From a bacterium (GTDB taxonomy: Bacteria; Gemmatimonadota; Glassbacteria; GWA2-58-10): a stretch of DNA of 64,000 nucleotides. The notes under the pieces are model-generated. The model saw nothing but the letters and a program-made list of their open reading frames with translations, made no database searches and was not told where the DNA came from. A program made the position numbers and the translations under genes. The stretch lies in contig JAJFUG010000073.1 of assembly GCA_021372515.1 (NCBI GenBank), positions 25,796 to 89,795 of the forward strand, written 5' to 3'. Below are positions 1 through 64,000 of this stretch, in pieces; the stretch's first letter is position 1, and every line of letters starts with the position of its first letter.

Positions 1-377
1 TGGAGGAGGTGCTGCCGCTGATGCGCTGGCGTCAACGCTACCTGCGCTACAGCCTGGAGCCTTTCGGGCTGGTGCTCGGGCGAGCCGCCGCCGTGGCTTG
101 CGGGGCGAGGCCGGTGGAATACCTGGAGCGCGGACAATTGAGCCGCAACGCCGGGGAGAGGTTCTTCCAGCAGAGCCGTGGGGAGCGTACTCTCTGGAGC
201 ACGGAGCGGGAATGGCGACTGCGGGGCGATCTGGACCTTAACCTTTTCGCTCCCGGAGAGGTCCTCCTGCTGGCCGCCGACCCGCCCTCGGCGGCTGAGC
301 TTCAAGCCGCTGCCGGGGGGAGGTTCGCCGTGGAGCCGGTTTTCACCGCCGGGGTCAGGGCGCGTCCGCGGGGTTGA
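1..377 (+). CDS. hypothetical protein, 3' part of a gene that starts upstream of the window
   Basis: The reading frame is open to the window edge (frame of ORF 9..377) with coding-like GC3 skew. The stop is TGA at 375-377. No recognisable motif. Confidence 0.4.
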   Translation, partial: EEVLPLMRWRQRYLRYSLEPFGLVLGRAAAVACGARPVEYLERGQLSRNAGERFFQQSRGERTLWSTEREWRLRGDLDLNLFAPGEVLLLAADPPSAAELQAAAGGRFAVEPVFTAGVRARPRG

Positions 378-1920
378 TTCCGGTGCTGTCCGGGGCCTGG
401 GTCCCGAACGAATCCTGCGGTAAGCCCTGAAAGTCGGAAGCGTGGCGCACGCGGTAAAGCTTGTACTGGAACGGGAACCTCTGGGGCTCGTAGAGCGTGC
501 TGTCCTCCGGGCTGAAACCCAGGCGTGTCATGAACCCGGGATCGATCACGTAATCCGCCTCGGATACTATCAGGCTGTCAATATCGAGCCCGCGGTACTG
601 CAGCACGTGTGGTTCCACGCGGCCGGTAAGGTCCAGGACACGGCTGCCGGCGAGGAAACGGATCGCTCCAGGCTCGTAAGTCGCAACCACCGCCCCTGAC
701 GGCAGGTTCGTCCCGACCCATTTCGCCATGGAAACCGTACTGTAGAAGCACTGCGTGTTTAGCGACTGGTAAACTGCCTGGTAGAATATGACCGCGGACC
801 CCTGAAGCACCACGACAGCCACCGTGGGCAGCACGGCCGCGGTGGCGGCCAGCAGCGCCGAGCGCCGTTGCAGCCGTTCCGAGATGTCGCGGATCATCAG
901 CGCGGCCAGCACATAGACGAAAGCCAGGTCGAGCATGAAAAACCGGTCGGCCTCGCCTGTCTGTCTCGTCCCGGCGAGGCACAAGGCCAGGTGCAGTACG
1001 ATGAACAGCGCCGGGACAGCCGCCGCCCTGAACCGGTGGACCAGCAGGGACCAGATCACCGGCAGCACGGCCCAGGGGAGAAAGTCGATCCAGCCGGGGG
1101 TCCCAGCCAGGCCGCCCAGCCCCTGGTACATCTGCTCCAGGCTTTGCGGTCCGCGCTGCACGGCCCAGTCGTACAGGAAAGTCAGGATTCCGGGACGTTC
1201 CGCCGCCGATCCGAGCATCGCCGCGGTGGGGTTGGGGAAAATAGTGCCGTTCTGGGAAATGCAGAACAGCATCCAGGGCAGCACCGGTACGGCGAAAGCG
1301 ACCAGGGCCAGACGGAACGCGGAGCGGTCCTCCGGCGTGCCGCTGCGGCACTGGTTGCGTCTGCACCAGAGCGCCAGGCCTGCCAGGATCCAGCCGGCCG
1401 GCTGCGACAGCACGGCCAGGGCGGCGCAAAGCCCCAGCAGCGCGCCGGGCACCACGGGCTCCAGCACCAGCAGGGTGAGCGCCAGGCCGCTGAAAGCCAG
1501 GCTCAGCCCCCCCAGGCCCGAGGCCATGTTGAACCCCACTACGCCGCTGGAGAACCAGAACGCGGCCGCCACGAACGCCGCAGCCCTGACGCGCGGCACA
1601 TCCCCGGCCAGGCGCAGGCTCAGCCGCCAGATCAGCCAGCCACAGCCGATAAAAAGAAACTTGCTCAGCACGGCGCTCGCCGCAAATGGGTCGAGGCTCA
1701 GGCGGCAGAACAGCGACAGCACCAGGGCGTAGAGCGGCGAATCGCTGCCCGCCGAGATCTCACCCGGATTGAAAGCGAAACGGAAAGAGTCGGCCATGTT
1801 GCCGGCCAGGACCAGATTGACGAACCCGGCGTCGAAAGGGAAAAGTTTCAGCAGGTGGAAACCTTCTGAGACGTAGAGGAACAGCAGGATCAGAAATCCA
1901 GGAGCGAGGGCTTTTTTCAT
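355..1920 (-). CDS. polytopic membrane protein, putative GT-C-type glycosyltransferase (ArnT/PMT-like)
   Basis: Start reassigned to the ATG at 1918-1920 (MKKALAPGFLILLFLY...). The protein has more than 10 hydrophobic helices followed by a roughly 120-aa soluble C-terminal domain. The family call rests on architecture only. It converges on and overlaps the previous gene by 23 bp. Confidence 0.45.
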   Translation of the reverse strand: MKKALAPGFLILLFLYVSEGFHLLKLFPFDAGFVNLVLAGNMADSFRFAFNPGEISAGSDSPLYALVLSLFCRLSLDPFAASAVLSKFLFIGCGWLIWRLSLRLAGDVPRVRAAAFVAAAFWFSSGVVGFNMASGLGGLSLAFSGLALTLLVLEPVVPGALLGLCAALAVLSQPAGWILAGLALWCRRNQCRSGTPEDRSAFRLALVAFAVPVLPWMLFCISQNGTIFPNPTAAMLGSAAERPGILTFLYDWAVQRGPQSLEQMYQGLGGLAGTPGWIDFLPWAVLPVIWSLLVHRFRAAAVPALFIVLHLALCLAGTRQTGEADRFFMLDLAFVYVLAALMIRDISERLQRRSALLAATAAVLPTVAVVVLQGSAVIFYQAVYQSLNTQCFYSTVSMAKWVGTNLPSGAVVATYEPGAIRFLAGSRVLDLTGRVEPHVLQYRGLDIDSLIVSEADYVIDPGFMTRLGFSPEDSTLYEPQRFPFQYKLYRVRHASDFQGLPQDSFGTQAPDSTGINPADAP

Positions 1921-2113
1921 TGTCACGCTTTCCGGTTCACGGTGGCGGCTGGCCGTGCTGTCTGCCTGGATACTTGCGATATATATAAAGGAGTGTTCAG
2001 GTTCTGTAAAGTGGCATGACAATGTCTCCGCCCCCTTGCGCCGGGGTGCGAATTTCGCCACCTTTCAGTTTTCGGCTGAGGTCTGAGGCTTTCGGTAAGC
2101 AAAGGAGAGGCAG

Positions 2114-2986
2114 ATGAAAACAGGGTTCGCCGGTCTGGGGCTGATGGGCGCGTCGATGGCCGGCCATCTGGTGCGCGCCGGCCTGGAGGTGGCGGTGTAC
2201 AACCGCACGCGTGAGAAAGCTCTGCCCCTGGAAAAGGCCGGGGCGGTTGTCTGCGACAGCCCGGCCGCGCTGGGCCGGCTCTGCGATGTGGTCATGCTCT
2301 GTGTGAGCGACACGCCGGATGTGCGCCAGGTGGTGCTGGGTGAGGATGGAGTGGCCTCAGGCATGGCCCCCGGCGGGCTGATTGTCGACCACTCTACGAT
2401 CAGTCCCACGGCCAGCCGCGAGATCGCCGCCGAACTGGCCGCACGCGGGATCGGCTTTGTGGACGCCCCGGTGTCGGGCGGCACCAGCGGCGCGGCCGAG
2501 GGCACCCTGGTGACAATGATGGGCGGACGGGACTCTGACATCGCGCGCGCCCGCGAGGTGGTCCGGCATTACACCAGCCGCGCCGTGCATGTGGGCCCGG
2601 TCGGCCACGGCCAGTTGATGAAATGCTGCAATCAGGTGGTGACCGGCCTGCACGTGATCGCCCTGGCCGAGGGGTTCCGGTTCGCCCGCGGCCTGGGCCT
2701 GGATGAGAAAACCGCCTGGGAGACCCTGGACAGCGGCGCGGCCACCAGTTTCATCTGGCGCAAGTGGGGCGGACTGCTCAAAGAGGGCGACCTTCGCCCC
2801 GGGTTCAAGATCGGCCTGCACCTGAAAGACCTGCGCCTGGCCCTTCTGGAGTGCGAGCGCGCCGGGGTGGAGCTGCCCGGACTCAAGCTCACCGAGCATC
2901 AGTTCGAGAAAGCGGTCGAGATGGGATTGGGCGAGCTGGGGGACCAGGCCCTGGTGAAAATCCTCGAACCCGGGGGAAGAGCCTGA
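2114..2986 (+). CDS. NAD(P)-dependent 3-hydroxyisobutyrate dehydrogenase / tartronate-semialdehyde reductase family oxidoreductase
   Basis: It has the N-terminal Rossmann motif GLGLMGxxMAxHL and the 6-phosphogluconate-dehydrogenase-like fold signature typical of the MmsB/GarR family. The RBS AAGGAGAGG lies 6 nt upstream of the ATG. Confidence 0.85.
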   Translation: MKTGFAGLGLMGASMAGHLVRAGLEVAVYNRTREKALPLEKAGAVVCDSPAALGRLCDVVMLCVSDTPDVRQVVLGEDGVASGMAPGGLIVDHSTISPTASREIAAELAARGIGFVDAPVSGGTSGAAEGTLVTMMGGRDSDIARAREVVRHYTSRAVHVGPVGHGQLMKCCNQVVTGLHVIALAEGFRFARGLGLDEKTAWETLDSGAATSFIWRKWGGLLKEGDLRPGFKIGLHLKDLRLALLECERAGVELPGLKLTEHQFEKAVEMGLGELGDQALVKILEPGGRA

Positions 2987-3095
2987 GCGTGGCTTTGCGG
3001 GTGTGGTCAGGATATTGTTCGGACACGTGAACGATATTAGTTTATCTCCGAGCGACTATCATACTCTGACCGCAAATCTCAACCAGAGGCGCACG

Positions 3096-6000
3096 ATGTT
3101 ATTCAAAGCCCCCCTAACCGGCCTGGGCCTGCTGCTTGTCCTGATCGCCTGCAGTTTCTCGCTCCTTAGCGCCCAGGATGAGTGGGGCCAGTTACAGGAG
3201 TTCGAGGACGGCGACCTGTCGCGCTGGAGCGTCACCGGCGGCGCGCTGGCCCTGGACAGTGTCTACGCCACCGAGCGCAAACACGACCTGCGGGTGGAGT
3301 TCCAGGCCGGGGGCGTGCTGAGTGTCGAGCTGGGCGGCCTCTGGCGCATGGAACAGATAATCCGCGAGAAAGCGGGCGATGAGGGAGGCGGCGGCTGGAA
3401 AATCCAGGAGGCGATCTTTGTCGACCTGTACAGTCCGGTCCCGCTCAGCCTGCGCCTCACTTTCCGCGACAGCCTGGGCGGCAGTTGGAGCACCCTGCGC
3501 ACATTGAGCCAGGGCCTCAACCACGTTCAGTACCGGCGCGAGCAGCTGGCCGGGGTGGACTGGCTGGCCCTGCGGCGGGTGGAGTTCAGCCCCGCGGCCG
3601 CAGCCACGCTCTACCTGGACCACCTCCGCACCTGGGAGCACCAGCCCGAGCTGGACAGCCGCGGACGGATGGACATAGTCTACTCCGACTCGGTCCGGAC
3701 TCCGCACGTGGCCTGGCAGCGGCCGGATGCGGCGGGCCCCTTGCGCGGGCTGTTCGTGCCGCGCGCTGGCAGCGGCCGGGTGATGGTGGAGTTGATGCAA
3801 CGCTTCGAGCTGGAGCCGACCACTGTCACCTTCGAGCCGTCGCTGGGCCTGCACCGCTGGGCGTTCGGCGATTTCTACGGCACCCGCGCCCTCGAATACG
3901 ACCATGTCACCGACAAGTTCAGTGTCTCCTACACCGCCCTGACCAGCGAGCTGGAGAGCCCCCGCCGGTTCGAGGTGATCGCCTTGCCCAACCTGCGCTC
4001 CTGGGCCGATACGCCGCCCGAGCTGCGTAAGGTCCTGCTCAAGCGCGTGGCCGAGGGCTGCGGCCTGGTTTTGTTCCAGCCCGTGGCCGGTGGGCCGGCC
4101 CCGGACCTGGAGGAGCTTTCGCCTCTGGCCGGACAGACCCGCCTGGAGCTGTACAGCCCGCGCGCCGCGGACCAGCCCGAGGAGCGTCCGGCCGGCCTCG
4201 CTCCCGGCGGCGGCGCCTGGAAAGCCGACGATCCCGCCCACTACATCACGCGCGGCATCCCGCTGGAGCTGATCCCGGCCGCGGACATCCACCACGTGCG
4301 CTACACCGCAAAGCCGGGAGCCAGAGTGCTGATCTCGGCGGCGGACGGCAGCCCGATCCTGGCCGTGGGCAGCTACGGCAAGGGTCGCGTGGCGGTGTTC
4401 GCCTGGGAGGACCAGGGCATGTTCCCCCGCGTGGACCGTCCCCTGGAAGACAAGAACGGCCTGCCGTACTGGGAGTATCTCTACGCCCTGACCGGACGCA
4501 CCCTGCGCTGGGCCGCCGGGCGGGACGGCGCCGGGGGGTTCGGCGGCGTGGTCCTGGGAAAGGTGACAGGGGAGGGCCCGCTCGGGATTACCGGCGCCCT
4601 AACCTGCGCCCCCGGCGACAGCCTGCGCGTGGAAATCCGCGACCAGGAATACCGGGTGCTGGCCGAACGCAGGTTGCCCGCCTCCAGCGGCCCGCTGGAG
4701 CTGGCTTTCCCGGATCTGCCGTTCTGCACTCGGATGGTCGCCAACCTGTGGCTCACGCGCCGCGGCCGGGTGGTGGATTTCGCCTCCGCCGGGTGCAGCT
4801 TTTTCGGCTGGAACCGGATCGCATCCCTGGCCACCGGCCTGGACACCTACGAGCTGGGAGACACTGTCAGCGGGACAGTGCGCCTGGACCCGCACGGCCA
4901 ACCCGCGCGGGTGGCCCTGGAGCTGAGCGACAACCGTGGCCGCACGCTGGCCGTGGACACGCTGAGCCTCGGTGCCGGGCAGCCTGGCACATTCTCTTTG
5001 CCGACCGCGCTCTGTCTGGCCCGCCGGGCCGTGGTCACCGCGCGGGTGCTGGACGGCAACGGCCGGGCCGTGCATTCGTCCCGCGCGGAGCTGTTCATCG
5101 ACCGGCCCACGCCCTGGGATGACTACGAAGTGATGATGTACCGTTTCATGCCCCAGATCACGGCCGGGGAATGGCCGTTCCTGGACCGCTACATGGAGCG
5201 CCTGGGGGTGACCGCCTGGGCCGCCGTGCCGCCGGAGTTCGCTTTCCGCAGCAACCTGGAGCTTCAGGCCGAGACCCGTCTGGACACCGAGGAATCGCAG
5301 GACGGCGCGGGCGAGGTCCCCTACCGCGAGCAGAAAAAGAACTACGTAGCCACCCATGACAAGAAGTATCTCATCCGCCGGTACTGCCTGCACGACCCGT
5401 CCTACCTCAAGGAGCAGAAAGAGATCGTCCAGCGCCAGGTCAAGCAGTTCAAGCGGTTCAGCCCCTTGAGCTACTACTGCTACGAGGAGCCCTCGCTCAC
5501 GCATTACGGCGATGCGTTCGACCTGTGTTTCGGCCCGCACACCCTGGCCGCGTTCCGCGACTGGCTGAAAGGGCAGTACGGCTCGCTGGCGGCGCTCAAC
5601 GCCCAGTGGGGCGCCGCATTCACCTCCTGGGACGCCGTGACGCCGGATGACACCCCCGGAGCCCAGGCGCGCGGCAATTTCTCCAGTTGGTCCGACCACC
5701 GTATTTTCATGGAGAAGAGCTACGCCGACAACTACGCCTACGTCCGCCGCATGGTGCGCGAGATCGACCCCGAGGGCCGGGTGATGATGACCGGCACCCA
5801 GCGCACGGTGGCACAGAACGGCTACGACTACTACCTGCTCGACCAGACCATCGACCACACCCAGCCCTACGGCGAGCCGGAGCGCCACAAGGCGTTCATG
5901 CGCGCGGGGGGCAAGATCACCGGCTGCACGGGTTACGGCGTGTCGGGTGTCAAGCTGGACTACGAGCTCTGGGGCCGCCTGTTCGCCGGGCACACCGCCG

Positions 6001-7364
6001 GCAGCGCCATTTTCTGGCAGTTCTCGACCCTCGACCCCGACTACCGCCTCTGTAAGAGCGGGGCGGACATGCTGCGCATTTTCGGCGAGCTGCGCCACGG
6101 CGGAGTCGCGCGGCTGCTGACCACGGCGCACTGGACCCCCAGCGAGGTGGTGCTGTTCTGGTCCATGCCCGCGCTGCACGGAAGCTGGATCCAGGACGGC
6201 CGGATCGTGGAGCAGGACGGGGCCCCGAGCGCGGCGTTCGAGCGCTGGGAGTTCAACTACGAGAGCTGGCGCTGGCTGCTGGATGACCTGGGCGTGCCCT
6301 ACCGCGCCATGAGCTGGCAGATGCTGGAGCAGGGCTGGTTGGAGAAATCCGGGGCCAGGGTGCTGGTCCTGCCCGCGACAATCGCCCTTTCGGAAAAGGG
6401 AACCGCCGCGGTGCGGAATTTCGTGCAGGCGGGCGGCGCGGTGATCGCGGATGCCCAGCCGGCGGTGATGGACGGCCATTGCAAGTGGCTGGAGAAGGGC
6501 GGCCTGGATGGGCTGTTTGGCCTGAGCGGACAGCGCGCCAGGCTGATCCCGACAGTGGGGGATTATACGGAGGTGCGCGGCGCTGTGCACGGGCTGGCCG
6601 TGGCGGACAGTGGAGTGCAGCCCGCGGGCGCGAGTCGGGCCGACTACGGTCCGGGTCTGCCGGGCGTGCTCAGGGGTTCGGTCGGGCAGGGGCGGACTTT
6701 CTTCCTCAACGCCTGGCTGGCCGGTTACGGACGGCTCCGTCAGACCGGCGGTGGGGCCGAGGTGCGCCAGGGCCTGGCCGCTCTGCTCAAGGATGCCGGA
6801 TACAAACCGCTCATCGAGTTGCGGCCCTCCGCCGGCGGCGACCTCCAGGCCGTGCGCCTGACCTCCTACAACCTGGGCCAGGGCTACGTGCTGGGCCTGC
6901 TGAAGGACTACCGATCCGCCGACCCGCGCCAGGACCTCGACCTCACGCTGCCCGCGGCGGGCTACCAGTACGATGTCCGCGCCGGGCGCTACCTGGGCTT
7001 CGGCTCCGTGCTGCGCACGGACATCGCCCCGGGCGAGGTGCGGCTCGTGGCCAGCCTGCCCTACCGGGTGAGCGGCCTGGAGCTGAAAGGGCCGCAGACT
7101 GCGAGCCGCGGGCAGGCGGTGGAGTTCGGCGCGACCGTGCTGGCCGCGGAGGGAAAAGAGGCCGGGCCGCACGTGCTGGTGGCGCGCGTGTTCGACCCCT
7201 CGGGCGCGGCGGTGGACTACTACGGGAAGAACCTCAGTGCTCAGAACGGGCAGGCTTCTTTCAGCCTGCCTCTGGCGCTGAGCGATACGCCGGGGCGCTG
7301 GCGGGTGCGGGTGCGGGACGTGGTCAGCGGGGTGAGCGGCCAGTGGGCTTTCCAGGTGCAATGA
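3096..7364 (+). CDS. large secreted multidomain glycoside hydrolase with a GH42-like (beta-galactosidase family) central region
   Basis: Start moved to ATG 3096 (MLFKAPLTGLGLLLVLIACSFSLLSA, a signal peptide). The central region has GH42-like motifs (AFRDWLKGQYGSLAALNAQWGAAFTSWDAV) and a GATase1-like trimerisation-type segment (VLVLPATIALSEKGTAAVRNFVQAGGAVIAD). The N-terminal roughly 650 aa are uncharacterised. Confidence 0.55.
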   Translation: MLFKAPLTGLGLLLVLIACSFSLLSAQDEWGQLQEFEDGDLSRWSVTGGALALDSVYATERKHDLRVEFQAGGVLSVELGGLWRMEQIIREKAGDEGGGGWKIQEAIFVDLYSPVPLSLRLTFRDSLGGSWSTLRTLSQGLNHVQYRREQLAGVDWLALRRVEFSPAAAATLYLDHLRTWEHQPELDSRGRMDIVYSDSVRTPHVAWQRPDAAGPLRGLFVPRAGSGRVMVELMQRFELEPTTVTFEPSLGLHRWAFGDFYGTRALEYDHVTDKFSVSYTALTSELESPRRFEVIALPNLRSWADTPPELRKVLLKRVAEGCGLVLFQPVAGGPAPDLEELSPLAGQTRLELYSPRAADQPEERPAGLAPGGGAWKADDPAHYITRGIPLELIPAADIHHVRYTAKPGARVLISAADGSPILAVGSYGKGRVAVFAWEDQGMFPRVDRPLEDKNGLPYWEYLYALTGRTLRWAAGRDGAGGFGGVVLGKVTGEGPLGITGALTCAPGDSLRVEIRDQEYRVLAERRLPASSGPLELAFPDLPFCTRMVANLWLTRRGRVVDFASAGCSFFGWNRIASLATGLDTYELGDTVSGTVRLDPHGQPARVALELSDNRGRTLAVDTLSLGAGQPGTFSLPTALCLARRAVVTARVLDGNGRAVHSSRAELFIDRPTPWDDYEVMMYRFMPQITAGEWPFLDRYMERLGVTAWAAVPPEFAFRSNLELQAETRLDTEESQDGAGEVPYREQKKNYVATHDKKYLIRRYCLHDPSYLKEQKEIVQRQVKQFKRFSPLSYYCYEEPSLTHYGDAFDLCFGPHTLAAFRDWLKGQYGSLAALNAQWGAAFTSWDAVTPDDTPGAQARGNFSSWSDHRIFMEKSYADNYAYVRRMVREIDPEGRVMMTGTQRTVAQNGYDYYLLDQTIDHTQPYGEPERHKAFMRAGGKITGCTGYGVSGVKLDYELWGRLFAGHTAGSAIFWQFSTLDPDYRLCKSGADMLRIFGELRHGGVARLLTTAHWTPSEVVLFWSMPALHGSWIQDGRIVEQDGAPSAAFERWEFNYESWRWLLDDLGVPYRAMSWQMLEQGWLEKSGARVLVLPATIALSEKGTAAVRNFVQAGGAVIADAQPAVMDGHCKWLEKGGLDGLFGLSGQRARLIPTVGDYTEVRGAVHGLAVADSGVQPAGASRADYGPGLPGVLRGSVGQGRTFFLNAWLAGYGRLRQTGGGAEVRQGLAALLKDAGYKPLIELRPSAGGDLQAVRLTSYNLGQGYVLGLLKDYRSADPRQDLDLTLPAAGYQYDVRAGRYLGFGSVLRTDIAPGEVRLVASLPYRVSGLELKGPQTASRGQAVEFGATVLAAEGKEAGPHVLVARVFDPSGAAVDYYGKNLSAQNGQASFSLPLALSDTPGRWRVRVRDVVSGVSGQWAFQVQ

Positions 7365-7470
7365 TTCGGAAACCGCCGTTTCTTTGAGACAGCCGGAGAA
7401 TCGTGGAGCGTACCGTGCCGGGGCCGCGCGGAGTGTGCCGCCCCGCTGCGATGTGTCAGCCTGGAGGGGG

Positions 7471-8232
7471 ATGATGGCGGATAAGGCGCAGGCCGAAGCG
7501 GTGAAACTTTCGCGGATCGAGCGGCGGGTGCTGGCCTTGCTGGAGGGCCTGCCGCCGGGAGGGCGCGCCCTGGAGCTGGCCCCGGGCCGCGGGGCGCTCT
7601 CGCGGGCGCTTTCGGCGCGGGGCTGGAACGTGACCGCGCTGGACTTCCATCCCGAGAATTTCGGGCCGCGGGACGGCGCACACATATTGCGCGGCGACCT
7701 CGACCGTCCCCTGCCGTTCCGGGAGGGATCGTTCGACCTTCTGGTCTGCTGCGAGGGGATCGAGCACCTGGAGCACCAGTACGCCTTCGCCCGCGAGCTG
7801 GCCCGCGTGCTGCGCCCCGGAGGCCGGCTCGCCCTGACCACGCCCAACATCTGCAACGCCGCCAGCCGTCTGCGGTTCGTTCTCACCGGGTTCTACAGCC
7901 TGTCGGTGCGCCCCTCCAGCGAGTTCAGCCGCAACCGTTTCATCGAGCATATCTACTGCCTCACTTTCTGGCAACTGAGGCATATCCTCCATACGACCGG
8001 ATTGCAGATCGAGCGTGTGTCCACCGATCACATCCGGCGCAGCAGCCTGGCCCTGGCTCCGCTCTGGCCGCTCAGCCGCTGGTTCACCGGCGGCGCCCTG
8101 CGCAGCGAGGAAGAGCCGCGCCAGCGTGAGGCCAACCTGGAGATACTGCGCCAGATGCACACGGCGGCCCTGTTCTTCGGCCGCACGACCATTGTCCTGG
8201 CCCGGCGGGGGGAGTCGACATACGGAGCCTGA
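7471..8232 (+). CDS. class I SAM-dependent methyltransferase (type 11-like)
   Basis: Start at ATG 7471 with RBS GGAGGGGG upstream. It has the SAM-binding motif LELAPGRGALS and the acidic loop DLLVCCEGIEHL. Confidence 0.75.
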   Translation: MMADKAQAEAVKLSRIERRVLALLEGLPPGGRALELAPGRGALSRALSARGWNVTALDFHPENFGPRDGAHILRGDLDRPLPFREGSFDLLVCCEGIEHLEHQYAFARELARVLRPGGRLALTTPNICNAASRLRFVLTGFYSLSVRPSSEFSRNRFIEHIYCLTFWQLRHILHTTGLQIERVSTDHIRRSSLALAPLWPLSRWFTGGALRSEEEPRQREANLEILRQMHTAALFFGRTTIVLARRGESTYGA

Positions 8233-8288
8233 AACCGGCCTCGGGAAAAAAGATACGGCCCTCTCCCGTTTTTTTGTCATCCCCCGGC

Positions 8289-8317
8289 TTGACCCGCCGC
8301 ACCGGGATGACTATCTT
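8289..8317 (+). promoter_or_regulatory. putative sigma70-type promoter of the purH-like gene (TTGACC, 17 nt, TATCTT)
   Basis: The hexamers have 17-bp spacing and sit about 55 bp upstream of ATG 8371. An RBS GGAGAG lies at -8. Confidence 0.3.
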
Positions 8318-8370
8318 GGCATATCCTCACAAAACAAGCCATATTCTGTCCGCATAAATGGAGAGCCCCC

Positions 8371-9486
8371 ATGAGCCAGAAAAGGTCCAGTATCTATTTC
8401 ACCGCCAGCGGTAAAGTTTTCCCGGAAAAAGTCGATTTCCTGGGACAGGCCTACGAGAAGATCGAGGACTTACGCTACGGCACCAACCCGAACCAGGGCG
8501 CGGCTTTCTACCGCCCGGCGGGGGCCGGACTGCTGGTTCTGGGGAGCATGCAGATACTGAAGAGCGGCAAGGGCGGCCTGAGCCAGACCAATCTTGAGGA
8601 CATGCACCACGCGCTGAACATAGTCAAGTATTTCGACCGTCCGGCCGTGGCGGTGATGAAGCACCTCAACCCCTCGGGCGCGGCGGTGCAGTTCCGCGGC
8701 GAGACGCAGGTGGAGGTCTACCGCAAGGCGCGGGATGCCGACAGCCGGGCGGCTTTCGGCTCGGTGGTGGCGTTCAACACCCAGGTCACAGCCGCCGCGG
8801 CCGAGGAGATCATGGGCACCGTGGTCGAGGCGGTGGTGGCCCCGGCTTACGAGAGCGCGGCCCTGGCGGCGTTCGAGGATTACCAGCGTTTCGGCCGCAA
8901 CCGCCACATCCGCGTGGTCAAGGTGGACAACCTGGACAAGCTGCCGCGTTTCGAGGGCGACAACACCGAGGGGCATCTGGAGGTGAAGGTGTTCGGCGAC
9001 GGCTCGCTGGTGCTGGCCGAGCCTTTCCTCAGCTCCATCCGCGGGCCGCAGGACCTCGTGCCGGCAGAGGCCGAGAACAGCGAAGGGCAGAAAATAGTCT
9101 GCGCTACCGCGCCGACCCCGGACCAGATGCAGGACCTGTTGTTCGGCTGGTACGTGAATTTCAACGTGCGCTCCAACGGGGTGATTATCGTGCGCGACGG
9201 CGTGACCCTGGCGGTGGGCACCGGCCAGCAGGATCGCGTGGGCGCGGTGGAGCAGGCCATCGAGAAAGCCGTCACCTACGCCGGGGCCGAGTCATTGCGC
9301 GGCTCGGCGATCTCCAGCGACGGGTTCTTCCCGTTCCGCGACTCCATCGACCGTCTGGCCGAGGCCGGTATCAGCTCGGTGATCCAGCCCGGCGGCAGCC
9401 TGCGCGACTGGGAGGTGGTCGAGGCCTGCAACGAGCACGGCATCGCGATGGTGTTCACCGGGGAGCGCTGTTTCTCGCACCATTGA
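8371..9486 (+). CDS. purH: phosphoribosylaminoimidazolecarboxamide formyltransferase (AICARFT domain only, no IMP cyclohydrolase domain)
   Basis: It has the conserved AICARFT motifs LRYGTNPNQ(G)AAFY, VMKHLNPSGAAV and the C-terminal SDGFFPFRDSIDRLAEAGISSVIQPGGSLRDWEVVEACNEHGIAMVFTGERCFSHH. The 371 aa correspond to the C-terminal transformylase half of bifunctional PurH. Confidence 0.85.
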   Translation: MSQKRSSIYFTASGKVFPEKVDFLGQAYEKIEDLRYGTNPNQGAAFYRPAGAGLLVLGSMQILKSGKGGLSQTNLEDMHHALNIVKYFDRPAVAVMKHLNPSGAAVQFRGETQVEVYRKARDADSRAAFGSVVAFNTQVTAAAAEEIMGTVVEAVVAPAYESAALAAFEDYQRFGRNRHIRVVKVDNLDKLPRFEGDNTEGHLEVKVFGDGSLVLAEPFLSSIRGPQDLVPAEAENSEGQKIVCATAPTPDQMQDLLFGWYVNFNVRSNGVIIVRDGVTLAVGTGQQDRVGAVEQAIEKAVTYAGAESLRGSAISSDGFFPFRDSIDRLAEAGISSVIQPGGSLRDWEVVEACNEHGIAMVFTGERCFSHH

Positions 9487-9564
9487 GAACCTTGCCGTGG
9501 GGCCGGTGTAAGCCGGGAGGGCGGTGTGATGCCAATCCTTGGCGCACAACGGTTGAATCCTCAT

Positions 9565-9588
9565 GGGCACGGCACTCCGTGCCCCTAC
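9565..9588 (-). repeat. REP-like element (GTAGGGGCACGGAGTGCCGTGCCC on minus strand)
   Basis: A 5'-GTAG head is followed by an 8-bp GC-rich palindrome. The same stem reappears as the terminator at 56889-56908. Confidence 0.5.
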
Positions 9589-9695
9589 ACGCAGGCTGGC
9601 AAAAAGACTCACAACCTGGGATGAATATCCCTGAACGCAAGCCGACTAAGATGTCAATCTGAACAGGTGACGGCCAAATTGTAAAGGTCTAACGG

Positions 9696-10649
9696 ATGCA
9701 AATGCTCGCAGCCTTGCGGGACAACCTCGGACGGATCGGCTTTTTCCTGCTGCTGGCCCTGGCCGGCGCGGCGGCGGTGGTCCTGGAGTTCCGCTACAGC
9801 TATGTCGAGGTGGCCATCGGCCGCTACCTGACCTGGCACAACGCCGAACGGACCGAGTTCGGCCAGGTCTGGGAGAACGTGACCGCCAGCGAGGATGTCC
9901 AGCAGCGGCTGGATGCCCTGGTGGTGAACCGACGCGAGCAGGAATCGCCCGACATCCGCGTGGATGACCTGGGCCAGTTGCTCGAGCTGGCCGCTGGGCG
10001 CGAGCGCCTGATCCTCACCCGCGAGCGTTTCCTGGACATCTATTCCCGCCTTCCTTATTACCAGAGCTCCATGCTTATCGAGCCGCTGCACCTGCTGGAC
10101 ATCAGCTCGCGGCTGGCCCAGTGGCAGCGCACGATGCTGACCCTGGAGCAGGGCGAGCTGAACGTGTTCCTGCTGGACGGCCAGAACGCGGTGCTCGAAA
10201 AAATCCTCCTCGCCCGCGAATATGTCGACTTTTTCCTGGACGGCCGCCGCACCCGCGGCCAGCCGCTGGAGGCCATACCCTCGCTCAACCAGCCGTTCTA
10301 CCCGGCGGATGTGTTTTTCGACTCCATGCTCTACCTGAGCGCGGATGAGCGCGAGGGGATCCCGGTTACGGCTGGCGAGCTGCTGCAATGGCGTTACCGC
10401 TTGCAGCGCGTGGCCGTGGCCCGCGACTCCCTGGTGGGGGACCGCATGGAGATGGCTTTCGAGCTGGGCGGGGTGGAGAACCAGACTACGGTGCGCGTGC
10501 TGGGGCGAAGCCTTTCGGTCCTGCAGTTGGCCCAGCGCATGGATGAGCTTCTTTACCAGCGTTACCCGGACCGCCGTCCCGGCGCCGACACCCTGAGCGC
10601 GCCGGCGGTGCCCCCCGCGTCCGGCGAAACCCCGGAGTCGAACCCGTGA
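9696..10649 (+). CDS. hypothetical membrane-anchored protein (N-terminal TM helix), co-transcribed with PBP1A
   Basis: It has the hydrophobic N-terminus RIGFFLLLALAGAAAVVL. Its stop overlaps the PBP1A start (ATGA at 10646-10649). The antisense ORF 9654..10388 is judged a GC shadow. Confidence 0.55.
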   Translation: MQMLAALRDNLGRIGFFLLLALAGAAAVVLEFRYSYVEVAIGRYLTWHNAERTEFGQVWENVTASEDVQQRLDALVVNRREQESPDIRVDDLGQLLELAAGRERLILTRERFLDIYSRLPYYQSSMLIEPLHLLDISSRLAQWQRTMLTLEQGELNVFLLDGQNAVLEKILLAREYVDFFLDGRRTRGQPLEAIPSLNQPFYPADVFFDSMLYLSADEREGIPVTAGELLQWRYRLQRVAVARDSLVGDRMEMAFELGGVENQTTVRVLGRSLSVLQLAQRMDELLYQRYPDRRPGADTLSAPAVPPASGETPESNP

Positions 10650-12733
10650 GGATGCTGCTCAAACTGGTCAAGGCCGCGTTCTACCTCGCGCTGATCCTGG
10701 CGGTGGCCGCTTTCGTGGCCGGGGTGGTGGTGGTGGTGAGCATGCGGGATGAGATACCCCAGCTTCCCGACCGTCTGGAAAAGCTGGTCCTCAACACCCG
10801 CACCGAGTTCTATTCCGGCTCGGGCAGCCTGATTTCCACGATCGGCGAGAAAAACCGCGTGCCCCTGGAGCGGATCAGCCCCAATTTCATCCAGGCCCTG
10901 CTGACCGCCGAGGATGACGAGTTCTACCTGCACCACGGCATCGACAAGAAAGGCATCCTGCGCGCCCTGCTGCAGAACCTGCGCGCCGGGCGGATCGAGG
11001 GGGGAGCCAGCACCCTGACCCAGCAGCTGGCCCGCAATTTCTTCTTCAGCCTGGAGCAGACCCATATCCGCAAGCTGAAAGAGATCCTGTTAGCCTGCCA
11101 GCTCGAATACATGTTCGACAAGAAAGAGATACTGGAGGCCTACTGCAATAACATGTATTTCGGCAGCGGAGCCTATGGCGTGGAGGCGGCCAGCCGGACC
11201 TATTTCGCCAGCCACGCCGACCAGCTCAGCCTGGGCCAGGCGAGCCTGCTGGTGGCGATCCTCAACGGCCCCAGCCTCTACAGCCCCTACCGTCACCCCG
11301 GGCGCGCCCGTACGCGCCAGCTCTGGATCCTTCAGCGCATGGTCGAGCTGGGTCTGCTCACACCCGAGGCGCGCCTGGCGGCCGAGAAAGAGGAAATCAC
11401 CCTGCGCCGCTACACCGAGGGCGCCGAGCGCAGCAGCTATTTCCTGGACTACGTGCAGGACCGCATCCGCGAGCAGTTCGGCGAGGAGTTCCTGTACTAC
11501 GGCGGGCTGAAAGTGTTCACCACCCTCGACCCGGCCCTGCAGTCGTCGGCGACCAGCGCGGTGCGCGGTGGCCTGCGCCGTCTGGACAGCATGCTCAGCC
11601 TTCCCGAATACGGGACGCGGGGCCAGTCCCCGGTTGATTACCCGCAGGGGGCGCTGGTGGCGGTGGAGACCGGCACCGGGGCGATCCTGGCTCTGGTGGG
11701 CGGGCGCGATTACTATGACAGCCAGTTCAACCGCGCCCTGCACCAGAACCGTCTGCCGGGAAGCTCGTTCAAGCCCTTCGTCTACTACACCGCCATGCGC
11801 GATCTGGGCCTCAGTCCGGCCTCCACCCTGGTCGACAGCGCGGTCACTTTCGTCCTGCCCAGCGGACAGACCTGGAGCCCGGGGAATTTCGAGCAGAATT
11901 TCCTCGGCCGGATGACCCTGAAAAAAGCGCTCACCCTGAGCCGTAACGTGATCTCGGCCGATCTGATCGAGATGGTGGGCCCCGACCGGGTGGTCGAGAC
12001 CGCGCGCCAGTTCGGCATCCAGGCGCCGCTCACGCCCACGCCCGCGCTCAGCCTGGGCGCGAGCGGGGTGAGCCCGCTGGAGATGGCCGGGGCCTACGCC
12101 GTGCTGGCCAATGGTGGCATTTACCACGAGCCTTACGCGATCCGCCGGATCGAGGACTACCGCGGCAACGTGATATACGACCCGGTGCCGCGCGGAAGGG
12201 ATGTGGCCAACCCGCAGGTGGTCTATCAACTGGTGGACATGATGCAGTCGGTCGTGGACCACGGCACCGGTCAGGTGCTGCGCCGCCTGGGGTTCATGCT
12301 CCCGGCCGCCGGCAAGACCGGAACCACCAGCGACTACCGCGACTCCTGGTTCGTCGGGTTCACCCCGGGACTGTCCTGCGCCGCCTGGGTGGGCTACGAT
12401 GACAACCGCGAGATGCGTTTCACCCAGAACGGACGCCGCCTGGGCGTGACCGGCGCGCGCGGTGGAGCGCCGATCTGGGCGCTGTTCATGAACCAGGCCA
12501 CCGCGGGCCGTCAGCGCCAGGAATTCCCGATCCCGCCGGGGATCGAGTTCCTGGAGGTCAACGCCTGGAGCGGCTTGCCAGCGGATGAGAGCACCGCGGC
12601 CGCGGACCGGATCACGGTCCCGCTGCTGCCGGAGCAGATAGAGGCTGTGCGCGGCGCGGCGGCTGGGGCTGATTCGGTCGGCACGGCCGACCAGACCGCC
12701 CCGCCGGCGGCGCTGGACACTCTGGAATTCTGA
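10646..12733 (+). CDS. mrcA: penicillin-binding protein 1A family (bifunctional peptidoglycan glycosyltransferase/transpeptidase)
   Basis: An N-terminal TM anchor is followed by a GT51 transglycosylase domain (EDxxFYxHxGID, GASTLTQQLARN, RKxxE) and a transpeptidase domain (SSFKP, SxN, KTGTT). Confidence 0.9.
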   Translation: MRMLLKLVKAAFYLALILAVAAFVAGVVVVVSMRDEIPQLPDRLEKLVLNTRTEFYSGSGSLISTIGEKNRVPLERISPNFIQALLTAEDDEFYLHHGIDKKGILRALLQNLRAGRIEGGASTLTQQLARNFFFSLEQTHIRKLKEILLACQLEYMFDKKEILEAYCNNMYFGSGAYGVEAASRTYFASHADQLSLGQASLLVAILNGPSLYSPYRHPGRARTRQLWILQRMVELGLLTPEARLAAEKEEITLRRYTEGAERSSYFLDYVQDRIREQFGEEFLYYGGLKVFTTLDPALQSSATSAVRGGLRRLDSMLSLPEYGTRGQSPVDYPQGALVAVETGTGAILALVGGRDYYDSQFNRALHQNRLPGSSFKPFVYYTAMRDLGLSPASTLVDSAVTFVLPSGQTWSPGNFEQNFLGRMTLKKALTLSRNVISADLIEMVGPDRVVETARQFGIQAPLTPTPALSLGASGVSPLEMAGAYAVLANGGIYHEPYAIRRIEDYRGNVIYDPVPRGRDVANPQVVYQLVDMMQSVVDHGTGQVLRRLGFMLPAAGKTGTTSDYRDSWFVGFTPGLSCAAWVGYDDNREMRFTQNGRRLGVTGARGGAPIWALFMNQATAGRQRQEFPIPPGIEFLEVNAWSGLPADESTAAADRITVPLLPEQIEAVRGAAAGADSVGTADQTAPPAALDTLEF

Positions 12734-12786
12734 AACCGTCCGGGCGTGTTCCCGGGTTTTCTAACGCTTGACCCTGGGGGTGCAAC

Positions 12787-13131
12787 ATGAAAAGCGTGGA
12801 CTACAGGACAGTGGAACTGGAGAAGTTCACCGGGGATGACTCGAAGGGGGCGGGCATCCGCTGGCTCGTGGCTGAAAAGGACGGGGCGCAGAATTTCGCC
12901 ATGCGCATGATCGAGCTGGAACCGGAGGGATACACCCCCTGCCACAGTCATCCCAACGAACACGAGATTTTTGTCTGGAAGGGCCAGGGCGTGCTCGACC
13001 TGGAGGGCCGTCAGCACAAGCTGGAACCGGGAGTGGTGGCTTTCGTGCCGGGTGGGGTCAAGCATCAGTTCCGGAACACCGCCCCGACCTCCAAGCTGGA
13101 ATTCATCTGTGTGATTCCGATAAGGAAATAG
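12787..13131 (+). CDS. cupin domain protein
   Basis: It carries the two-His cupin motif CHSHPNEHEIFVWKGQG ... VPGGVKHQFRN and is 114 aa long. Confidence 0.8.
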   Translation: MKSVDYRTVELEKFTGDDSKGAGIRWLVAEKDGAQNFAMRMIELEPEGYTPCHSHPNEHEIFVWKGQGVLDLEGRQHKLEPGVVAFVPGGVKHQFRNTAPTSKLEFICVIPIRK

Positions 13132-14583
13132 ATGGTTCAGTTTTTAAAATACGTCGCAGTGCGCCTGTTTCTCGGCACGTTCGTGGCCCTGTTCGCCGTG
13201 TACCGCCTTCTGTCCTGGGTCCACGAGTCGATGTACGCCGGGCAGACACTGGATGACAGCAGCTTGCTCATCTGGTCTTATCTCGTGTTGTTGCTGGCGG
13301 TCTCGCTGGGCATGAGCCTGTGGGGACGGGTGCGTTTCCGCTGGCTGCTGGAGCGGGAGCTGGACCGCCTCAGCCGCCAGTACCACCCCAAGCTGCTGGA
13401 GCGGGCCTGGCGGCGGCTTAACTCGTTCCTGGCGAGCAGCTTTTTTTTCAACACCTCGCGCGAGCGGCTCACCCGCCTGGTCAACCGGCGGTTCGGCGAT
13501 ATCCTGCTCGGAATGCGGGCCGAGGACGAGCGGGCCCTGTCCATTTACGAGCTGGTGCTGGCCGCGGATCCGGACAACGAGGCCTATTTCGCGTTCCTGG
13601 TGCGGGCCTGGAGCCGACGGCCGCGGCTTTCGGAGCCGAGCCTGGTGTTCGTGCGCCGACGCTACCACGAGCGCCCGGATGACCGTCTGGTGGGCATCCT
13701 CTCCCGCGAGTACACCCTGCGCGGGGTGCTCAATTTCGAGAGCGAGCGGGTGCTGGAGCGCTGCCTGCAGGTCTACCCGGAGCACAGCCAGAAAGTGCTG
13801 GAGTTCGTGATCCCGCGCCTGGTCAGTTTCCAGCGCATGGATGACAACGCGGCCCGGTTCTACCTGGCCGCCCTGGGCCGGGGCTGGGGTGAGCGGGTGC
13901 GGCCGCTGCTCGAGACCCTGAACAGTCGCTATCGCGAGAAAAAGCGCGCGGACGGCCTGGCCCTGGATATCGGCCGGGCGCTCAAGGAGGGTGTCAGACC
14001 CGCCCCGGCGGAGACAGCCGGCGGGGCGGGATTCTTCGAGGCGCCGGTGCGGCCGGCCGCCGCGCGGGAGAGCGCCGAGTCGTTCGACCTGGTGTTCTCG
14101 CCCGGGGAATCGGCCGGGAAGGGCCCACGCCTTAAGCCCGGGAGCCTGGTCTACCAGCTGGCCCAGCGTCTGCTCGCGGGCGGGCGGGGCGCGGTGGGCG
14201 GCGGCCTGGGCCGTCGCCTGCGGCTGGTCCTGCTCCTGGCGCTGAGCCTTGTCCTGGTGTTCCTGCTCGTCTCCTCGGGTAAAAGGCTGATCGAGGCTTT
14301 CGGTCCGGCGAGTAAAACAGTGAAAGAAACACCGGCTGAAGGTGCTTTCAGCGTGCAGGCCGGGGCGTTCAAGGACAGCCTTTCGGCCGTGGCCCTGTGC
14401 GAGAAACTCAAATCCGGCGGGGTCCAGGCGCGGGTAAGCCCGGTCCAGGTGGGTAAGAGCCGTCTGTTCAGCGTGCAGGTTGGCGCGTTCGCCTCGGACT
14501 CGGCCGCCACGGCCGAGGCGCAGCGCCTGGTCTCCGTGGGCCTGCTGAGTGACTGGAAAGTGGTGGGCGCGGCCGGGCAGTGA
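13132..14583 (+). CDS. SPOR domain-containing membrane protein
   Basis: An N-terminal TM segment is followed by a TPR/helical middle region. The C-terminal roughly 80 aa form a SPOR fold (FSVQAGAFKDSLSAVALCEKLK ... LFSVQVGAFASDSAATAEAQRL). The RBS AAGGAAA lies 5 nt upstream. Confidence 0.7.
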   Translation: MVQFLKYVAVRLFLGTFVALFAVYRLLSWVHESMYAGQTLDDSSLLIWSYLVLLLAVSLGMSLWGRVRFRWLLERELDRLSRQYHPKLLERAWRRLNSFLASSFFFNTSRERLTRLVNRRFGDILLGMRAEDERALSIYELVLAADPDNEAYFAFLVRAWSRRPRLSEPSLVFVRRRYHERPDDRLVGILSREYTLRGVLNFESERVLERCLQVYPEHSQKVLEFVIPRLVSFQRMDDNAARFYLAALGRGWGERVRPLLETLNSRYREKKRADGLALDIGRALKEGVRPAPAETAGGAGFFEAPVRPAAARESAESFDLVFSPGESAGKGPRLKPGSLVYQLAQRLLAGGRGAVGGGLGRRLRLVLLLALSLVLVFLLVSSGKRLIEAFGPASKTVKETPAEGAFSVQAGAFKDSLSAVALCEKLKSGGVQARVSPVQVGKSRLFSVQVGAFASDSAATAEAQRLVSVGLLSDWKVVGAAGQ

Positions 14584-14613
14584 GGCCGGCAGTAACTTAG
14601 ACGTATAACAGAA

Positions 14614-14652
14614 GCGGGGACGTCGAGGTACGCAGGCGTCTCCGTTTTTTTG
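14614..14652 (+). terminator. Rho-independent terminator downstream of the SPOR gene
   Basis: A GC stem (GGGGACGTC ... GCGTCTCC) is followed by T7 at 14645-14651. Confidence 0.55.
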
Positions 14653-14672
14653 TGGTAGGAAAGTGCGCTGGG

Positions 14673-14759
14673 GGGGCGGGCCGGCAGCCTTTTTGCGTGA
14701 CCCGCGGCCCGGGGGCGGGAACGTGTCCGGCGCGGGCAAAAAGGATGCCGGCCCGCCCC
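14673..14759. repeat. 87-bp imperfect palindrome with 24-bp arms (GGGGCGGGCCGGCAGCCTTTTTGC / GCAAAAAGGATGCCGGCCCGCCCC)
   Basis: The arms are 14673-14696 and 14736-14759 with a single mismatch. It lies between two convergent terminators. Confidence 0.6.
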
Positions 14760-14790
14760 GCACGCTGCTGAGACTTCTGCCAACCTCCCT

Positions 14791-14832
14791 GAAAAAAGGA
14801 CACGCCCCGCGTATCGAACGCAGGGCGTGTCC
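14791..14832 (-). terminator. Rho-independent terminator for the minus-strand symporter operon
   Basis: On the minus strand a GGACACGCCC ... GGGCGTGTCC hairpin is followed by a U-tract (A7 on the plus strand at 14791-14797). Confidence 0.6.
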
Positions 14833-14857
14833 TTCAAGGCTTTAAATCAACTAAGGC

Positions 14858-15082
14858 TCAGTCCTCGTTTTTGACCGGGCGCCCCGGGCGCTGGGCGTAC
14901 AGGAAAATCGCCCCGGTCACGATCAGCACAAGGCCCCAGTAGAAATCCAGGTGCAGCTCGGCGCAGGCCACCTGCGGCGGGTTGGAGAAATTGTAGATCC
15001 CCATGCCGGCTACCGCCAGCCCGTAGACAAAGATTATCAGTCCGCTTAAAAACCAGATCGTAATACGGCTCTTGCCTGCCAT
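14858..15082 (-). CDS. small two-TM membrane protein adjacent to the sodium:solute symporter (possible accessory subunit, DUF3311-like)
   Basis: The 74-aa protein has two hydrophobic helices and lies 18 bp downstream of the SSS transporter on the same strand. Confidence 0.5.
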   Translation of the reverse strand: MAGKSRITIWFLSGLIIFVYGLAVAGMGIYNFSNPPQVACAELHLDFYWGLVLIVTGAIFLYAQRPGRPVKNED

Positions 15083-15100
15083 AGCGTCACTCCTGTGGGT

Positions 15101-16789
15101 TTACCAGAAGATGATGTTCAGAACGATAAAGATCGCGAAGCTGACCACGCCCCAGAACCGCGGCTGCTTGTAGAACGGGGCAGCTTTCTCTTTCGGTATG
15201 TCGGTCACGCCGTAGACCAGGTTCTTGAGCTGGGCGTCGGTCTTGGGCGTGGTGAACAGGCTGATTACAATCGTGGCGATAAAGTTAACCAGGAACGCCC
15301 AGACCGCCTGCCACATGTTGAGCGCCATGGTGCTGGCGTGCTCACTCAGAGTGACCACGCTCGGGTCGAGCCAGTTGAATTTGATGCCCAGGAAAATGCC
15401 GATCGAAGTGAGCATGCCCAGGAGCAACCCCCAGAACCCGGCTTTCTCGGTCGTTCGTTTCCAGAACATCCCCAATAGCACCGTGGCGAACAGCGGGGCG
15501 ATGAAGAAGCTGAATAGGGCCTGCATGTAGTCCATGATACTGGAGAAACGCTTGACTATGTAGGTGGTGGCTATCGAGATCACCACGCCGACGATTGTGG
15601 ACCAGCGGCCCAGGACCAGGAGGTGCTTGTCGCTGGCGTCTTTCTTGATGTAGCTGCGGTAGACATCGTAAGTCCAGACCGTGGCGAACGCCGAGACGTT
15701 GCCGGCCATGCCGCTCATGAACCCGGCCAGCAGGGCGATCAGGCCCAGGCCGATCATCCCGGGGCCGAAATAGCGTTTCATCAGCAGGGGCAGCACGGCG
15801 TTGTAGGTGGTGGAGGGATTGACCCCCGCGCCCTCGGGCACCAGGCCCGGGATGAGGGCGAAACCGATCAGGCCGGGCAGGATCACGATCAGCGGGATCG
15901 CCATCTTGAAGAACGAGCCGATGATCGTGGCGTTTTCGGCGCTGCGCAGGTTCTTGGTGGTCAGCACGCGCTGGACGACCAGGAAATCGGTGGTCCAGTA
16001 GCCCATGCTCAGTACGAAACACAGCCCGAACGCGATCCCCAGCCAGTGCATGCCCATCGGGTTGTCCAGCGGCGAGGCCATGGTGGACCAGATATGCAGA
16101 CGGTCGAGCACCGGGGCGCCGGCCGGGGCCAGCTCGGCGGCGCGCTGGTTGACCATCGCCATCAGCTTGTCCCAGCCGCCCAGCTCGATCAGCCCGTAGA
16201 TCGGGATCAGCAGCGCGCCGGCCCAGATCAGGAAGAACTGCACGATCTCGTTGAAAATGGCCGAGGTCAGCCCGGCCATGCCGCAGTAGAGGGCCACGGT
16301 GATCGCGGTGACCCAGACCGAGGTGTCGAAATCCCAGCCGAAGAAGTTCTCCAGGATCAGGCCCATGGCGTACATGTTGATCCCGCTGGCCAGCACGGTC
16401 ATGATGACGAACGTGAAAGCGGACAGCCCGCGCGCTCCCTCACCGTAGCGCATCTGGAGGTAGCCCGGCACGGAGTGGGTCTTGCTGATATGGTAGAACG
16501 GCATCATGAACAGGCCGAGGAACAGGATGGCCGGGATGGCCCCGATCCAGTACCAGTGCACGGCCAGCATTCCGTACTGGTAGGTGGCGGCGCTCCAGCC
16601 CATCAGCTCCAGCGCACCCATGTTGGCCGCGATGAACGAGATGCCGGCGATCCAGGCGGTCTGGCTGCGGCCGGCCAGGAAGAAATCCTCGCCGGTCTTG
16701 GTGTAGCTTTTCAGGTAGTAGCCTACTCCTATTACGAAGAGGAAATAGAAAATGATGATGAAAAGATCAACTGCATGCAGTGTGAACAT
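15101..16789 (-). CDS. sodium:solute symporter family (SSS, TC 2.A.21) transporter
   Basis: The 562-aa protein has roughly 13-14 TM helices and SSS signatures (GRSQTAWIAGISFIAANMGALELMG; GYWTTDFLVVQRVL). Confidence 0.85.
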   Translation of the reverse strand: MFTLHAVDLFIIIFYFLFVIGVGYYLKSYTKTGEDFFLAGRSQTAWIAGISFIAANMGALELMGWSAATYQYGMLAVHWYWIGAIPAILFLGLFMMPFYHISKTHSVPGYLQMRYGEGARGLSAFTFVIMTVLASGINMYAMGLILENFFGWDFDTSVWVTAITVALYCGMAGLTSAIFNEIVQFFLIWAGALLIPIYGLIELGGWDKLMAMVNQRAAELAPAGAPVLDRLHIWSTMASPLDNPMGMHWLGIAFGLCFVLSMGYWTTDFLVVQRVLTTKNLRSAENATIIGSFFKMAIPLIVILPGLIGFALIPGLVPEGAGVNPSTTYNAVLPLLMKRYFGPGMIGLGLIALLAGFMSGMAGNVSAFATVWTYDVYRSYIKKDASDKHLLVLGRWSTIVGVVISIATTYIVKRFSSIMDYMQALFSFFIAPLFATVLLGMFWKRTTEKAGFWGLLLGMLTSIGIFLGIKFNWLDPSVVTLSEHASTMALNMWQAVWAFLVNFIATIVISLFTTPKTDAQLKNLVYGVTDIPKEKAAPFYKQPRFWGVVSFAIFIVLNIIFW

Positions 16790-16876
16790 TCTTGCCGGGC
16801 CTTTCTGCCTCTGAGGGTTAACGGCTTGACGGAATAATCCGGCGCTGACTGTCTATTTTCAGGTCTCTGTCTTGCC

Positions 16877-17374
16877 TCAGAATTTTTCCCAGTGCAGCAT
16901 CTCGGCCAGGGCGCGTCTCTGCTTGCGCGGGGGAAGGTCATCCGCGGCGTGGCCCACGGCCACCAGACTGATCAGCTTGCAGTCCGCGGGAGCGCCCACC
17001 AGTTCCTCGACTTTCCCGGCGTAATGCTTCTTGTCTCCGGCCACCCAGCAGGATCCCAGGCCCAGGGCCGTGGCGGCCAGAAGCATGTTCTGCGTGGCAG
17101 CGGCCCCGTCCTCCAGGTAATATTTGGTGTCCTTGCACAGCACCACGATACAGAGCGGGGCCTGCTCGATGAACTTGCCTGCGTCGCAGATACCGGCCAG
17201 TTTCTTGCGCTTTACCGGGTCGGTGACCAGGACGAATTCCCAGGGATCGACCCCGCGGCCCGAGGCGGCCAGCCGCCCGGCATCCACTATCGCCTCGGCC
17301 TGGCTGCGCTCGACCGGAGTGTCCTTGTAGCTTCTCACGCTTCTGCGTGTCTTCAACATTTCCATCGCGTCCAT
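16877..17374 (-). CDS. nitroreductase family protein
   Basis: It has nitroreductase motifs (RRSVRSYKDTPV..., DPWEFVLVTDPVKRKKL, LGLGSCWVAG). The start is ambiguous (ATG at 17374 or upstream ATG at 17410). Confidence 0.75.
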   Translation of the reverse strand: MDAMEMLKTRRSVRSYKDTPVERSQAEAIVDAGRLAASGRGVDPWEFVLVTDPVKRKKLAGICDAGKFIEQAPLCIVVLCKDTKYYLEDGAAATQNMLLAATALGLGSCWVAGDKKHYAGKVEELVGAPADCKLISLVAVGHAADDLPPRKQRRALAEMLHWEKF

Positions 17375-17446
17375 TCTGCCTGCCCTCCGGACATGAACAA
17401 ACCACTCCACAAATGCATACGGGATTTGGATCTCTCACCCGGTCTC

Positions 17447-18892
17447 TCAGAATATCGACTGCGCCCCGCCCGAGGACCGCAGCGTGAGCAGCGGCGGGAT
17501 ATCGGTTTCCCGGTAGCGGCGGTAGGCCTCCGGGTAGGTCTGGATCGCGTCTTCGAAATAGCGCCGGCGCACCTCGTCCAGGAAACTTTCCAGACGGTCA
17601 TCCGGCACCAGGCTCACCGTGCAGCCGCCGAACCCGGCCCCGGTGATACGGCTGCCAGCCGCCCCGGCCTCCAAGGCGATCGCCACCAGGTCATCGATCG
17701 CCGGGTGGCTCACCTCGTAGTTGTGGCGGCAGCTCAGGTAGGAGCCGTTCATGAACTCGCCCATCCGTCCACCGCCGCCCGAGCGGATATCGGCCAGCGC
17801 CTGGTCCACCCGCGCCGACTCGCTCACCACGTGACGGGTGCGGGCCAGGAGCTTGAAACCCTCCGCCGGCCCGGAAATGTGCTCACCGTTGACCGTGGTG
17901 CAGAACCGCTGGTTGAAATCATCCAGCGAGATGCCCAGCGCCTCCGCCAGCTCGGTCTTGGTGTAGCCGTGCCATTTCATGTGCTGCTTGCAGGCGGCCA
18001 GCATCCGGTCGCGGCCCAGGTGGAAATAGATGTCGCCCAGGCGGGGGTATTTGTGCGGGTCGAGCTCCAGGCGCTTGACCAGAAGGGCTGTGGCCATGCG
18101 GCAGACCGCATGGCGGGTGTTGTACTGCAAGCGGGCGTTCTGGCTCTTGGACGCCACCACCATCGAGTTGGCCACCACCACGGTGAAACCCTCGGGCAGG
18201 AACACCGGCTCGGCGCGCAGCGGGTAGAAATCGATCTTCAGCGCCTTGTCCCGCTCGGCCAGCAGCGAGGCGGCCTGGTCCATCCCGCCACCCTCGGTGC
18301 CCACGTACCATTCGGCATCCGCCAGGCGGTCGGCCAGCTCGCGGCGCTCTACCTGACGGCCTGCCGATTGCAACAGGGACAGAGCCGCCCCCACCACCAG
18401 GGCCGAACTGCTGGAAAGGCCCGCGCTCACCGGCACGGTGCCGTAGAAGCAGGCGTTCATCCCGCGCAGCCCGTCCGCTGACCCGAAATGGTCGATCAGC
18501 CCCTGGGCCGAGGCCTTCACGTAGTTACCCCAGTCGCCGGTCTCGAAATGCGGAATTTTCTTTTCGAGCTGGAACACCCGGTCCGGGAAATCCGGGTTGA
18601 CCGCCTTGACCACCGCGTCCTGGCGCGGCGCGAATGCCACCAGCATGTCGTAGTCGATGGCCATCGGCAGCACGGGAAGTCCATTGTAGTCGGTGTGCTC
18701 CCCGATCAGGTTCACCCGGCCCGGAGCACGCAGCACCGACACCTCCGGCTCGTCCGGGAAACGCTCGGAGAAAGTCTCCAGAAGGTGGATCAGGCGGTCG
18801 GTCGTATCCAGCGAGTAAATCTTTTCAAGCTGGCTGTTCAAACGGCTGTCACGCCGCCGCAGCCCCTGAAGCAGTGTGTCGATAAGGATCAT
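17447..18892 (-). CDS. galK: galactokinase-family GHMP sugar kinase
   Basis: It has the galactokinase signature APGRVNLIGEHTDYNGLPVLPMAI and the GHMP ATP motif PVSAGLSSSSALVVG. At 481-502 aa it is longer than canonical GalK. The start may be ATG 18892 or ATG 18955. Confidence 0.75.
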   Translation of the reverse strand: MILIDTLLQGLRRRDSRLNSQLEKIYSLDTTDRLIHLLETFSERFPDEPEVSVLRAPGRVNLIGEHTDYNGLPVLPMAIDYDMLVAFAPRQDAVVKAVNPDFPDRVFQLEKKIPHFETGDWGNYVKASAQGLIDHFGSADGLRGMNACFYGTVPVSAGLSSSSALVVGAALSLLQSAGRQVERRELADRLADAEWYVGTEGGGMDQAASLLAERDKALKIDFYPLRAEPVFLPEGFTVVVANSMVVASKSQNARLQYNTRHAVCRMATALLVKRLELDPHKYPRLGDIYFHLGRDRMLAACKQHMKWHGYTKTELAEALGISLDDFNQRFCTTVNGEHISGPAEGFKLLARTRHVVSESARVDQALADIRSGGGGRMGEFMNGSYLSCRHNYEVSHPAIDDLVAIALEAGAAGSRITGAGFGGCTVSLVPDDRLESFLDEVRRRYFEDAIQTYPEAYRRYRETDIPPLLTLRSSGGAQSIF

Positions 18893-18955
18893 TTGCCCGT
18901 CCCCGAGAGTATAATTGTCACCACCCACGACAAGCTGGCATTTGTAATTTGCCAA

Positions 18956-19236
18956 ACAGTAATTTTAAACCTGCGGCGCTCAGGCGCAAGTAAATAGGAG
19001 AATCGGAACACGGGTGGGACAATTCGTGTAATTCCTGAAAACCTTTTCTTGCGTGTAGCACATAAAAGTGAAATATTATTACCTCCCTTTTGATGCAACA
19101 TGCAAATCGAATGACCGTTAGGTTATATGGTATCTTGCGGACCACGGCGCCCGGGTGCGTGCAACAATCCGCGCTCAATTGCCGGGAGCGGCAATTTGAT
19201 GTCCCCCAATCCTGCAGGTAGCAGAGGAGAGGTCTG
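18956..19236. promoter_or_regulatory. AT-rich divergent promoter region between galK-like (minus) and Rrf2 regulator (plus)
   Basis: A 280-bp stretch of roughly 40 % GC stands in a 67 % GC background. It contains several TTGNNN/TANNNT-like hexamers and is a likely operator for the adjacent Rrf2 regulator. Confidence 0.4.
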
Positions 19237-19728
19237 ATGCATTTCAGCGCCCAGGAGGAATACGGTCTGCGCTGCGTGCTGCAGCTCGCCCGCCGTCACG
19301 GTGATGAGGCCCTGACCGCCCGGGAGATAAGCGAGAACGAATTAATCAGCCTCGATTACGTGCACAAGCTGCTCGGTATCCTTAAGCGCAAGGGCCTGAT
19401 CGAGAGCACGCGTGGGATTAAGGGCGGGTTCCGCCTGAAAAAGCCGCCCGAGGAAATCACGGTCTGCCAGGTCCTGAAAATGCTTTCCAGCGAGATCAAC
19501 GCGGACGGGCACTGTGCGAAGTTCGACCGTGAGAAGAGCCCCTGTCCGCGCGGCGGCGACTGCGAGATCAGGCTGTTCTGGGATATCGTGTTCCAGTTCT
19601 GCGAGGAATACGGCAAGCGGATCACCGTCCAGAACCTTATCGACCGCAAGGTGCCGAATGTGAGCACCGAGTTCAAACGCTGCTCCGAGAACCGGTGTGA
19701 GAGCTCTGCGCAGGCGGCGGGAAACTGA
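19237..19728 (+). CDS. Rrf2 family transcriptional regulator (IscR/NsrR-like, Cys-containing)
   Basis: It has the N-terminal wHTH YGLRCVLQLAR ... ISLDYVHKLLGILKRKGLIESTRGIKGGFRL and C-terminal Cys residues (CAKF...CPRGGDC) compatible with an Fe-S ligand set. Confidence 0.85.
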   Translation: MHFSAQEEYGLRCVLQLARRHGDEALTAREISENELISLDYVHKLLGILKRKGLIESTRGIKGGFRLKKPPEEITVCQVLKMLSSEINADGHCAKFDREKSPCPRGGDCEIRLFWDIVFQFCEEYGKRITVQNLIDRKVPNVSTEFKRCSENRCESSAQAAGN

Positions 19729-19761
19729 AAAAGCATTTTTTGTGCTAAAGGGAAAAAGAGA

Positions 19762-19795
19762 GGGGCCGACCGGAAGGTCGGCCCCTTTTCTGTTC
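19762..19795. terminator. bidirectional Rho-independent terminator between convergent Rrf2 gene and esterase gene
   Basis: The hairpin GGGGCCGACC-GGAA-GGTCGGCCCC has an A-tract upstream and a T-tract downstream. Confidence 0.7.
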
Positions 19796-19815
19796 TGGCG
19801 ACCGCTGCTGAACTG

Positions 19816-22035
19816 TTATTTGCCGTTCAGCAGCGTGGCGCAGGCCTGGGCCAGCCGCACTCCGGCCGGTCGCTCGGCCACCGCGGGCATCCCGGCGGCT
19901 CCCAGCAGACGGTAGCAGGCGGCGGCCTGGGTGAAACCGGCGCGCGCGCTGTCCGGCGGCACCGGGTGGCCCATCGCATCGGCCGGGCCCACCAGCATCA
20001 GCGGACGCGGGGCCAGCGCCGCAGCCAGCAGCGGAAGGTCATACTCGCGGTAGACTCCAAGGACCACGTTGTCCAGTTGCTGACGGTGCAGGTGCGAGTT
20101 CAGCATCGACTCCCACGAAACCAGGCCGCCGTCCAGCACCACGGCCTCGATCCTCTCATCCAGCACCGCGGCGTGAAGCAGCGGAATGCAGCCCGAGCCG
20201 CGTCCCACCGCCACCACCCGCGCGGCCTTGGTCTTCTCCCAGCCGGTCAGCACATCCACCGCCCGGACCAGATCCAGGGCGCGCATGCCCACCAGCGGCT
20301 TTTTCACCTGCAGGCCCATCAGGGCGATCTGCCAGTCGCGCGCGAACCACTGGGCGAACGTGTCGTTGACCTCGATGTACCCCCGCGCCAGCTCACCCTT
20401 GCCGCGCACGTCCGGCGCCAGCACGATGTGCCCGGCGGCCACCAGGGCCGCGATCTCGCTGGCGGCGTCATAGGCCTTGTTCTCATCCGCGGCGTAGAGC
20501 ACCGCCGGCCCCGTGGCCTCGCCCGAGGCCGGCCGGAACAGCAGGGCCGGGATCGTGATCCCCGGCTCGCTGCAGTAGGTGAGCATCTCCACTTTCATCC
20601 CGCCCTGGTCCAGGCTGCCGCGGTACTGGATATCCAGAGGGTTGTCGGCTTTCTGGAACGCGGTTGCCCGGCGCACCCGGGCCAGTATGTCCTCGCGGAA
20701 AGCCGGGAACGCCCCGGCCGTGGCGGGAATTACCGCCTTGTAGCGTACTGTGCGTGCATATTGGGCGTTGAGCTGGTCGATGGTGCGGCTGTCCGGGTAG
20801 CTGGTCATCACCTGGCCGGTGGGAGTCACCTGCAGGGTGCGGTCCAGCTCCACCGTGATCGGCGGCTCAGGGTCCGGCGCGTCCGGCCCGCCCTTGAAAC
20901 GGTTGTTCAGGAAGCCGTACAGCTGCTCGCGCATCGGCTGCCAGTAGCCGTGGCCGCTGTCGTACTCCACCTTGCGCAGGTTGTCCCCGGCCCCCAGGAT
21001 ACCGTAGATGCGGCTGGCTTTCTCATAGGTGTGGCGCGCCCCGACGATGCTGAAGAAGTCCTGGATCGCCAGGTTCATCTGGTAGGGCCGCGGGGCGAAC
21101 GGCAGGATGTAGTCCACGAAATCCAGGCCCGAGCCGACAAAGGGCAGCATGTTCTGCTCGGCGTCCTGCGGTCCCAGAGTGGTCCAGAGCTGCTCCCAGG
21201 AGTTCAGGTAGCAGTTGGGGATGCAGGCGGCCAGGCGGTCGTCCAGGGCGCCCAGGTAGGCGCTCTGCATCCCGCCACCCGAGTTGCCGGTCACGGCCAC
21301 GCGCCTGGGGTCCACCTCGGGACGGCCTATCAGGTAGTCCAGGGCGCGTATCTCGTCCCAGACAAAGTAATTGGCCGCGTTGGAGCCGGTCAGCAGGCAC
21401 TGGATGCCGGCCATGGTGTGCTCGGGCGTGGTGCCCTGGACCAGGCTTTCGCCCAGGTCCTGGTTCCAGTACATGAAACGCTCGCCCTGGCCCGGCGGGT
21501 CGAAGGTGAACACCACGTAACCCTTGCGCGCCAGTCCGATCCAGATGTGCTGGTAGGTCTCGCCGGCCTTGCCGTTGAGCGTGTGCCCGTTGACCCCCAG
21601 CACGGCCGGGAAAGGCTTGGCCCCCACCGTGGGAATGTAGAGGTTGCCGGTGACATAGAAGCCCGGGCGGCTCTGGAACAGCACGTTTTCCACCCGGTAG
21701 CCCTCGCGCTCGAACGAGCCGGTGGTGCGGGCCTTGAGCTCGGTGCGCTCCGGGAACGGCCCCAGGCAGTCCATGATCCGCTCGCGCACCAGGGCCTTGC
21801 GGGCGGCGATGTCCTCCGGGGTGACAAGGGCCTGTATCTCACGGTCCTGCTGCTCCAGGCAGCCCCGGGCGATGACGGTCAGATACTCGTAAAGCTGGCG
21901 GCACATCAGGTCGTCCTCGTACGGCATCTGCGAGCGGAAAACACGCAGCTCCTGGGCGGTCGCTGCTCCGTTAATCGCGAAAACCGTCAGGAGCGCGGCC
22001 AGAGCTGTCAGTGCGATGGATCGGGGGAATCTCAT
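19816..22035 (-). CDS. secreted tandem alpha/beta-hydrolase (acetyl-xylan-esterase / dienelactone-hydrolase-like) esterase
   Basis: Start at ATG 22035 (MRFPRSIALTALAALLTVFAINGAATAQE, a signal peptide). The nucleophile elbow GNSGGG sits in the N-terminal half and a second hydrolase fold in the C-terminal half (VAVGRGSG). Confidence 0.65.
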   Translation of the reverse strand: MRFPRSIALTALAALLTVFAINGAATAQELRVFRSQMPYEDDLMCRQLYEYLTVIARGCLEQQDREIQALVTPEDIAARKALVRERIMDCLGPFPERTELKARTTGSFEREGYRVENVLFQSRPGFYVTGNLYIPTVGAKPFPAVLGVNGHTLNGKAGETYQHIWIGLARKGYVVFTFDPPGQGERFMYWNQDLGESLVQGTTPEHTMAGIQCLLTGSNAANYFVWDEIRALDYLIGRPEVDPRRVAVTGNSGGGMQSAYLGALDDRLAACIPNCYLNSWEQLWTTLGPQDAEQNMLPFVGSGLDFVDYILPFAPRPYQMNLAIQDFFSIVGARHTYEKASRIYGILGAGDNLRKVEYDSGHGYWQPMREQLYGFLNNRFKGGPDAPDPEPPITVELDRTLQVTPTGQVMTSYPDSRTIDQLNAQYARTVRYKAVIPATAGAFPAFREDILARVRRATAFQKADNPLDIQYRGSLDQGGMKVEMLTYCSEPGITIPALLFRPASGEATGPAVLYAADENKAYDAASEIAALVAAGHIVLAPDVRGKGELARGYIEVNDTFAQWFARDWQIALMGLQVKKPLVGMRALDLVRAVDVLTGWEKTKAARVVAVGRGSGCIPLLHAAVLDERIEAVVLDGGLVSWESMLNSHLHRQQLDNVVLGVYREYDLPLLAAALAPRPLMLVGPADAMGHPVPPDSARAGFTQAAACYRLLGAAGMPAVAERPAGVRLAQACATLLNGK

Positions 22036-22145
22036 CCGGGCCTCCCTCTGCGAAAAGGGTTGGGGGTGGAATTGTGCTGCGGTGGAAAGCGAGTCGTTCC
22101 GGTCACGGCCAGCCGCGCAGGGCTGACCGGAGGGCGCTGGGCGGC

Positions 22146-22745
22146 TCAATACCCGGGGTAGCTGCCGGTCAGGGTGCGGCTGCCGGTCACGGTCAGCTCG
22201 AACTCCTCGATCCGTCCGGCCACGGCCACGTGACGGGCGCTTACCAGGCTGGGTTCCAGCACGAACTGGAAGCCGATGAAAAAATCTTCGCGCAGCAGGT
22301 AGGTGTTGAGCCTCTGGTCCTCGCCGCTCATATCGAACATGGCGGGGATGATCTTGCGCTCGGCGATCTGCACCGCCTGCGGATCGTTGAACACATCCAC
22401 CAGCGGGCTGACGAAGATGCGCACCTCGACCGTGCCGGTGTAATTCTGCGGCTCCATTTGCATGCGCAGGTGCAGCACGGAGTGCGACAGCGAGGAGAAA
22501 TCGTAGCCGCGCCGCACCAGGCTCATCTGGACAGGCTCGGTGCGGGTGGTGAACGAGAGGGTCCGGCTGGAGCCCAGGTCCTGGTTCAGCGGGATATCCT
22601 CCGGCACGGTGAACCCCACGCTCTGATAGTTGAGCAGGCTGGCATACAGGCTGCCGGCCAGGTTGACTATCTCGACCGCCTCTTTCTCCTTGCAGGAGAC
22701 GAGCGGAAGCAGCAACAGGGGCAGGAGGGCGATTATTCTTTTCAT
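22146..22745 (-). CDS. hypothetical lipoprotein
   Basis: It has a signal peptide plus lipobox (LLPLVSC). Its 199 aa overlap the downstream esterase by 4 bp. Confidence 0.6.
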   Translation of the reverse strand: MKRIIALLPLLLLPLVSCKEKEAVEIVNLAGSLYASLLNYQSVGFTVPEDIPLNQDLGSSRTLSFTTRTEPVQMSLVRRGYDFSSLSHSVLHLRMQMEPQNYTGTVEVRIFVSPLVDVFNDPQAVQIAERKIIPAMFDMSGEDQRLNTYLLREDFFIGFQFVLEPSLVSARHVAVAGRIEEFELTVTGSRTLTGSYPGY

Positions 22746-22888
22746 TTTTCCCGGTCTCCTTCGCCGGCTGAATTAGGCGGGGGGCCGCACTTTATTCGAA
22801 AGCACAGCGGATAAAACAGCCCAGGGGCACGGCAACTCGCGCACCGTACCCCTGGGGAAAGACTGAACCGGACAACTCCTCAAGCCGC

Positions 22889-23974
22889 TCAGGCCTGGAC
22901 TTTTTTACCCGCCAGCTCCTGTCCCTTGCCGAATTTCTCCTGCCAGTAGATCAGCACCGGGGCCGAGATGTAGATCGAGGAGTAGGTCCCCACGATGATG
23001 CCGATGGTCATGGCCAGGGCGAACGGGCGGATCACCTCGCCGCCGAAGAACAGCAGCACGATCACGGCCAGCAGCGTGGTGCCGGCCGTGATGATCGTGC
23101 GCGACAGGACATGGTTGACGCAGTTGTTGATGATGGTGTCCATCGGCAGGTGCTTGCGCTCCTTGGGATATTCCTCGCGCACCCGGTCGAACAGCACGAT
23201 CGTGTCGTTGAGCGAGTAGCCCACGATGGTCAGAAGCGCGGCGATGATGGTAAGGTCCACCTCGACGTTCATCAGGGTCAGCAGCCCGAGCGTGAAAAAC
23301 ACGTCGTGGATCAGGGCCGCGATGGCCCCGACCGCATATTTGAAATTGAATTTAACGCAAATATATGCCATTACCGCCAGCGAGCCGGCCATCAGCAGCA
23401 GGGTCAGGATGTCGGAGCTGAGGACCGCCTTGGCTTGACTGATCGACAGCACGATCAGCCCGAAGACCAGCGTGCCCAGCACTCCCAGGAAACTTTCGGC
23501 CTCGAAACGGATCGAGATGTAGATGATGATGCCGATCCAGGAGAACAGCAGGGCCAGAAGGGCTTTCTCACGCAACTCGGTCCCGATCTTAGGCCCCACC
23601 AGGTCGTTCTGGTCCACGGTGTAGGTGTTGCCTTGGAAACGCTGGTCGAACTGCTGTTGGATCGGGGTCAGGTAGTCACGGGTGGTGTCGAGCACCTTCA
23701 GACGGACCAGCACGTGGCGCTTGTCGCCGAAATGGGTCACCTCGTACGACTTCTCGCCCGCGGCGGCCAGGGCCTGGCGTACTTCCTCGGCGCTGACCTC
23801 CTGCTGGAATGAGAACGTTATGGCCGCGCCTCCGGTGAAATCGATCCCGTAGCGCGGGCCGCCGCGAAGGGCCAGGATCAGCATGGTCAGCACGATCACG
23901 GTCAGCGAGGCCCAGAGGGCGATCTTACGGAAGCCGATGAAATCGAAATTCGGGTTCTTGACGAGTTCAAGCAT
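22889..23974 (-). CDS. secF: protein translocase subunit SecF
   Basis: It has six TM helices and the SecF periplasmic-domain pattern (GIDFTGGAAITFSFQQEVSAEEVRQAL). Confidence 0.9.
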   Translation of the reverse strand: MLELVKNPNFDFIGFRKIALWASLTVIVLTMLILALRGGPRYGIDFTGGAAITFSFQQEVSAEEVRQALAAAGEKSYEVTHFGDKRHVLVRLKVLDTTRDYLTPIQQQFDQRFQGNTYTVDQNDLVGPKIGTELREKALLALLFSWIGIIIYISIRFEAESFLGVLGTLVFGLIVLSISQAKAVLSSDILTLLLMAGSLAVMAYICVKFNFKYAVGAIAALIHDVFFTLGLLTLMNVEVDLTIIAALLTIVGYSLNDTIVLFDRVREEYPKERKHLPMDTIINNCVNHVLSRTIITAGTTLLAVIVLLFFGGEVIRPFALAMTIGIIVGTYSSIYISAPVLIYWQEKFGKGQELAGKKVQA

Positions 23975-24028
23975 TGTTAAGGGCTCCTTTTATCGGTATC
24001 CACCCGGCCGCCTGAAGCGGCCGGCCTG

Positions 24029-25912
24029 TTATATCGAAATCGACTTGACACTCTTGCGTGCGGTCCAGAGGTCGAAAATCACGCGGGTAAAATACACGGC
24101 GGTAAACATGTTCGCCGCCAGACCGATGCTCAGAGTGACCGAGAAGCCCTTGATCGGGCCGGTCCCGAACTGGAATAGCACGATCGCGGTGATGAAAGTG
24201 GTCAGGTTGGAGTCGAGGATAGTCGAGAAGGCCCGCTCGTAACCCGTATCGATCGCCGCCCGCATCGATTTGCCGGTGCGCAGTTCCTCGCGGATGCGCT
24301 CGAAGATCAGCACGTTGGCGTCCACCGCCATACCGATGGTCAGGATCAGGCCGGCGATGCCGGGCAGGGTGAGCGTGGCGTTGAACCCGGCCAGCACGGC
24401 CAGGATCATCACCATGTTGAACACCAGGGCCAGGTTGGCCACCATCCCGCTGAACCGGTAGTAGACCAGCATGAACAGGGCCACTATTATCAGGGCCACG
24501 ATAGCCGAGAACTGGCCTTTCTGGATCGAGTCCGCGCCCAGCGAGGGACCCACGGTGCGGCTTTCGGCCAGGGTCAGCGGGGCGGGCAATGCGCCGGCGC
24601 GCAGCACGATCGACAGGTCGCGCGCCTTGTCCATGGTCGGCACGCCGGTGATCTGGGCATGGCCGTCCGGAATGCGTGAGATGATCCGCGGGGCGAACTT
24701 GACTATGTTGTCCAGCACGATGGCCAGGTCACGCTGCAGGAAACGCTCGGTTATCACCTCGAAACTGTCGGCGCCGGCGCTGGTCAGTGTCATCAGCACC
24801 AGCGGCTTGTTGGCTGTCTCGACATCGTTGCCGCTGCCCAGGGTGGCGCTGGCGTCCGCCAGGAACTGGCCGGTCATCTCGGGCTTTTTCTTCATCAAGA
24901 AGATACGCTTGTACTGGGTGCCGTCCGGCCCGACATAGTCGGTGGCGTCATCCCCCCACTCCACATCCAGGGTATCCGGCTCCGGGTCTTCGCCCGAACT
25001 CTTGTAGCGGGTGAAATCGATCGACCCGGCCACCTCGGCGTTCTGGACAGTCTGCCAGACCTGCGGCTTGGCCAGGTAGGCCTTGATCAGCGGGATGTTG
25101 TTGACCGGCACCAGGAGCTCGCCCTCGGGCTGCTGGCCGGCCCCGCGCATCGGGACCGAGGCGAACAAGTGGCTCACCGGGGCCTGGCGAGCATCTGCCG
25201 CGGCGGTCTCGCCGGGCAGGAGAGATTCGCTGCTCGTGTCCGCGGCCGCCGCCGAGCTGTCGGACTTGGCGGCCGTACTGTCGGGGGCCTGGGCGCTGGT
25301 GTCGGAGGAGGTGTTCTTGTTGAACAGGTCGCTCGGGTTGAAAGACTTGTCCTTCGCCTCCCCGACCGCAGGCTGAGCCTGACCGGCGGGGGTGCGGTCG
25401 GAGAGCACGTACAGATTGTTCTCGCGCACCACCTCATCCGCCTGGCGCAACACCTGGAGGAACTCGGCCTGGGGCTTGACCAGCTTGAATTCGAGGTAGG
25501 CGCTCTGCTGGACCAGGGCGCGGGCGCGGGAGGTGTCCACGATACCGGCCAGCTCCACCACGATCCGCTCATCCCCGGCTTTCTGGATCAGCGGCTCGCT
25601 CACGCCGAACTGGTCCACGCGGGTGCGGATGATTTCCAGGGCCCGGTCGATTGCGTCCTTGGCCTCGCTCCCGTTCATGTTGATCTTGCTTTTGTCCAGC
25701 TCCAGCACCATGTGCATGCCGCCCTGCAGGTCCAGCCCCAGCTTGATGCTGCGTTTCTCGAGATCCTCGAGGCGCTGTGGGTCGGACAGGGCCATCATCT
25801 CCTTTTTCTGCGGGGAGAGGCTGATCAGGTAGATAGTCGGGTACAGATAGTAAAGCGTGCCGATCAGGATAGCCAGGACCACGATCAGCCTGAAACGTAT
25901 ATTTTTAGTCAT
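24029..25912 (-). CDS. secD: protein translocase subunit SecD (with Ala/Ser/Asp-rich low-complexity insert)
   Basis: It has SecD motifs (LGLDLQGGMHMVLE; C-terminal 6-TM bundle FMLVYYRFSGMVANLAL...) and lies upstream of secF on the same strand. Confidence 0.9.
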   Translation of the reverse strand: MTKNIRFRLIVVLAILIGTLYYLYPTIYLISLSPQKKEMMALSDPQRLEDLEKRSIKLGLDLQGGMHMVLELDKSKINMNGSEAKDAIDRALEIIRTRVDQFGVSEPLIQKAGDERIVVELAGIVDTSRARALVQQSAYLEFKLVKPQAEFLQVLRQADEVVRENNLYVLSDRTPAGQAQPAVGEAKDKSFNPSDLFNKNTSSDTSAQAPDSTAAKSDSSAAAADTSSESLLPGETAAADARQAPVSHLFASVPMRGAGQQPEGELLVPVNNIPLIKAYLAKPQVWQTVQNAEVAGSIDFTRYKSSGEDPEPDTLDVEWGDDATDYVGPDGTQYKRIFLMKKKPEMTGQFLADASATLGSGNDVETANKPLVLMTLTSAGADSFEVITERFLQRDLAIVLDNIVKFAPRIISRIPDGHAQITGVPTMDKARDLSIVLRAGALPAPLTLAESRTVGPSLGADSIQKGQFSAIVALIIVALFMLVYYRFSGMVANLALVFNMVMILAVLAGFNATLTLPGIAGLILTIGMAVDANVLIFERIREELRTGKSMRAAIDTGYERAFSTILDSNLTTFITAIVLFQFGTGPIKGFSVTLSIGLAANMFTAVYFTRVIFDLWTARKSVKSISI

Positions 25913-26167
25913 CAGCCAGTGCTCCCAAACAGGTCAACGGTGCTTGGATCGGATGGTTATCTATTAAGCCGGGGTTTTCCGGCGGCCAATTTTCGAGTCT
26001 GCTCCCGGAAGGAACGTTAAACTAAAAAGATAGAAATTCAGGCGGGTCTTGTCAATATAAAAAAGGCCCGTATATTAAGGCCATACGGCCTTATGGTTGC
26101 TCAATCTACCAACAATCGGACCATTCTGCAACAGGGAAGGCCGGGTTTGTCTGGGGAGGACAGGTCG

Positions 26168-27169
26168 ATGGAGTATGACATTTACCGCGGGGCGCGCCTG
26201 GAGCGGCTGGCCCTCACGGCGATCGAGCGCGATGACCGGCGTTTCGAGCTGGCCTGGCCCGCGCGGCAGCAGCCGCCCCGGGACAGGGTGGGCCGTGCTA
26301 CGGCGGAGGTTCCACTCTGGGTGCAGGAGATTGCCGGCGGCAGATACCGCCTGGTGCGGGGTTTCAGCCGGTTCGACAGCTTGCGCGAGCTGGGCGCCGA
26401 AAGTTTCCCGGCCCTGGTGTTCGCCGAGGACTGCCCATCCCTGGAGCTTTTCCGGGCCCGCCTGTCCGGCCGCAGCGAGGAGCTTTCCGCGGTGGAGGCG
26501 TCGCGCGCGCTGAAATCTCTGGAGGCGCTGGACGGAGCGGAACAATCCGTCCTGACCGGCTTTCTGCCCCTTCTCGGCCAGCCCGCCACGGAGGGAGCGT
26601 TTTCCTCGTTGCGCGCGCTCGCAAACCTTGAGGAGCCGCTGGCCCGCTGGTGTGCGTCCCAGAAAGCCCCCCTGCCCGAGTGCGTGGTCCTGGCCGGACT
26701 GCCCCGCGAGTCCCAGCGCGGGCTTTTGGTGCTGCTGCGCGCGCTCAACCCCGGCGGGAACCTGCTGCGGCGCTGGCTGGGTTTTTTGACAAGCATATCC
26801 CGACGGAGCGGACAGACGTTGGAGGACATCCTGGCCGACAGCCGCATCACCGATATTCTGCTGGACGCCCAGACTGCGCGCTCGGCCGGGCGCGAGCTGG
26901 TGAGCCGCCGTCTGACCGAGCTGCGCTACCCCGAGAGCACCGCTCTGCGGCAGCGTTTCGCCGAAACGGTCAAAAGCCTGGGCCTGCCCGAGGGGGTGAA
27001 AGTGGAGCCGCCCGAGGCGCTGGAGGGGGATAGGCTTCGGATAAGCTTCGAGCCGGGCACGACCGAGGCCTGGAGCGGGGCCGCCGCGGCCTTGGCCCGC
27101 GCGGCACAGGGACCGGCAGCCGGAGAGCTGTTCCGCCTGCTGGGCGCGCCCGAGCCGGAGAACCGTTGA
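26168..27169 (+). CDS. hypothetical protein with ParB/Srx-like N-terminal domain
   Basis: Start at ATG 26168 with RBS GGAGGA at 26155-26160. The N-terminus resembles ParB-N (IERDDRRFEL ... PLWVQEIAGGRYRLVRGFSRFDSLRELGAESFPALVF). Its stop overlaps the start of the next gene (ATGA). The antisense ORF 26075..27229 is rejected as a GC shadow. Confidence 0.5.
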   Translation: MEYDIYRGARLERLALTAIERDDRRFELAWPARQQPPRDRVGRATAEVPLWVQEIAGGRYRLVRGFSRFDSLRELGAESFPALVFAEDCPSLELFRARLSGRSEELSAVEASRALKSLEALDGAEQSVLTGFLPLLGQPATEGAFSSLRALANLEEPLARWCASQKAPLPECVVLAGLPRESQRGLLVLLRALNPGGNLLRRWLGFLTSISRRSGQTLEDILADSRITDILLDAQTARSAGRELVSRRLTELRYPESTALRQRFAETVKSLGLPEGVKVEPPEALEGDRLRISFEPGTTEAWSGAAAALARAAQGPAAGELFRLLGAPEPENR

Positions 27170-28272
27170 TGCCCCGGCATTTCGATACAGTGTACGTTCA
27201 TCCCGAAATCTCCGCTCACCCGCGCACACGCAGGATCGTGGAGCGGGCCGGCGCGGCCCGGGTGATCGAGCTGCCTGTGGGTGCGGAGAGCCTGGAAAGC
27301 CTTCCGCCCGTGGAAAACCCCAAACGCAGCCTGGCCCTGTTGCCCTACCGCGGCGCGCGGGTGGAGGCCTGCCCCTGCTCCAAGGCCATGCGCTGCTGCC
27401 GCTACCGGGTGCTGCAGCTGGTGGAGGGCTGTCCCTTTGACTGCGCCTACTGCGTGCTGCAGGGCTACCTCAACCGTCCCGCCACCCTGGTCTACCCGGA
27501 ACTGGAAAAGGCCCTGGAGGAATTGGAGCGGGACATGGCGGTCGAGCGGGGCCACCCATCCCGCTACGGCACCGGTGAGCTGGCCGACAGCCTGGCCCTG
27601 GAGGAGCTTACCGGTTTCGTACCGGAACTGATAAGCTTTTTCGCCGCGCACCCGGGGGCCTGGCTGGAGCTGAAGACCAAGAGCGCCCGGGTGACCGAAC
27701 TGCTATCCGTGCCGTCTGTCCCGTCCAATGTGGTCGTGTCCTGGTCGGTCAACGCGCCGACTGTCTGCCGGGGGCTGGAGCACGGGGCCGCCGCGCTGGG
27801 GGCCCGGCTCGACGCGGCGCGCAAAGTTCTGGACGCCGGGTACAGACTGGGATTCCACTTCGACCCCCTGATACGCTTCCCGGACTGGGAGGACCAGTAC
27901 CGGCAGACAGTCGAGCGTATCTACAGCTTCGCCCGTCCCGGGGATATCGCCTGGATCAGCCTGGGCGGCCTGCGCTATGCTCCCTGGCTGGCCCCGTGCC
28001 TGGAGGGGCGGGGTGGGGCCGCGGCGGGCCTTTTGGAGGGCGAGCTTTTCCCGGTGCCGCCGGACGGCAAGTACCGCTACCCGCAGCCGCTGCGGGTGCA
28101 GATGTACCGTCACCTGCACGACTGTATCCGGCGCTTCGACAACCGGGCGTTTGTCTACCTCTGCCTGGAGAGTGAAACTGTCTGGCGCTGGGCGCTGGGT
28201 GTGGAACTGGACCCGCGGGATGAGCTGGCCGTGGAGCGCCTGTTCCCAGCTCCGCCGGGCCGGAGGACCTGA
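27166..28272 (+). CDS. spore-photoproduct-lyase (SPL) family radical SAM protein
   Basis: It has the CxxxCxxC motif GCPFDCAYCVLQ. Collinear matches to B. subtilis SplB blocks include VYVHPE..., LELKTKS, SWSVNAPTV and AGYRLGFHFDPLI. Confidence 0.8.
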   Translation: MMPRHFDTVYVHPEISAHPRTRRIVERAGAARVIELPVGAESLESLPPVENPKRSLALLPYRGARVEACPCSKAMRCCRYRVLQLVEGCPFDCAYCVLQGYLNRPATLVYPELEKALEELERDMAVERGHPSRYGTGELADSLALEELTGFVPELISFFAAHPGAWLELKTKSARVTELLSVPSVPSNVVVSWSVNAPTVCRGLEHGAAALGARLDAARKVLDAGYRLGFHFDPLIRFPDWEDQYRQTVERIYSFARPGDIAWISLGGLRYAPWLAPCLEGRGGAAAGLLEGELFPVPPDGKYRYPQPLRVQMYRHLHDCIRRFDNRAFVYLCLESETVWRWALGVELDPRDELAVERLFPAPPGRRT

Positions 28273-28389
28273 GATGGAATCCCGCTCTTGCCCGGCGGAC
28301 CGATCCGTGCGATAATGGAGTATTGCCTTGTTTATCCACAAAGAATAAATATACATATATTTTATGCTTCATGACCCGGAGGCGCGCCG

Positions 28390-29688
28390 ATGAAAGCGGA
28401 ATGCAGCTTTGTCCTGTTCTGGCTGATCCTGGCCCTGAGCCTTGTCCCCGCGGCCCTGTCCGCGCAGGAGGAGGAAAAGGCCAATTACGACGAGTCCAAG
28501 GTGCCAAAGTACACTCTGCCCGATCCACTGGTCTGCAACGACGGCGCCCCGGTGACAGACAAGGCGGCCTGGATCGAAAAGAGGCGGCCGGAAATTCTGG
28601 AGCTTTTCACCGAACAGGTCTACGGCCGTGCGCCCGGGCGGACCGAAAAAGTGAGCCGTACGCTTCTCGACAGCAGTCTCGCCCTGGGCGGCGCCGCCCT
28701 GCGCAAGCAGGTGGATATTACATTGGAGCAGGGGGGCCGCACGCTCACTGTCGGTGTGCTGATCTACCTGCCATCGAATGCCCCCGGCCCGGTCCCGGCG
28801 TTCCTGGGCCTCAATTTCGGCGGCAACCAGACCGTGAGCGATGATCCCGGCATTATCCTCAACACCAACTGGATGCGCCCCAGCCCGGACAAGGGCGTGG
28901 TGGACAACAAGGCCACCGAGGCCTCCCGCGGGACCGCGTCCTCGCGCTGGGACATCCCGGCCATACTTGCAAGCGGCTACGCCCTGGTCACCGCCTACTA
29001 CGGCGATATCGACCCGGACTATCCCGACAGTTTCGCCAACGGCGCGCACGGCCTGTTCCAGAGCCCGCCGCCCGAGCCGCGCCCGGCGGATGCCTGGGGC
29101 AGCCTCGCGGCCTGGGCCTGGGGCCTCAGCCGGATCCTGGATTACCTGGAAACCGACAGCCAGATTGACAGCCGGCACGTGGTGGTGCTGGGCCACTCCC
29201 GTCTGGGCAAGACCGCGCTCTGGGCCGGAGCGACCGACCAGCGTTTTGCCGGGGTGATCTCGAACAACTCGGGCTGCGGCGGCGCGGCCCTTTCGCGGCG
29301 GGCGTTCGGCGAGACTGTGGAGATAATCAATACCAGCTTCCCGCACTGGTTCTGCGGCAATTTCAAGCAGTACAACGGCCACGAGGACAAGCTGCCCGTG
29401 GATCAGCACGAGCTGATCGCCCTGGTCGCCCCGCGTCCGGTCTATGTGGCCAGCGCCACCGAGGACCGCTGGGCCGACCCGCACGGCGAGTTCCTGGCCC
29501 TGAAGGCGGCGAGTCCGGTCTACAAGCTCCTGACCGGAGACAGCCTGGCCGCGGCGGACTGGCCCGCGCCGGACAGCCCGGTGCGCGGGCGGATGGCCTA
29601 CCACCTTCGCACCGGCGGGCACGATGTCACCCCGTACGACTGGGCGCAGTATATCCGCTGGGCGGATGAGTATGTGAAGGGGAAGTGA
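28390..29688 (+). CDS. secreted glucuronoyl esterase, CE15 family
   Basis: It has a signal peptide (LILALSLVPAALSAQE). The CE15 catalytic region is VVLGHSRLGKTALWAGATDQRFAGVISNNSGCGG; the family motif G-C-S-R-x-G reads G-H-S-R-L-G here. Confidence 0.7.
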   Translation: MKAECSFVLFWLILALSLVPAALSAQEEEKANYDESKVPKYTLPDPLVCNDGAPVTDKAAWIEKRRPEILELFTEQVYGRAPGRTEKVSRTLLDSSLALGGAALRKQVDITLEQGGRTLTVGVLIYLPSNAPGPVPAFLGLNFGGNQTVSDDPGIILNTNWMRPSPDKGVVDNKATEASRGTASSRWDIPAILASGYALVTAYYGDIDPDYPDSFANGAHGLFQSPPPEPRPADAWGSLAAWAWGLSRILDYLETDSQIDSRHVVVLGHSRLGKTALWAGATDQRFAGVISNNSGCGGAALSRRAFGETVEIINTSFPHWFCGNFKQYNGHEDKLPVDQHELIALVAPRPVYVASATEDRWADPHGEFLALKAASPVYKLLTGDSLAAADWPAPDSPVRGRMAYHLRTGGHDVTPYDWAQYIRWADEYVKGK

Positions 29689-29750
29689 GCGGGGGAAAGA
29701 AGCTACAAATTGCAGGATTGAACAAAATAATTATATAGGATGAGGTGGAA

Positions 29751-29786
29751 AGAGAGGGCGGGCCTCCTGGCCCGCCCTCTCTTTCG
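29751..29786. terminator. strong bidirectional terminator hairpin at the left boundary of the low-GC islet
   Basis: A perfect 14-bp stem AGAGAGGGCGGGCC / GGCCCGCCCTCTCT with loop TCCT is followed by TTTCG. Confidence 0.65.
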
Positions 29787-29798
29787 TGGGCATATATT

Positions 29799-30572
29799 TT
29801 ACTTCGTTATCTCCTGCAGGTATCTTTCGATACGGTCACTGTTAGTTCCAAGACTTGAAAACTGTTTATCGCAAACATCGCTGAAACGAGCCAGCACCTT
29901 CCTGTTGATACATTCCTGATCCTCGAAAACGGCCATACTGCGAAACGGAAGTTGCCATTTTTCAAACTGGAGCATAGAAATAGTAGCATCTCGCGCTTTA
30001 TCGTCACCTGGCACGGCAAATACAAAAAGCGGACGCTCCATACCATTAATTTTACAATCTACACTATACATACCCTGTGTATCGTGTATAGGATCGTGCC
30101 AATCGAAAACTCTGCGGCTCTCCGGAATTTTATTAGTCATAAACGCACGAAAATCTTCCATAAATGTTGATCGTACGCGTTCTTTTAAAAGATAGGAGAT
30201 ATCGGTGATTTTCAACAATGCCTGAGTGAAAGAATAAAGCGCATTACCATATTGATCTTCCTGAATGGCAAGTACTAATTCACCATCTCGATCTTCAACT
30301 TTAAATACGGATAATGCATTGCTGATGATCTTTTGCCTGGTTCCTTTTAGAATGTCTTTCTCATCAATATCATACGTGAGGTGCATATAGGTATGTCCTT
30401 CGTCAGACAAAATCCAACTCGCATTATCTCTTTTGAGAGTAATTGCCAGATGGTCTCCGTCTTCAAACATAAAAGGAGTGAATACTCTAAAACGAGCCTC
30501 ACCCTCCTGCTCCAGGCGAATCTGCTCGCATACTCTATTGCGAAAATCTTGTCTAATTGTTTCGGTATTCAT
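29799..30572 (-). CDS. uncharacterised protein B of islet operon (257 aa; possible PD-(D/E)xK-like motif VPGDD...FEK in C-terminal half)
   Basis: Its ATG lies immediately after the TAG stop of the upstream gene, preceded by GAGGAGG. Composition is AT-rich. No confident family assignment. Confidence 0.55.
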   Translation of the reverse strand: MNTETIRQDFRNRVCEQIRLEQEGEARFRVFTPFMFEDGDHLAITLKRDNASWILSDEGHTYMHLTYDIDEKDILKGTRQKIISNALSVFKVEDRDGELVLAIQEDQYGNALYSFTQALLKITDISYLLKERVRSTFMEDFRAFMTNKIPESRRVFDWHDPIHDTQGMYSVDCKINGMERPLFVFAVPGDDKARDATISMLQFEKWQLPFRSMAVFEDQECINRKVLARFSDVCDKQFSSLGTNSDRIERYLQEITK

Positions 30573-31055
30573 CTATACCTCCTCAAACAAATTCTTTTGA
30601 GGATTTCTTGGAAGGTCAAAATTGCAATCGACAAATAAACATTTTACTGCTGAAGTGAAGTCTGAATATCGTTGTGTTGGCTCAGCATAGGTATCTTCTC
30701 TCGCTCCTAATTCTTGATACCGTTCTGTTGCTGAATGGATATGATAATCATAGAATGTGTCGGACTCTATTCCATTTGTGTGCTCGTGACTTTTCCCGTT
30801 GTATCGTCTCAAACGAAATATCTGATTGCTACCTGCTGGACAATGCGCAAGAATGATTGAGAAATCAAGTGCGTTAAAACTGTTTTGCCTCAAGATAAGA
30901 CGAAATTGATTCCCGTTCTCTCCAAAAAAATCAAATTCTTGTTCCTTGTGACCTCGCTTCTCGCGTAGCTTCATTTTATTTCGGTAATCACTCCCAAGGA
31001 CTTTTTTTTCTGAAATCAATTCTGTAATCTCGGTATCAGAGTATTTTGCAGCCAT
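30573..31055 (-). CDS. uncharacterised protein A of islet operon (160 aa; His-rich segment KSHEHTNG...YDYHIHSATE, possible Rx4-6H HEPN-like motif)
   Basis: The RBS GGAGGAG lies 10 nt upstream of ATG 31055. It is translationally coupled to protein B. Confidence 0.55.
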   Translation of the reverse strand: MAAKYSDTEITELISEKKVLGSDYRNKMKLREKRGHKEQEFDFFGENGNQFRLILRQNSFNALDFSIILAHCPAGSNQIFRLRRYNGKSHEHTNGIESDTFYDYHIHSATERYQELGAREDTYAEPTQRYSDFTSAVKCLFVDCNFDLPRNPQKNLFEEV

Positions 31056-31111
31056 TGTGATTTACTCCTCCAAGAATCACAGTATGTTTGGTTTAGAATT
31101 CTTGAGCCTTT

Positions 31112-31453
31112 TTACGGCACCAGGTCCGGGAAATAAGTGTAGCGCTCGTAATAGCCGAGCAGTTTCCCTTCGCCGTCCCGGATCGCGCGCATGTAGGTGC
31201 GCTGGCCGGGCTTTTCCGTGATCTGCACTTCCTCCGCCTCGCCCGCGGCCAGGCGCACCAGAATCCCATCCATTATCCGGCGCGACTTCTCGTTGTGGCA
31301 GTCGAACAGGCTCGTACCCTCCAGCTCGTGCCCACCCTTGAAGAAGTCCTTGGCCGCCCGGTTGAGCAGAAGCACCTTGTGGTCCGTGCCGGTGATCACC
31401 ACCGGGTCCGGGTGGCTGTCGAAAAACGCTTCCAGCAGGCCAAGCCTGTCCAT
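31112..31453 (-). CDS. small PAS domain protein
   Basis: It has a PAS-like fold pattern (VVITGTDHKVLLLNRAAKDFF ... LFDCH ... GEGKLLGYYERYTYFPD). The 113-aa gene returns to high GC. Confidence 0.6.
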   Translation of the reverse strand: MDRLGLLEAFFDSHPDPVVITGTDHKVLLLNRAAKDFFKGGHELEGTSLFDCHNEKSRRIMDGILVRLAAGEAEEVQITEKPGQRTYMRAIRDGEGKLLGYYERYTYFPDLVP

Positions 31454-31483
31454 CCCGCCGCCTTTCTCCTGTCCCGAACCGCT

Positions 31484-32530
31484 TCAGCTCCACGGCTCCA
31501 TGATCACCTTGATCGACTCGCCCGGGTTGGCCACCAGGTCGAACCCGTACTGGATTTCGCTCAGGGGCAGACGGTGGGTGACGAGTCGCGCCACATCCAC
31601 CCGCCGGGCGCGGATCAGCTCCAGGGCCAGCGCGGCGTCATACGGGCTGTTGGCATAACTGGGCATCACCCGGATCGAGTTGCGCCAGAACTCGTTGGCC
31701 GGGATGGGTATCTCCACGCCCGGGTCGGTGGTGGCGAAACAGAGCACCGTGCCGCCGCGGTCCACACTCCCCAGGCCCTGCTTGAACGCGCTCAGGGCCG
31801 CGGCGCAGACAACCACCAGGTCGCAGCCGTGGCCGTCGTTGAGCTGGCGCACCCGCGCGGGCACGTCCTCCCGGGCGTCCAATACATGATCCGCCCCGAA
31901 CTCGGCCGCCTTGGCCTTGCGGTAGTCGCTGATGTCCGTGGCGATGATCCGTCCCGCGCCCTGGGCCTTGGCCAGCATGATATGCATCAGGCCCGAGATG
32001 CCGCTGCCGATCACCAGCACGCTCTGTCCCGGCTGGAACCCGGCCGTGCGCTGGCCGCGCACCACGCAGGCCAGCGGCTCGATGAACGCGCCCTCCTCCC
32101 AGCTTACGCTGTCGGGAAGCAGAAGGGTGCCGCGGTCCACGTTGATCGCCGGGGCGCGCAGGTACTGGGCGAACCCGCCGGGGAAGAAATTCGTGGTGTG
32201 CAGGGTCTCGCAGACCGTGTGGTTGCCGGCCAGACAGTAGCGGCAGGTGTTGCAGGGTATGTGGTGCTCGACGAACACCCGGTCGCCCGGCTTGTAGCGT
32301 TTGACCGTCTCGCCCGTCTCCACCACCAGGCCCGCTATCTCGTGGCCCAGCACCAGCGGGGCTTTCTTGATCCGGTACCACTCCAGGACATCGCTGCCGC
32401 AGATACCGCTGGCCATGACCTTGACCAGCAGCTCATCCGGCCCGATCGCGGGCACGGGCAGCTCCTGAAGGCGGACATCCCGGTTGTTGTAGTACATCCC
32501 CACGCGCATGGGAGTGCCGGCCAGGCTCAT
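31484..32530 (-). CDS. zinc-dependent medium-chain alcohol/polyol dehydrogenase (sorbitol/threonine dehydrogenase-like)
   Basis: It has the catalytic-zinc motif GHEIAGLV, the structural-zinc Cys cluster CNTCRYCLAGNHTVC and the Rossmann motif VIGSGISG. The start ATG overlaps the aldolase stop, with RBS AAAGGAG. Confidence 0.85.
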   Translation of the reverse strand: MSLAGTPMRVGMYYNNRDVRLQELPVPAIGPDELLVKVMASGICGSDVLEWYRIKKAPLVLGHEIAGLVVETGETVKRYKPGDRVFVEHHIPCNTCRYCLAGNHTVCETLHTTNFFPGGFAQYLRAPAINVDRGTLLLPDSVSWEEGAFIEPLACVVRGQRTAGFQPGQSVLVIGSGISGLMHIMLAKAQGAGRIIATDISDYRKAKAAEFGADHVLDAREDVPARVRQLNDGHGCDLVVVCAAALSAFKQGLGSVDRGGTVLCFATTDPGVEIPIPANEFWRNSIRVMPSYANSPYDAALALELIRARRVDVARLVTHRLPLSEIQYGFDLVANPGESIKVIMEPWS

Positions 32531-33363
32531 CATTTCTCCTTTTTGCAATTGCACTTTTTGGCAGGAGCCTTGCTCTCCTCGGCCACCAGCTCCTGGAAAA
32601 GCTGGTTCGCCTCCCTGGGCTTGGCGTTGCCGTGGATCACGGCGTTGAGGGCGCGGATCACCGGCACCGGGTGGGCGTTCTTCCAGACATTGCGGCCCAG
32701 GTTGACCCCGATCGCACCTTTCTGGATCCCGTCATACACGAACTCGAACACCTCCAGCTCGGTCTCGCAGGCCGGTCCGCCGGCGATCACCACCGGCACC
32801 GGGCAGCCGCCGGTCACCTTGTCGAAATCCTTGCACCAGTAAGTCTTGACCACGCTGGCGCCCAGCTCGGCGCAGATACGGCTGGCCAGGGCCAGGTAGC
32901 GGGCGTCGCGCTTGTCCAACTCCTTGCCCACCGCGGTCACGGCCATCACCGGGATGCAGTAGTCTGCGCAGAGGTTCACCATCTCGGTCAGGTTGCCCAG
33001 GGTCTGGCCCTCCCACTGCGTGCCCACGAACACCGACACGCCCACGGCAGAAACGTTCAGCCGAAGGATTTCCTCGATGGAGGTGGTCAATATCTCATCC
33101 TCCAGGCCCGGGCCGACCACACTGGTGCCGCCAGAAACCCGCAGGATGATCGGTATCTGGATCGAGGCCGGCACGCAGGCGCGCAGCACCCCGCGGGTGC
33201 AAAACAGGGCATCCGAGTAGGGCACGAGCGGGCGGATCGTCTCGCCCGGCTGCTCCAGGCAGGTGGTGGGACCCTGGAAATAGCCGTGGTCGATGGGCAG
33301 GAAGAAACAGCGGCCATCCGCCGGGATCAGGCGGCTCAGGCGGTTTTGCAGTCCCCAGTCCAT
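32530..33363 (-). CDS. DhnA-type class I aldolase (FbaB/LsrF/ADH-synthase family)
   Basis: It shows DeoC/DhnA family patterns (FFLPIDHGYFQGP ... ILRVSGG ... VKTYW ... IAGG). The 277-aa protein ends in a Lys-rich tail. Confidence 0.75.
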   Translation of the reverse strand: MDWGLQNRLSRLIPADGRCFFLPIDHGYFQGPTTCLEQPGETIRPLVPYSDALFCTRGVLRACVPASIQIPIILRVSGGTSVVGPGLEDEILTTSIEEILRLNVSAVGVSVFVGTQWEGQTLGNLTEMVNLCADYCIPVMAVTAVGKELDKRDARYLALASRICAELGASVVKTYWCKDFDKVTGGCPVPVVIAGGPACETELEVFEFVYDGIQKGAIGVNLGRNVWKNAHPVPVIRALNAVIHGNAKPREANQLFQELVAEESKAPAKKCNCKKEK

Positions 33364-33718
33364 ATTTAAAGCCTCCGGTAAATAATTATTGAAAATTTCC
33401 TTCGGGCGATTTGCAAAGTGTTATTCTGCTTTGGTTTCGGCCAAAGCAGCAAAGCCAGCGGGGGCCGCGAACTCGTCCCAGCCACGTCAGTCTTTCAACC
33501 TGTAGCGTCACCGAAACGTCGATTCCGCTACCGCGTTGCAGCGGCGGCGCTGGCGCGAATCGCCGCCGAACCGCAGAGCACCTTCAGGCTTGGCCGTTTC
33601 GCCCCCCAACTTCACGCTACCCGTGGTGCAGGCTCAGACAGGCGCGGCCCCCAAAGGCAGAACTGCGGCGGCCTGACAGCCGCAAGCGGGTTTACCCTCC
33701 TGGGATGTCAGGCGGTGT

Positions 33719-33746
33719 CGTAGGGGCGAACCTTGTGTTCGCCCGT
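33719..33746 (+). repeat. REP-like element, 28-bp core CGTAGGGGCGAACCTTGTGTTCGCCCGT (copy 1 of 3 identical)
   Basis: It has a GTAG head and an 8-bp palindrome GGGCGAAC/GTTCGCCC. Identical copies lie at 56589-56616 (minus) and 61771-61798 (plus). Confidence 0.8.
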
Positions 33747-33790
33747 AAAGCTGATATGCAAAAACCTAACCGGACATCCATGCCTCGGTC

Positions 33791-33808
33791 CCCCTTTACG
33801 AAAAGGGG
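33791..33808 (+). repeat. second hairpin repeat family CCCCTTT-N-AAAGGGG(G)AGG (copy 1; copy 2 at 56791-56812)
   Basis: Both copies share CCCCCTTT..AAAGGGGGAGG and lie near the 28-bp REP. Confidence 0.5.
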
Positions 33809-33844
33809 AGGGATAATCGCGCCCCTGAGGTTCATGCGGGGCTT

Positions 33845-34054
33845 TCACCCCCGGCGCACGACCTCGTAGCCGTGCTGGATCAGCCAGTGATGGAACTCGT
33901 AGGTGCTGTGGATACACGCGCTCTGGCAGATCGAGCGGACTTGGTCGTAGCCTGCCGAACCCGCGGCCTGCTGGTCAAGAAGGACCTGCACCGGGCACTG
34001 GATGTCCTTGCAGTACTCCCGGCGCTGGTAGTCGATAAAACCCTCGATTGGCAT
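33845..34054 (-). CDS. small Cys-rich protein (69 aa, Cx4C...Cx3C)
   Basis: It has a strong SD (AAGGAG 7 nt upstream of ATG 34054) and GC-rich coding composition. Function unknown. Confidence 0.55.
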   Translation of the reverse strand: MPIEGFIDYQRREYCKDIQCPVQVLLDQQAAGSAGYDQVRSICQSACIHSTYEFHHWLIQHGYEVVRRG

Positions 34055-34314
34055 GTTGGCGGCTCCTTACGGTTGAACGTCGCCGGACTGCGATTGCCGC
34101 ATTCCGGCAGCGGGTGTTTCAGTCTTGCGCAGCTAAAAGATAGACCCACGCGCCTGGACAGTCAACAGGCATGCCGCCGGGTCGTGCTGTCTTCCGGTAG
34201 CCCCGCAAATGAATTCCTCACCATACGCCAAACCCCGGCTCACTATCCGGAGCTATGTTTATGCATCAGGCTGGATTACGTGTATTCAGACGCCACTGAA
34301 ACCCGGAGGACGGT

Positions 34315-36105
34315 GTGAAACTGATCGATATCCGCGGCGCCCTGGACCCGCGCGGCACCAACCGCGTGCGTGCCATCCTCGGCTCTCGTCTGGAGTCCAT
34401 TCTGGCCGTCTCCCGGCTCAACGACATCTACACCGGCCTCGACCTGAGCGCGCCGGAGCGCAGCTTTTTCCGCAGCAGCCTGGAGTTCATGGGCGTGGAT
34501 TACGACATCTCGCCCGAGGACCTGGAAAAAATCCCGGCTGCCGGCCCCCTGCTGGTGGTGGCCAACCACCCGTTCGGTGGGATCGAGGGCCTGGTGCTGG
34601 GCGACATTCTCACCCGTCGACGCCAGGACACCAAACTCCTGGGCAATTACCTTCTGCAGCGCATCCCGGAGCTGGGGCCCTACATCATCCCGGTGGACCC
34701 GTTCGGCGGGAGCGAGGCGGCGCGCAGCAACATCCGCGGGCTCAAGGCCTCGATCCGTCACCTGATCTCGGGCGGCGTGCTGGGGGCTTTCCCGGCCGGT
34801 GAGGTGGCCCACCTGGCCCTGAGCCGCCGTCAGAGCGGCGAGCGGGTCTGGAGCCAGCATATCGGCGCTCTGGTGCGGCATAGCCAGGCCACGGTGACGC
34901 CGGTCTATTTCCCGGGACGGAACAGCGCCCTGTTCAATCTTCTTGGCCTGCTGGACCCACGCCTTCGCACCGCGATGCTGCCGCGCGAATTGGTCAACAA
35001 GCGCAACCGCCGCCTGAGCGTGCTGGTGGGCCGTCCCATTCCCTGGAGCCGCCTGGAGCAGTTCGAGAGCGACCGTGAGCTGGCCGATTACCTGCGCCTG
35101 AGCACCCTGATCCTGGGCAACCGCGTACCGGCCCGGCCCAAGCGCGTGCACGGGTTCCGTTTCGCCCGCACCGAGCGTCCGGTGGCCACGGCCCGTCCCG
35201 CCGAGGCCATCGCCGCCGAGCTGGCCGCCCTTCCGTCCGACTCTTTCCTGGCCGAGGACAGTGAGTTCGCGGTCTACGCGGTTCAGCGGGAGCAGGCCCC
35301 GGCGCTGATCGAGGAACTGGGCCGTCTGCGCGAGATCACTTTCCGCCAGATCGGCGAGGGCACCGGCAAAAGTTCCGACCTGGACCGTTTCGACAATCAC
35401 TACATCCACCTGGTGCTCTGGCACAAGGCTGCCGCCGAGGTGGCCGGGGCCTACCGCCTGGGCCTGGCCGACCGCCTGATCGCCAGACAGGGCCGCGCCG
35501 GGCTGTACAGCGGCACCCTGTTCCGTTTCGGACCCGAGTTCCTGTCGCGCCTGGACAATGCCATTGAGCTGGGCCGCTCGTTCATCCGGCGCGAGTACCA
35601 GCGCCACCCCTCCAGCCTGGCCCTTCTGTGGCGCGGAATCGGCGAGCTTGTCTGCCGCGAGCCCTGGCGCTGCGTGCTGTTCGGCCCGGTCAGTATCAGC
35701 CGCGACTACCATGCAGTGTCGCGCCGGCTGATCGTGCAGTTCCTGAGCCGTAACCGTCTGGACCCCGATCTGTCGCGCCTGGTGCGGCCGCGCAAGCCGT
35801 TCCGCATCGCGGCCGGGGCCCTGGAGGGCGGCAGCCTGCGGGACATCGAGGATGTCTCCATGCTGGTCTCGGAGCTTGAGGCGGACGGCAAGGGTGTGCC
35901 GGTGCTGATAAAGCACTACCTGCGGCTGAACGCCTCACTGCTCAGTTTCAACGTGGATCGCAAGTTCTCGGACGTGGTGGACGGGTTGATCCGGGTGGAC
36001 CTGCGCACCACCGACCCGCGTATCCTGTCGCGGTTCATGGGGCGGCACGGTTTCGCCCGCTTCGCCGAGCACCACGGGCTGGAGCGGACGCGGCGCGAGG
36101 TCTGA
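34315..36105 (+). CDS. olsF: bifunctional acyltransferase, OlsF-like (N-terminal PlsC-type O-acyltransferase + C-terminal OlsB/GNAT-like N-acyltransferase) for aminolipid synthesis
   Basis: GTG start 34315 with GGAGGA upstream. The N-terminal region has the acyltransferase motif VVANHPFGGIEG. The C-terminal roughly 300 aa have an OlsB/hemolysin-like GNAT fold. Length is 596 aa, as for Serratia OlsF. Confidence 0.6.
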   Translation: MKLIDIRGALDPRGTNRVRAILGSRLESILAVSRLNDIYTGLDLSAPERSFFRSSLEFMGVDYDISPEDLEKIPAAGPLLVVANHPFGGIEGLVLGDILTRRRQDTKLLGNYLLQRIPELGPYIIPVDPFGGSEAARSNIRGLKASIRHLISGGVLGAFPAGEVAHLALSRRQSGERVWSQHIGALVRHSQATVTPVYFPGRNSALFNLLGLLDPRLRTAMLPRELVNKRNRRLSVLVGRPIPWSRLEQFESDRELADYLRLSTLILGNRVPARPKRVHGFRFARTERPVATARPAEAIAAELAALPSDSFLAEDSEFAVYAVQREQAPALIEELGRLREITFRQIGEGTGKSSDLDRFDNHYIHLVLWHKAAAEVAGAYRLGLADRLIARQGRAGLYSGTLFRFGPEFLSRLDNAIELGRSFIRREYQRHPSSLALLWRGIGELVCREPWRCVLFGPVSISRDYHAVSRRLIVQFLSRNRLDPDLSRLVRPRKPFRIAAGALEGGSLRDIEDVSMLVSELEADGKGVPVLIKHYLRLNASLLSFNVDRKFSDVVDGLIRVDLRTTDPRILSRFMGRHGFARFAEHHGLERTRREV

Positions 36106-36133
36106 TTACTGAACATGGAGTATTGACTCGAAA

Positions 36134-36165
36134 GGCCCCGCCGCTTTTCCGGCAGGGCCTTTGTG
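36134..36165 (+). terminator. putative terminator after the olsF-like gene
   Basis: The hairpin GGCCCCGCCG-cttttc-CGGCAGGGCC is followed by TTTGTG. Confidence 0.45.
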
Positions 36166-36281
36166 TCGGGTGGAATTCATTTGTTTCTTGACAGCAGTCG
36201 CATTCCGGGGGAAAATGGTCCCAGGGCTTGCAGTACGGCCCACCCACAACGGACGACCGAACTCTTCCCTGGAGGCCTTTG

Positions 36282-36734
36282 ATGCGCTGGTCTTATCTTG
36301 TCGTGGCCCTGCTGACGCTGCTGGTTCTGGGCTGGGCGATGCGGATGGGTGGGGAAATAATGATGGCCGTGGACCTGCCGAGCCTGGCGCTGGTGCTTGC
36401 GCCCGCTCTCCTGATGTCGCTCGCCACCCACGGTCCGGCTGAAATGGCGGGTTGTTTCGCAGTGGCCTTCAAAAAAGAGGGAGTCGAGCCGGCGGCGCTG
36501 GAGAAAGGGATTCTGTTTTTCAAGACCCTGCAGGCCTATTTCACAATCAGCGCCGTAATATCTTTCCTTATGGGTCTTATTATTCTTCTGGCTTCGGCGG
36601 AGGATTACGCGACAATCTGCCCCGGACTGGCCGTGTCGATTATTTCGGTGCTTTATGCCTACCTTCTGGCCCTGCTGGTCACGGTGCCGTTCAGGACCGC
36701 GCTCGAAAAGAAAAAGATCGAGTTGGGCCGCTGA
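36282..36734 (+). CDS. hypothetical integral membrane protein (about 150 aa, 4 TM)
   Basis: RBS GGAGG lies 6 nt upstream of ATG 36282. It has hydrophobic helices throughout. No family assigned. Confidence 0.5.
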   Translation: MRWSYLVVALLTLLVLGWAMRMGGEIMMAVDLPSLALVLAPALLMSLATHGPAEMAGCFAVAFKKEGVEPAALEKGILFFKTLQAYFTISAVISFLMGLIILLASAEDYATICPGLAVSIISVLYAYLLALLVTVPFRTALEKKKIELGR

Positions 36735-36860
36735 GTGTGGAATGAAAAATCTGTCTTGTATCTTGAGATTAATGTGAGCCTCGATGGAAGAAAGGTTCGC
36801 TTTACTGCGTTGTATTTTAAGAGGTTGGAATGAGCATGGTGGGAAATATGCTAATAAATC

Positions 36861-36889
36861 TTGACAAACAAGAGTAAAGGAATTATAAA
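36861..36889 (+). promoter_or_regulatory. consensus sigma70 promoter (TTGACA, 17 nt, TATAAA) inside the islet
   Basis: The -35 TTGACA is at 36861-36866 and the -10 TATAAA at 36884-36889, with an exact 17-bp spacer. Confidence 0.5.
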
Positions 36890-36895
36890 TTAAAC

Positions 36896-36954
36896 AATCC
36901 ACGTATGTGGAGGTGGATGGCTTTGCCATCGGAGCCCGCAAGGGCTCTTTTTTT
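36896..36954 (+). ncRNA. candidate small RNA (about 58 nt, three hairpins, intrinsic terminator GAGCCC-GCAA-GGGCTC + T7)
   Basis: A promoter lies immediately upstream. The hairpins are CCACGTATGTGG, ATGGCTTTGCCAT and the terminator stem at 36932-36947 with T7 at 36948-36954. No ORF is present. It converges on the 3' end of the DUF3800-like gene. Confidence 0.3.
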
Positions 36955-37825
36955 ATCCTATAAATTTTTTCCCAGAACCAGCTATCCTGCCGTTTGATTG
37001 ATAATATTTATTCTGCAATATCGCTACTATCTGTCTTGAAAATACTCCGAGCTCTCTCTCAAATAAATTTTGCTCAGACAAAATTTCACACCAGCTCGGG
37101 TGGGCAAGAAGATCAACTAATTGAAGACCTGCGATGTTATTGCTTTTCTGCTTGACTTTTAATTGTGAGCTTGTGAGGTGTTGTGTAAGATAACCTTTTT
37201 CAAGGTAATGAGTTCCTTTGTTGTAGAGATTGTTAAAGGCTTCTTTTAATTTCTTGTCCTCTTTTCCTCCTCTGGATTCTGCAAGAACATCCCCAGTAGC
37301 TCCTGTACTTCTTAGAAAGAAAATATATCTTTCAAGCATAACTTCCAAACAATAGTGGTAAGGATGATATATCCAAGTGGAATATGTTTCTTTATGTGCT
37401 TTCTTATCTATGCATATGGTTATAACTTTGAAATCCCACCTTCTCAAGCAATTAAGTAGTTCGGAATTGAATTGCTTTTCCGTTTCTGGATCAGAAAGCA
37501 CTGAGAATACATCTCGTTTGTTTACAATGTCTTTGCGATGCAAGATCACTGGATCATCAGGGTGCTGTCCGAAGAATCTTTTCTTTAGGGACTCCATTTC
37601 TGGAAATACGACATCATCAATGTGGTCTAATTTGAAAATGACACCAGTCAAACTTAAGAATCTATGAATGGGATTTGAGGAGCTTCCCAGGTCTGGATTG
37701 CCGACTTCATCGATATACATTCTGTATTTGGCTGCTGAATTCATGATGGTATCAATTCCACTGATGTTTGCTAATATAGAGAACCAAATTATGTCGTTCA
37801 TGTTTTGCTGTAAAACTGAATTCAT
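36953..37825 (-). CDS. DUF3800-like protein (N-terminal MYIDEVGNP motif)
   Basis: It is AT-rich. The motif RMYIDEVG sits near the N-terminus as in DUF3800 family members. The start is ambiguous (ATG 37825 or ATG 37720). It lies 2 nt downstream of the pyk stop. Confidence 0.55.
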   Translation of the reverse strand: MNSVLQQNMNDIIWFSILANISGIDTIMNSAAKYRMYIDEVGNPDLGSSSNPIHRFLSLTGVIFKLDHIDDVVFPEMESLKKRFFGQHPDDPVILHRKDIVNKRDVFSVLSDPETEKQFNSELLNCLRRWDFKVITICIDKKAHKETYSTWIYHPYHYCLEVMLERYIFFLRSTGATGDVLAESRGGKEDKKLKEAFNNLYNKGTHYLEKGYLTQHLTSSQLKVKQKSNNIAGLQLVDLLAHPSWCEILSEQNLFERELGVFSRQIVAILQNKYYQSNGRIAGSGKKFIG

Positions 37826-37827
37826 TG

Positions 37828-38847
37828 CTAAATATAAGCTTTCTCCGCTTCCTTTGTCACCGCGGCGGCAACCCGCACCACCTCGACTGGATAGCGGCCG
37901 CGGGCGGTCTCGCCGGTGAACAGCAGCCAGCCCGTGCCGTCCAGCACCGCGTTGTAGATATCGCTCACCTCGGCCCGGGTGGGCACAGGGTTAACGCACA
38001 TCGATTCGAGCATCTGGGTCGAGGTGATCGACTCCAAGCCCAGGGCGGCGGCCCGGCGCAGCACGTGTTTCTGGGCCGCGGGCACCCGCTCCAGACCGAT
38101 CTCGGCCCCCAGGTCGCCTCGCGCCACCAGGACACCGTCGGCTGCTTCCAGTATCCCCTCCAGGTTGTCTAAGGCCTCGGCGCGCTCGACCTTGGCGATC
38201 AGGCGCAGACTTGCTCCGCGTGCGGCCAGGTAATCCCGTACCTCCCGCACCGAGCCGGCATCCCGCACGAACGAAAGCGCCAGGCTGTCGAACCCGAGGG
38301 CGGCCAGGCAGTCCAGGTCGGCGCGATCCTTGGCGCTCAAGGCAGGGAGCCTGAGGTCGAGCCCCGGGGCGTTCACCCCCTTGCGCCCCTCCAGCGCCCC
38401 GCCGCGGACAATCCGGCAGCGCGCCTCCACGCCCGGTTCCAGTACTTCCAGCTCCACCGCCCCGTCGTTCAGCAGCACCCGTGCGCCAGGCACGAGCGCC
38501 CGGACCAGCTCCGGACAGTCGAGCGTTATCCGTCCGGCGCCGAGCGGCGCTTCGCCCGCGCAGAGGACAGTTTCCCGTCCTGCCTCCAGCCGCACGCCGC
38601 CCTCCGGGGCCGTGGCCGTGCGTGGTCGTGGCCCCTGAAGGTCGGCCAGCAGGCGGACTCGCTGTCCGCTGGCTTTCTCGGCTTGTCTGAGGGGAACGAG
38701 CAGGCGTTCGCATTCGCCGGGGGTAAGATGGGAGAAATTGACCCGCACCCCGCGCATTCCGGACTCGATCATGGCCTCAAGAATGGGCTGGGAGGCGCAG
38801 GACGGTCCCAGGGTGCACATTATTCCGGTGCGCAGCGGTGCGGTCAT
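37828..38847 (-). CDS. pyk: pyruvate kinase lacking the C-terminal (allosteric) domain
   Basis: A and B domains are present (MTAPLRTGIMCTLGP..., NFSHLTPGE, MVARGDLGAEIG). The protein ends at ...VVRVAAAVTKEAEKAYI* after 339 aa, where canonical PKs continue with a roughly 130-aa C domain. The ATG overlaps the pfk stop (ATGA). Confidence 0.8.
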   Translation of the reverse strand: MTAPLRTGIMCTLGPSCASQPILEAMIESGMRGVRVNFSHLTPGECERLLVPLRQAEKASGQRVRLLADLQGPRPRTATAPEGGVRLEAGRETVLCAGEAPLGAGRITLDCPELVRALVPGARVLLNDGAVELEVLEPGVEARCRIVRGGALEGRKGVNAPGLDLRLPALSAKDRADLDCLAALGFDSLALSFVRDAGSVREVRDYLAARGASLRLIAKVERAEALDNLEGILEAADGVLVARGDLGAEIGLERVPAAQKHVLRRAAALGLESITSTQMLESMCVNPVPTRAEVSDIYNAVLDGTGWLLFTGETARGRYPVEVVRVAAAVTKEAEKAYI

Positions 38848-40193
38848 CCGGCAGCCGCGCCGATCCGGCCCGGCTGCCCGGTGGCCGAGAGCACGCTGTT
38901 CCAGAGGCTGCTCTCCAGGGCCACCTTTTTCTTGCCGTGGGTGACCTGGCTTAATGGCACGTGGGTCATCACATTGTGCCACAGGCCGACCACCATGTCG
39001 GTCTTGCCGGCCATGGCGGCGTGCACCGCGGCGCGGCCCAGGTCGTTGCAGAACAGAGCGTCCCCGGCATCCGCCGGCACGGAGCGCACCACGTAACTCG
39101 GGTCGATGTACTTGAGGTTCACCTCGTGGCCGCACCCGGCGAAATGCGCCTTGATCCTGTCGCGCAGGAACGTGCCCACATCCCGGGACATCTGGCTGTA
39201 GGCGATGTTGCCGCTCTTGTCGCGCATGATCTCGCCGCTGTCGACCAGGTCGAGTCCCGCGCCCTCGGCGGCCACGATTACGGCGTGGTTGCGCCGCACC
39301 AGGCGTTCCTCCAGCAGCTCGAACAGGCCGCCCGGTCCCTCCAGGCTGAACGGGCACTCGGGGATCAGGCAGAAATTGACCACCATGCTGGCCAGCGTGG
39401 CGTGGCAGGCGATGAACCCGCTGTCGCGTCCCATCAGCTTGACCAGGCCCACGCCGTTGGGCGCTCCCTCGGCCTCGTTGTGCGCGCCCAGGAGTACCTG
39501 CCGCGCGGCCTGGACCGCGGTGTCGAACCCGAAAGTCTTGTAGACGAAAAGGATATCGTTGTCGATGGTCTTTGGCACGCCGATCACGGACAGCTCGTAG
39601 CCCTGGCGCAGGGCCTCCTCGGCCACGCCGTGCGCCCCTTTCAGGGTGCCGTCCCCGCCGATCGTGAACAGGAGGTTCACTTTCCAGCGGCGGCAGGCCT
39701 CCACGATCAGCGCCGGGTCGACCGCGCCGCGCGAGGAGCCGAGGAACGAGCCGCCGTTGCGCTGAACGCCCTCCACCCGCTGGGGGGTGAGCTCCAGCGG
39801 GGTCTGGGCCGAGGCCATGTCGAACCCGGCGTAGCCGTAACGCACCCCCAGCACCCGTCGCACCCCGTAGCCGTGGTACAGCTCCAGGAAAATGGACTGG
39901 ATGACGTTGTTGATCCCCGGGCAGAGTCCGCCGCAGGTGACAATGGCCGCCCGGGTGCTCTGCGGGTCGAAATAGATACGCCGCCGCGGCCCGGCGCACT
40001 CGAAAGAGGCCGGTTCCCCGGGGCCGTTCTTCCGGGGCAGGTAGACATCCAACGGGATACGCCGGTCATCCGACTTGTAGTCCGGCAGCCCGTCATCCGG
40101 ACGGGTCGAGAGCCCGAGCGGTGAATCGAGCTGCGGAGCGCCCAGGCTCAGCACCTCCAGGTCTTTCCTCTCCGGCTGGAAATCTATTGCCAT
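38844..40193 (-). CDS. pfk: 6-phosphofructokinase
   Basis: It has PFK motifs GGDGT, PKTIDNDI and MGRDSGFIA. The 449-aa gene overlaps the glgP-like stop by 10 bp. Confidence 0.85.
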   Translation of the reverse strand: MAIDFQPERKDLEVLSLGAPQLDSPLGLSTRPDDGLPDYKSDDRRIPLDVYLPRKNGPGEPASFECAGPRRRIYFDPQSTRAAIVTCGGLCPGINNVIQSIFLELYHGYGVRRVLGVRYGYAGFDMASAQTPLELTPQRVEGVQRNGGSFLGSSRGAVDPALIVEACRRWKVNLLFTIGGDGTLKGAHGVAEEALRQGYELSVIGVPKTIDNDILFVYKTFGFDTAVQAARQVLLGAHNEAEGAPNGVGLVKLMGRDSGFIACHATLASMVVNFCLIPECPFSLEGPGGLFELLEERLVRRNHAVIVAAEGAGLDLVDSGEIMRDKSGNIAYSQMSRDVGTFLRDRIKAHFAGCGHEVNLKYIDPSYVVRSVPADAGDALFCNDLGRAAVHAAMAGKTDMVVGLWHNVMTHVPLSQVTHGKKKVALESSLWNSVLSATGQPGRIGAAAG

Positions 40194-42751
40194 AGGATCA
40201 GCCCCAGCTCGTAGGGGTGGACCATGTCGACATGGCGCGGCAGCACGCGCAGGGTGAACCCGTGCCTCCCGCTGTGGGAGCAGCGCACCAGCCCCTCGAA
40301 GCGGTGCACACCGTCGCCGCCCGCGCCCTTGTGCTCCATGACCACCGTGTTCGACCCGGTGATCTCGCGCCGCTGGTTGAGTGTGCCGTAATAGACCTCC
40401 ACCGAGATATCCTCGGGCGTGAGCGAGCCCAGGCGCACCTCGGCCCGGACTTTCATCTCCGTGCCGACCAGGTACTCGCGGTCGACCTCCGCTTCGGCTT
40501 TCTCGATGCGCACACCACCCCAGGCCTCCCGGACCCGTCTGGTCCAGGCGGCCAGTTCCCTGGCGCGGGCGTAGTTGTCGGCCGAAAGGGTGACCGTGCT
40601 CTCGGCGGCGGGCAGGTAGAAACGCTCCAGGTATTCCTGGACCATGCGGTTGGTGTTGAACACCGGCCCGAGCTTGGAGATCGAGGCGCGCATCTTGTCG
40701 ATCCAGCGGCGCGGCTGACCGTTCTCGCTGCGCTGGTAGAACTGCGGCACCACCTCGTTTTCCAGCAGGTTGTACAGGGCGTTGGACTCGATCTCATCCT
40801 GAAGGGCCAGGTCGGTGTATTCCTCGCCCTTACCGATGGCCCAGCCGGAGTCGCGCTCCAGCTCGTAGGCCTCATCCCACCAGCCGTCCAGGGTGCTCAG
40901 GTTGAGCGCTCCGTTGTAGACCGCTTTCATGCCGCTGGTGCCCGAGGCCTCCATCGGACGGCGCGGGTTGTTCAGCCAGACATCCACTCCCTGGACCATG
41001 TAGCGCGAGACCACCAGGTCGTAGTTTTCGAGGAACACGATCCGGCGGCGCACCTCGGGGTCGTTCGAAAAATGCACGATCTGGCGGATGAAAGCCTTGC
41101 CCTCCTCGTCCCGCGGATGGGCCTTGCCGGCGAAGATGAACTGGACCGGGCGGTCCTTGCTGTTCATGATCCGTTTCAGGCGCTCGACGTCTTTCAGCAG
41201 CAGAGTGGCGCGCTTGTAGGTGGCGAAACGGCGGGCGAACCCGATGGTCAGCAAGCCCGGCTCCAGCACCTCATCCGCCAGGGAGATTTCCTGGGCCGAG
41301 GCCCCGCGCTCGGAAAGCTGTCGCTTCAGGCGCTTGCGGGCGAAAGCCACCAGGCGCTCGCGGCGGCGCTCGTGGGTGCGCCAGATTTCCTCGGCCGGAA
41401 TCTGGTCCACCCGGTCCCAGACCGCCGTGTCCGTGGGGTTCTCGCGCCAGCGGTGCCCCAGGTAGCGGTCGTAGAGGGAGGCGAAATCGCGGCTCAGCCA
41501 GGAGTGGATATGCACGCCGTTGGTCACGTGGGTGATCGGCACGTCCTCCAGGGGCACGCCGCTCCAGACATTCTGCCACATGTTGCGGCTGACCGCGCCG
41601 TGAAGGCGGCTCACGCCGTTGTAGTAGCCCGAAAGCCGGAAAGCCAGGTAGACCATGTTGAACGGTTCGAGGTCGTTATCCGGGTTGCGGCGCCCAAGGG
41701 CCAGAAAGCGGCGTTTGTCCAGGCCGAGCTGCCCGTACAGCGGCGAGAAATAGTAGTCCACCATGGCCGGGTCGAACGTGTCGATGCCGGCCGGGACCGG
41801 GGTGTGGGTGGTGAAAATGGTGCCCGGCCTCACCGCGGCCAGGGCCTCATCGAACGAGAGCTTTGCGTCGGTGGTAAGCCTCCGGATACGCTCGATGCCC
41901 AGGAACGCGGCGTGGCCCTCGTTCATGTGGCAGACATCCGGGTCGATCCCGATGGCGTCCAGCGCGATCAGCCCGCCCACGCCCATCAGGATTTCCTGCT
42001 GGATGCGCATCTCCTTGTCCCCGCCGTAGAGCTGGTAGGTGATCGCCCGGTCGGAGGGGCTGTTGGCCGGGACATTGGTGTCCAGCAGATACAGCGGCAC
42101 CCGGCCGACCTGGGCTTTCCAGATGCGGGCGCAGACATTGCGGCCGGGGAACGGCACGCAGATCACGATCTGTTTGCCCTGGGCGTCGTTGACCGGGGCC
42201 ACCGGCAGCTTGTAGGGGTCGTTGTCGTAGTAGGATTCCTGCTGGTACCCGTCGATATTGAGGTACTGGCGGAAATAGCCGTGCTGGTACATCAGGCCCA
42301 CCCCCACCAGGGGGGCGCCCAGGTCGCTGGCGCTTTTCACGTGGTCGCCGGCCAGCACGCCCAGGCCGCCGGAGTAGATCGGCAGGCACTCGGAGATGCC
42401 GAACTCGGCGCTGAAATAGGCCACGGTCATCTTGTAGTCCTGGTCACCGTGGGCTTTCTGGAACCAGGTGCGCGTGTCGGCCAGGTACTCTTCCAGACGC
42501 TGACGGGCCGAGTTCAGGTGGTCCAGGAACCCGTCATCCACGGCCAGCTTGTCCAGGGTGGTCTGGTCGATCGTGTCCAGGATGAGCGAGGGGTTGTGGC
42601 GGGTCGCTTCCCAGAGGTTGGGGTCCATGCGCCGGAACAGCTCGATCAGGTCATGGTCCCAGGCCCAGTACAGGTTGCCGGCGATCTCGCGCAGCACGCG
42701 GAGTTTTTCGGGCAGCGCGGGGACAATCGAAAACTCGGTGATGTTTTTCAT
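40184..42751 (-). CDS. glgP: alpha-glucan (glycogen/maltodextrin) phosphorylase, GT35, DUF3417-type N-terminus
   Basis: The 855-aa protein has the N-terminal block LYWAWDHDLIELFRRMDP, SAEFGISE..LPIYSGGLGVLAGDH and the PLP-binding region in the C-terminal half. Confidence 0.85.
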   Translation of the reverse strand: MKNITEFSIVPALPEKLRVLREIAGNLYWAWDHDLIELFRRMDPNLWEATRHNPSLILDTIDQTTLDKLAVDDGFLDHLNSARQRLEEYLADTRTWFQKAHGDQDYKMTVAYFSAEFGISECLPIYSGGLGVLAGDHVKSASDLGAPLVGVGLMYQHGYFRQYLNIDGYQQESYYDNDPYKLPVAPVNDAQGKQIVICVPFPGRNVCARIWKAQVGRVPLYLLDTNVPANSPSDRAITYQLYGGDKEMRIQQEILMGVGGLIALDAIGIDPDVCHMNEGHAAFLGIERIRRLTTDAKLSFDEALAAVRPGTIFTTHTPVPAGIDTFDPAMVDYYFSPLYGQLGLDKRRFLALGRRNPDNDLEPFNMVYLAFRLSGYYNGVSRLHGAVSRNMWQNVWSGVPLEDVPITHVTNGVHIHSWLSRDFASLYDRYLGHRWRENPTDTAVWDRVDQIPAEEIWRTHERRRERLVAFARKRLKRQLSERGASAQEISLADEVLEPGLLTIGFARRFATYKRATLLLKDVERLKRIMNSKDRPVQFIFAGKAHPRDEEGKAFIRQIVHFSNDPEVRRRIVFLENYDLVVSRYMVQGVDVWLNNPRRPMEASGTSGMKAVYNGALNLSTLDGWWDEAYELERDSGWAIGKGEEYTDLALQDEIESNALYNLLENEVVPQFYQRSENGQPRRWIDKMRASISKLGPVFNTNRMVQEYLERFYLPAAESTVTLSADNYARARELAAWTRRVREAWGGVRIEKAEAEVDREYLVGTEMKVRAEVRLGSLTPEDISVEVYYGTLNQRREITGSNTVVMEHKGAGGDGVHRFEGLVRCSHSGRHGFTLRVLPRHVDMVHPYELGLILWQ

Positions 42752-42861
42752 TGGGTGTCCCTTGTAGTCCAGCGTCTTGGGCGGATTGAAAGCATGAGCG
42801 CGGCTCCCCGTGCGGGCGCTTTGCTCCGGAGATTGTCGGGTTTCAGCGGCTGCTCTGCGGC

Positions 42862-43638
42862 TCAGCCGCTCTCTTTCTGTATCTGCAACAGCGAGCTGAG
42901 TCCCACATCCAGATGAATGTCGGTGAACTTGTCGAACACGGCGCGCGAGCTGCGCCGTGTCTTGATCCCTTCCTCGGTCAGCGGCAGGTCGCTGATCAAC
43001 AGCAGCGCCCCCACTCTTAGCCCCAGGGCGAACCCGACCGCGAACACGGCGGCGGTCTCCATGTCGATGGCCCGGGCGCGCTCGGCCAGCAGCACCTCGC
43101 GGAACGACTGGTCGAACTCCCAGAAACGGTACCCGGTAGTGTGGATAATGCCATGGCGGCAGGTCAGGCCCCGCCGGTCGAGTTCGAGACTCAGGTGGCG
43201 CTGGATCAGGAAATAGGGCAGGGCCGGCACCCGCTCGGGCAGGTAATGGTGGCTGGCCCCGTCATCCCGGATCGCCGCGGTGGGCAGGAAGAAATCTCCC
43301 ACCCGGTGCTTGGCGCTCAGGCCCCCGCACAGGCCCAGGAACAGCAGCGCCCTCGGCTCCACCGCGGTGAGCACATCCACGATCAGGGCGGCATTGGGCG
43401 AGCCGATGCCGAAACAGACCAGGCTGATCCCGGCGGAGGGATCATGCGCGGCGCTCATGGCCGAGCCGCGCTGGCTGGAGCGCCCGGCGCCCGCGGCGAA
43501 ACGCTCGGCGTAGAGCTGGAAATTGGTCAGAAGGACATAGGGTTGAAACAGGTCCGGCGCGCTGCCTGTGTAACGCTCCAGGGTTTCGCGGGCAATCTGT
43601 CGTTTCCGGGAGCGCTTGTCGGGCGCTGGCTGATCCAT
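42862..43638 (-). CDS. nucleoside phosphorylase family 1 protein (PNP/MTAP/AMP-nucleosidase-like)
   Basis: It has PNP_UDP_1 patterns (LFLGLCGGL ... IDMETAAVFAVG). The N-terminal roughly 60 aa are unrelated. Confidence 0.6.
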   Translation of the reverse strand: MDQPAPDKRSRKRQIARETLERYTGSAPDLFQPYVLLTNFQLYAERFAAGAGRSSQRGSAMSAAHDPSAGISLVCFGIGSPNAALIVDVLTAVEPRALLFLGLCGGLSAKHRVGDFFLPTAAIRDDGASHHYLPERVPALPYFLIQRHLSLELDRRGLTCRHGIIHTTGYRFWEFDQSFREVLLAERARAIDMETAAVFAVGFALGLRVGALLLISDLPLTEEGIKTRRSSRAVFDKFTDIHLDVGLSSLLQIQKESG

Positions 43639-43905
43639 CCGGTCTCCACCTTTCTTGCCTCTGTGCCGGTCCAGTCAAAATTAATTTAAACTTCCCGGGC
43701 CGGATAAGCAACAGCGGATTCAGCTTTAAACGCGCCTGGGGCCTGTCCTGGGCCGCAAGAGCCGCGGGAAAAACGCGAAAATCCTCATGGGAATCGGGCT
43801 TGCCTCATCCCCCGCCTGGGGGCTATTTTTATCAACACCGCCGGAGCGAGAGGGAACGGCTGCGCGGCGGGAGATTTTTTCAACCTTGAGACGAAAGGAA
43901 CTGTC

Positions 43906-44907
43906 ATGGAACCCTTGCGTGTAGGACTGGCCGGACTGAATTTCGGCAAGAAACTGGCCCTGAGCGGCACGAAAAACCGCAGCATCCAGGTGGTGGCCTG
44001 CTACAGCCGCACTGCGGCCTCGCGCGAGAAATTCGCCGCCGAGTTCGGCTGCACCCCCTGCGAGAGCTACAACCAGATGCTGGAGCACCCGGAGCTGGAG
44101 GCGGTGATTGTCGCCACGCCCAACCACAATCACCTGGAACAGGGCTACGAGGCCGCGGTGCGGGGTAAGCACGTGTTCGTGGACAAGCCGATCACCAACA
44201 GCATCAAGGAGGGCGAGGCCCTGGTCTCGGTCTGCCGCGATAATGGAGTGAAGCTCTGCGTGGGCCACAGCACACGCTTTTCCGGATCGTACACCAAAAT
44301 ACGCGAGCTGGTGCAGGCGGGCCGGATCGGACAGCCGCTGGTCGTGGAGGCGCATTTCGGGTCGAGCAACGCGTTCGGCCTGCGGCCCGGAGACTGGCGC
44401 TGGAGCCAGGCCACCTGCCCCAGCCAGTCGCTCATCCAGATGGGCATCCACCTTCTTGACGTGATGCGGGCCACCCTCGGCGAGGTGGTGAGCGTGAGTT
44501 CGCATTTCGAGAACGTGATGCTGGACATGGACAACCCCGACCTGAGCGCCACGCTGCTGGAGTTCGAGTCCGGGGCCACCGGGGTGCTGGTCTCGAGCTA
44601 CATCCACAACGACTGCTACAGCGTGTGGCACGGAAGCGAGGGCCTTCTGCGCTACATGTACTGGGTGGATGACGGGCGCATCGAGCGACTGGACAAGTTC
44701 GGGCACGTGGATGAGAGCGACCACTGGATCGATTTCGAGCCGCAGGACAGCCTGGCTGTGGAGCTGAAGGATTTCCAGGGCGCGGTGCGCGAGGACCGCG
44801 AGCCGATTGTCAACGGCGAGGAGGGCCTTCGCAGCCTGGCCCCGGTTCTGGCCGCGGTGATCAGCGCCCGCGAGGGACGGCGGGTGTATATAGACGAGCT
44901 GCTGTAA
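43906..44907 (+). CDS. Gfo/Idh/MocA family NAD(P)-dependent oxidoreductase
   Basis: It has the Rossmann N-terminus LRVGLAGLNFG and the EKP motif (FVDKPI). Confidence 0.85.
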   Translation: MEPLRVGLAGLNFGKKLALSGTKNRSIQVVACYSRTAASREKFAAEFGCTPCESYNQMLEHPELEAVIVATPNHNHLEQGYEAAVRGKHVFVDKPITNSIKEGEALVSVCRDNGVKLCVGHSTRFSGSYTKIRELVQAGRIGQPLVVEAHFGSSNAFGLRPGDWRWSQATCPSQSLIQMGIHLLDVMRATLGEVVSVSSHFENVMLDMDNPDLSATLLEFESGATGVLVSSYIHNDCYSVWHGSEGLLRYMYWVDDGRIERLDKFGHVDESDHWIDFEPQDSLAVELKDFQGAVREDREPIVNGEEGLRSLAPVLAAVISAREGRRVYIDELL

Positions 44908-45000
44908 AGATGACGCTGCGGGAGGGGTCGGGGAAAAGGCCTGCACACGTTGCGAGCGGATGAATGCTGAGCTGGCTGTTCATTCAAGCGGGAGATCAGG

Positions 45001-45438
45001 ATGAATAAATTGATAGTTGCCGCGCTGTCGCTGCTGTTGACGGCTGGAGCCCTTTTGGCCCAGGGCGCGGAGAAAACGGAACAGAAACCGGAGCCGCCTT
45101 TCTCGAACGCGGTCAAGGCCCAGGGGCTGGTTTTCGTGGCCGGACAGATCGGCGCGGAGCCCTCCAGCGGCAAGATGGAGCCGGAGATCCGCGCCCAGGT
45201 GCGTCAGGCGCTCCAGAACATCAAGGCTGTCCTGGAGGCCAACGGCTCCGGGATGGACCGGGTGGTCAAGACAACCGTGTTCCTGACAGATATCGACTAT
45301 TTCGGCGCGATGAACGAGGAGTATGTCAAGTTCTTCCCGGGCGCCAAGCCCGCCCGCTCCACGGTGGCCGTGGCGGCCCTGGCCCGCGGCGCGCTGGTCG
45401 AGATCGAGGCCGTTGCGGTGGATGGGCAAGCGAAATAG
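45001..45438 (+). CDS. RidA (YjgF/TdcF) family protein with N-terminal signal peptide
   Basis: It has a signal peptide (LLLTAGALLAQGAE) and the RidA core (RSTVAVAALARGALVEIEAVAV). Confidence 0.8.
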   Translation: MNKLIVAALSLLLTAGALLAQGAEKTEQKPEPPFSNAVKAQGLVFVAGQIGAEPSSGKMEPEIRAQVRQALQNIKAVLEANGSGMDRVVKTTVFLTDIDYFGAMNEEYVKFFPGAKPARSTVAVAALARGALVEIEAVAVDGQAK

Positions 45439-45463
45439 ACAGGCTGGGATTGCCGTAAGCACT

Positions 45464-45490
45464 GTAGGGGTGGGTTTCAAACCCGCCCCC
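45464..45490 (+). repeat. REP-like element GTAGGGGTGGGTTTCAAACCCGCCCC
   Basis: A GTAG head is followed by an imperfect 10-bp palindrome. Confidence 0.5.
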
Positions 45491-45504
45491 CGCATTATGA
45501 TGCT

Positions 45505-46563
45505 ATGCGGTTTTACCGCGGGTTAGCTCATTCGGAGGCAGGCCGGTTGAGTGGTACGAACGAGACATACAAGCCCGGCTGGCTGGCCCTGGCCGCGAGC
45601 GGCGAGCTGACGAATCGTGCGGAACGCGCCCTGGAGCTGGCCGCAGAGTGCCGTCTCTGCCCCCGCGCCTGCCGGGCGAAGCGTTCCGGGGGACAACGGG
45701 GGGCCTGCGGGGCGGATTCAGTTATCAGCGCCCCGGTGGCGAGCGCGGTGCCCCATTTCGGCGAGGAGCCGCCGCTCGTGGGCACGGGGGGCTCGGGCAC
45801 GGTGTTTTTCGCCGGTTGCGGCCTGCACTGCCTGTTCTGCCAGAACTTCCAGATATCGCACCTTCCCCCGGGAGGGGCCGCGGACAGCGGGGTGCAGGAA
45901 CTGGACGCCCAGGGCCTGGCCGGGCGCTTCCTGGCTCTTCAGCGGGCCGGCTGCCACAACCTGAACCTGGTCACCGCCAGCTCGCACCTTCCGGTCGTGC
46001 TGGCCGCACTGGAGCTTGCGGCCGCCTCCGACTGCCGCTTGCCCGTGGTCTGGAACAGCGGCGGCTACGAGACCGCCGAGACCCTGGCCCTTCTGGATGG
46101 GGTGGTGGATATCTATCTGCCCGACATGAAATTCGGTTCGGATGAGGCGGCACAGCGCCTGAGCGAGGGGCGCGGCTATGTGGAGCTCAACCGCGCGGCG
46201 GTGTCCGAGATGTTCCGTCAGGTGGGGCTCCTGGAACTGGATGCACGCGGTGTCGCTGTCCGAGGGCTGATCGTGCGCCACCTGATCCTGCCCGGCGGCC
46301 TGGCCGGCACCCGCCAGGTGCTGGAATTTCTTTCCCGCGACATCTCCCGCTACGTGCAGCTCAGCCTGATGTCCCAATATTTCCCCTCCTACCGGGCCAC
46401 AGTCACCCCCGGGCTGGAGCGGCCGATCACTGTCCGCGAGTACGAGCAGGCCCTGGCCCTGGTCGAGGAGTTCCGCCTGGAGAATGTCTGGGCCCAGGCC
46501 CTGGAGAGCCGGGATAACTACTGCCCGGATTTCGAGCGGGACCAACCGTTCCAGGGGCTTTGA
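45505..46563 (+). CDS. radical SAM protein, pyruvate-formate-lyase-activase-like (AmmeMemoRadiSam/YjjW-type)
   Basis: It has the Cx3Cx2C motif GCGLHCLFCQN and an N-terminal extra Cys cluster CRLCPRAC...GACG. An alternative TTG start at 45547 is preceded by GGAGG. Confidence 0.7.
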   Translation: MRFYRGLAHSEAGRLSGTNETYKPGWLALAASGELTNRAERALELAAECRLCPRACRAKRSGGQRGACGADSVISAPVASAVPHFGEEPPLVGTGGSGTVFFAGCGLHCLFCQNFQISHLPPGGAADSGVQELDAQGLAGRFLALQRAGCHNLNLVTASSHLPVVLAALELAAASDCRLPVVWNSGGYETAETLALLDGVVDIYLPDMKFGSDEAAQRLSEGRGYVELNRAAVSEMFRQVGLLELDARGVAVRGLIVRHLILPGGLAGTRQVLEFLSRDISRYVQLSLMSQYFPSYRATVTPGLERPITVREYEQALALVEEFRLENVWAQALESRDNYCPDFERDQPFQGL

Positions 46564-46615
46564 GGGGAACGGTCAAGAACTTGTTATGTTCGACCGTAAG
46601 GAGAGAATAGATACC

Positions 46616-46641
46616 GTAGGGGCGGCCCCCCGTGGCCGCCC
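46616..46641 (+). repeat. REP-like element GTAGGGGCGGCCCCCCGTGGCCGCCC
   Basis: A GTAG head is followed by a GC palindrome. It belongs to a three-element cluster. Confidence 0.5.
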
Positions 46642-46650
46642 GGATAAAAA

Positions 46651-46676
46651 GGGCAGGCACAGGGGTCTGCCCCTAC
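46651..46676 (-). repeat. REP-like element (minus strand GTAGGGGCAGACCCCTGTGCCTGCCC)
   Basis: It lies in inverted orientation relative to its neighbours, a BIME-like arrangement. Confidence 0.45.
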
Positions 46677-46745
46677 GCGGACCGACGTCAGGAAGCACGC
46701 CTTTGGGATGAAATGCCCAGCGGTAGAGCCGTGAGGTGTCCATAT

Positions 46746-46771
46746 GTAGGGGAGGGTTTTAAACCCTCCCC
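46746..46771 (+). repeat. REP-like element GTAGGGGAGGGTTTTAAACCCTCCCC
   Basis: A GTAG head is followed by a perfect 10-bp palindrome. Confidence 0.5.
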
Positions 46772-46890
46772 TAAGTTTTTTCGATGGTTTTGAGCCCTGC
46801 GAATAACCGCGCGGAATTCCTGATGGAATAGAGAATCCTGATGGCAAACTGAATTACCGGGGTATCGGAAAGGAAAGACTGAACGAAATC

Positions 46891-48327
46891 TCAGCGGCGG
46901 CCGTTCTTGGAAGCCGGGGCCGCGGCGGCGCCCCCGCTGAACACGCGCAGGAACAGCTTGAAGACCCAGGTGAAGAAGATCACGATCGGCTCGAAGATTT
47001 TCAGCAGGCCGATCTGCATGTTCTCACGGCGCACTTTCTGCACGCGGAACACCTTGTAGAGCTGTTCGATGTCCGCGCTCAGGTCGGGGTTGGCGCGCTC
47101 GATCTGCTCGAGCTGCTCGCGCAGGAATGTGGCGATCCCGGGAAAGCTCACGGCGTTGATGCCGTAGCGGGAGCAAAAATTCCTCAGGCGCTTCAGGTTA
47201 GAGCGCAGGGGGCTTTCCGAGTAATCGCTCATCAGGGTGCGCAGGGCCTCGATTTTCAGCTCGTCGGTCAGCATGTCCTTCATCTTCATCTTCTCGGCCA
47301 TCTCGATCGCCTGTACGTAGAAACGGCTTTCCTTGAGCGAACCGATATGGTCGAGGAAGATCGCATCGAAGGCGAGCATGCCCTCCAGCGCGGTGGACAG
47401 GTTGCGCGCCTCATCGAAACGGGTTTTGCCCAGCAGGTTGCGGATCAGCTCGTTGAGCGATTCCCGCACATCCGGGCTGCTCATGTAGTTGGCAAACAGC
47501 TCCGGGCTTTCGTTCCTGAATTTCAGGGTGGCGGGGTTGTTCTTGAACTGCTCGATGAACTTGACCAGCTCGGCCGTGTTGTCGATGTCGGTGCGCTGGA
47601 CCAGCTCCTTGAAATACAGGACCGCCGCGCTGACCAGGCTGGAGTCGGTGATCAGTTCCTGCTCCGGAAGGTAGGAACTCATGATGTTGGCCAGCAGGAA
47701 CGCGTTGCGGGCGAAAGCATAGCCCTGGTTCTGCCCCTCCAGGCGTGAGGTCTCCTCGGAGTAGGCCGCGAACAGCATCCGCCCGATCTCCTTCGCCACG
47801 CCCTCATCCGAGATCAGGACATTGTTCCGCACTGCGCCGTTCTCGGCGCCCAGGGCCGCCACGGTACGGGAGGTCTCGTCCAGGCGTTCGAAGATGCGCT
47901 GGACCTTGGCATATTCCCGTTTGCTGAGGAAATGGTCGATTGTCTTGAACAGCAGGCGGCGGTCGGCGTGCAGGCTGGAGGCGGCCAGAAGGCCGGCGTA
48001 GAGCTGGATTCCCCCCGCGATCCGTCCATTGGCCGAATCGTTAAGGTCGCGCGAGAATTCCTTGAAAAATTCCGGATAGTAGTACTCAAGCTGAGTGATC
48101 TGCTTGTAGTTCAATATCTCCTGGAATTTATCGAAATTGTTCTCGGCGCAGAAAAGCAGTTCCTCCAGCTTTTCCCGGATCGGCTTGTAGAAACGGGAGA
48201 TGATGTCGTTCTTGGACATGTACTCCGAAATCAGGGCCTTCACCTTGGCGGCATCCACAATGGAGCCGCGCGAGATAAGAAGGTCGTGATTGCGGATCAG
48301 TCCTTCGAGTTCTCCAACAACTGCCAT
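46891..48327 (-). CDS. hypothetical protein with C-terminal membrane anchor, atypical (lower-GC, Lys/Asn/Phe-rich) composition
   Basis: Start at ATG 48327 with RBS GGAGGGA 6 nt upstream. The C-terminus has a hydrophobic helix (LKIFEPIVIFFTWVFKLFLRVF). Local GC is roughly 50 %. Confidence 0.55.
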   Translation of the reverse strand: MAVVGELEGLIRNHDLLISRGSIVDAAKVKALISEYMSKNDIISRFYKPIREKLEELLFCAENNFDKFQEILNYKQITQLEYYYPEFFKEFSRDLNDSANGRIAGGIQLYAGLLAASSLHADRRLLFKTIDHFLSKREYAKVQRIFERLDETSRTVAALGAENGAVRNNVLISDEGVAKEIGRMLFAAYSEETSRLEGQNQGYAFARNAFLLANIMSSYLPEQELITDSSLVSAAVLYFKELVQRTDIDNTAELVKFIEQFKNNPATLKFRNESPELFANYMSSPDVRESLNELIRNLLGKTRFDEARNLSTALEGMLAFDAIFLDHIGSLKESRFYVQAIEMAEKMKMKDMLTDELKIEALRTLMSDYSESPLRSNLKRLRNFCSRYGINAVSFPGIATFLREQLEQIERANPDLSADIEQLYKVFRVQKVRRENMQIGLLKIFEPIVIFFTWVFKLFLRVFSGGAAAAPASKNGRR

Positions 48328-48570
48328 CAAGGCTCCCTCCAGAAAAAACAAGCCCCCAGCCGGCGCATTCATTCCCTGTATTATTGCGAATTCTTAGAGT
48401 TTACGCAAGTATGGAATGCATGGGCCGCTGCAAGGCGTACAACCTGATTATCGACCCTGCGGGCAAAGGGGTTTAGTTTTTTCCGGATCGGGGCGGCCGG
48501 CTGTCTTGCCGGAGCGCACACCCGGTTGTAGATTGAGTCCCGGCGTACACCGCCGGAAGGGATTCACACT

Positions 48571-49404
48571 GTGAAAGTCCTGTATGTCACCGATCTCCAC
48601 GGCCGCAAGGCGGCGTATGAGAAAGCCGCCGAGCTGGCGCACGGCTGCGGTGCGCGCGCGATTGTCAACGGCGGCGACCTCTATCCGCTGGGACCGGACC
48701 TGTTCGCGGTGCAGAAACAGTTCCTCGAGGGCTGGTTCAGGCAATACCTCGATTCGCTGTCAAGCCGCGGAATCCTGTTCCTGGCCACCCTGGGCAACAT
48801 GGACCTGGCCGGCCTGGACGGGCTGTTCCGCGAGGTCATGGCCGGGTCGGGCTGCGGGCGGGTGTTGCTGGATGAGGCGGTGGAACTCGATGGCTGGTAC
48901 TTTATCGGCTCGCCCCTGACCACGGATGCGCCGTTCGCCCTCAAGGACCGCTGCCGCCGCGACCGCCCGGACTCCACTCCGCCGCCGGTATCCCGCACTC
49001 CGCTGCTGTCCGGTCCGGATGGCCTTTACCCGGCCCCGGACTGGAACGAGCGCTGCCTGGCTCTGCCCGACCTTGGCGCGAGCCTCGACCGTCTCCCATG
49101 CCCGCCCGACCAGTCGCGCGCGGTCTATGTGCTGCACCAGCCGCCGCAGGGCCTCGGCCTGGGGATAATCGAATCCGGCGCGGATGTCGGCTCGCTGGCG
49201 GTGCGTTCTTTCCTGGAGCGTGTCCAGCCCCGGCTCTCCCTGCACGGCCATATCCACGAGTCGCCCTCCGCGGGAGGGCGTTGGCGCGCGGCCCTGGGCC
49301 CGACTGTCTGTGTCCAGCCGGGCCAGCTCCCCGGCGACAGTCTGGTCACGGTCACCCTGGAGCTGGAAAGCCTGGCCATGAGCCGCAAGGTCCACGACCT
49401 TTGA
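48571..49404 (+). CDS. metallophosphoesterase (calcineurin-like)
   Basis: GTG start with RBS GGAAGGGA. It has the motifs DLHG, GDLY, GNMD and LHGHIHE. Confidence 0.75.
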   Translation: MKVLYVTDLHGRKAAYEKAAELAHGCGARAIVNGGDLYPLGPDLFAVQKQFLEGWFRQYLDSLSSRGILFLATLGNMDLAGLDGLFREVMAGSGCGRVLLDEAVELDGWYFIGSPLTTDAPFALKDRCRRDRPDSTPPPVSRTPLLSGPDGLYPAPDWNERCLALPDLGASLDRLPCPPDQSRAVYVLHQPPQGLGLGIIESGADVGSLAVRSFLERVQPRLSLHGHIHESPSAGGRWRAALGPTVCVQPGQLPGDSLVTVTLELESLAMSRKVHDL

Positions 49405-49408
49405 GGCC

Positions 49409-49831
49409 TCAGCCTTTCTCGATCCGGACCTCTGTGCTCACCGCCACCGGCTGGCGCAGGGTGGCCATCACGCCGCAGTATTTCTCGCTGCTCAAGTCCA
49501 CGGCCTTTTTAACCTTATCCTCGGGTATATCCTCGCCCCTTAGGACATAGGTCACCTTGATGCTGCGGTAGTACTTCGGGTGCTCCTCGGCCTCATCCGC
49601 GCTGACTGTCATCTCGAAGGCTTTCACCTGCACTTTCATCTTGTTCAGGATCGAGATGACATCCATCCCGGTGCAGCCGGCCACGGCGCACAGCAGCAGC
49701 TCCTTGGGGTGCACGGCGCTGTCGGCGCCGCCGCCCGGCCCGGCGCCATCCAGCAGGATCGCATGGTTGGAGGGCGGGTTGGCCACGAACTGCAAACCCT
49801 CGACCCAACGGACAGTGGCTTTCTTTTCCAT
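49409..49831 (-). CDS. OsmC/Ohr family peroxiredoxin-like protein
   Basis: It has the OsmC fold pattern with two Cys residues (LLLCAVAGCTG ... YCGVMATL). Confidence 0.8.
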   Translation of the reverse strand: MEKKATVRWVEGLQFVANPPSNHAILLDGAGPGGGADSAVHPKELLLCAVAGCTGMDVISILNKMKVQVKAFEMTVSADEAEEHPKYYRSIKVTYVLRGEDIPEDKVKKAVDLSSEKYCGVMATLRQPVAVSTEVRIEKG

Positions 49832-50068
49832 TGTCTTTCCTCCTTCGTACTAACGATATGGAGTCGAGGCAGGCTTGTCCAGAGAGCGAGGCCACGGTGC
49901 GGAGCGGGGGGCCGGCGCCGCGTTTCACGCGGGGCTGGCCGCGCGCGGGGGCAGGGAGAAGACAAGGGTGGAGGTGAGGAAAGTGTCGAGGGAGTGTTAC
50001 GATCCTGCGGGTTCCCCCGCGCGGCCGGCCGGGCGCTTTGCGCCCCGCCGGCCCCCCCTGGCCCCGGG

Positions 50069-51718
50069 CTATTGCGCCAGGTCCAGGCCGAAACCGTAGG
50101 GCAGGCTGCGGTCCAGGGTGATCGGCAGCTTGCCCTTGACCGGCATCACCAGCTTGCCGAACAGGTCGTTGACCAGGGCGCACTGGCTGGCGCGGCAGGA
50201 GGAGTAGAGGCAGAGATAGCAGTCGATCTCCGGGAAAAGGCAGATCACCCGCGGGTCGCCGAACGAGGCCATAATGACTGGCTTGTCCATCTCGATCAGG
50301 CGGCGAACGAATTCCACCTGGGTCGGGCTGAAACCGTGGGCCGAATATTTCGGTCCCTGGTTAGTGAACATGCAGCAGAGGATCACCTCGGCCGACTGGG
50401 CCTCGACCCAGGCCTCATCCAGCTTGGCCGAGTCCACCCGGCTGTCCAGCTGACGGCTGCTGACACGCTCGAAAGTTTTGCTCAGGCAGTCATGGAGGTC
50501 TTTCTCCATGTCCGGCTCGAAACGCGCGGTGAAAGTCAGGTTGAGCAGCGAGCGGCGCAGCGCCGGGTCGAGCGGCAGGAGGTGGCGGCGGTCGCGCAGA
50601 AGGGTGATCGAGTCCTCGGCCACCCGGTCGGCCACCTCGAGGTTGGCCGGGCTGGAGACCTTGCGGTCGATCTCCTCAGGGATCATCACCGGGCGGGTGT
50701 TCTTTTTCAGGCGCAGGCGCAGGGACAGCACGCGCTCGGCGGACTGCTCCACCCGGGTGATCGGGATACGCTCACGGTAGACCGCGTCCAGCAGGGTCCG
50801 GGTCACCGCCTCCGGGTCGGGCACCCCGGCCAAGACATCCACCCCGGCGTTGACCATCGCCACCAGCGACTCCGGTTCGAGCAGATGTTCCATGTGACGT
50901 TCCGACAGGTCGGGTGTCATGGCCACGCCTTTGAACCCCAGGACCTCGCGCAGGAAAACCTCCACCAGGTTGCGGTCGGTGATCGCCGGCACCATCTTGC
51001 CCGAGATCAGGTCCGGCATCTCGCGCCAGTCCACGATCAGCGCGGCCAGGCCGGCCTCGCTCAGCAGCTCGAACACACCCAGCTCGGTGTCGACCAGCAG
51101 CTTGCGCAGATGATACAGCCAGCGGCTGCCGGTGAACTCGCCCTTGCAGATCGCCTCGGTGCCCGGGAAATAGCGCGGGGCCGCCACAGCGCCGCCGGTG
51201 TGCACGCCCTTGATAAAAGCCGTGGACAGACGGGTCACCAGGTGCAGTTTCTCACCGTACGATTCCACCCTGGGCAGGCCCTCGGGGATCGCCACACCCA
51301 CCCGGGAGCAGGTCGGGCCGATGATCGTGTTGATTCCAACGGCCCGGCATTCCTCGGCCGTGATCTTGCCGGCCAGGTAGGCGTATTCTCCGCTGCGTGT
51401 AGCCCCGAACGCCATGTTGCTCGGGAAATGCGTGCCCCGGGAAAGAAGCGAGCCGAGTCCGTTTTCCACCTCGGCCGCCACGGCCAGGGGCAGCTCCAGA
51501 CCCTGCTGGATTTTCTGGATGCGTGTGGCTGTCTCGTACAGCTCTCCGCATTTGAACAGCATGCCTCCCAGAGCGCCGCTGCGGGCCAGATCCTCACCCT
51601 GGGCGATCTGTCTGTCCTTGAGGGAGTTGTGGAAACCGCAGAGCGGGCACCAGATCATCTGCCCGATTTTCTGCTCGAGGCTCATTCTTTTGAGAATGGC
51701 TTTAATGTCGATGGGCAT
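50069..51718 (-). CDS. glycoside hydrolase family 3 protein (NagZ/BglX-like)
   Basis: It has the GH3 N-terminal domain (LEQKIGQMIW...). ATG 51718 (RBS GGAG) is preferred over ORF start 51820 because 51719-51820 is AT-rich and promoter-like. Confidence 0.7.
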   Translation of the reverse strand: MPIDIKAILKRMSLEQKIGQMIWCPLCGFHNSLKDRQIAQGEDLARSGALGGMLFKCGELYETATRIQKIQQGLELPLAVAAEVENGLGSLLSRGTHFPSNMAFGATRSGEYAYLAGKITAEECRAVGINTIIGPTCSRVGVAIPEGLPRVESYGEKLHLVTRLSTAFIKGVHTGGAVAAPRYFPGTEAICKGEFTGSRWLYHLRKLLVDTELGVFELLSEAGLAALIVDWREMPDLISGKMVPAITDRNLVEVFLREVLGFKGVAMTPDLSERHMEHLLEPESLVAMVNAGVDVLAGVPDPEAVTRTLLDAVYRERIPITRVEQSAERVLSLRLRLKKNTRPVMIPEEIDRKVSSPANLEVADRVAEDSITLLRDRRHLLPLDPALRRSLLNLTFTARFEPDMEKDLHDCLSKTFERVSSRQLDSRVDSAKLDEAWVEAQSAEVILCCMFTNQGPKYSAHGFSPTQVEFVRRLIEMDKPVIMASFGDPRVICLFPEIDCYLCLYSSCRASQCALVNDLFGKLVMPVKGKLPITLDRSLPYGFGLDLAQ

Positions 51719-51973
51719 CCGGCGCTCCGGGGACAGAGAAGGTTGGTCCTGCGGCCTGACCTTAATTGTCAGTGCTGTAAGCGTAATGAGAATAATAAGA
51801 CCCGTGCGAAAAAACAGCAAATATTTCTTTTTCCCGCCTGGGCCGGGTTTAAGACCGCCGCGAGTGCGGAAAAGCTTGTACGACTGTTTCCGAGTGGTTA
51901 GAATCGTTTTGCGGAGAACTCAATTTATATCCGGTTATCTCAGCCGTAACGCTCAAACGGAGGGACGGTGGCG

Positions 51974-54616
51974 ATGCAAATGTTCGTTTTCAGGTACCTG
52001 ACGGCCGGCCTGGCCGCGTGTGTGCTGGCCCTGGCGGCTGGTTCCTGTGCGCCCAAGGAGAAAAAAATGGCGTATCTCGACACCGGATTGCCTTTCGCGG
52101 ACCGGACCGCGGACCTGGTCTCGCGCATGACCCTGCCCGAGAAAATCTCGCAGATGGGGCACGACGCGCCGGCAGTAGACCGTCTGGGCATCCCCTCCTA
52201 CAACTGGTGGAACGAGGCCCTGCACGGCGTGGCCCGCAACGGCATCGCCACCGTGTTCCCTCAGTCCATCGGTCTGGCCGCCGCCTGGGACACCGACCTG
52301 CATTTCCGCCTGGCCACGGTGATCTCGGATGAGGGCCGGGCCAAGCACAACGAGGCCATGCGCAACGGCGACCACCGGATCTACACCGGCCTGACTTTCT
52401 GGTCGCCCAATATCAACATTTTCCGCGACCCGCGCTGGGGCCGGGGCATGGAAACCTACGGCGAGGACCCGTTCCTTACCGCGCGCCTGGGCGTGCAGTT
52501 TGTCAAGGGCCTGCAGGGCGATGACCCCAAGTACTTGAAAACAGTGGCCACGCCCAAGCACTACGCCGTGCACAGCGGCCCGGAGCCGGAGCGCCACCGT
52601 TTTGACGCCGTGGTGGGGGACCGCGATTTCCTGGAAACCTACCTGCCGGCTTTCCACGCCTGCATCGTCGAGGGCGGCGCCTGGAGCATCATGGGAGCCT
52701 ACAACCGTTTCCGTGGCCATCCCTGCTGCGCCAGCCCCACCCTGCTGGTCGATATCCTGCGCAACGAATGGCATTTCAAGGGTTACGTGGTCAGCGACTG
52801 CTGGGCGATCCGCGATTTCTACCAGGGCCACAACGTGGTCGCCAACGCGGCCGAGGCCGCCGCGCTGGCCGTACGCACCGGCTGTGACCTCAACTGTGGC
52901 GAGTCCTACCAGGAGGCCTTGGGCGAGGCGGTGGAAAAGGGCCTGCTCACCGAGGCCGAGATCGACTCCGCGGTCACGCACCTGTTCCTGGCCCGTTTCA
53001 GCCTCGGGATGTTCGACCCCGACAGCATGGTTCCCTACGCACAGATTCCCGTATCGGTCAACGACAGCCCGGAGCACCGCGCGCTGGCCCTGGAGGCGGC
53101 GCACAAGTCCATCGTTCTGCTGAAAAACGCCGGCGGGATGTTGCCCCTGGACCGCAACAAGTACAAGAAAGTGGTCGTGCTCGGGCCCCAGGCGGTTTCG
53201 TTGGACTGCCTGCTGGGAAACTACAACGGCCATCCCTCGGCCTACACCACGGTGCTGGACGGTATCCGGGCCAAGCTGCCACCGGAGGCCGAGGTCACCT
53301 ACCGCACCGGCTGCGGCATCGCCCAGAATTTCGAGAACTGGGAAATGGTCCCGCCGGAGGCCATTCAGCCGGTCGAGGGCTGGAACGGCAAGCTGAAAGT
53401 GGAGCATTTCGCGGGTGAGGCGGTCTCCGGCGAGCCGGTGGCGGTCACGGACGCCCCGTTCATCGGTTTCCAGTACCACCGTTTCCACTGGCCGATGGTG
53501 CCGCAGCTGGAGGGCCAGGTGCACTCGGCCCGGATCAGCGGGAAAGTGCAGGCCCCGGTGGACGGCCGCTACAAGCTGCGTCTTTCCTGCCGCGACAAGT
53601 TCGCCCTCAGCCTGGATGGCGCCGCGCTTGTCCAGTCGGACACCAGCGCCTGGACCGAGAAGAGCGCCGAGGTCGAGTTCGAGGCCGGCAGCGTGCACGA
53701 GCTGCAGCTCGAGATGACCGGGATGAAGGGTGACGGCAACGTGGTGCTGGAGTGGAGCCTGCCAGTGCAGGCCGATATCGCCCCGGTCATCAGGCAGGCC
53801 GACCTGATCGTGCTCTGCCTGGGGCTGTCGCCCAATCTGGAGGGCGAGGAAATGCCGGTCGAGGTGCCCGGGTTCTCGGGCGGCGACCGCACCAGCCTCG
53901 ACCTTCCCGCCACCCAGGAGGCCCTGCTCAAGCAGGCCGTGGCCTCGGGCAAGCCGGTGGTGCTGGTGCTGATGAACGGCAGCGCGCTGTCGATCAACAG
54001 CGCCGACAAGAGCGTGCCGGCCATAGTCGAGGCCTGGTACCCGGGCGAGGAGGGCGGAAAGGCCGTGGCGGATGTGCTGTTCGGTGATTACAACCCGGGC
54101 GGACGCCTGCCGGTGACTTTCTACAAGTCGGTCGACCAGCTCCCCTCGTTCGAGGACTACAACATGCAGGGCCGCACCTACCGCTATTTCAAGGGTGAGC
54201 CGCTCTACCCGTTCGGCTTCGGCCTCAGCTACACCACGTTCGAGTACGGCGAGCTGAGCGTTCCCGCCGAGATCGTCGCCGGCGACTCGGTCAAAGTGGC
54301 GGTCACGGTCAAGAACACCGGCAGCCGCGCCGGGGATGAGGTGGTCCAGGTCTACCTGTCCGACCTGGAGGCCTCGGTGCCCGTGCCGCAGCGCGCCCTG
54401 GTCGGGTTCAAGCGCGTCTCGCTCGCCCCGGGCGAGAGCGCCCGCTGTGAGTTCAGCCTCGCGCCGGATGCCTTCACCATCATCAACGACAACGGTGTGC
54501 GCGTGGCCGAGCCAGGCGCGTTCGAGATCACGGTGGGCGGCAAGCAGCCCGGTTTCAAGGGCTCGGCGGATGCCGCCACCACCGGCGCCGTGACCGGCCA
54601 GGTCACCTTGCGCTGA
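51974..54616 (+). CDS. glycoside hydrolase family 3 beta-glucosidase/beta-xylosidase with PA14 and Fn3-like domains (lipoprotein)
   Basis: It has a lipobox (LAAGSC). GH3 motifs include LTLPEKISQM, KHYAVHSGPE and GYVVSDCWAI. A PA14 insert (VEHFAGEAVSG...) precedes a C-terminal Fn3-like domain. The RBS is GGAGGGA. Confidence 0.85.
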   Translation: MQMFVFRYLTAGLAACVLALAAGSCAPKEKKMAYLDTGLPFADRTADLVSRMTLPEKISQMGHDAPAVDRLGIPSYNWWNEALHGVARNGIATVFPQSIGLAAAWDTDLHFRLATVISDEGRAKHNEAMRNGDHRIYTGLTFWSPNINIFRDPRWGRGMETYGEDPFLTARLGVQFVKGLQGDDPKYLKTVATPKHYAVHSGPEPERHRFDAVVGDRDFLETYLPAFHACIVEGGAWSIMGAYNRFRGHPCCASPTLLVDILRNEWHFKGYVVSDCWAIRDFYQGHNVVANAAEAAALAVRTGCDLNCGESYQEALGEAVEKGLLTEAEIDSAVTHLFLARFSLGMFDPDSMVPYAQIPVSVNDSPEHRALALEAAHKSIVLLKNAGGMLPLDRNKYKKVVVLGPQAVSLDCLLGNYNGHPSAYTTVLDGIRAKLPPEAEVTYRTGCGIAQNFENWEMVPPEAIQPVEGWNGKLKVEHFAGEAVSGEPVAVTDAPFIGFQYHRFHWPMVPQLEGQVHSARISGKVQAPVDGRYKLRLSCRDKFALSLDGAALVQSDTSAWTEKSAEVEFEAGSVHELQLEMTGMKGDGNVVLEWSLPVQADIAPVIRQADLIVLCLGLSPNLEGEEMPVEVPGFSGGDRTSLDLPATQEALLKQAVASGKPVVLVLMNGSALSINSADKSVPAIVEAWYPGEEGGKAVADVLFGDYNPGGRLPVTFYKSVDQLPSFEDYNMQGRTYRYFKGEPLYPFGFGLSYTTFEYGELSVPAEIVAGDSVKVAVTVKNTGSRAGDEVVQVYLSDLEASVPVPQRALVGFKRVSLAPGESARCEFSLAPDAFTIINDNGVRVAEPGAFEITVGGKQPGFKGSADAATTGAVTGQVTLR

Positions 54617-54626
54617 TCCACGCTCA

Positions 54627-54669
54627 GGGAGCGCCGGGGTTATGTCCCAGCCCGGCGCTCCCTTTTTTT
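54627..54669 (+). terminator. Rho-independent terminator after GH3 gene
   Basis: The stem GGGAGCGCCGGG ... CCCGGCGCTCCC is followed by T7. Confidence 0.8.
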
Positions 54670-54692
54670 GAGCGCCGCCCCTTTATCTGTCC

Positions 54693-54721
54693 TTGACAAA
54701 GGATTATTGTTTAAATATAGT
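54693..54721 (+). promoter_or_regulatory. sigma70-type promoter for gcvH-gcvPA (TTGACA, 17 nt, TATAGT)
   Basis: The hexamers have 17-bp spacing and sit about 85 nt upstream of gcvH ATG 54809. Confidence 0.55.
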
Positions 54722-54808
54722 AGCGGGCCTGTAACAGATACCTGCGCGCCTGAAACCCCGCAGCGAGCTCGAGGATACCTTTTTCACAATTCGGAAGAGG
54801 AATGCAAG

Positions 54809-55183
54809 ATGAAAATCCCGAAGGATTTGAAGTACACCAAGGAACACGAATGGGTCCGTTTCGAGGAGGATGACCTCGCGGTGATCGGGATCACTGATTA
54901 CGCCCAGAACGAGCTTGGTGACATCGTCTATGTCGAGCTGCCCGAGGTGGGCGACCAGGTCGAGACAATGGAAAGCTTCGGCACAATCGAGGCGGTCAAG
55001 ACCGTGGCCGACCTCTACAGCCCGGTCACCGGGACCGTGGATGAGATCAACGACACCCTGGCCGATGAGCCGGAGCTGGTCAACAGCGACCCGTACGGTG
55101 ACGGCTGGATGATCAAGGTCAGGACCAAGGAAGCCCCGGACGATCTTCTGACCCCGGAAGAATACAAGGACATGATCGGCTGA
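54809..55183 (+). CDS. gcvH: glycine cleavage system H protein
   Basis: It has a lipoyl-lysine motif (ESFGTIEAVKTVADLYSP). RBS GGAAGAGGA lies 7 nt upstream of ATG 54809. Confidence 0.9.
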   Translation: MKIPKDLKYTKEHEWVRFEEDDLAVIGITDYAQNELGDIVYVELPEVGDQVETMESFGTIEAVKTVADLYSPVTGTVDEINDTLADEPELVNSDPYGDGWMIKVRTKEAPDDLLTPEEYKDMIG

Positions 55184-55205
55184 GGCCGGAAAGCGCGCGC
55201 AGAGA

Positions 55206-56549
55206 ATGAGATATACGCCACACACCGAGGCCGATGTCAAGAGGATGCTCGAAAGCCTCGGCCTGAATTCGCTGGATGAGCTTTTCCGTTCCATCCCGGC
55301 CGAGGTCCAGGCCCGCTGCCGTCTGAGCCTGCCCGAGCCCTTGACCGAGATGGAAGTCACCGCCCTGGTCGAGGAGGTGGCCGCCGCCAACTGCGACCCC
55401 TTCGCCACGCTCAGTTTCCTGGGCGGCGGGGCCTGGGACCACTACATCCCGGCCGCCACCTGGCAGCTCCTTTCGCGCTCCGAGCTCTACACCTGCTACA
55501 CGCCCTACCAGGCCGAGGTCAGCCAGGGCACGCTCCAGGCGATCTACGAGTACCAGAGTCTTGTCTGCCGCCTGACCGGCATGGACATCGCCAACGCCAG
55601 CGGCTACGACGGCGGCTCGGTCACGGCGGATGCCGCCCTGATGGCCGCCGCGATCAATGATGAGCGTTCGGTGGTCCTGGTCTCGGACACGGTGAACCCG
55701 GCCTACCGTCAGGTGGTGGAAACCTACAATTCCGGTGGGCGCTGCACTGTGCGCCGGGTGCCGTCGAAGAACGGCGCCACCGACCCTGAGGCCCTGGCCG
55801 CGGCCCTGGATGAGGACACGGTCTGCGTTATCGTGCAGAGCCCCAATTTCCTGGGAGCGCTGGAGGACACCGCAGCCCTCTGCGCCCTGGCGAAAGAAAA
55901 GGGTGCGCTCTCGGTGGTGGTCTGCGACCCGGTGGCCCTGGCCCTGACCACCTCGCCCGGCGAGGCGGGGGCCGATATCGCAGTGGGCGAGGGCCAGCCC
56001 TTGGGCGTGCCGCTCAGTTTCGGCGGACCGTATCTGGGCTTTTTCGCCACGCGCGAGGGCTACAAACGCCAGCTCCCGGGCCGTCTGGTCGGCATGACCG
56101 AGGACGTGAACGGCAAGCCGGGCTACGTGCTCACCCTTCAGACCCGCGAGCAGCATATCAAGCGCGAGCGCGCCACCAGCAACATCTGCACCAACCAGGC
56201 CCTTCTGGCCCTGGCCGCCACGATCCACCTGACCCTGCTGGGCCGCGAGGGCCTGACCGAGGCGGCGAACCTGAGCCTGCAGAAAGCCCACTATCTGGCC
56301 GAGCGTATCGCGGCCCTGCCCGGCTGGAGCCTGGCGTACCCGGAGCAGCCGTTCTTCCGCGAGTTTGTGCTGCGGCCGCCCAAGCCGCCGCGCGAGGTGA
56401 TCGAGAAAGCCCTGGCGCGCGGGTTCCTGGCCGGGATCGACCTGGGGCGTCTGGACAGTCAGTGGGAGGGCCTGCTTCTCACCGCGGTGACAGAGAAGCG
56501 GACAAGAAAGCAGATGGACAGCTTAGTGGAAACCCTGGCCTCGCTGTGA
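55206..56549 (+). CDS. gcvPA: glycine dehydrogenase (decarboxylating) subunit 1
   Basis: The sequence is typical of the P-protein N-terminal subunit (TCYTPYQAEVSQGTLQAIYEYQ). Length is 447 aa. Confidence 0.9.
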   Translation: MRYTPHTEADVKRMLESLGLNSLDELFRSIPAEVQARCRLSLPEPLTEMEVTALVEEVAAANCDPFATLSFLGGGAWDHYIPAATWQLLSRSELYTCYTPYQAEVSQGTLQAIYEYQSLVCRLTGMDIANASGYDGGSVTADAALMAAAINDERSVVLVSDTVNPAYRQVVETYNSGGRCTVRRVPSKNGATDPEALAAALDEDTVCVIVQSPNFLGALEDTAALCALAKEKGALSVVVCDPVALALTTSPGEAGADIAVGEGQPLGVPLSFGGPYLGFFATREGYKRQLPGRLVGMTEDVNGKPGYVLTLQTREQHIKRERATSNICTNQALLALAATIHLTLLGREGLTEAANLSLQKAHYLAERIAALPGWSLAYPEQPFFREFVLRPPKPPREVIEKALARGFLAGIDLGRLDSQWEGLLLTAVTEKRTRKQMDSLVETLASL

Positions 56550-56568
56550 AGCGGGGCCTTTTGGTTTT
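56537..56568 (+). terminator. Rho-independent terminator after gcvPA
   Basis: The stem GGCCTCGC-tgtgaa-GCGGGGCC is followed by TTTTGGTTTT. Confidence 0.6.
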
Positions 56569-56588
56569 CAGATAGCAGGCAAAAGTAA

Positions 56589-56616
56589 ACGGGCGAACAC
56601 AAGGTTCGCCCCTACG
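56589..56616 (-). repeat. REP-like element, 28-bp core (copy 2, inverted)
   Basis: It is the exact reverse complement of the 33719-33746 copy. Confidence 0.8.
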
Positions 56617-56880
56617 GTAGGCCCGCGCTGCCTGCGACTCCTGGAATCCGCTTTGATTCTCGATCCCCGGCGTAGGGGGGGCCGGGGGGATTTAATCAGA
56701 CAGTCCGTTTTACCACCTCTTTCGCGATATCCTCCCGCCAGACAAGGCAGTGGAAAGAAAGGATTAGATAATATCAAATCTCCCCTCAATCCCCCTTTTT
56801 CAAAGGGGGAGGCAGAGACTGCCCCTTCCATACCTCATGCAGTCAGACCCAATCCGGGCCTCCCGTGATTCTGATGTCAA

Positions 56881-56912
56881 AAAGAAAAGGGCACGGCAGG
56901 CCGTGCCCTTAC
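56881..56912 (-). terminator. Rho-independent terminator of accA (REP-related stem GGGCACGG/CCGTGCCC with GTAA head)
   Basis: On the minus strand AAGGGCACGGCCTGCCGTGCCC is followed by TTTTCTTTTT. Confidence 0.75.
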
Positions 56913-56942
56913 AGTAAAATCCATAGCTTAAACAGCCCCACC

Positions 56943-57899
56943 TCACTCCTCGTACGCACCCATGTGGCTGAACTTGTCGATCCGCTGGCGCACCAGCTCC
57001 TCGGGCTTGACCTTGCTGAGCTGAGCCAGGTGGCGCGAGAGCACCTCTTTCAGGCTGGCCGAGGAGGCGGCCGGGTCCATGTGCGCCCCGCCGTTGGGCT
57101 CGGGGATTATCTCGTCGATTATGCCGAACCCGAACAGGCTTTTAGCGTCCAGCTTGAGCGCTGCGGCGGCTTTCTCCTTCTCCGCGTCATCGCGCCACAG
57201 GATCGAGGCGCAGCCCTCGGGCGAGATAACCGAGTAGGTCGCGTTCTCGAGCATCAGCACCCGGTTGCCCATGCCCAGGGCCAGGGCCCCCCCGCTTCCG
57301 CCCTCGCCGATAATCACTGAGACCAGGGGCGTGCGCAACAGGGTCATCTCGCGCAGGTTGCGGGCGATCGCCTCGGCCTGGCCGCGCTCCTCGGCCCCCA
57401 GGCCGGGGTAGGCGCCCGTGGTGTCGATCAGGGTCACCACCGGACGGCTGAACTTCTCGGCCAGGTACATCAGGCGCAACGCCTTGCGATAGCCCTCCGG
57501 GTGCGGCATCCCGAAATTGCGGTAGATTTTCTCCTTGGTGTCGCGGCCTTTCTGCTGGCCGATCACCATCACGGCCCGGCCCTCGAACCAGGCCCAGCCG
57601 GCCACGATGCTCGGGTCGTCGCGGAACTGACGGTCGCCGTGGAGCTCCACGAACCCCTCGAACACTGAGCCGATGTAGTCCAGGGCGTAAGGGCGCTGCG
57701 GGTGACGGGCCAGCTGGACCCGCTGGTAAGGTGTGATCTTGCGGTATATTTCCTCCCGCAGGCGCGCCAGTTTTTTCTCCAGCTTGCCGATCTCGGAACG
57801 CAGGTCCAGGCCCTGGCTCTCCGACAGACGGTCCAGTTCGGCGATCCTGTCCACCAGGTCGTGGATCGGTTTCTCGAAATCGAGGTACTGACCGTTCAT
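56943..57899 (-). CDS. accA: acetyl-CoA carboxylase carboxyltransferase subunit alpha
   Basis: Start at ATG 57897-57899 ([12 protein letters not shown]...). AccA motifs are present ([50 protein letters not shown]). Confidence 0.9.
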
Positions 57900-58035
57900 C
57901 GTGGCATTCTCCGCTCGTGAATCCGTGGTCCGGGCGGCATGCGCGCCGGGATTGGTCTTCCAGTCCAGTTTGCGGGGACAATAAGCCCCATTGCGGTGTC
58001 GCACAAGCCAGGCCCGCCGTGAGCGCTCCAGGCGC

Positions 58036-59244
58036 TCAGTCCAGTCCGAGCAGCCCCTTGGCCACGTCGCGGCAGAACTTCTCGAGCACTGGCTTTTCCA
58101 GCCCGAGCCCGTCAACCAGCCAGTCACCCTGGCCGGGATAGAAGCTGGCGAACGTATAATCGATGTCCTTCCTGGTCGTGCGCAGGTAGAGCGACCAGAC
58201 CTTGTACAGCTTGTCCGTGGGCAGCATGTCCGTGCCCCAGATCACCTTGTGCGGCATGCGGTTGATCAGCTCGCGGGTCTTGGCCGTGCGGTTGTCGCGC
58301 TCATGCCCCAGCCATTTGCCCCGGCCGGTCTCGGCCATGCGGCCGCTGATGTCGCTGTACAGGTTGGGAGTCCGTTCCAGGATCCGGAAATACTCGTCGA
58401 TCCGGTCCCACGGATAGTTGGCGAAATGCACGGCGTTATAGTTGGTCTGCGGCGTGGACTCCACCAGATTGAAGAAGTCCTCGTGCAGCTGCCAGGCGTC
58501 GCGGTCGGTGAAATTCTTGGCGTAGAGGTGCCAATCCGGGAAGCAGGTGATCTCGCGCAGGCGCTCGTTGCCCTCCAGGGGCATCAGGAACATCCAGGGA
58601 TCGCCGTAGTGGATCCAGATCGGCATGCCCAGGTCGCCGGCGTGGCCGAACAGCTCCTTGATCCGGGTGTCGTTCAGACGGGCGCGCTTGCCGTGGGTCT
58701 GCACATCCACGCCCAGGGCCTTGTGCACCTTGACCCCGCGCACGTTCAGCTTGCGGGCGCGATCCAGGTACTTGCAGGCTTTCTCGACCCAGCCCGGCTC
58801 GTCCAGCTTCCAGTCGAACGTGGTCAGGTTGACCACACGCTTGGCCAGACGGCTTTTCAGCCAGCCTTCCTCGACCTCGCGCAGGTACTCGTCCCAGTAG
58901 ACTTCCAGCGAGAGGTTGATGATGTATTTGATCCCGGCGCTGTCCAGCACCTGTTCCAGCATTTCCATGTGCTTCGGGCTGGAGGGATAGCCGGCCAGGT
59001 GGCTGTGCCCGTCCACCGCGTCTTTCACTCCCAGCGCGGTTTCCGGGGCCCGCCAGTCGATGGCCGGGGCCTCCAGTTGAAGACGCGCCATGCGCTGGTA
59101 GCTCGAAACCTTTTTCCGAGTCTCGGCCGGGACCTCGACCCATTCCCAGCCCGGATATTTGGGCGCCTGCTCACCCCAGAACTCCTCGACCTCCAGTATT
59201 TCCTTCTCTGTCCGGTCGTCCTTTGCCGCCTCGATTTTAAGCAC
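58036..59244 (-). CDS. amidohydrolase-2 (TIM-barrel metal-dependent hydrolase) family protein
   Basis: It has the metal-binding motif VDGHSHL and further His/Asp positions (IWIHYGDPW ... WGTDM). Confidence 0.65.
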
Positions 59245-59477
59245 CTCTCATCTCCCCGCGCAATGTGTTACGGCAGAAACATGCCCCCCGTGAACACCGC
59301 TGTCGGGGGGACGACAATTAAGTATCATAATAATACGCAGGGGGATAAAAGGCAACTTAAAGGATTGGCCGGTCCGCGGGGGGATGTCCGATTGGGCTTG
59401 CCCCCCGGGACAGGCGGGCTTAATTTACTGAGCCAGAATCCGTTATTCGCCGTAAACTGAGCCAAAGGGGGCGGAGT

Positions 59478-60524
59478 ATGTCGGTGGGCGTGCTGGTGGC
59501 CGCGCCGGGCTGGGTGGCGGGTGAGCATATCCGGGCTTTCCAGGCCGACAGCCGCAGCCACGTGGCGGCAATCTGGGCCGGGCGCGATTCCGAGAGAGCA
59601 CGGGCCGCGGAGTATGCCAGACGGTTCAACCTGGACTGCGTGATTACGGACGATTACGAGGCCGCGCTGGCCCTGAGCGCGGTGCAGGCGGTCACGGTCT
59701 GCTCGATCAACTGTTTCCACTACGGGCAGGCGCTGGCCGCGATCCGCGCGGGCAAGCACGTGCTGGTGGAAAAGCCGGTGGCCCTCAGCCTGGACGAGGT
59801 GCGCCGTCTGGCCCTGGAGGCCGGACGTGCCGGAGTGCTCACCCACGCCGGGCACATCGTGCGCTATTACCCGGCGATCCGCGCGCTCAAAGGCCTGATC
59901 GAGCGCGGGGCGCTGGGTGCTGTCTACCACGCCGAGGCGGATTACTGGCACGCGCTCTCGGGCGGCTGGAAAGTGAAAAAGGACACCGCGGGCAGCGCCA
60001 TGCTGATGGGCGGCATCCACGCCCTGGACCTGGTGCGCCACCTGCTGGGCGAGACCCGCAAGGCCGAATGGGTGAGCGCCGTGGCGAGCGGCCCGTTCCT
60101 GCGCCAGGATTTCGACTATCCGCCCAATGTCGAGGCCCTGATCCGCTACGAGGACGGGGCCACCGCGCGGGTGGGGGTGGGCCTGGAGGCGAACATGCCC
60201 TACGTGTTCCACCTTCAGGTCAACGGCAGCGGCGGCACGATCCGTCAGAACGGCATCCACTCGCCCGGGTTTTTCCCTGGAGTGAGCCGCTTCGTGGAGA
60301 TACCCTCGCACTACCCGGATGACTGGGACGTGGCCGGGCACCCGTTCGGCGAGGAGGTGGCCGATTTCCTGGACGCGGTGGAGAGCGGCACGCCCTCCAT
60401 GTTGGATTTCCGGCACGCCCTGGCCACCTACGAGCTTCTGGAGGCGATCGAGCGCTCGGCGGCCACGGGCCGTCCGGTGCGGCCCGGCTCGGCCGGGGAT
60501 GTACCCCTGTGCATGCCGTTCTAA
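59478..60524 (+). CDS. Gfo/Idh/MocA family oxidoreductase
   Basis: It has a Rossmann N-terminus and the EKP motif (LVEKPVAL). Confidence 0.85.
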   Translation: MSVGVLVAAPGWVAGEHIRAFQADSRSHVAAIWAGRDSERARAAEYARRFNLDCVITDDYEAALALSAVQAVTVCSINCFHYGQALAAIRAGKHVLVEKPVALSLDEVRRLALEAGRAGVLTHAGHIVRYYPAIRALKGLIERGALGAVYHAEADYWHALSGGWKVKKDTAGSAMLMGGIHALDLVRHLLGETRKAEWVSAVASGPFLRQDFDYPPNVEALIRYEDGATARVGVGLEANMPYVFHLQVNGSGGTIRQNGIHSPGFFPGVSRFVEIPSHYPDDWDVAGHPFGEEVADFLDAVESGTPSMLDFRHALATYELLEAIERSAATGRPVRPGSAGDVPLCMPF

Positions 60525-60548
60525 CGAAAGCACACTTGCGGAGCGGGG

Positions 60549-61616
60549 ATGAAAGTCGGCATACTGGAATTCCGGGACACCAACGGACGCTATCTCAAGG
60601 CCCTCCAGGCCTATGAGACGATCCTGGAGCACAACGGCATCGCCTGCGAGCGCCTGAGCCCCAGCGACCCGAGTCTGCTGGAGCGTGTGCGCGGCCTCGA
60701 CCTGTTCATCGCGCGCTGGGGCCTCTACGACCATGACCGTCAGCTTGTGCGAAGTCTGCTCCCGGCTGTCGAGGAGCAACTGGGCGTAAAATGTTTCCCG
60801 GACCGCGCCACCTGCTGGCATTATGACGACAAGATCGGCCAGTGGTACCTGATGCAGGCCCGCGGGTTCCCGATGGTGGATACCCGCGTTTTCTGGGAGC
60901 GCCGGGCGGCCCTGGGCTGGCTGGAGCGCGAGGCCGAATACCCCCAGGTGTTCAAGCTCACCGGGGGGGCGGGCTCGCAGAATGTGCTGCTGGTGCGGGA
61001 TGCCGCCCAGGGCAAGCGCCTGGTGCGGAGGATGTTCGGCCGGGGGATACTGCCGGGCGGGTTCCTGCCGGGAGGGGTGCGGCTGGCGCATTTCAACCTC
61101 TACCGTGAGCTGCGCCGCGCCGGGGGCGACATGCTGCGCCGTCTGCGCGGCCTGGATGCCTCCCCCTGGTGGGTCTGTCAGAAGAACTACGCCCTGTTCC
61201 AGCGGTTCCTGCCTGGGAACGAGTGGGACACGCGGGTCACGGTGATCGGCGGACGGGCGTTCGCTTTCCGTCGCCTCGTGCGCCCCGGCGATTTCCGGGC
61301 CTCGGGCAGCGGGCGGATCGACTACGACCCCGCGGGCGTGGACCCGCTCTGTGTGCAGATCGCCCTGCGCGCCTCACGCGAGCTGGGGTTCCAGTCGATG
61401 GCCTATGATTTCCTGTTCGACCCGGCTGGTGGGCCCTGTTTCTGCGAGATAAGCTACACCTATGTCTCGCGGGCGGTCTATGACTGCCCGGGCTGGTGGG
61501 ACAGGGATCATCGGTGGCATGCGGGCCATCTCTGGCCGGAGTGGTGTCAGTTGGCCGATTGCCTGTCGCGGCCGGACTTGAAAGCGCCGGACCTGAGCGG
61601 GCTGGGTAAATTCTGA
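60549..61616 (+). CDS. ATP-grasp domain protein
   Basis: It has ATP-grasp core patterns (VFKLTGGAGSQNVLLVRD ... WDTRVTVIGGRAFAFRR ... DFLFD). Confidence 0.65.
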   Translation: MKVGILEFRDTNGRYLKALQAYETILEHNGIACERLSPSDPSLLERVRGLDLFIARWGLYDHDRQLVRSLLPAVEEQLGVKCFPDRATCWHYDDKIGQWYLMQARGFPMVDTRVFWERRAALGWLEREAEYPQVFKLTGGAGSQNVLLVRDAAQGKRLVRRMFGRGILPGGFLPGGVRLAHFNLYRELRRAGGDMLRRLRGLDASPWWVCQKNYALFQRFLPGNEWDTRVTVIGGRAFAFRRLVRPGDFRASGSGRIDYDPAGVDPLCVQIALRASRELGFQSMAYDFLFDPAGGPCFCEISYTYVSRAVYDCPGWWDRDHRWHAGHLWPEWCQLADCLSRPDLKAPDLSGLGKF

Positions 61617-61770
61617 AAGCCTGGCTGGCGCGGCTCGTTGGAAGCGTTGGCTGCACGTATGATTTGGATGGCAGTATCAGTTTTCAATGCGGGGCAAGGC
61701 GCGCCGTGCCCCTGTGCTGGCCGTCCTCGTTGGCGATGGTGGGTGTCAGCCACGGATGCCCTGGGCCTGC

Positions 61771-61798
61771 CGTAGGGGCGAACCTTGTGTTCGCCCGT
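61771..61798 (+). repeat. REP-like element, 28-bp core (copy 3)
   Basis: It is identical to the copies at 33719 and 56589(rc). The left flank GGGCCTGC is shared with the 56589 copy. Confidence 0.8.
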
Positions 61799-61861
61799 GG
61801 GTTGTATATAAGGGTTGTTAAAATTTCAGACTGAAATTCACCTTAAAACACAGTCGCTGAC

Positions 61862-63379
61862 ATGCTGGAAGCCCTGACCTCGAAAACAGTAGGCATCTAC
61901 CGCGACCGGAGCGTGACCGGTTATGACCCGGCTCCGCCGTTCGGGCCCGCCGAGCGCTACCCGGAGTACCCGTTCGCCTGGGAGGACTCCCCGCGCGGCA
62001 GCGGGCAGGTCTACGCCATGCTGCGCGGGCTGTTCCGGAGCATGGGGCTGGACAGTGAGCGTTTCGGGCGGAAAGAGTGGAACCCGCTGGGCGAGGTGAT
62101 CCGCCCCGGCGACCGGGTGCTGGTCAAGCCCAACTGGGTCCGTCACGCCCTGCCCGGCGGGGCGGGCGCCGAGGCGCTGCTGACCCATCCTTCGCTCCTA
62201 AGGGCGGTCCTGGATTATGTGGCGATCGCCCTGGACGGCGAGGGCGGCATCGTGCTGGGTGACTCGCCCATGCAGACCGCGGATTTCGATGTTCTGCGCA
62301 GCCAGTGCGGGATCGACAGCCTACTCGAATGGTGGCGCTCCCGCTCCAGGGTCAAGCTGGAGCTGGTCGATTTCCGCCGCAGCCTGATCGTGGCCGAGCG
62401 CGGCGACCTGATCCGCGAGCGGCGGGTCCTGCCCGGCGACCCCGGCGGCTACCGGGCGGTGAACCTGGGCCTGCGCAGCTATCTCACCCCGCTGGATGAA
62501 AACTGGCGTCGCTACCGCGTGACCGACTACAACCCGCGCCAGATGCGGGAACACCACAATGCCATACGCCACGAGTACCTGGTGCCGGATTCGCTGCTGG
62601 GTTCGGATGTGCTGATCAGCCTGCCCAAGCTGAAAACCCACCGCAAGGGCGGCCTCACCTGCGCGCTCAAGAACCTGGTCGGAATCAACGGCAACAAGGA
62701 CTGGCTGCCGCACCACCGGGCGGGAAGCCCCGCCGAGGGCGGGGACGAGTACCCGCGGCGGAGCCTGCTGAAACACCTGACCATGAGTCTTGGTGACAGA
62801 CTGGCAGTCACCCGGCCGGGGCTGGGCTATGACCTTCTCTGGCACCTTCGCCGCCTGATCGCGGCCGCGGCCCGCAGCACCGGGGCCGGTCCGGTCTGGG
62901 AGGGGAGCTGGTACGGCAACGACACGCTCTGGCGTATGGTCCTGGACCTGATCACGATCATGCTCTACGGCGACCAGGAGGGCCTTCTCGAGGTGGCCCC
63001 GGTGCGCAGCCATTTCGCGGTGGTGGATGCTGTGGTGGCCGGTGAGGGCGAGGGCCCGCTCAGGCCCAGCCCCCGCACCGAGGGCATTCTCCTGGCCGGG
63101 GCCAATCCCCTGGCCGTGGATGCAGTGGCCGCCAGCCTGGCCGGACTGGACCTGCGACGCATCCCCATGCTCGGCGCGGGGTTCCGGGTGGCACGGGGCG
63201 GCAACAGCCTGCCGCTGGTCAGCTATAACTGGGATGAGATCGAGCTGCGCTCCAACGAGCCGCAGTGGGACAACCGCCGCCTGGGTGAGCCGGAGAGTCT
63301 GCCCGGACGCCTGGATTTCCGGGCCCCGGAGAGCTGGGCCGGCCGGGTGGAGCTGCCGCGCGCCGGTGAGAGCCGATGA
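61862..63379 (+). CDS. DUF362 domain-containing protein
   Basis: It has the DUF362 signature (LISLPKLKTHRKGGLTCALKNLVGINGNKDW). Length is 505 aa. Confidence 0.7.
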   Translation: MLEALTSKTVGIYRDRSVTGYDPAPPFGPAERYPEYPFAWEDSPRGSGQVYAMLRGLFRSMGLDSERFGRKEWNPLGEVIRPGDRVLVKPNWVRHALPGGAGAEALLTHPSLLRAVLDYVAIALDGEGGIVLGDSPMQTADFDVLRSQCGIDSLLEWWRSRSRVKLELVDFRRSLIVAERGDLIRERRVLPGDPGGYRAVNLGLRSYLTPLDENWRRYRVTDYNPRQMREHHNAIRHEYLVPDSLLGSDVLISLPKLKTHRKGGLTCALKNLVGINGNKDWLPHHRAGSPAEGGDEYPRRSLLKHLTMSLGDRLAVTRPGLGYDLLWHLRRLIAAAARSTGAGPVWEGSWYGNDTLWRMVLDLITIMLYGDQEGLLEVAPVRSHFAVVDAVVAGEGEGPLRPSPRTEGILLAGANPLAVDAVAASLAGLDLRRIPMLGAGFRVARGGNSLPLVSYNWDEIELRSNEPQWDNRRLGEPESLPGRLDFRAPESWAGRVELPRAGESR

Positions 63380-63723
63380 GCGGACAGCCGGCATACGGCA
63401 CGCTCAGCCCGGAACTGGCCGAACGGGTGCGAATGGTGCTGGAGTTCCACCGCTGGGGCGCGCGGCCCGAGGGCGTGACCTCGGGGGGCACGTTCTACGA
63501 GACCGCCCATGCGAGGCTGCGGCGCGAGAGCATCGAGATGGAGGCTCTGCTGGCCGAGATCGGCCGTCACTGGGCCGGCAAGCTCCCCGGGCCGGTGGAG
63601 ACCCTCGTCTCGGCCGGGCGGATGTACCGTCGCGCGGCGGATTTCGTGAAGGCGGAGGAATATTTCCTGCGCGCCCTGGAGCTGGTCTACGACAGCGGCG
63701 AGCGGCACGGGGAGAGCGCTTGA
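63376..63723 (+). CDS. hypothetical protein (115 aa), translationally coupled to DUF362 gene
   Basis: It has an ATGA overlap at 63376-63379 and coding-like composition. Confidence 0.5.
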   Translation: MSGQPAYGTLSPELAERVRMVLEFHRWGARPEGVTSGGTFYETAHARLRRESIEMEALLAEIGRHWAGKLPGPVETLVSAGRMYRRAADFVKAEEYFLRALELVYDSGERHGESA

Positions 63724-63728
63724 GGCTC

Positions 63729-64000
63729 ATGCACCTGACAACCGCGGGCGGCTGGGGCGGCCGCGAAATGTACCCGCCCGAGGCGGCCCAGCTCCAGCGT
63801 AGGCGCGGTCACACGGTCAGCGTGCTGGCCAAGGTCAACACACCGCTGGCGAAGCACCTGGAATCCACCGACCTGGACTATGACCTGCTGCGCGCGGGTC
63901 CCTATTTCGACCCGGCGGCGATTGTCCGTCTGAGCCGTATCCTGCGTCGGCGAAACCCGGAGGTGATCCAGGTTCACCTTTCGCGCGACCTCCTGCTGGT
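63729..64000 (+). CDS. glycosyltransferase family 4 (GT4), N-terminal part; continues beyond window
   Basis: It has a GT4 N-terminal domain pattern (HLTTAGGWGGRE ... GHTVSVLA ... PEVIQVH). Confidence 0.55.
   Translation, partial: MHLTTAGGWGGREMYPPEAAQLQRRRGHTVSVLAKVNTPLAKHLESTDLDYDLLRAGPYFDPAAIVRLSRILRRRNPEVIQVHLSRDLLL

What the first reader, a model, noticed from the sequence alone, without database searches (positions are those of the whole stretch)
36861..36954. Textbook sigma70 promoter driving a roughly 58-nt hairpin-rich, terminator-ended RNA inside the islet
A perfect TTGACA and 17-bp spacer with TATAAA is rare by chance even in AT-rich DNA. The downstream 58 nt fold into three stem-loops, ending in GAGCCC-GCAA-GGGCTC + U7, with no ORF. 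The RNA converges on, and overlaps by 2 nt, the 3' end of the DUF3800-like mRNA. This layout is reminiscent of cis-antisense regulatory or antitoxin RNAs.
Basis: seen in the sequence. Interest (0 to 1): 0.5.

Follow-up and report, generated by a model that had tools for sequence, protein, structure and literature searches.

The report
Conserved small RNA partnering DUF3800 nuclease
The flagged promoter, hairpins and terminator form a real, strongly conserved ~58-nt small-RNA gene that sat beside all 12 sampled homologues of one subfamily of DUF3800 (RNase H-like) nuclease genes across several bacterial phyla, matches no Rfam family, and gives a tractable entry point to the unexplained link between DUF3800 proteins and non-coding RNAs.

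Summary
TTGACA-17-TATAAA (36861-36889) lies 6 nt before a 58-nt, three-hairpin, terminator-ended unit (36896-36954). Its U-run overlaps the DUF3800 stop codon by 2 nt.

It is not a chance feature. All 12 DUF3800 homologues sampled by protein alone (55-62% identity, one at 30%) carry the same element, tail-to-tail with the gene. A core-sequence search found at least 80 more copies in metagenomes.

The 5' AAUCC, GGAGGUGGAUGG and CCAUCG are almost invariant. The inner pairs of hairpin 1 and the whole terminator stem covary. A sigma70 promoter sits at a fixed distance. G·U pairs outnumber A·C pairs 48 to 9, which fixes the strand.

The RNA is more conserved than the protein gene (83% against 66% nt identity). 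No Rfam 15 family matches, including those of the known DUF3800-associated motifs that Rfam holds.

A related genome has the empty site, so RNA and gene arrived together as a 1.1-kb AT-rich islet. The protein has an RNase HII/PIWI-like fold. The module recurs in defence loci, including type I R-M operons.

Best reading: a dedicated partner sRNA of the DUF3800 nuclease, probably protein-binding and antitoxin-like. Cis-antisense action is the main rival. The function is inferred, not shown.

The parts
36738..37837 (.). 1.1-kb AT-rich islet (37% GC in a ~65% GC genome) holding the sRNA gene and the DUF3800 gene
   Evidence: A related Gemmatimonadales contig, L001, aligns to window 33840-36737 and to 37838-40055. 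Only ~23 nt lie between these blocks in L001, so it is an empty site. Composition profile.
36861..36866 (+). -35 box TTGACA of the sRNA promoter
   Evidence: Sequence. TTGAC starts 34-36 nt upstream of AATCC in 52 of 81 homologous elements.
36884..36889 (+). -10 box TATAAA, 17-nt spacer
   Evidence: Sequence. The best -10 ends exactly 6 nt before AATCC in 66 of 80 homologues.
36896..36954 (+). ~58-nt sRNA: 5'-AAUCC, hairpin 1, GGUG linker, hairpin 2, terminator hairpin, U7
   Evidence: Covariance model R1 scores 72.9 bits, E = 1.5e-19, and this is its only hit in the 64-kb window. Fold. Alignment of 81 copies. Pair counts.
36898..36911 (+). Hairpin 1 (UCCAC-GUAU-GUGGA): the outer UCC/GGA pairs are invariant and the two inner pairs covary
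   Evidence: Pair 8-15 is GC:37, AU:30, GU:3. Pair 9-14 is GC:56, CG:6, AU:3, UA:2. RNAalifold did not call this helix on the MAFFT alignment.
36909..36931 (+). Near-invariant core GGAGGUGGAUGGC-loop-GCCAUCG (SD-like GGAGGUG, an AUG, and the hairpin 2 stem)
   Evidence: Invariant in 11 of the 13 loci not chosen for their RNA (the window plus 12 protein-selected). L138 has CCAUUG, giving a G·U pair. L144 has GGAGGGAGAUGGG.
36931..36954 (+). Intrinsic terminator GGAGCCC-GCAA-GGGCUCU followed by U7
   Evidence: Terminator scan. All 6 stem pairs covary across homologues. The U-run is always on this strand.
36953..37744 (-). DUF3800 (RNase H-fold) gene. The probable start is the ATG at 37744, since homologues are ~256 aa. 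The longest ORF extends to 37825.
37831..37860 (-). Promoter-like site GTGACA-18-TATATT straddling the right islet junction and pointing into the DUF3800 gene (tentative)
   Evidence: Consensus scan only, 10 of 12 matches. Not tested for conservation.

Best explanation
Window 36896-36954 (+) is a genuine small non-coding RNA gene. It belongs to a family absent from Rfam 15 and was present beside every sampled member (12 of 12) of one DUF3800 nuclease subfamily.

Shown by sequence comparison:
- The RNA has its own near-consensus sigma70 promoter, which places +1 at the invariant 5'-AAUCC.
- It has two short hairpins joined by an invariant GGUG linker.
- It ends in an intrinsic terminator whose U-run abuts or overlaps the stop codon of the convergent DUF3800 gene.
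- RNA and gene move together as a ~1-kb module into unrelated sites. Here the site lies between a MotA/ExbB-like gene and a pyruvate-kinase-like gene. Elsewhere the module sits inside type I R-M operons and other defence loci.

Inferred:
- The invariant bases of the two helices and the linker form a sequence-specific binding site for the RNase H/PIWI-fold DUF3800 protein.
- The abundantly transcribed sRNA keeps that nuclease in check or licenses it. This would be an RNA-antitoxin-like (type III-like) or cofactor relationship within a mobile defence or addiction module.
- The unavoidable antisense pairing with read-through DUF3800 mRNA would be a secondary layer of control.
For: 1. The module is an insertion. 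L001 has the empty site.
2. Co-occurrence from the protein side is 12 of 12. Eleven distinct homologues chosen only by protein (P0003, 4, 8, 16, 33, 39, 44, 77, 79, 85, 95) and a 30%-identity viral-contig relative (L144/L145) all carry the element. In every case it lies just past the stop codon on the opposite strand.
3. From the RNA side, the core pattern found at least 120 metagenome stretches and 6 viral stretches, giving 81 distinct full elements (counting the window and the loci already fetched). In 55 of 74 testable loci a DUF3800 gene or remnant converges on the element.
4. The promoter is conserved in position. The U-run end lies -2 to +9 nt from the stop codon in 54 of 57 loci.
5. Structure: 96.2% of cells are paired. 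Nine pairs show double changes, against 0 of 500 shuffles reaching that number. G·U cells outnumber A·C cells 48 to 9, which fixes the strand.
6. The RNA is more conserved than the gene. Identity is 0.83 for the RNA, 0.66 for the gene at nucleotide level and 0.63 for the protein. The conserved positions are the helix bases and the linker, while the loops and inner pairs are free. This pattern is typical of a protein-recognition site.
7. Copies that have lost DUF3800 have poorer terminators (15 of 30 intact against 31 of 35, P = 0.0009) and poorer promoters (P = 0.008). The RNA therefore appears to be maintained only together with the protein.
8. The protein has an RNase HII/HIII/PIWI-like fold with invariant acidic residues.
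9. [quoted passage not shown]
10. DUF3800 is an effector or fusion partner in type VII retrons, which are another nucleic-acid-plus-protein system (PMC7736814).
11. Contexts are defence loci: hsdR-DUF3800-sRNA-hsdS, a SNF2/DUF1156 locus, and a Fic/MazG/helicase locus.
Against: - There is no expression, binding or toxicity data of any kind.
- Protein binding is inferred only from the conservation pattern.
- PADLOC has no model matching this protein, so a defence role is contextual only.
- The fixed convergent geometry, unlike the variable geometry reported for other DUF3800 motifs, is what a cis-antisense mechanism would predict.
- Hairpin 2 is invariant, so it has no covariation support. In the RNA-first set this is partly because the search pattern imposed it.
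- RNAalifold did not recover hairpin 1 on the MAFFT alignment.
- The analysis of decaying orphan copies is affected by lineage structure and by a crude terminator rule.
Confidence: 0.55

Rival explanations
1. Pure cis-antisense regulator. The sRNA acts only by pairing with the 3' end of the DUF3800 transcript, which must read through the sRNA gene. This would trigger duplex cleavage or transcriptional interference. It would set DUF3800 levels and, in hsdR-DUF3800-hsdS operons, downstream hsdS levels.
For: The tail-to-tail geometry is strictly conserved, with the U-run -2 to +9 nt from the stop codon in 54 of 57 loci. In gene sense the GC hairpin has no following U-tract, so read-through is expected. 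In L141 and L147 only ~60-70 nt separate the sRNA 5' end from hsdS, so hsdS is probably co-transcribed across the sRNA gene. The layout resembles the 3'-overlapping type I antitoxins RatA/txpA and SR4/bsrG (own knowledge).
Against: Cis-antisense pairing is perfect whatever the sequence, so it does not explain ~25 invariant positions across loci whose proteins are 55-62% identical. [quoted passage not shown] The overlap with the coding region is at most 2 nt in all but one locus.
Confidence: 0.25
2. Fixed guide or decoy for a universally conserved cellular RNA. The invariant GGAGGUG is a perfect 7-nt Shine-Dalgarno sequence. It could pair with the 16S rRNA anti-SD tail (CACCUCC) to recruit the RNase H/PIWI-fold nuclease there. 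Alternatively it could titrate 30S subunits as an SD-AUG mimic.
For: Invariance across phyla would be explained by a target that is itself invariant across phyla. GGAGGUG followed by AUG is present in 92 of 93 elements. The closest folds include Argonaute PIWI domains, which cut a strand paired to a guide.
Against: GGA of the motif is paired within hairpin 1 and GAUGG within hairpin 2. The 30%-identity relative has GGAGGGA, leaving only 5 nt complementary to the anti-SD. The SD-AUG spacing is only 3 nt. The protein is 256 aa, and no guide-binding (MID-like) domain was identified; this was not specifically looked for. No data support the idea.
Confidence: 0.08
3. No RNA gene at all. The hairpins are only the 3' UTR or a bidirectional terminator of the DUF3800 gene, or a DNA-level site such as a recombination or operator site. 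The promoter would then be a chance match in AT-rich DNA.
For: The reverse strand also folds well (-25.7 kcal/mol, z = -3.8). Hairpin 1 followed by UUGUUUAAUUU was flagged as terminator-like on the minus strand. An 11/12 promoter match arises in ~4% of simulated islets.
Against: The -35 and -10 boxes are conserved at a fixed distance in dozens of unrelated loci, including GC-rich ones. U-runs are always on the strand opposite to DUF3800. G·U cells outnumber A·C cells 48 to 9, favouring the sRNA strand. Compensatory changes preserve pairing, which DNA-level sites do not require.
Confidence: 0.04
4. A tiny protein-coding gene. The SD-like GGAGG and the conserved AUG would drive translation of a micropeptide.
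For: GGAGGUGG-AUG is invariant. The first residues would often read M-A-x-A-I.
Against: Hairpin 2 loop lengths vary from 3 to 7 nt, which shifts the frame. Predicted peptides range from 2 to more than 50 aa with unrelated sequences. In 73 of 86 copies there is no in-frame stop before the transcript end. The SD-AUG spacing is 3 nt and the AUG lies inside a 6-bp GC-rich stem.
Confidence: 0.02

Closest known systems
DUF3800-associated RNA motifs DUF3800-I to -XI (Weinberg et al. 2017, PMC5737381; Rfam RF02964 = V, RF02968 = IX, RF02969 = I)
   Same: Conserved structured non-coding RNAs tightly linked to DUF3800 genes and present in several phyla. Several have intrinsic terminators. Their function is unknown. 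One of them (DUF3800-V, 63.5 bits) lies just upstream of this element in locus L003.
   Different: No Rfam 15 model matches this element in the window or in 23 other loci, even at E <= 10 in the window. It is shorter (58 nt) and simpler, with two small hairpins and a terminator. It is unrelated in sequence and structure to DUF3800-V. [quoted passage not shown]
3'-overlapping type I toxin-antitoxin pairs (txpA/RatA, bsrG/SR4 of Bacillus subtilis; own knowledge)
   Same: A small, strongly promoted, terminator-ended RNA is transcribed convergently and overlaps the 3' end of the partner gene's transcript. The module is compact and mobile.
   Different: The partner here is a 256-aa soluble RNase H-fold protein, not a small hydrophobic peptide. 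The RNA sequence is invariant beyond what antisense pairing needs. The overlap with the ORF is at most 2 nt in all but one locus.
Type III toxin-antitoxin / abortive-infection systems (ToxIN, own knowledge)
   Same: A two-component RNA-plus-nuclease module found in mobile and defence contexts. The proposed logic is the same: an abundant RNA neutralises a nuclease.
   Different: There is no tandem-repeat RNA. The RNA gene lies downstream and convergent, not upstream and co-directional. The protein fold is RNase H-like, not ToxN/Kid-like. No processing sites are known.
Type VII retrons (RT + ncRNA + DUF3800 effector; PMC7736814)
   Same: A DUF3800 protein is functionally coupled to a structured nucleic acid in a defence-type module.
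   Different: No reverse transcriptase gene was seen next to the module in the window or among the called genes of the protein-selected loci. The RNA is 58 nt and unrelated to retron msr/msd.
prrC anticodon nuclease embedded in the type Ic hsd (EcoprrI) locus (own knowledge)
   Same: A latent nuclease gene sits inside a type I R-M operon. Here the order hsdR-DUF3800-sRNA-hsdS recurs (L005, L140, L141-143, L147), and the hsdR stop overlaps the DUF3800 start by 4 nt.
   Different: The protein family is unrelated. PrrC has no RNA partner. Most copies of this module, including the one in the window, are not in R-M operons (4 of 45 testable loci have hsdR adjacent).

Membership tests
Rfam DUF3800-I...XI RNA families | Scores at or above the gathering threshold against the family covariance model | tested here: not met
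   No hit in the window at gathering thresholds. No DUF3800-x hit at E <= 10 over 36500-37300. None at the element in L003, L005 or L006 or in 20 further loci. I could not confirm that all 11 motifs are in Rfam; V, IX and I certainly are.
DUF3800-associated ncRNAs (operational class of Weinberg 2017) | Recurrent genomic association with DUF3800-domain genes | tested here: met
   12 of 12 protein-selected loci carry it. 55 of 74 testable RNA-selected loci have a convergent DUF3800 gene or remnant.
DUF3800-associated ncRNAs (operational class of Weinberg 2017) | Conserved secondary structure supported by covariation | tested here: met
   96.2% of cells are paired. Nine of 17 pairs show double-sided changes, and 0 of 500 shuffles reach the observed values. 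Hairpin 2 is invariant and therefore uninformative. RNAalifold recovers hairpins 2 and 3 only.
Independent sigma70-transcribed sRNA gene | Promoter conserved at a fixed distance, with an intrinsic terminator on the same strand | tested here: met
   TTGAC lies at -35 +/-1 in 52 of 81 copies. The -10 ends 6 nt before AATCC in 66 of 80. The best promoter score is >= 8/12 in 74 of 80 copies, against ~6% of random positions. The terminator stem covaries.
Independent sigma70-transcribed sRNA gene | A discrete transcript is observed | not testable with these tools
   No transcriptome data are available.
Type I toxin-antitoxin (3'-overlapping antisense) | The toxin is a small hydrophobic or membrane peptide | tested here: not met
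   The partner is a ~256-aa DUF3800 protein with a globular RNase H-like fold.
Type I toxin-antitoxin (3'-overlapping antisense) | Convergent RNA complementary to the 3' part of the toxin mRNA | tested here: inconclusive
   The geometry fits. The 3' end of the DUF3800 mRNA is unknown. The overlap with the ORF is only -2 to 0 nt.
Type III toxin-antitoxin (ToxIN-like) | Antitoxin RNA made of tandem repeats, encoded upstream of the toxin and separated from it by a terminator | tested here: not met
   TRF finds no tandem repeats in 36600-37900. The RNA is a single unit, downstream and convergent.
tRNA / tRNA-like element | Cloverleaf recognised by ARAGORN or the Rfam tRNA model | tested here: not met
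   ARAGORN finds no gene in the window. There is no Rfam tRNA hit. The loops are 3-7 nt, not T or anticodon loops. Two tRNA-Ile genes match the core pattern by their variable loop and T arm (L074, L088). I treat this as coincidence.
RNase H-like superfamily (for the partner protein) | RNase H fold with conserved acidic catalytic residues | tested here: met

The most novel reading that the evidence does not exclude
The sRNA and its DUF3800 protein form a minimal two-part immune or addiction module of a new type. The ~58-nt RNA would not merely be an antisense RNA. It would be the specific ligand of an RNase H/PIWI-fold nuclease. Either it acts as an RNA antitoxin whose decay on infection unleashes the nuclease, or it acts as a fixed guide whose invariant GGAGGUG directs cleavage to the anti-Shine-Dalgarno tail of 16S rRNA. 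If so, the 11 unexplained DUF3800 RNA motifs would be alternative ligands of the same kind of system.
Probability: 0.3. Interest if true: 0.85.

Novelty: new variant of a known kind. Interest (0 to 1): 0.66.

Why it matters
DUF3800 proteins are widespread RNase H-fold proteins of unknown function. They turn up in retrons, beside Cas12a2/a3, and in defence islands. Since 2017 they have been known to travel with at least 11 unrelated structured RNAs for which nobody has proposed a role.

This element adds a further class that is unusually tractable:
- It is only 58 nt long and has clear transcription signals.
- It has a ~25-nt invariant core that can be mutated.
- Its partner is a single 256-aa protein.
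- Its geometry is fixed.
- It is present in at least one cultured organism (Geothermobacter ehrlichii).

Working out whether the RNA inhibits, activates or guides the nuclease could explain the whole DUF3800-RNA association. It could also add a new RNA-protein defence or toxin-antitoxin architecture. For annotation, it identifies an uncatalogued sRNA family present in many environmental phyla.

Tried and rejected
1. Rfam at gathering thresholds over the whole window, and at E <= 10 around the element: only noise (Atu_C8 at 16.7 bits, which is the terminator).
2. A genome-contig scan with the DUF3800 protein found no relatives because the exact peptide patterns were too strict. The second and last scan used the OlsF-like neighbour and gave the empty-site contig L001.
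3. Flanking direct or inverted repeats, tRNA genes or integrase that might explain the insertion: none convincing. The junctions show a small replacement, not a target-site duplication.
4. PADLOC and NCBIfam give no assignment for the DUF3800 protein.
5. A PDB sequence search gave no meaningful hit. Only the fold search was informative.
6. Plasmid collection blastn with a consensus sRNA: no match. Phage and E. coli collections were not searched.
7. The micropeptide idea was rejected.
8. The tRNA-mimic idea: two tRNA-Ile genes matched the core pattern, but loop sizes and ARAGORN/Rfam do not support it.
9. Similarity of the left 125 nt of the islet (36738-36862) to other loci: none.
10. Literature on any function of DUF3800-I, drum or skipping-rope RNAs: nothing found. 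One 2026 preprint that mentions DUF3800 could not be opened.
11. About 45 of the pattern hits were chance matches in GC-rich coding DNA and were discarded.

Full report
**1. The observation**

- TTGACA lies at 36861-36866, followed by a 17-nt spacer and TATAAA at 36884-36889.
- Six nucleotides later a unit starts at 36896 that folds into three hairpins (36898-36911, 36916-36930, 36931-36948).
- The last hairpin is GGAGCCC-GCAA-GGGCUCU followed by U7 (36948-36954).
- The minimum free energy is -28.1 kcal/mol, z = -4.0, and 0 of 200 shuffles fold as well.
- The terminator was called by the consensus scan.
- The convergent ORF 36953..37825 (minus strand) is a DUF3800 protein (Pfam E = 6e-13). Its stop codon (36953-36955) overlaps the U-run by 2 nt.

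I estimated chance within the 37% GC islet itself. An 11/12 sigma70 match occurs in ~4% of simulated islets. Such a terminator occurs in ~0.15%.

**2. The islet is an insertion that brought both parts**

A contig from a related Gemmatimonadales MAG (L001, 86.5-88% nt identity) aligns to window 33840-36737 and to 37838-40055. Only ~23 nt lie between these two blocks in L001.

The 1.1-kb segment 36738-37837 is therefore an insertion. It lies between a MotA/ExbB-like gene (plus strand, stop at 36734) and a pyruvate-kinase-like gene (minus strand). It replaced ~17 nt, including the last two codons and the stop of the kinase-like gene.

No target duplication, tRNA or integrase is present. The hairpins are therefore not a native terminator of the core genes.

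**3. The element is conserved wherever this DUF3800 subfamily occurs**

The protein has 2662 homologues. The best ones are 55-62% identical, are ~256 aa long, and come from many phyla.

I fetched the DNA around eleven homologues chosen only by protein: P0003, 4, 8, 16, 33, 39, 44, 77, 79, 85 and 95. These include Geothermobacter ehrlichii and MAGs of Sedimentisphaerales, Phycisphaeraceae, Desulfobacca and Nitrospiraceae. All eleven carry the same element just past the stop codon on the opposite strand. A 30%-identity relative on viral contigs also carries it, at 40.9 bits.

- 81 distinct copies, counting the window and the loci already fetched, are full elements.
- The rest are chance hits in GC-rich coding DNA, plus two tRNA-Ile genes.
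- Of 74 testable full elements, 55 have a DUF3800 gene or remnant converging on them.

**4. Anatomy of the family**

The consensus is 5'-AAUCC-RN-loop-NY-GGA-GGUG-GAUGGC-loop(3-7)-GCCAUC-G-[GC hairpin]-U4-8.

Promoter:
- The best -10 ends 6 nt before AATCC in 66 of 80 copies.
- TTGAC starts 34-36 nt upstream of AATCC in 52 of 81 copies.
- The best promoter score is >= 8/12 in 74 of 80 copies, against ~6% of random positions.
- The transcript therefore starts at the invariant AAUCC.

Structure:
- On the named structure 96.2% of cells are paired.
- The two inner pairs of hairpin 1 covary: GC 37 / AU 30, and GC 56 / CG 6 / AU 3 / UA 2.
- All six terminator pairs covary, and no shuffle reaches the observed values.
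- G·U cells outnumber A·C cells 48 to 9, so the folded strand is the one opposite to DUF3800.
- Hairpin 2 and the outer UCC/GGA pairs of hairpin 1 never vary. In the unbiased protein-first set the only departures are CCAUUG in L138, which gives a G·U pair, and GGAGGGAGAUGGG in the distant L144.
- RNAalifold on the MAFFT alignment recovered hairpins 2 and 3 but not hairpin 1.

Other properties:
- The covariance model R1 hits the window once, at 36896-36952, with 72.9 bits.
- The U-run ends -2 to +9 nt from the DUF3800 stop codon in 54 of 57 loci.
- No reading frame is conserved on the RNA strand from the conserved AUG. Loop-length variation also shifts the frame on the gene strand in the two loci I compared by eye (window and L003).
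- Among ten protein-selected loci the RNA is 83% identical, the gene 66% at nucleotide level and the protein 63%.

**5. What is known, and whether this is it**

Weinberg et al. (2017) reported 11 mutually dissimilar RNA motifs (DUF3800-I to -XI) associated with DUF3800 genes. Several have terminators, and the authors offered no functional hypothesis.

Rfam 15 holds at least the I, V and IX models. None matches this element in the window or in 23 other loci.

DUF3800-V does occur once, in L003. It lies immediately upstream of this element on the same strand but is structurally unrelated.

I found no later paper that assigns a function to these RNAs or to DUF3800. DUF3800 is described as RNase H-like, as a type VII retron effector and as an accessory of Cas12a2/a3. 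I could not check the published consensus diagrams of motifs II-XI because the supplement is not held.

**6. The partner protein and its contexts**

- The AlphaFold2 model is confident (pLDDT 92.6).
- D12, E13, D113, E156, Q208 and D211 are invariant, so it is probably an active nuclease.
- The module recurs inside type I R-M operons as hsdR-DUF3800-sRNA-hsdS, with the hsdR stop overlapping the DUF3800 start by 4 nt (L005, L140, L141-143, L147).
- It also occurs after hsdM-hsdS (L135), in a SNF2/DUF1156 locus (L138) and beside Fic and MazG-helicase genes (L003).
- Only a minority of loci are R-M-embedded: 4 of 45 testable have hsdR adjacent.

**7. Mechanism**

Shown:
- A separately promoted and terminated, structured, non-coding unit exists here.
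- It co-occurred with this DUF3800 subfamily in all 12 sampled loci.
- The two are transferred together.

Inferred:
- The invariant positions are the bases of the two helices and the linker, whereas the loops and inner pairs are free. A cis-antisense RNA needs no such conservation. I therefore favour sequence-specific recognition by the DUF3800 protein.
- Copies whose DUF3800 gene is deleted or truncated exist, for example hsdR directly abutting the sRNA in L021, L063 and L118. These copies have worse terminators (15 of 30 against 31 of 35, P = 0.0009) and worse promoters (P = 0.008). The RNA therefore seems to be kept only with its protein. That test is crude and lineage-confounded.
- By analogy with retron effectors held in check by RT-msDNA and with type III TA systems (own knowledge), the most likely role is an abundant RNA that neutralises or licenses the nuclease in a mobile defence or addiction module.
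- Antisense pairing with read-through mRNA is unavoidable in operon contexts and may add a second layer of control.

Confidence: about 0.9 that this is a real partner-sRNA gene, and about 0.4-0.5 for the protein-binding, antitoxin-like mechanism.

**8. Rivals**

- Pure cis-antisense control (0.25).
- An SD-mimic guide or decoy aimed at the 16S anti-SD (0.08). The invariant GGAGGUG argues for it. Its partial burial in the stems and the GGAGGGA variant argue against it.
- Terminator, 3' UTR or DNA site only (0.04). This is contradicted by the promoter conservation, the U-run polarity and the G·U asymmetry.
- Micropeptide (0.02).

**9. Verdict**

The finding is real and considerably more interesting than a lone promoter-hairpin coincidence. 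It is an uncatalogued, very highly conserved sRNA family. It is a further class within the known but unexplained DUF3800-RNA association. This window holds a textbook copy on a freshly inserted 1.1-kb islet.

Noticed in passing
window 37828-37860 and L001 2950-2990: The islet insertion replaced the last two codons and the stop of the pyruvate-kinase-like gene (EKALA* in L001 becomes EKAYI* here). It also created a promoter-like GTGACA-18-TATATT straddling the junction and pointing into the DUF3800 gene.
   Followed up: partly
window 36738-36860: About 120 nt of AT-rich islet DNA lie upstream of the sRNA promoter. This stretch has no ORF, no Rfam hit and no similarity to the corresponding region of any other locus. 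It may be a relic of the donor context.
   Followed up: partly
window 29800-31100: A second AT-rich islet (~39% GC) lies on the minus strand. It encodes a DUF1828-domain protein (29799-30572) and an unassigned 160-aa ORF (30573-31055). This looks like another horizontally acquired cassette.
   Followed up: partly
L003 3380-3476 (-): An Rfam DUF3800-V RNA (63.5 bits) lies ~45 nt upstream of the new element on the same strand. This locus therefore has two different DUF3800-linked RNAs in tandem. The new element's own promoter is weak there.
   Followed up: partly
L005, L140, L141-143, L147 (also L135): The DUF3800-sRNA module is repeatedly embedded in type I R-M operons between hsdR and hsdS. 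The hsdR stop and the DUF3800 start overlap by 4 nt. This is reminiscent of prrC within the hsd locus.
   Followed up: partly
L021, L063, L118: hsdR ends ~46 nt from the sRNA (475 nt in L021) with DUF3800 missing. L118 keeps a few nt of the DUF3800 3' end, so the gene was deleted and left an orphan sRNA between hsdR and hsdS.
   Followed up: partly
L074 and L088: Two tRNA-Ile(GAU) genes match the sRNA core exactly through the 3' half of their anticodon stem, the variable loop AGGUG and the T arm GAUGG-UUCGAUU-CCAUC. This is probably coincidence, but a tRNA-arm mimicry idea was not excluded.
   Followed up: partly
window 37828-40193 (-): The 723-aa ORF is probably two genes. The pyruvate-kinase barrel occupies only residues 390-708 and lacks the usual C-terminal domain. 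A 449-aa ORF in another frame ends at 38844. L001 aligns across the same gene end, so the missing C-terminal domain is not caused by the islet.
   Followed up: no
window 36882-36911 (-): The scan also lists a minus-strand promoter-like site, TCCACA-18-TATAAT, inside the sRNA 5' region and pointing leftwards. Its -35 lies in the variable part of hairpin 1 and is not conserved in other loci.
   Followed up: partly
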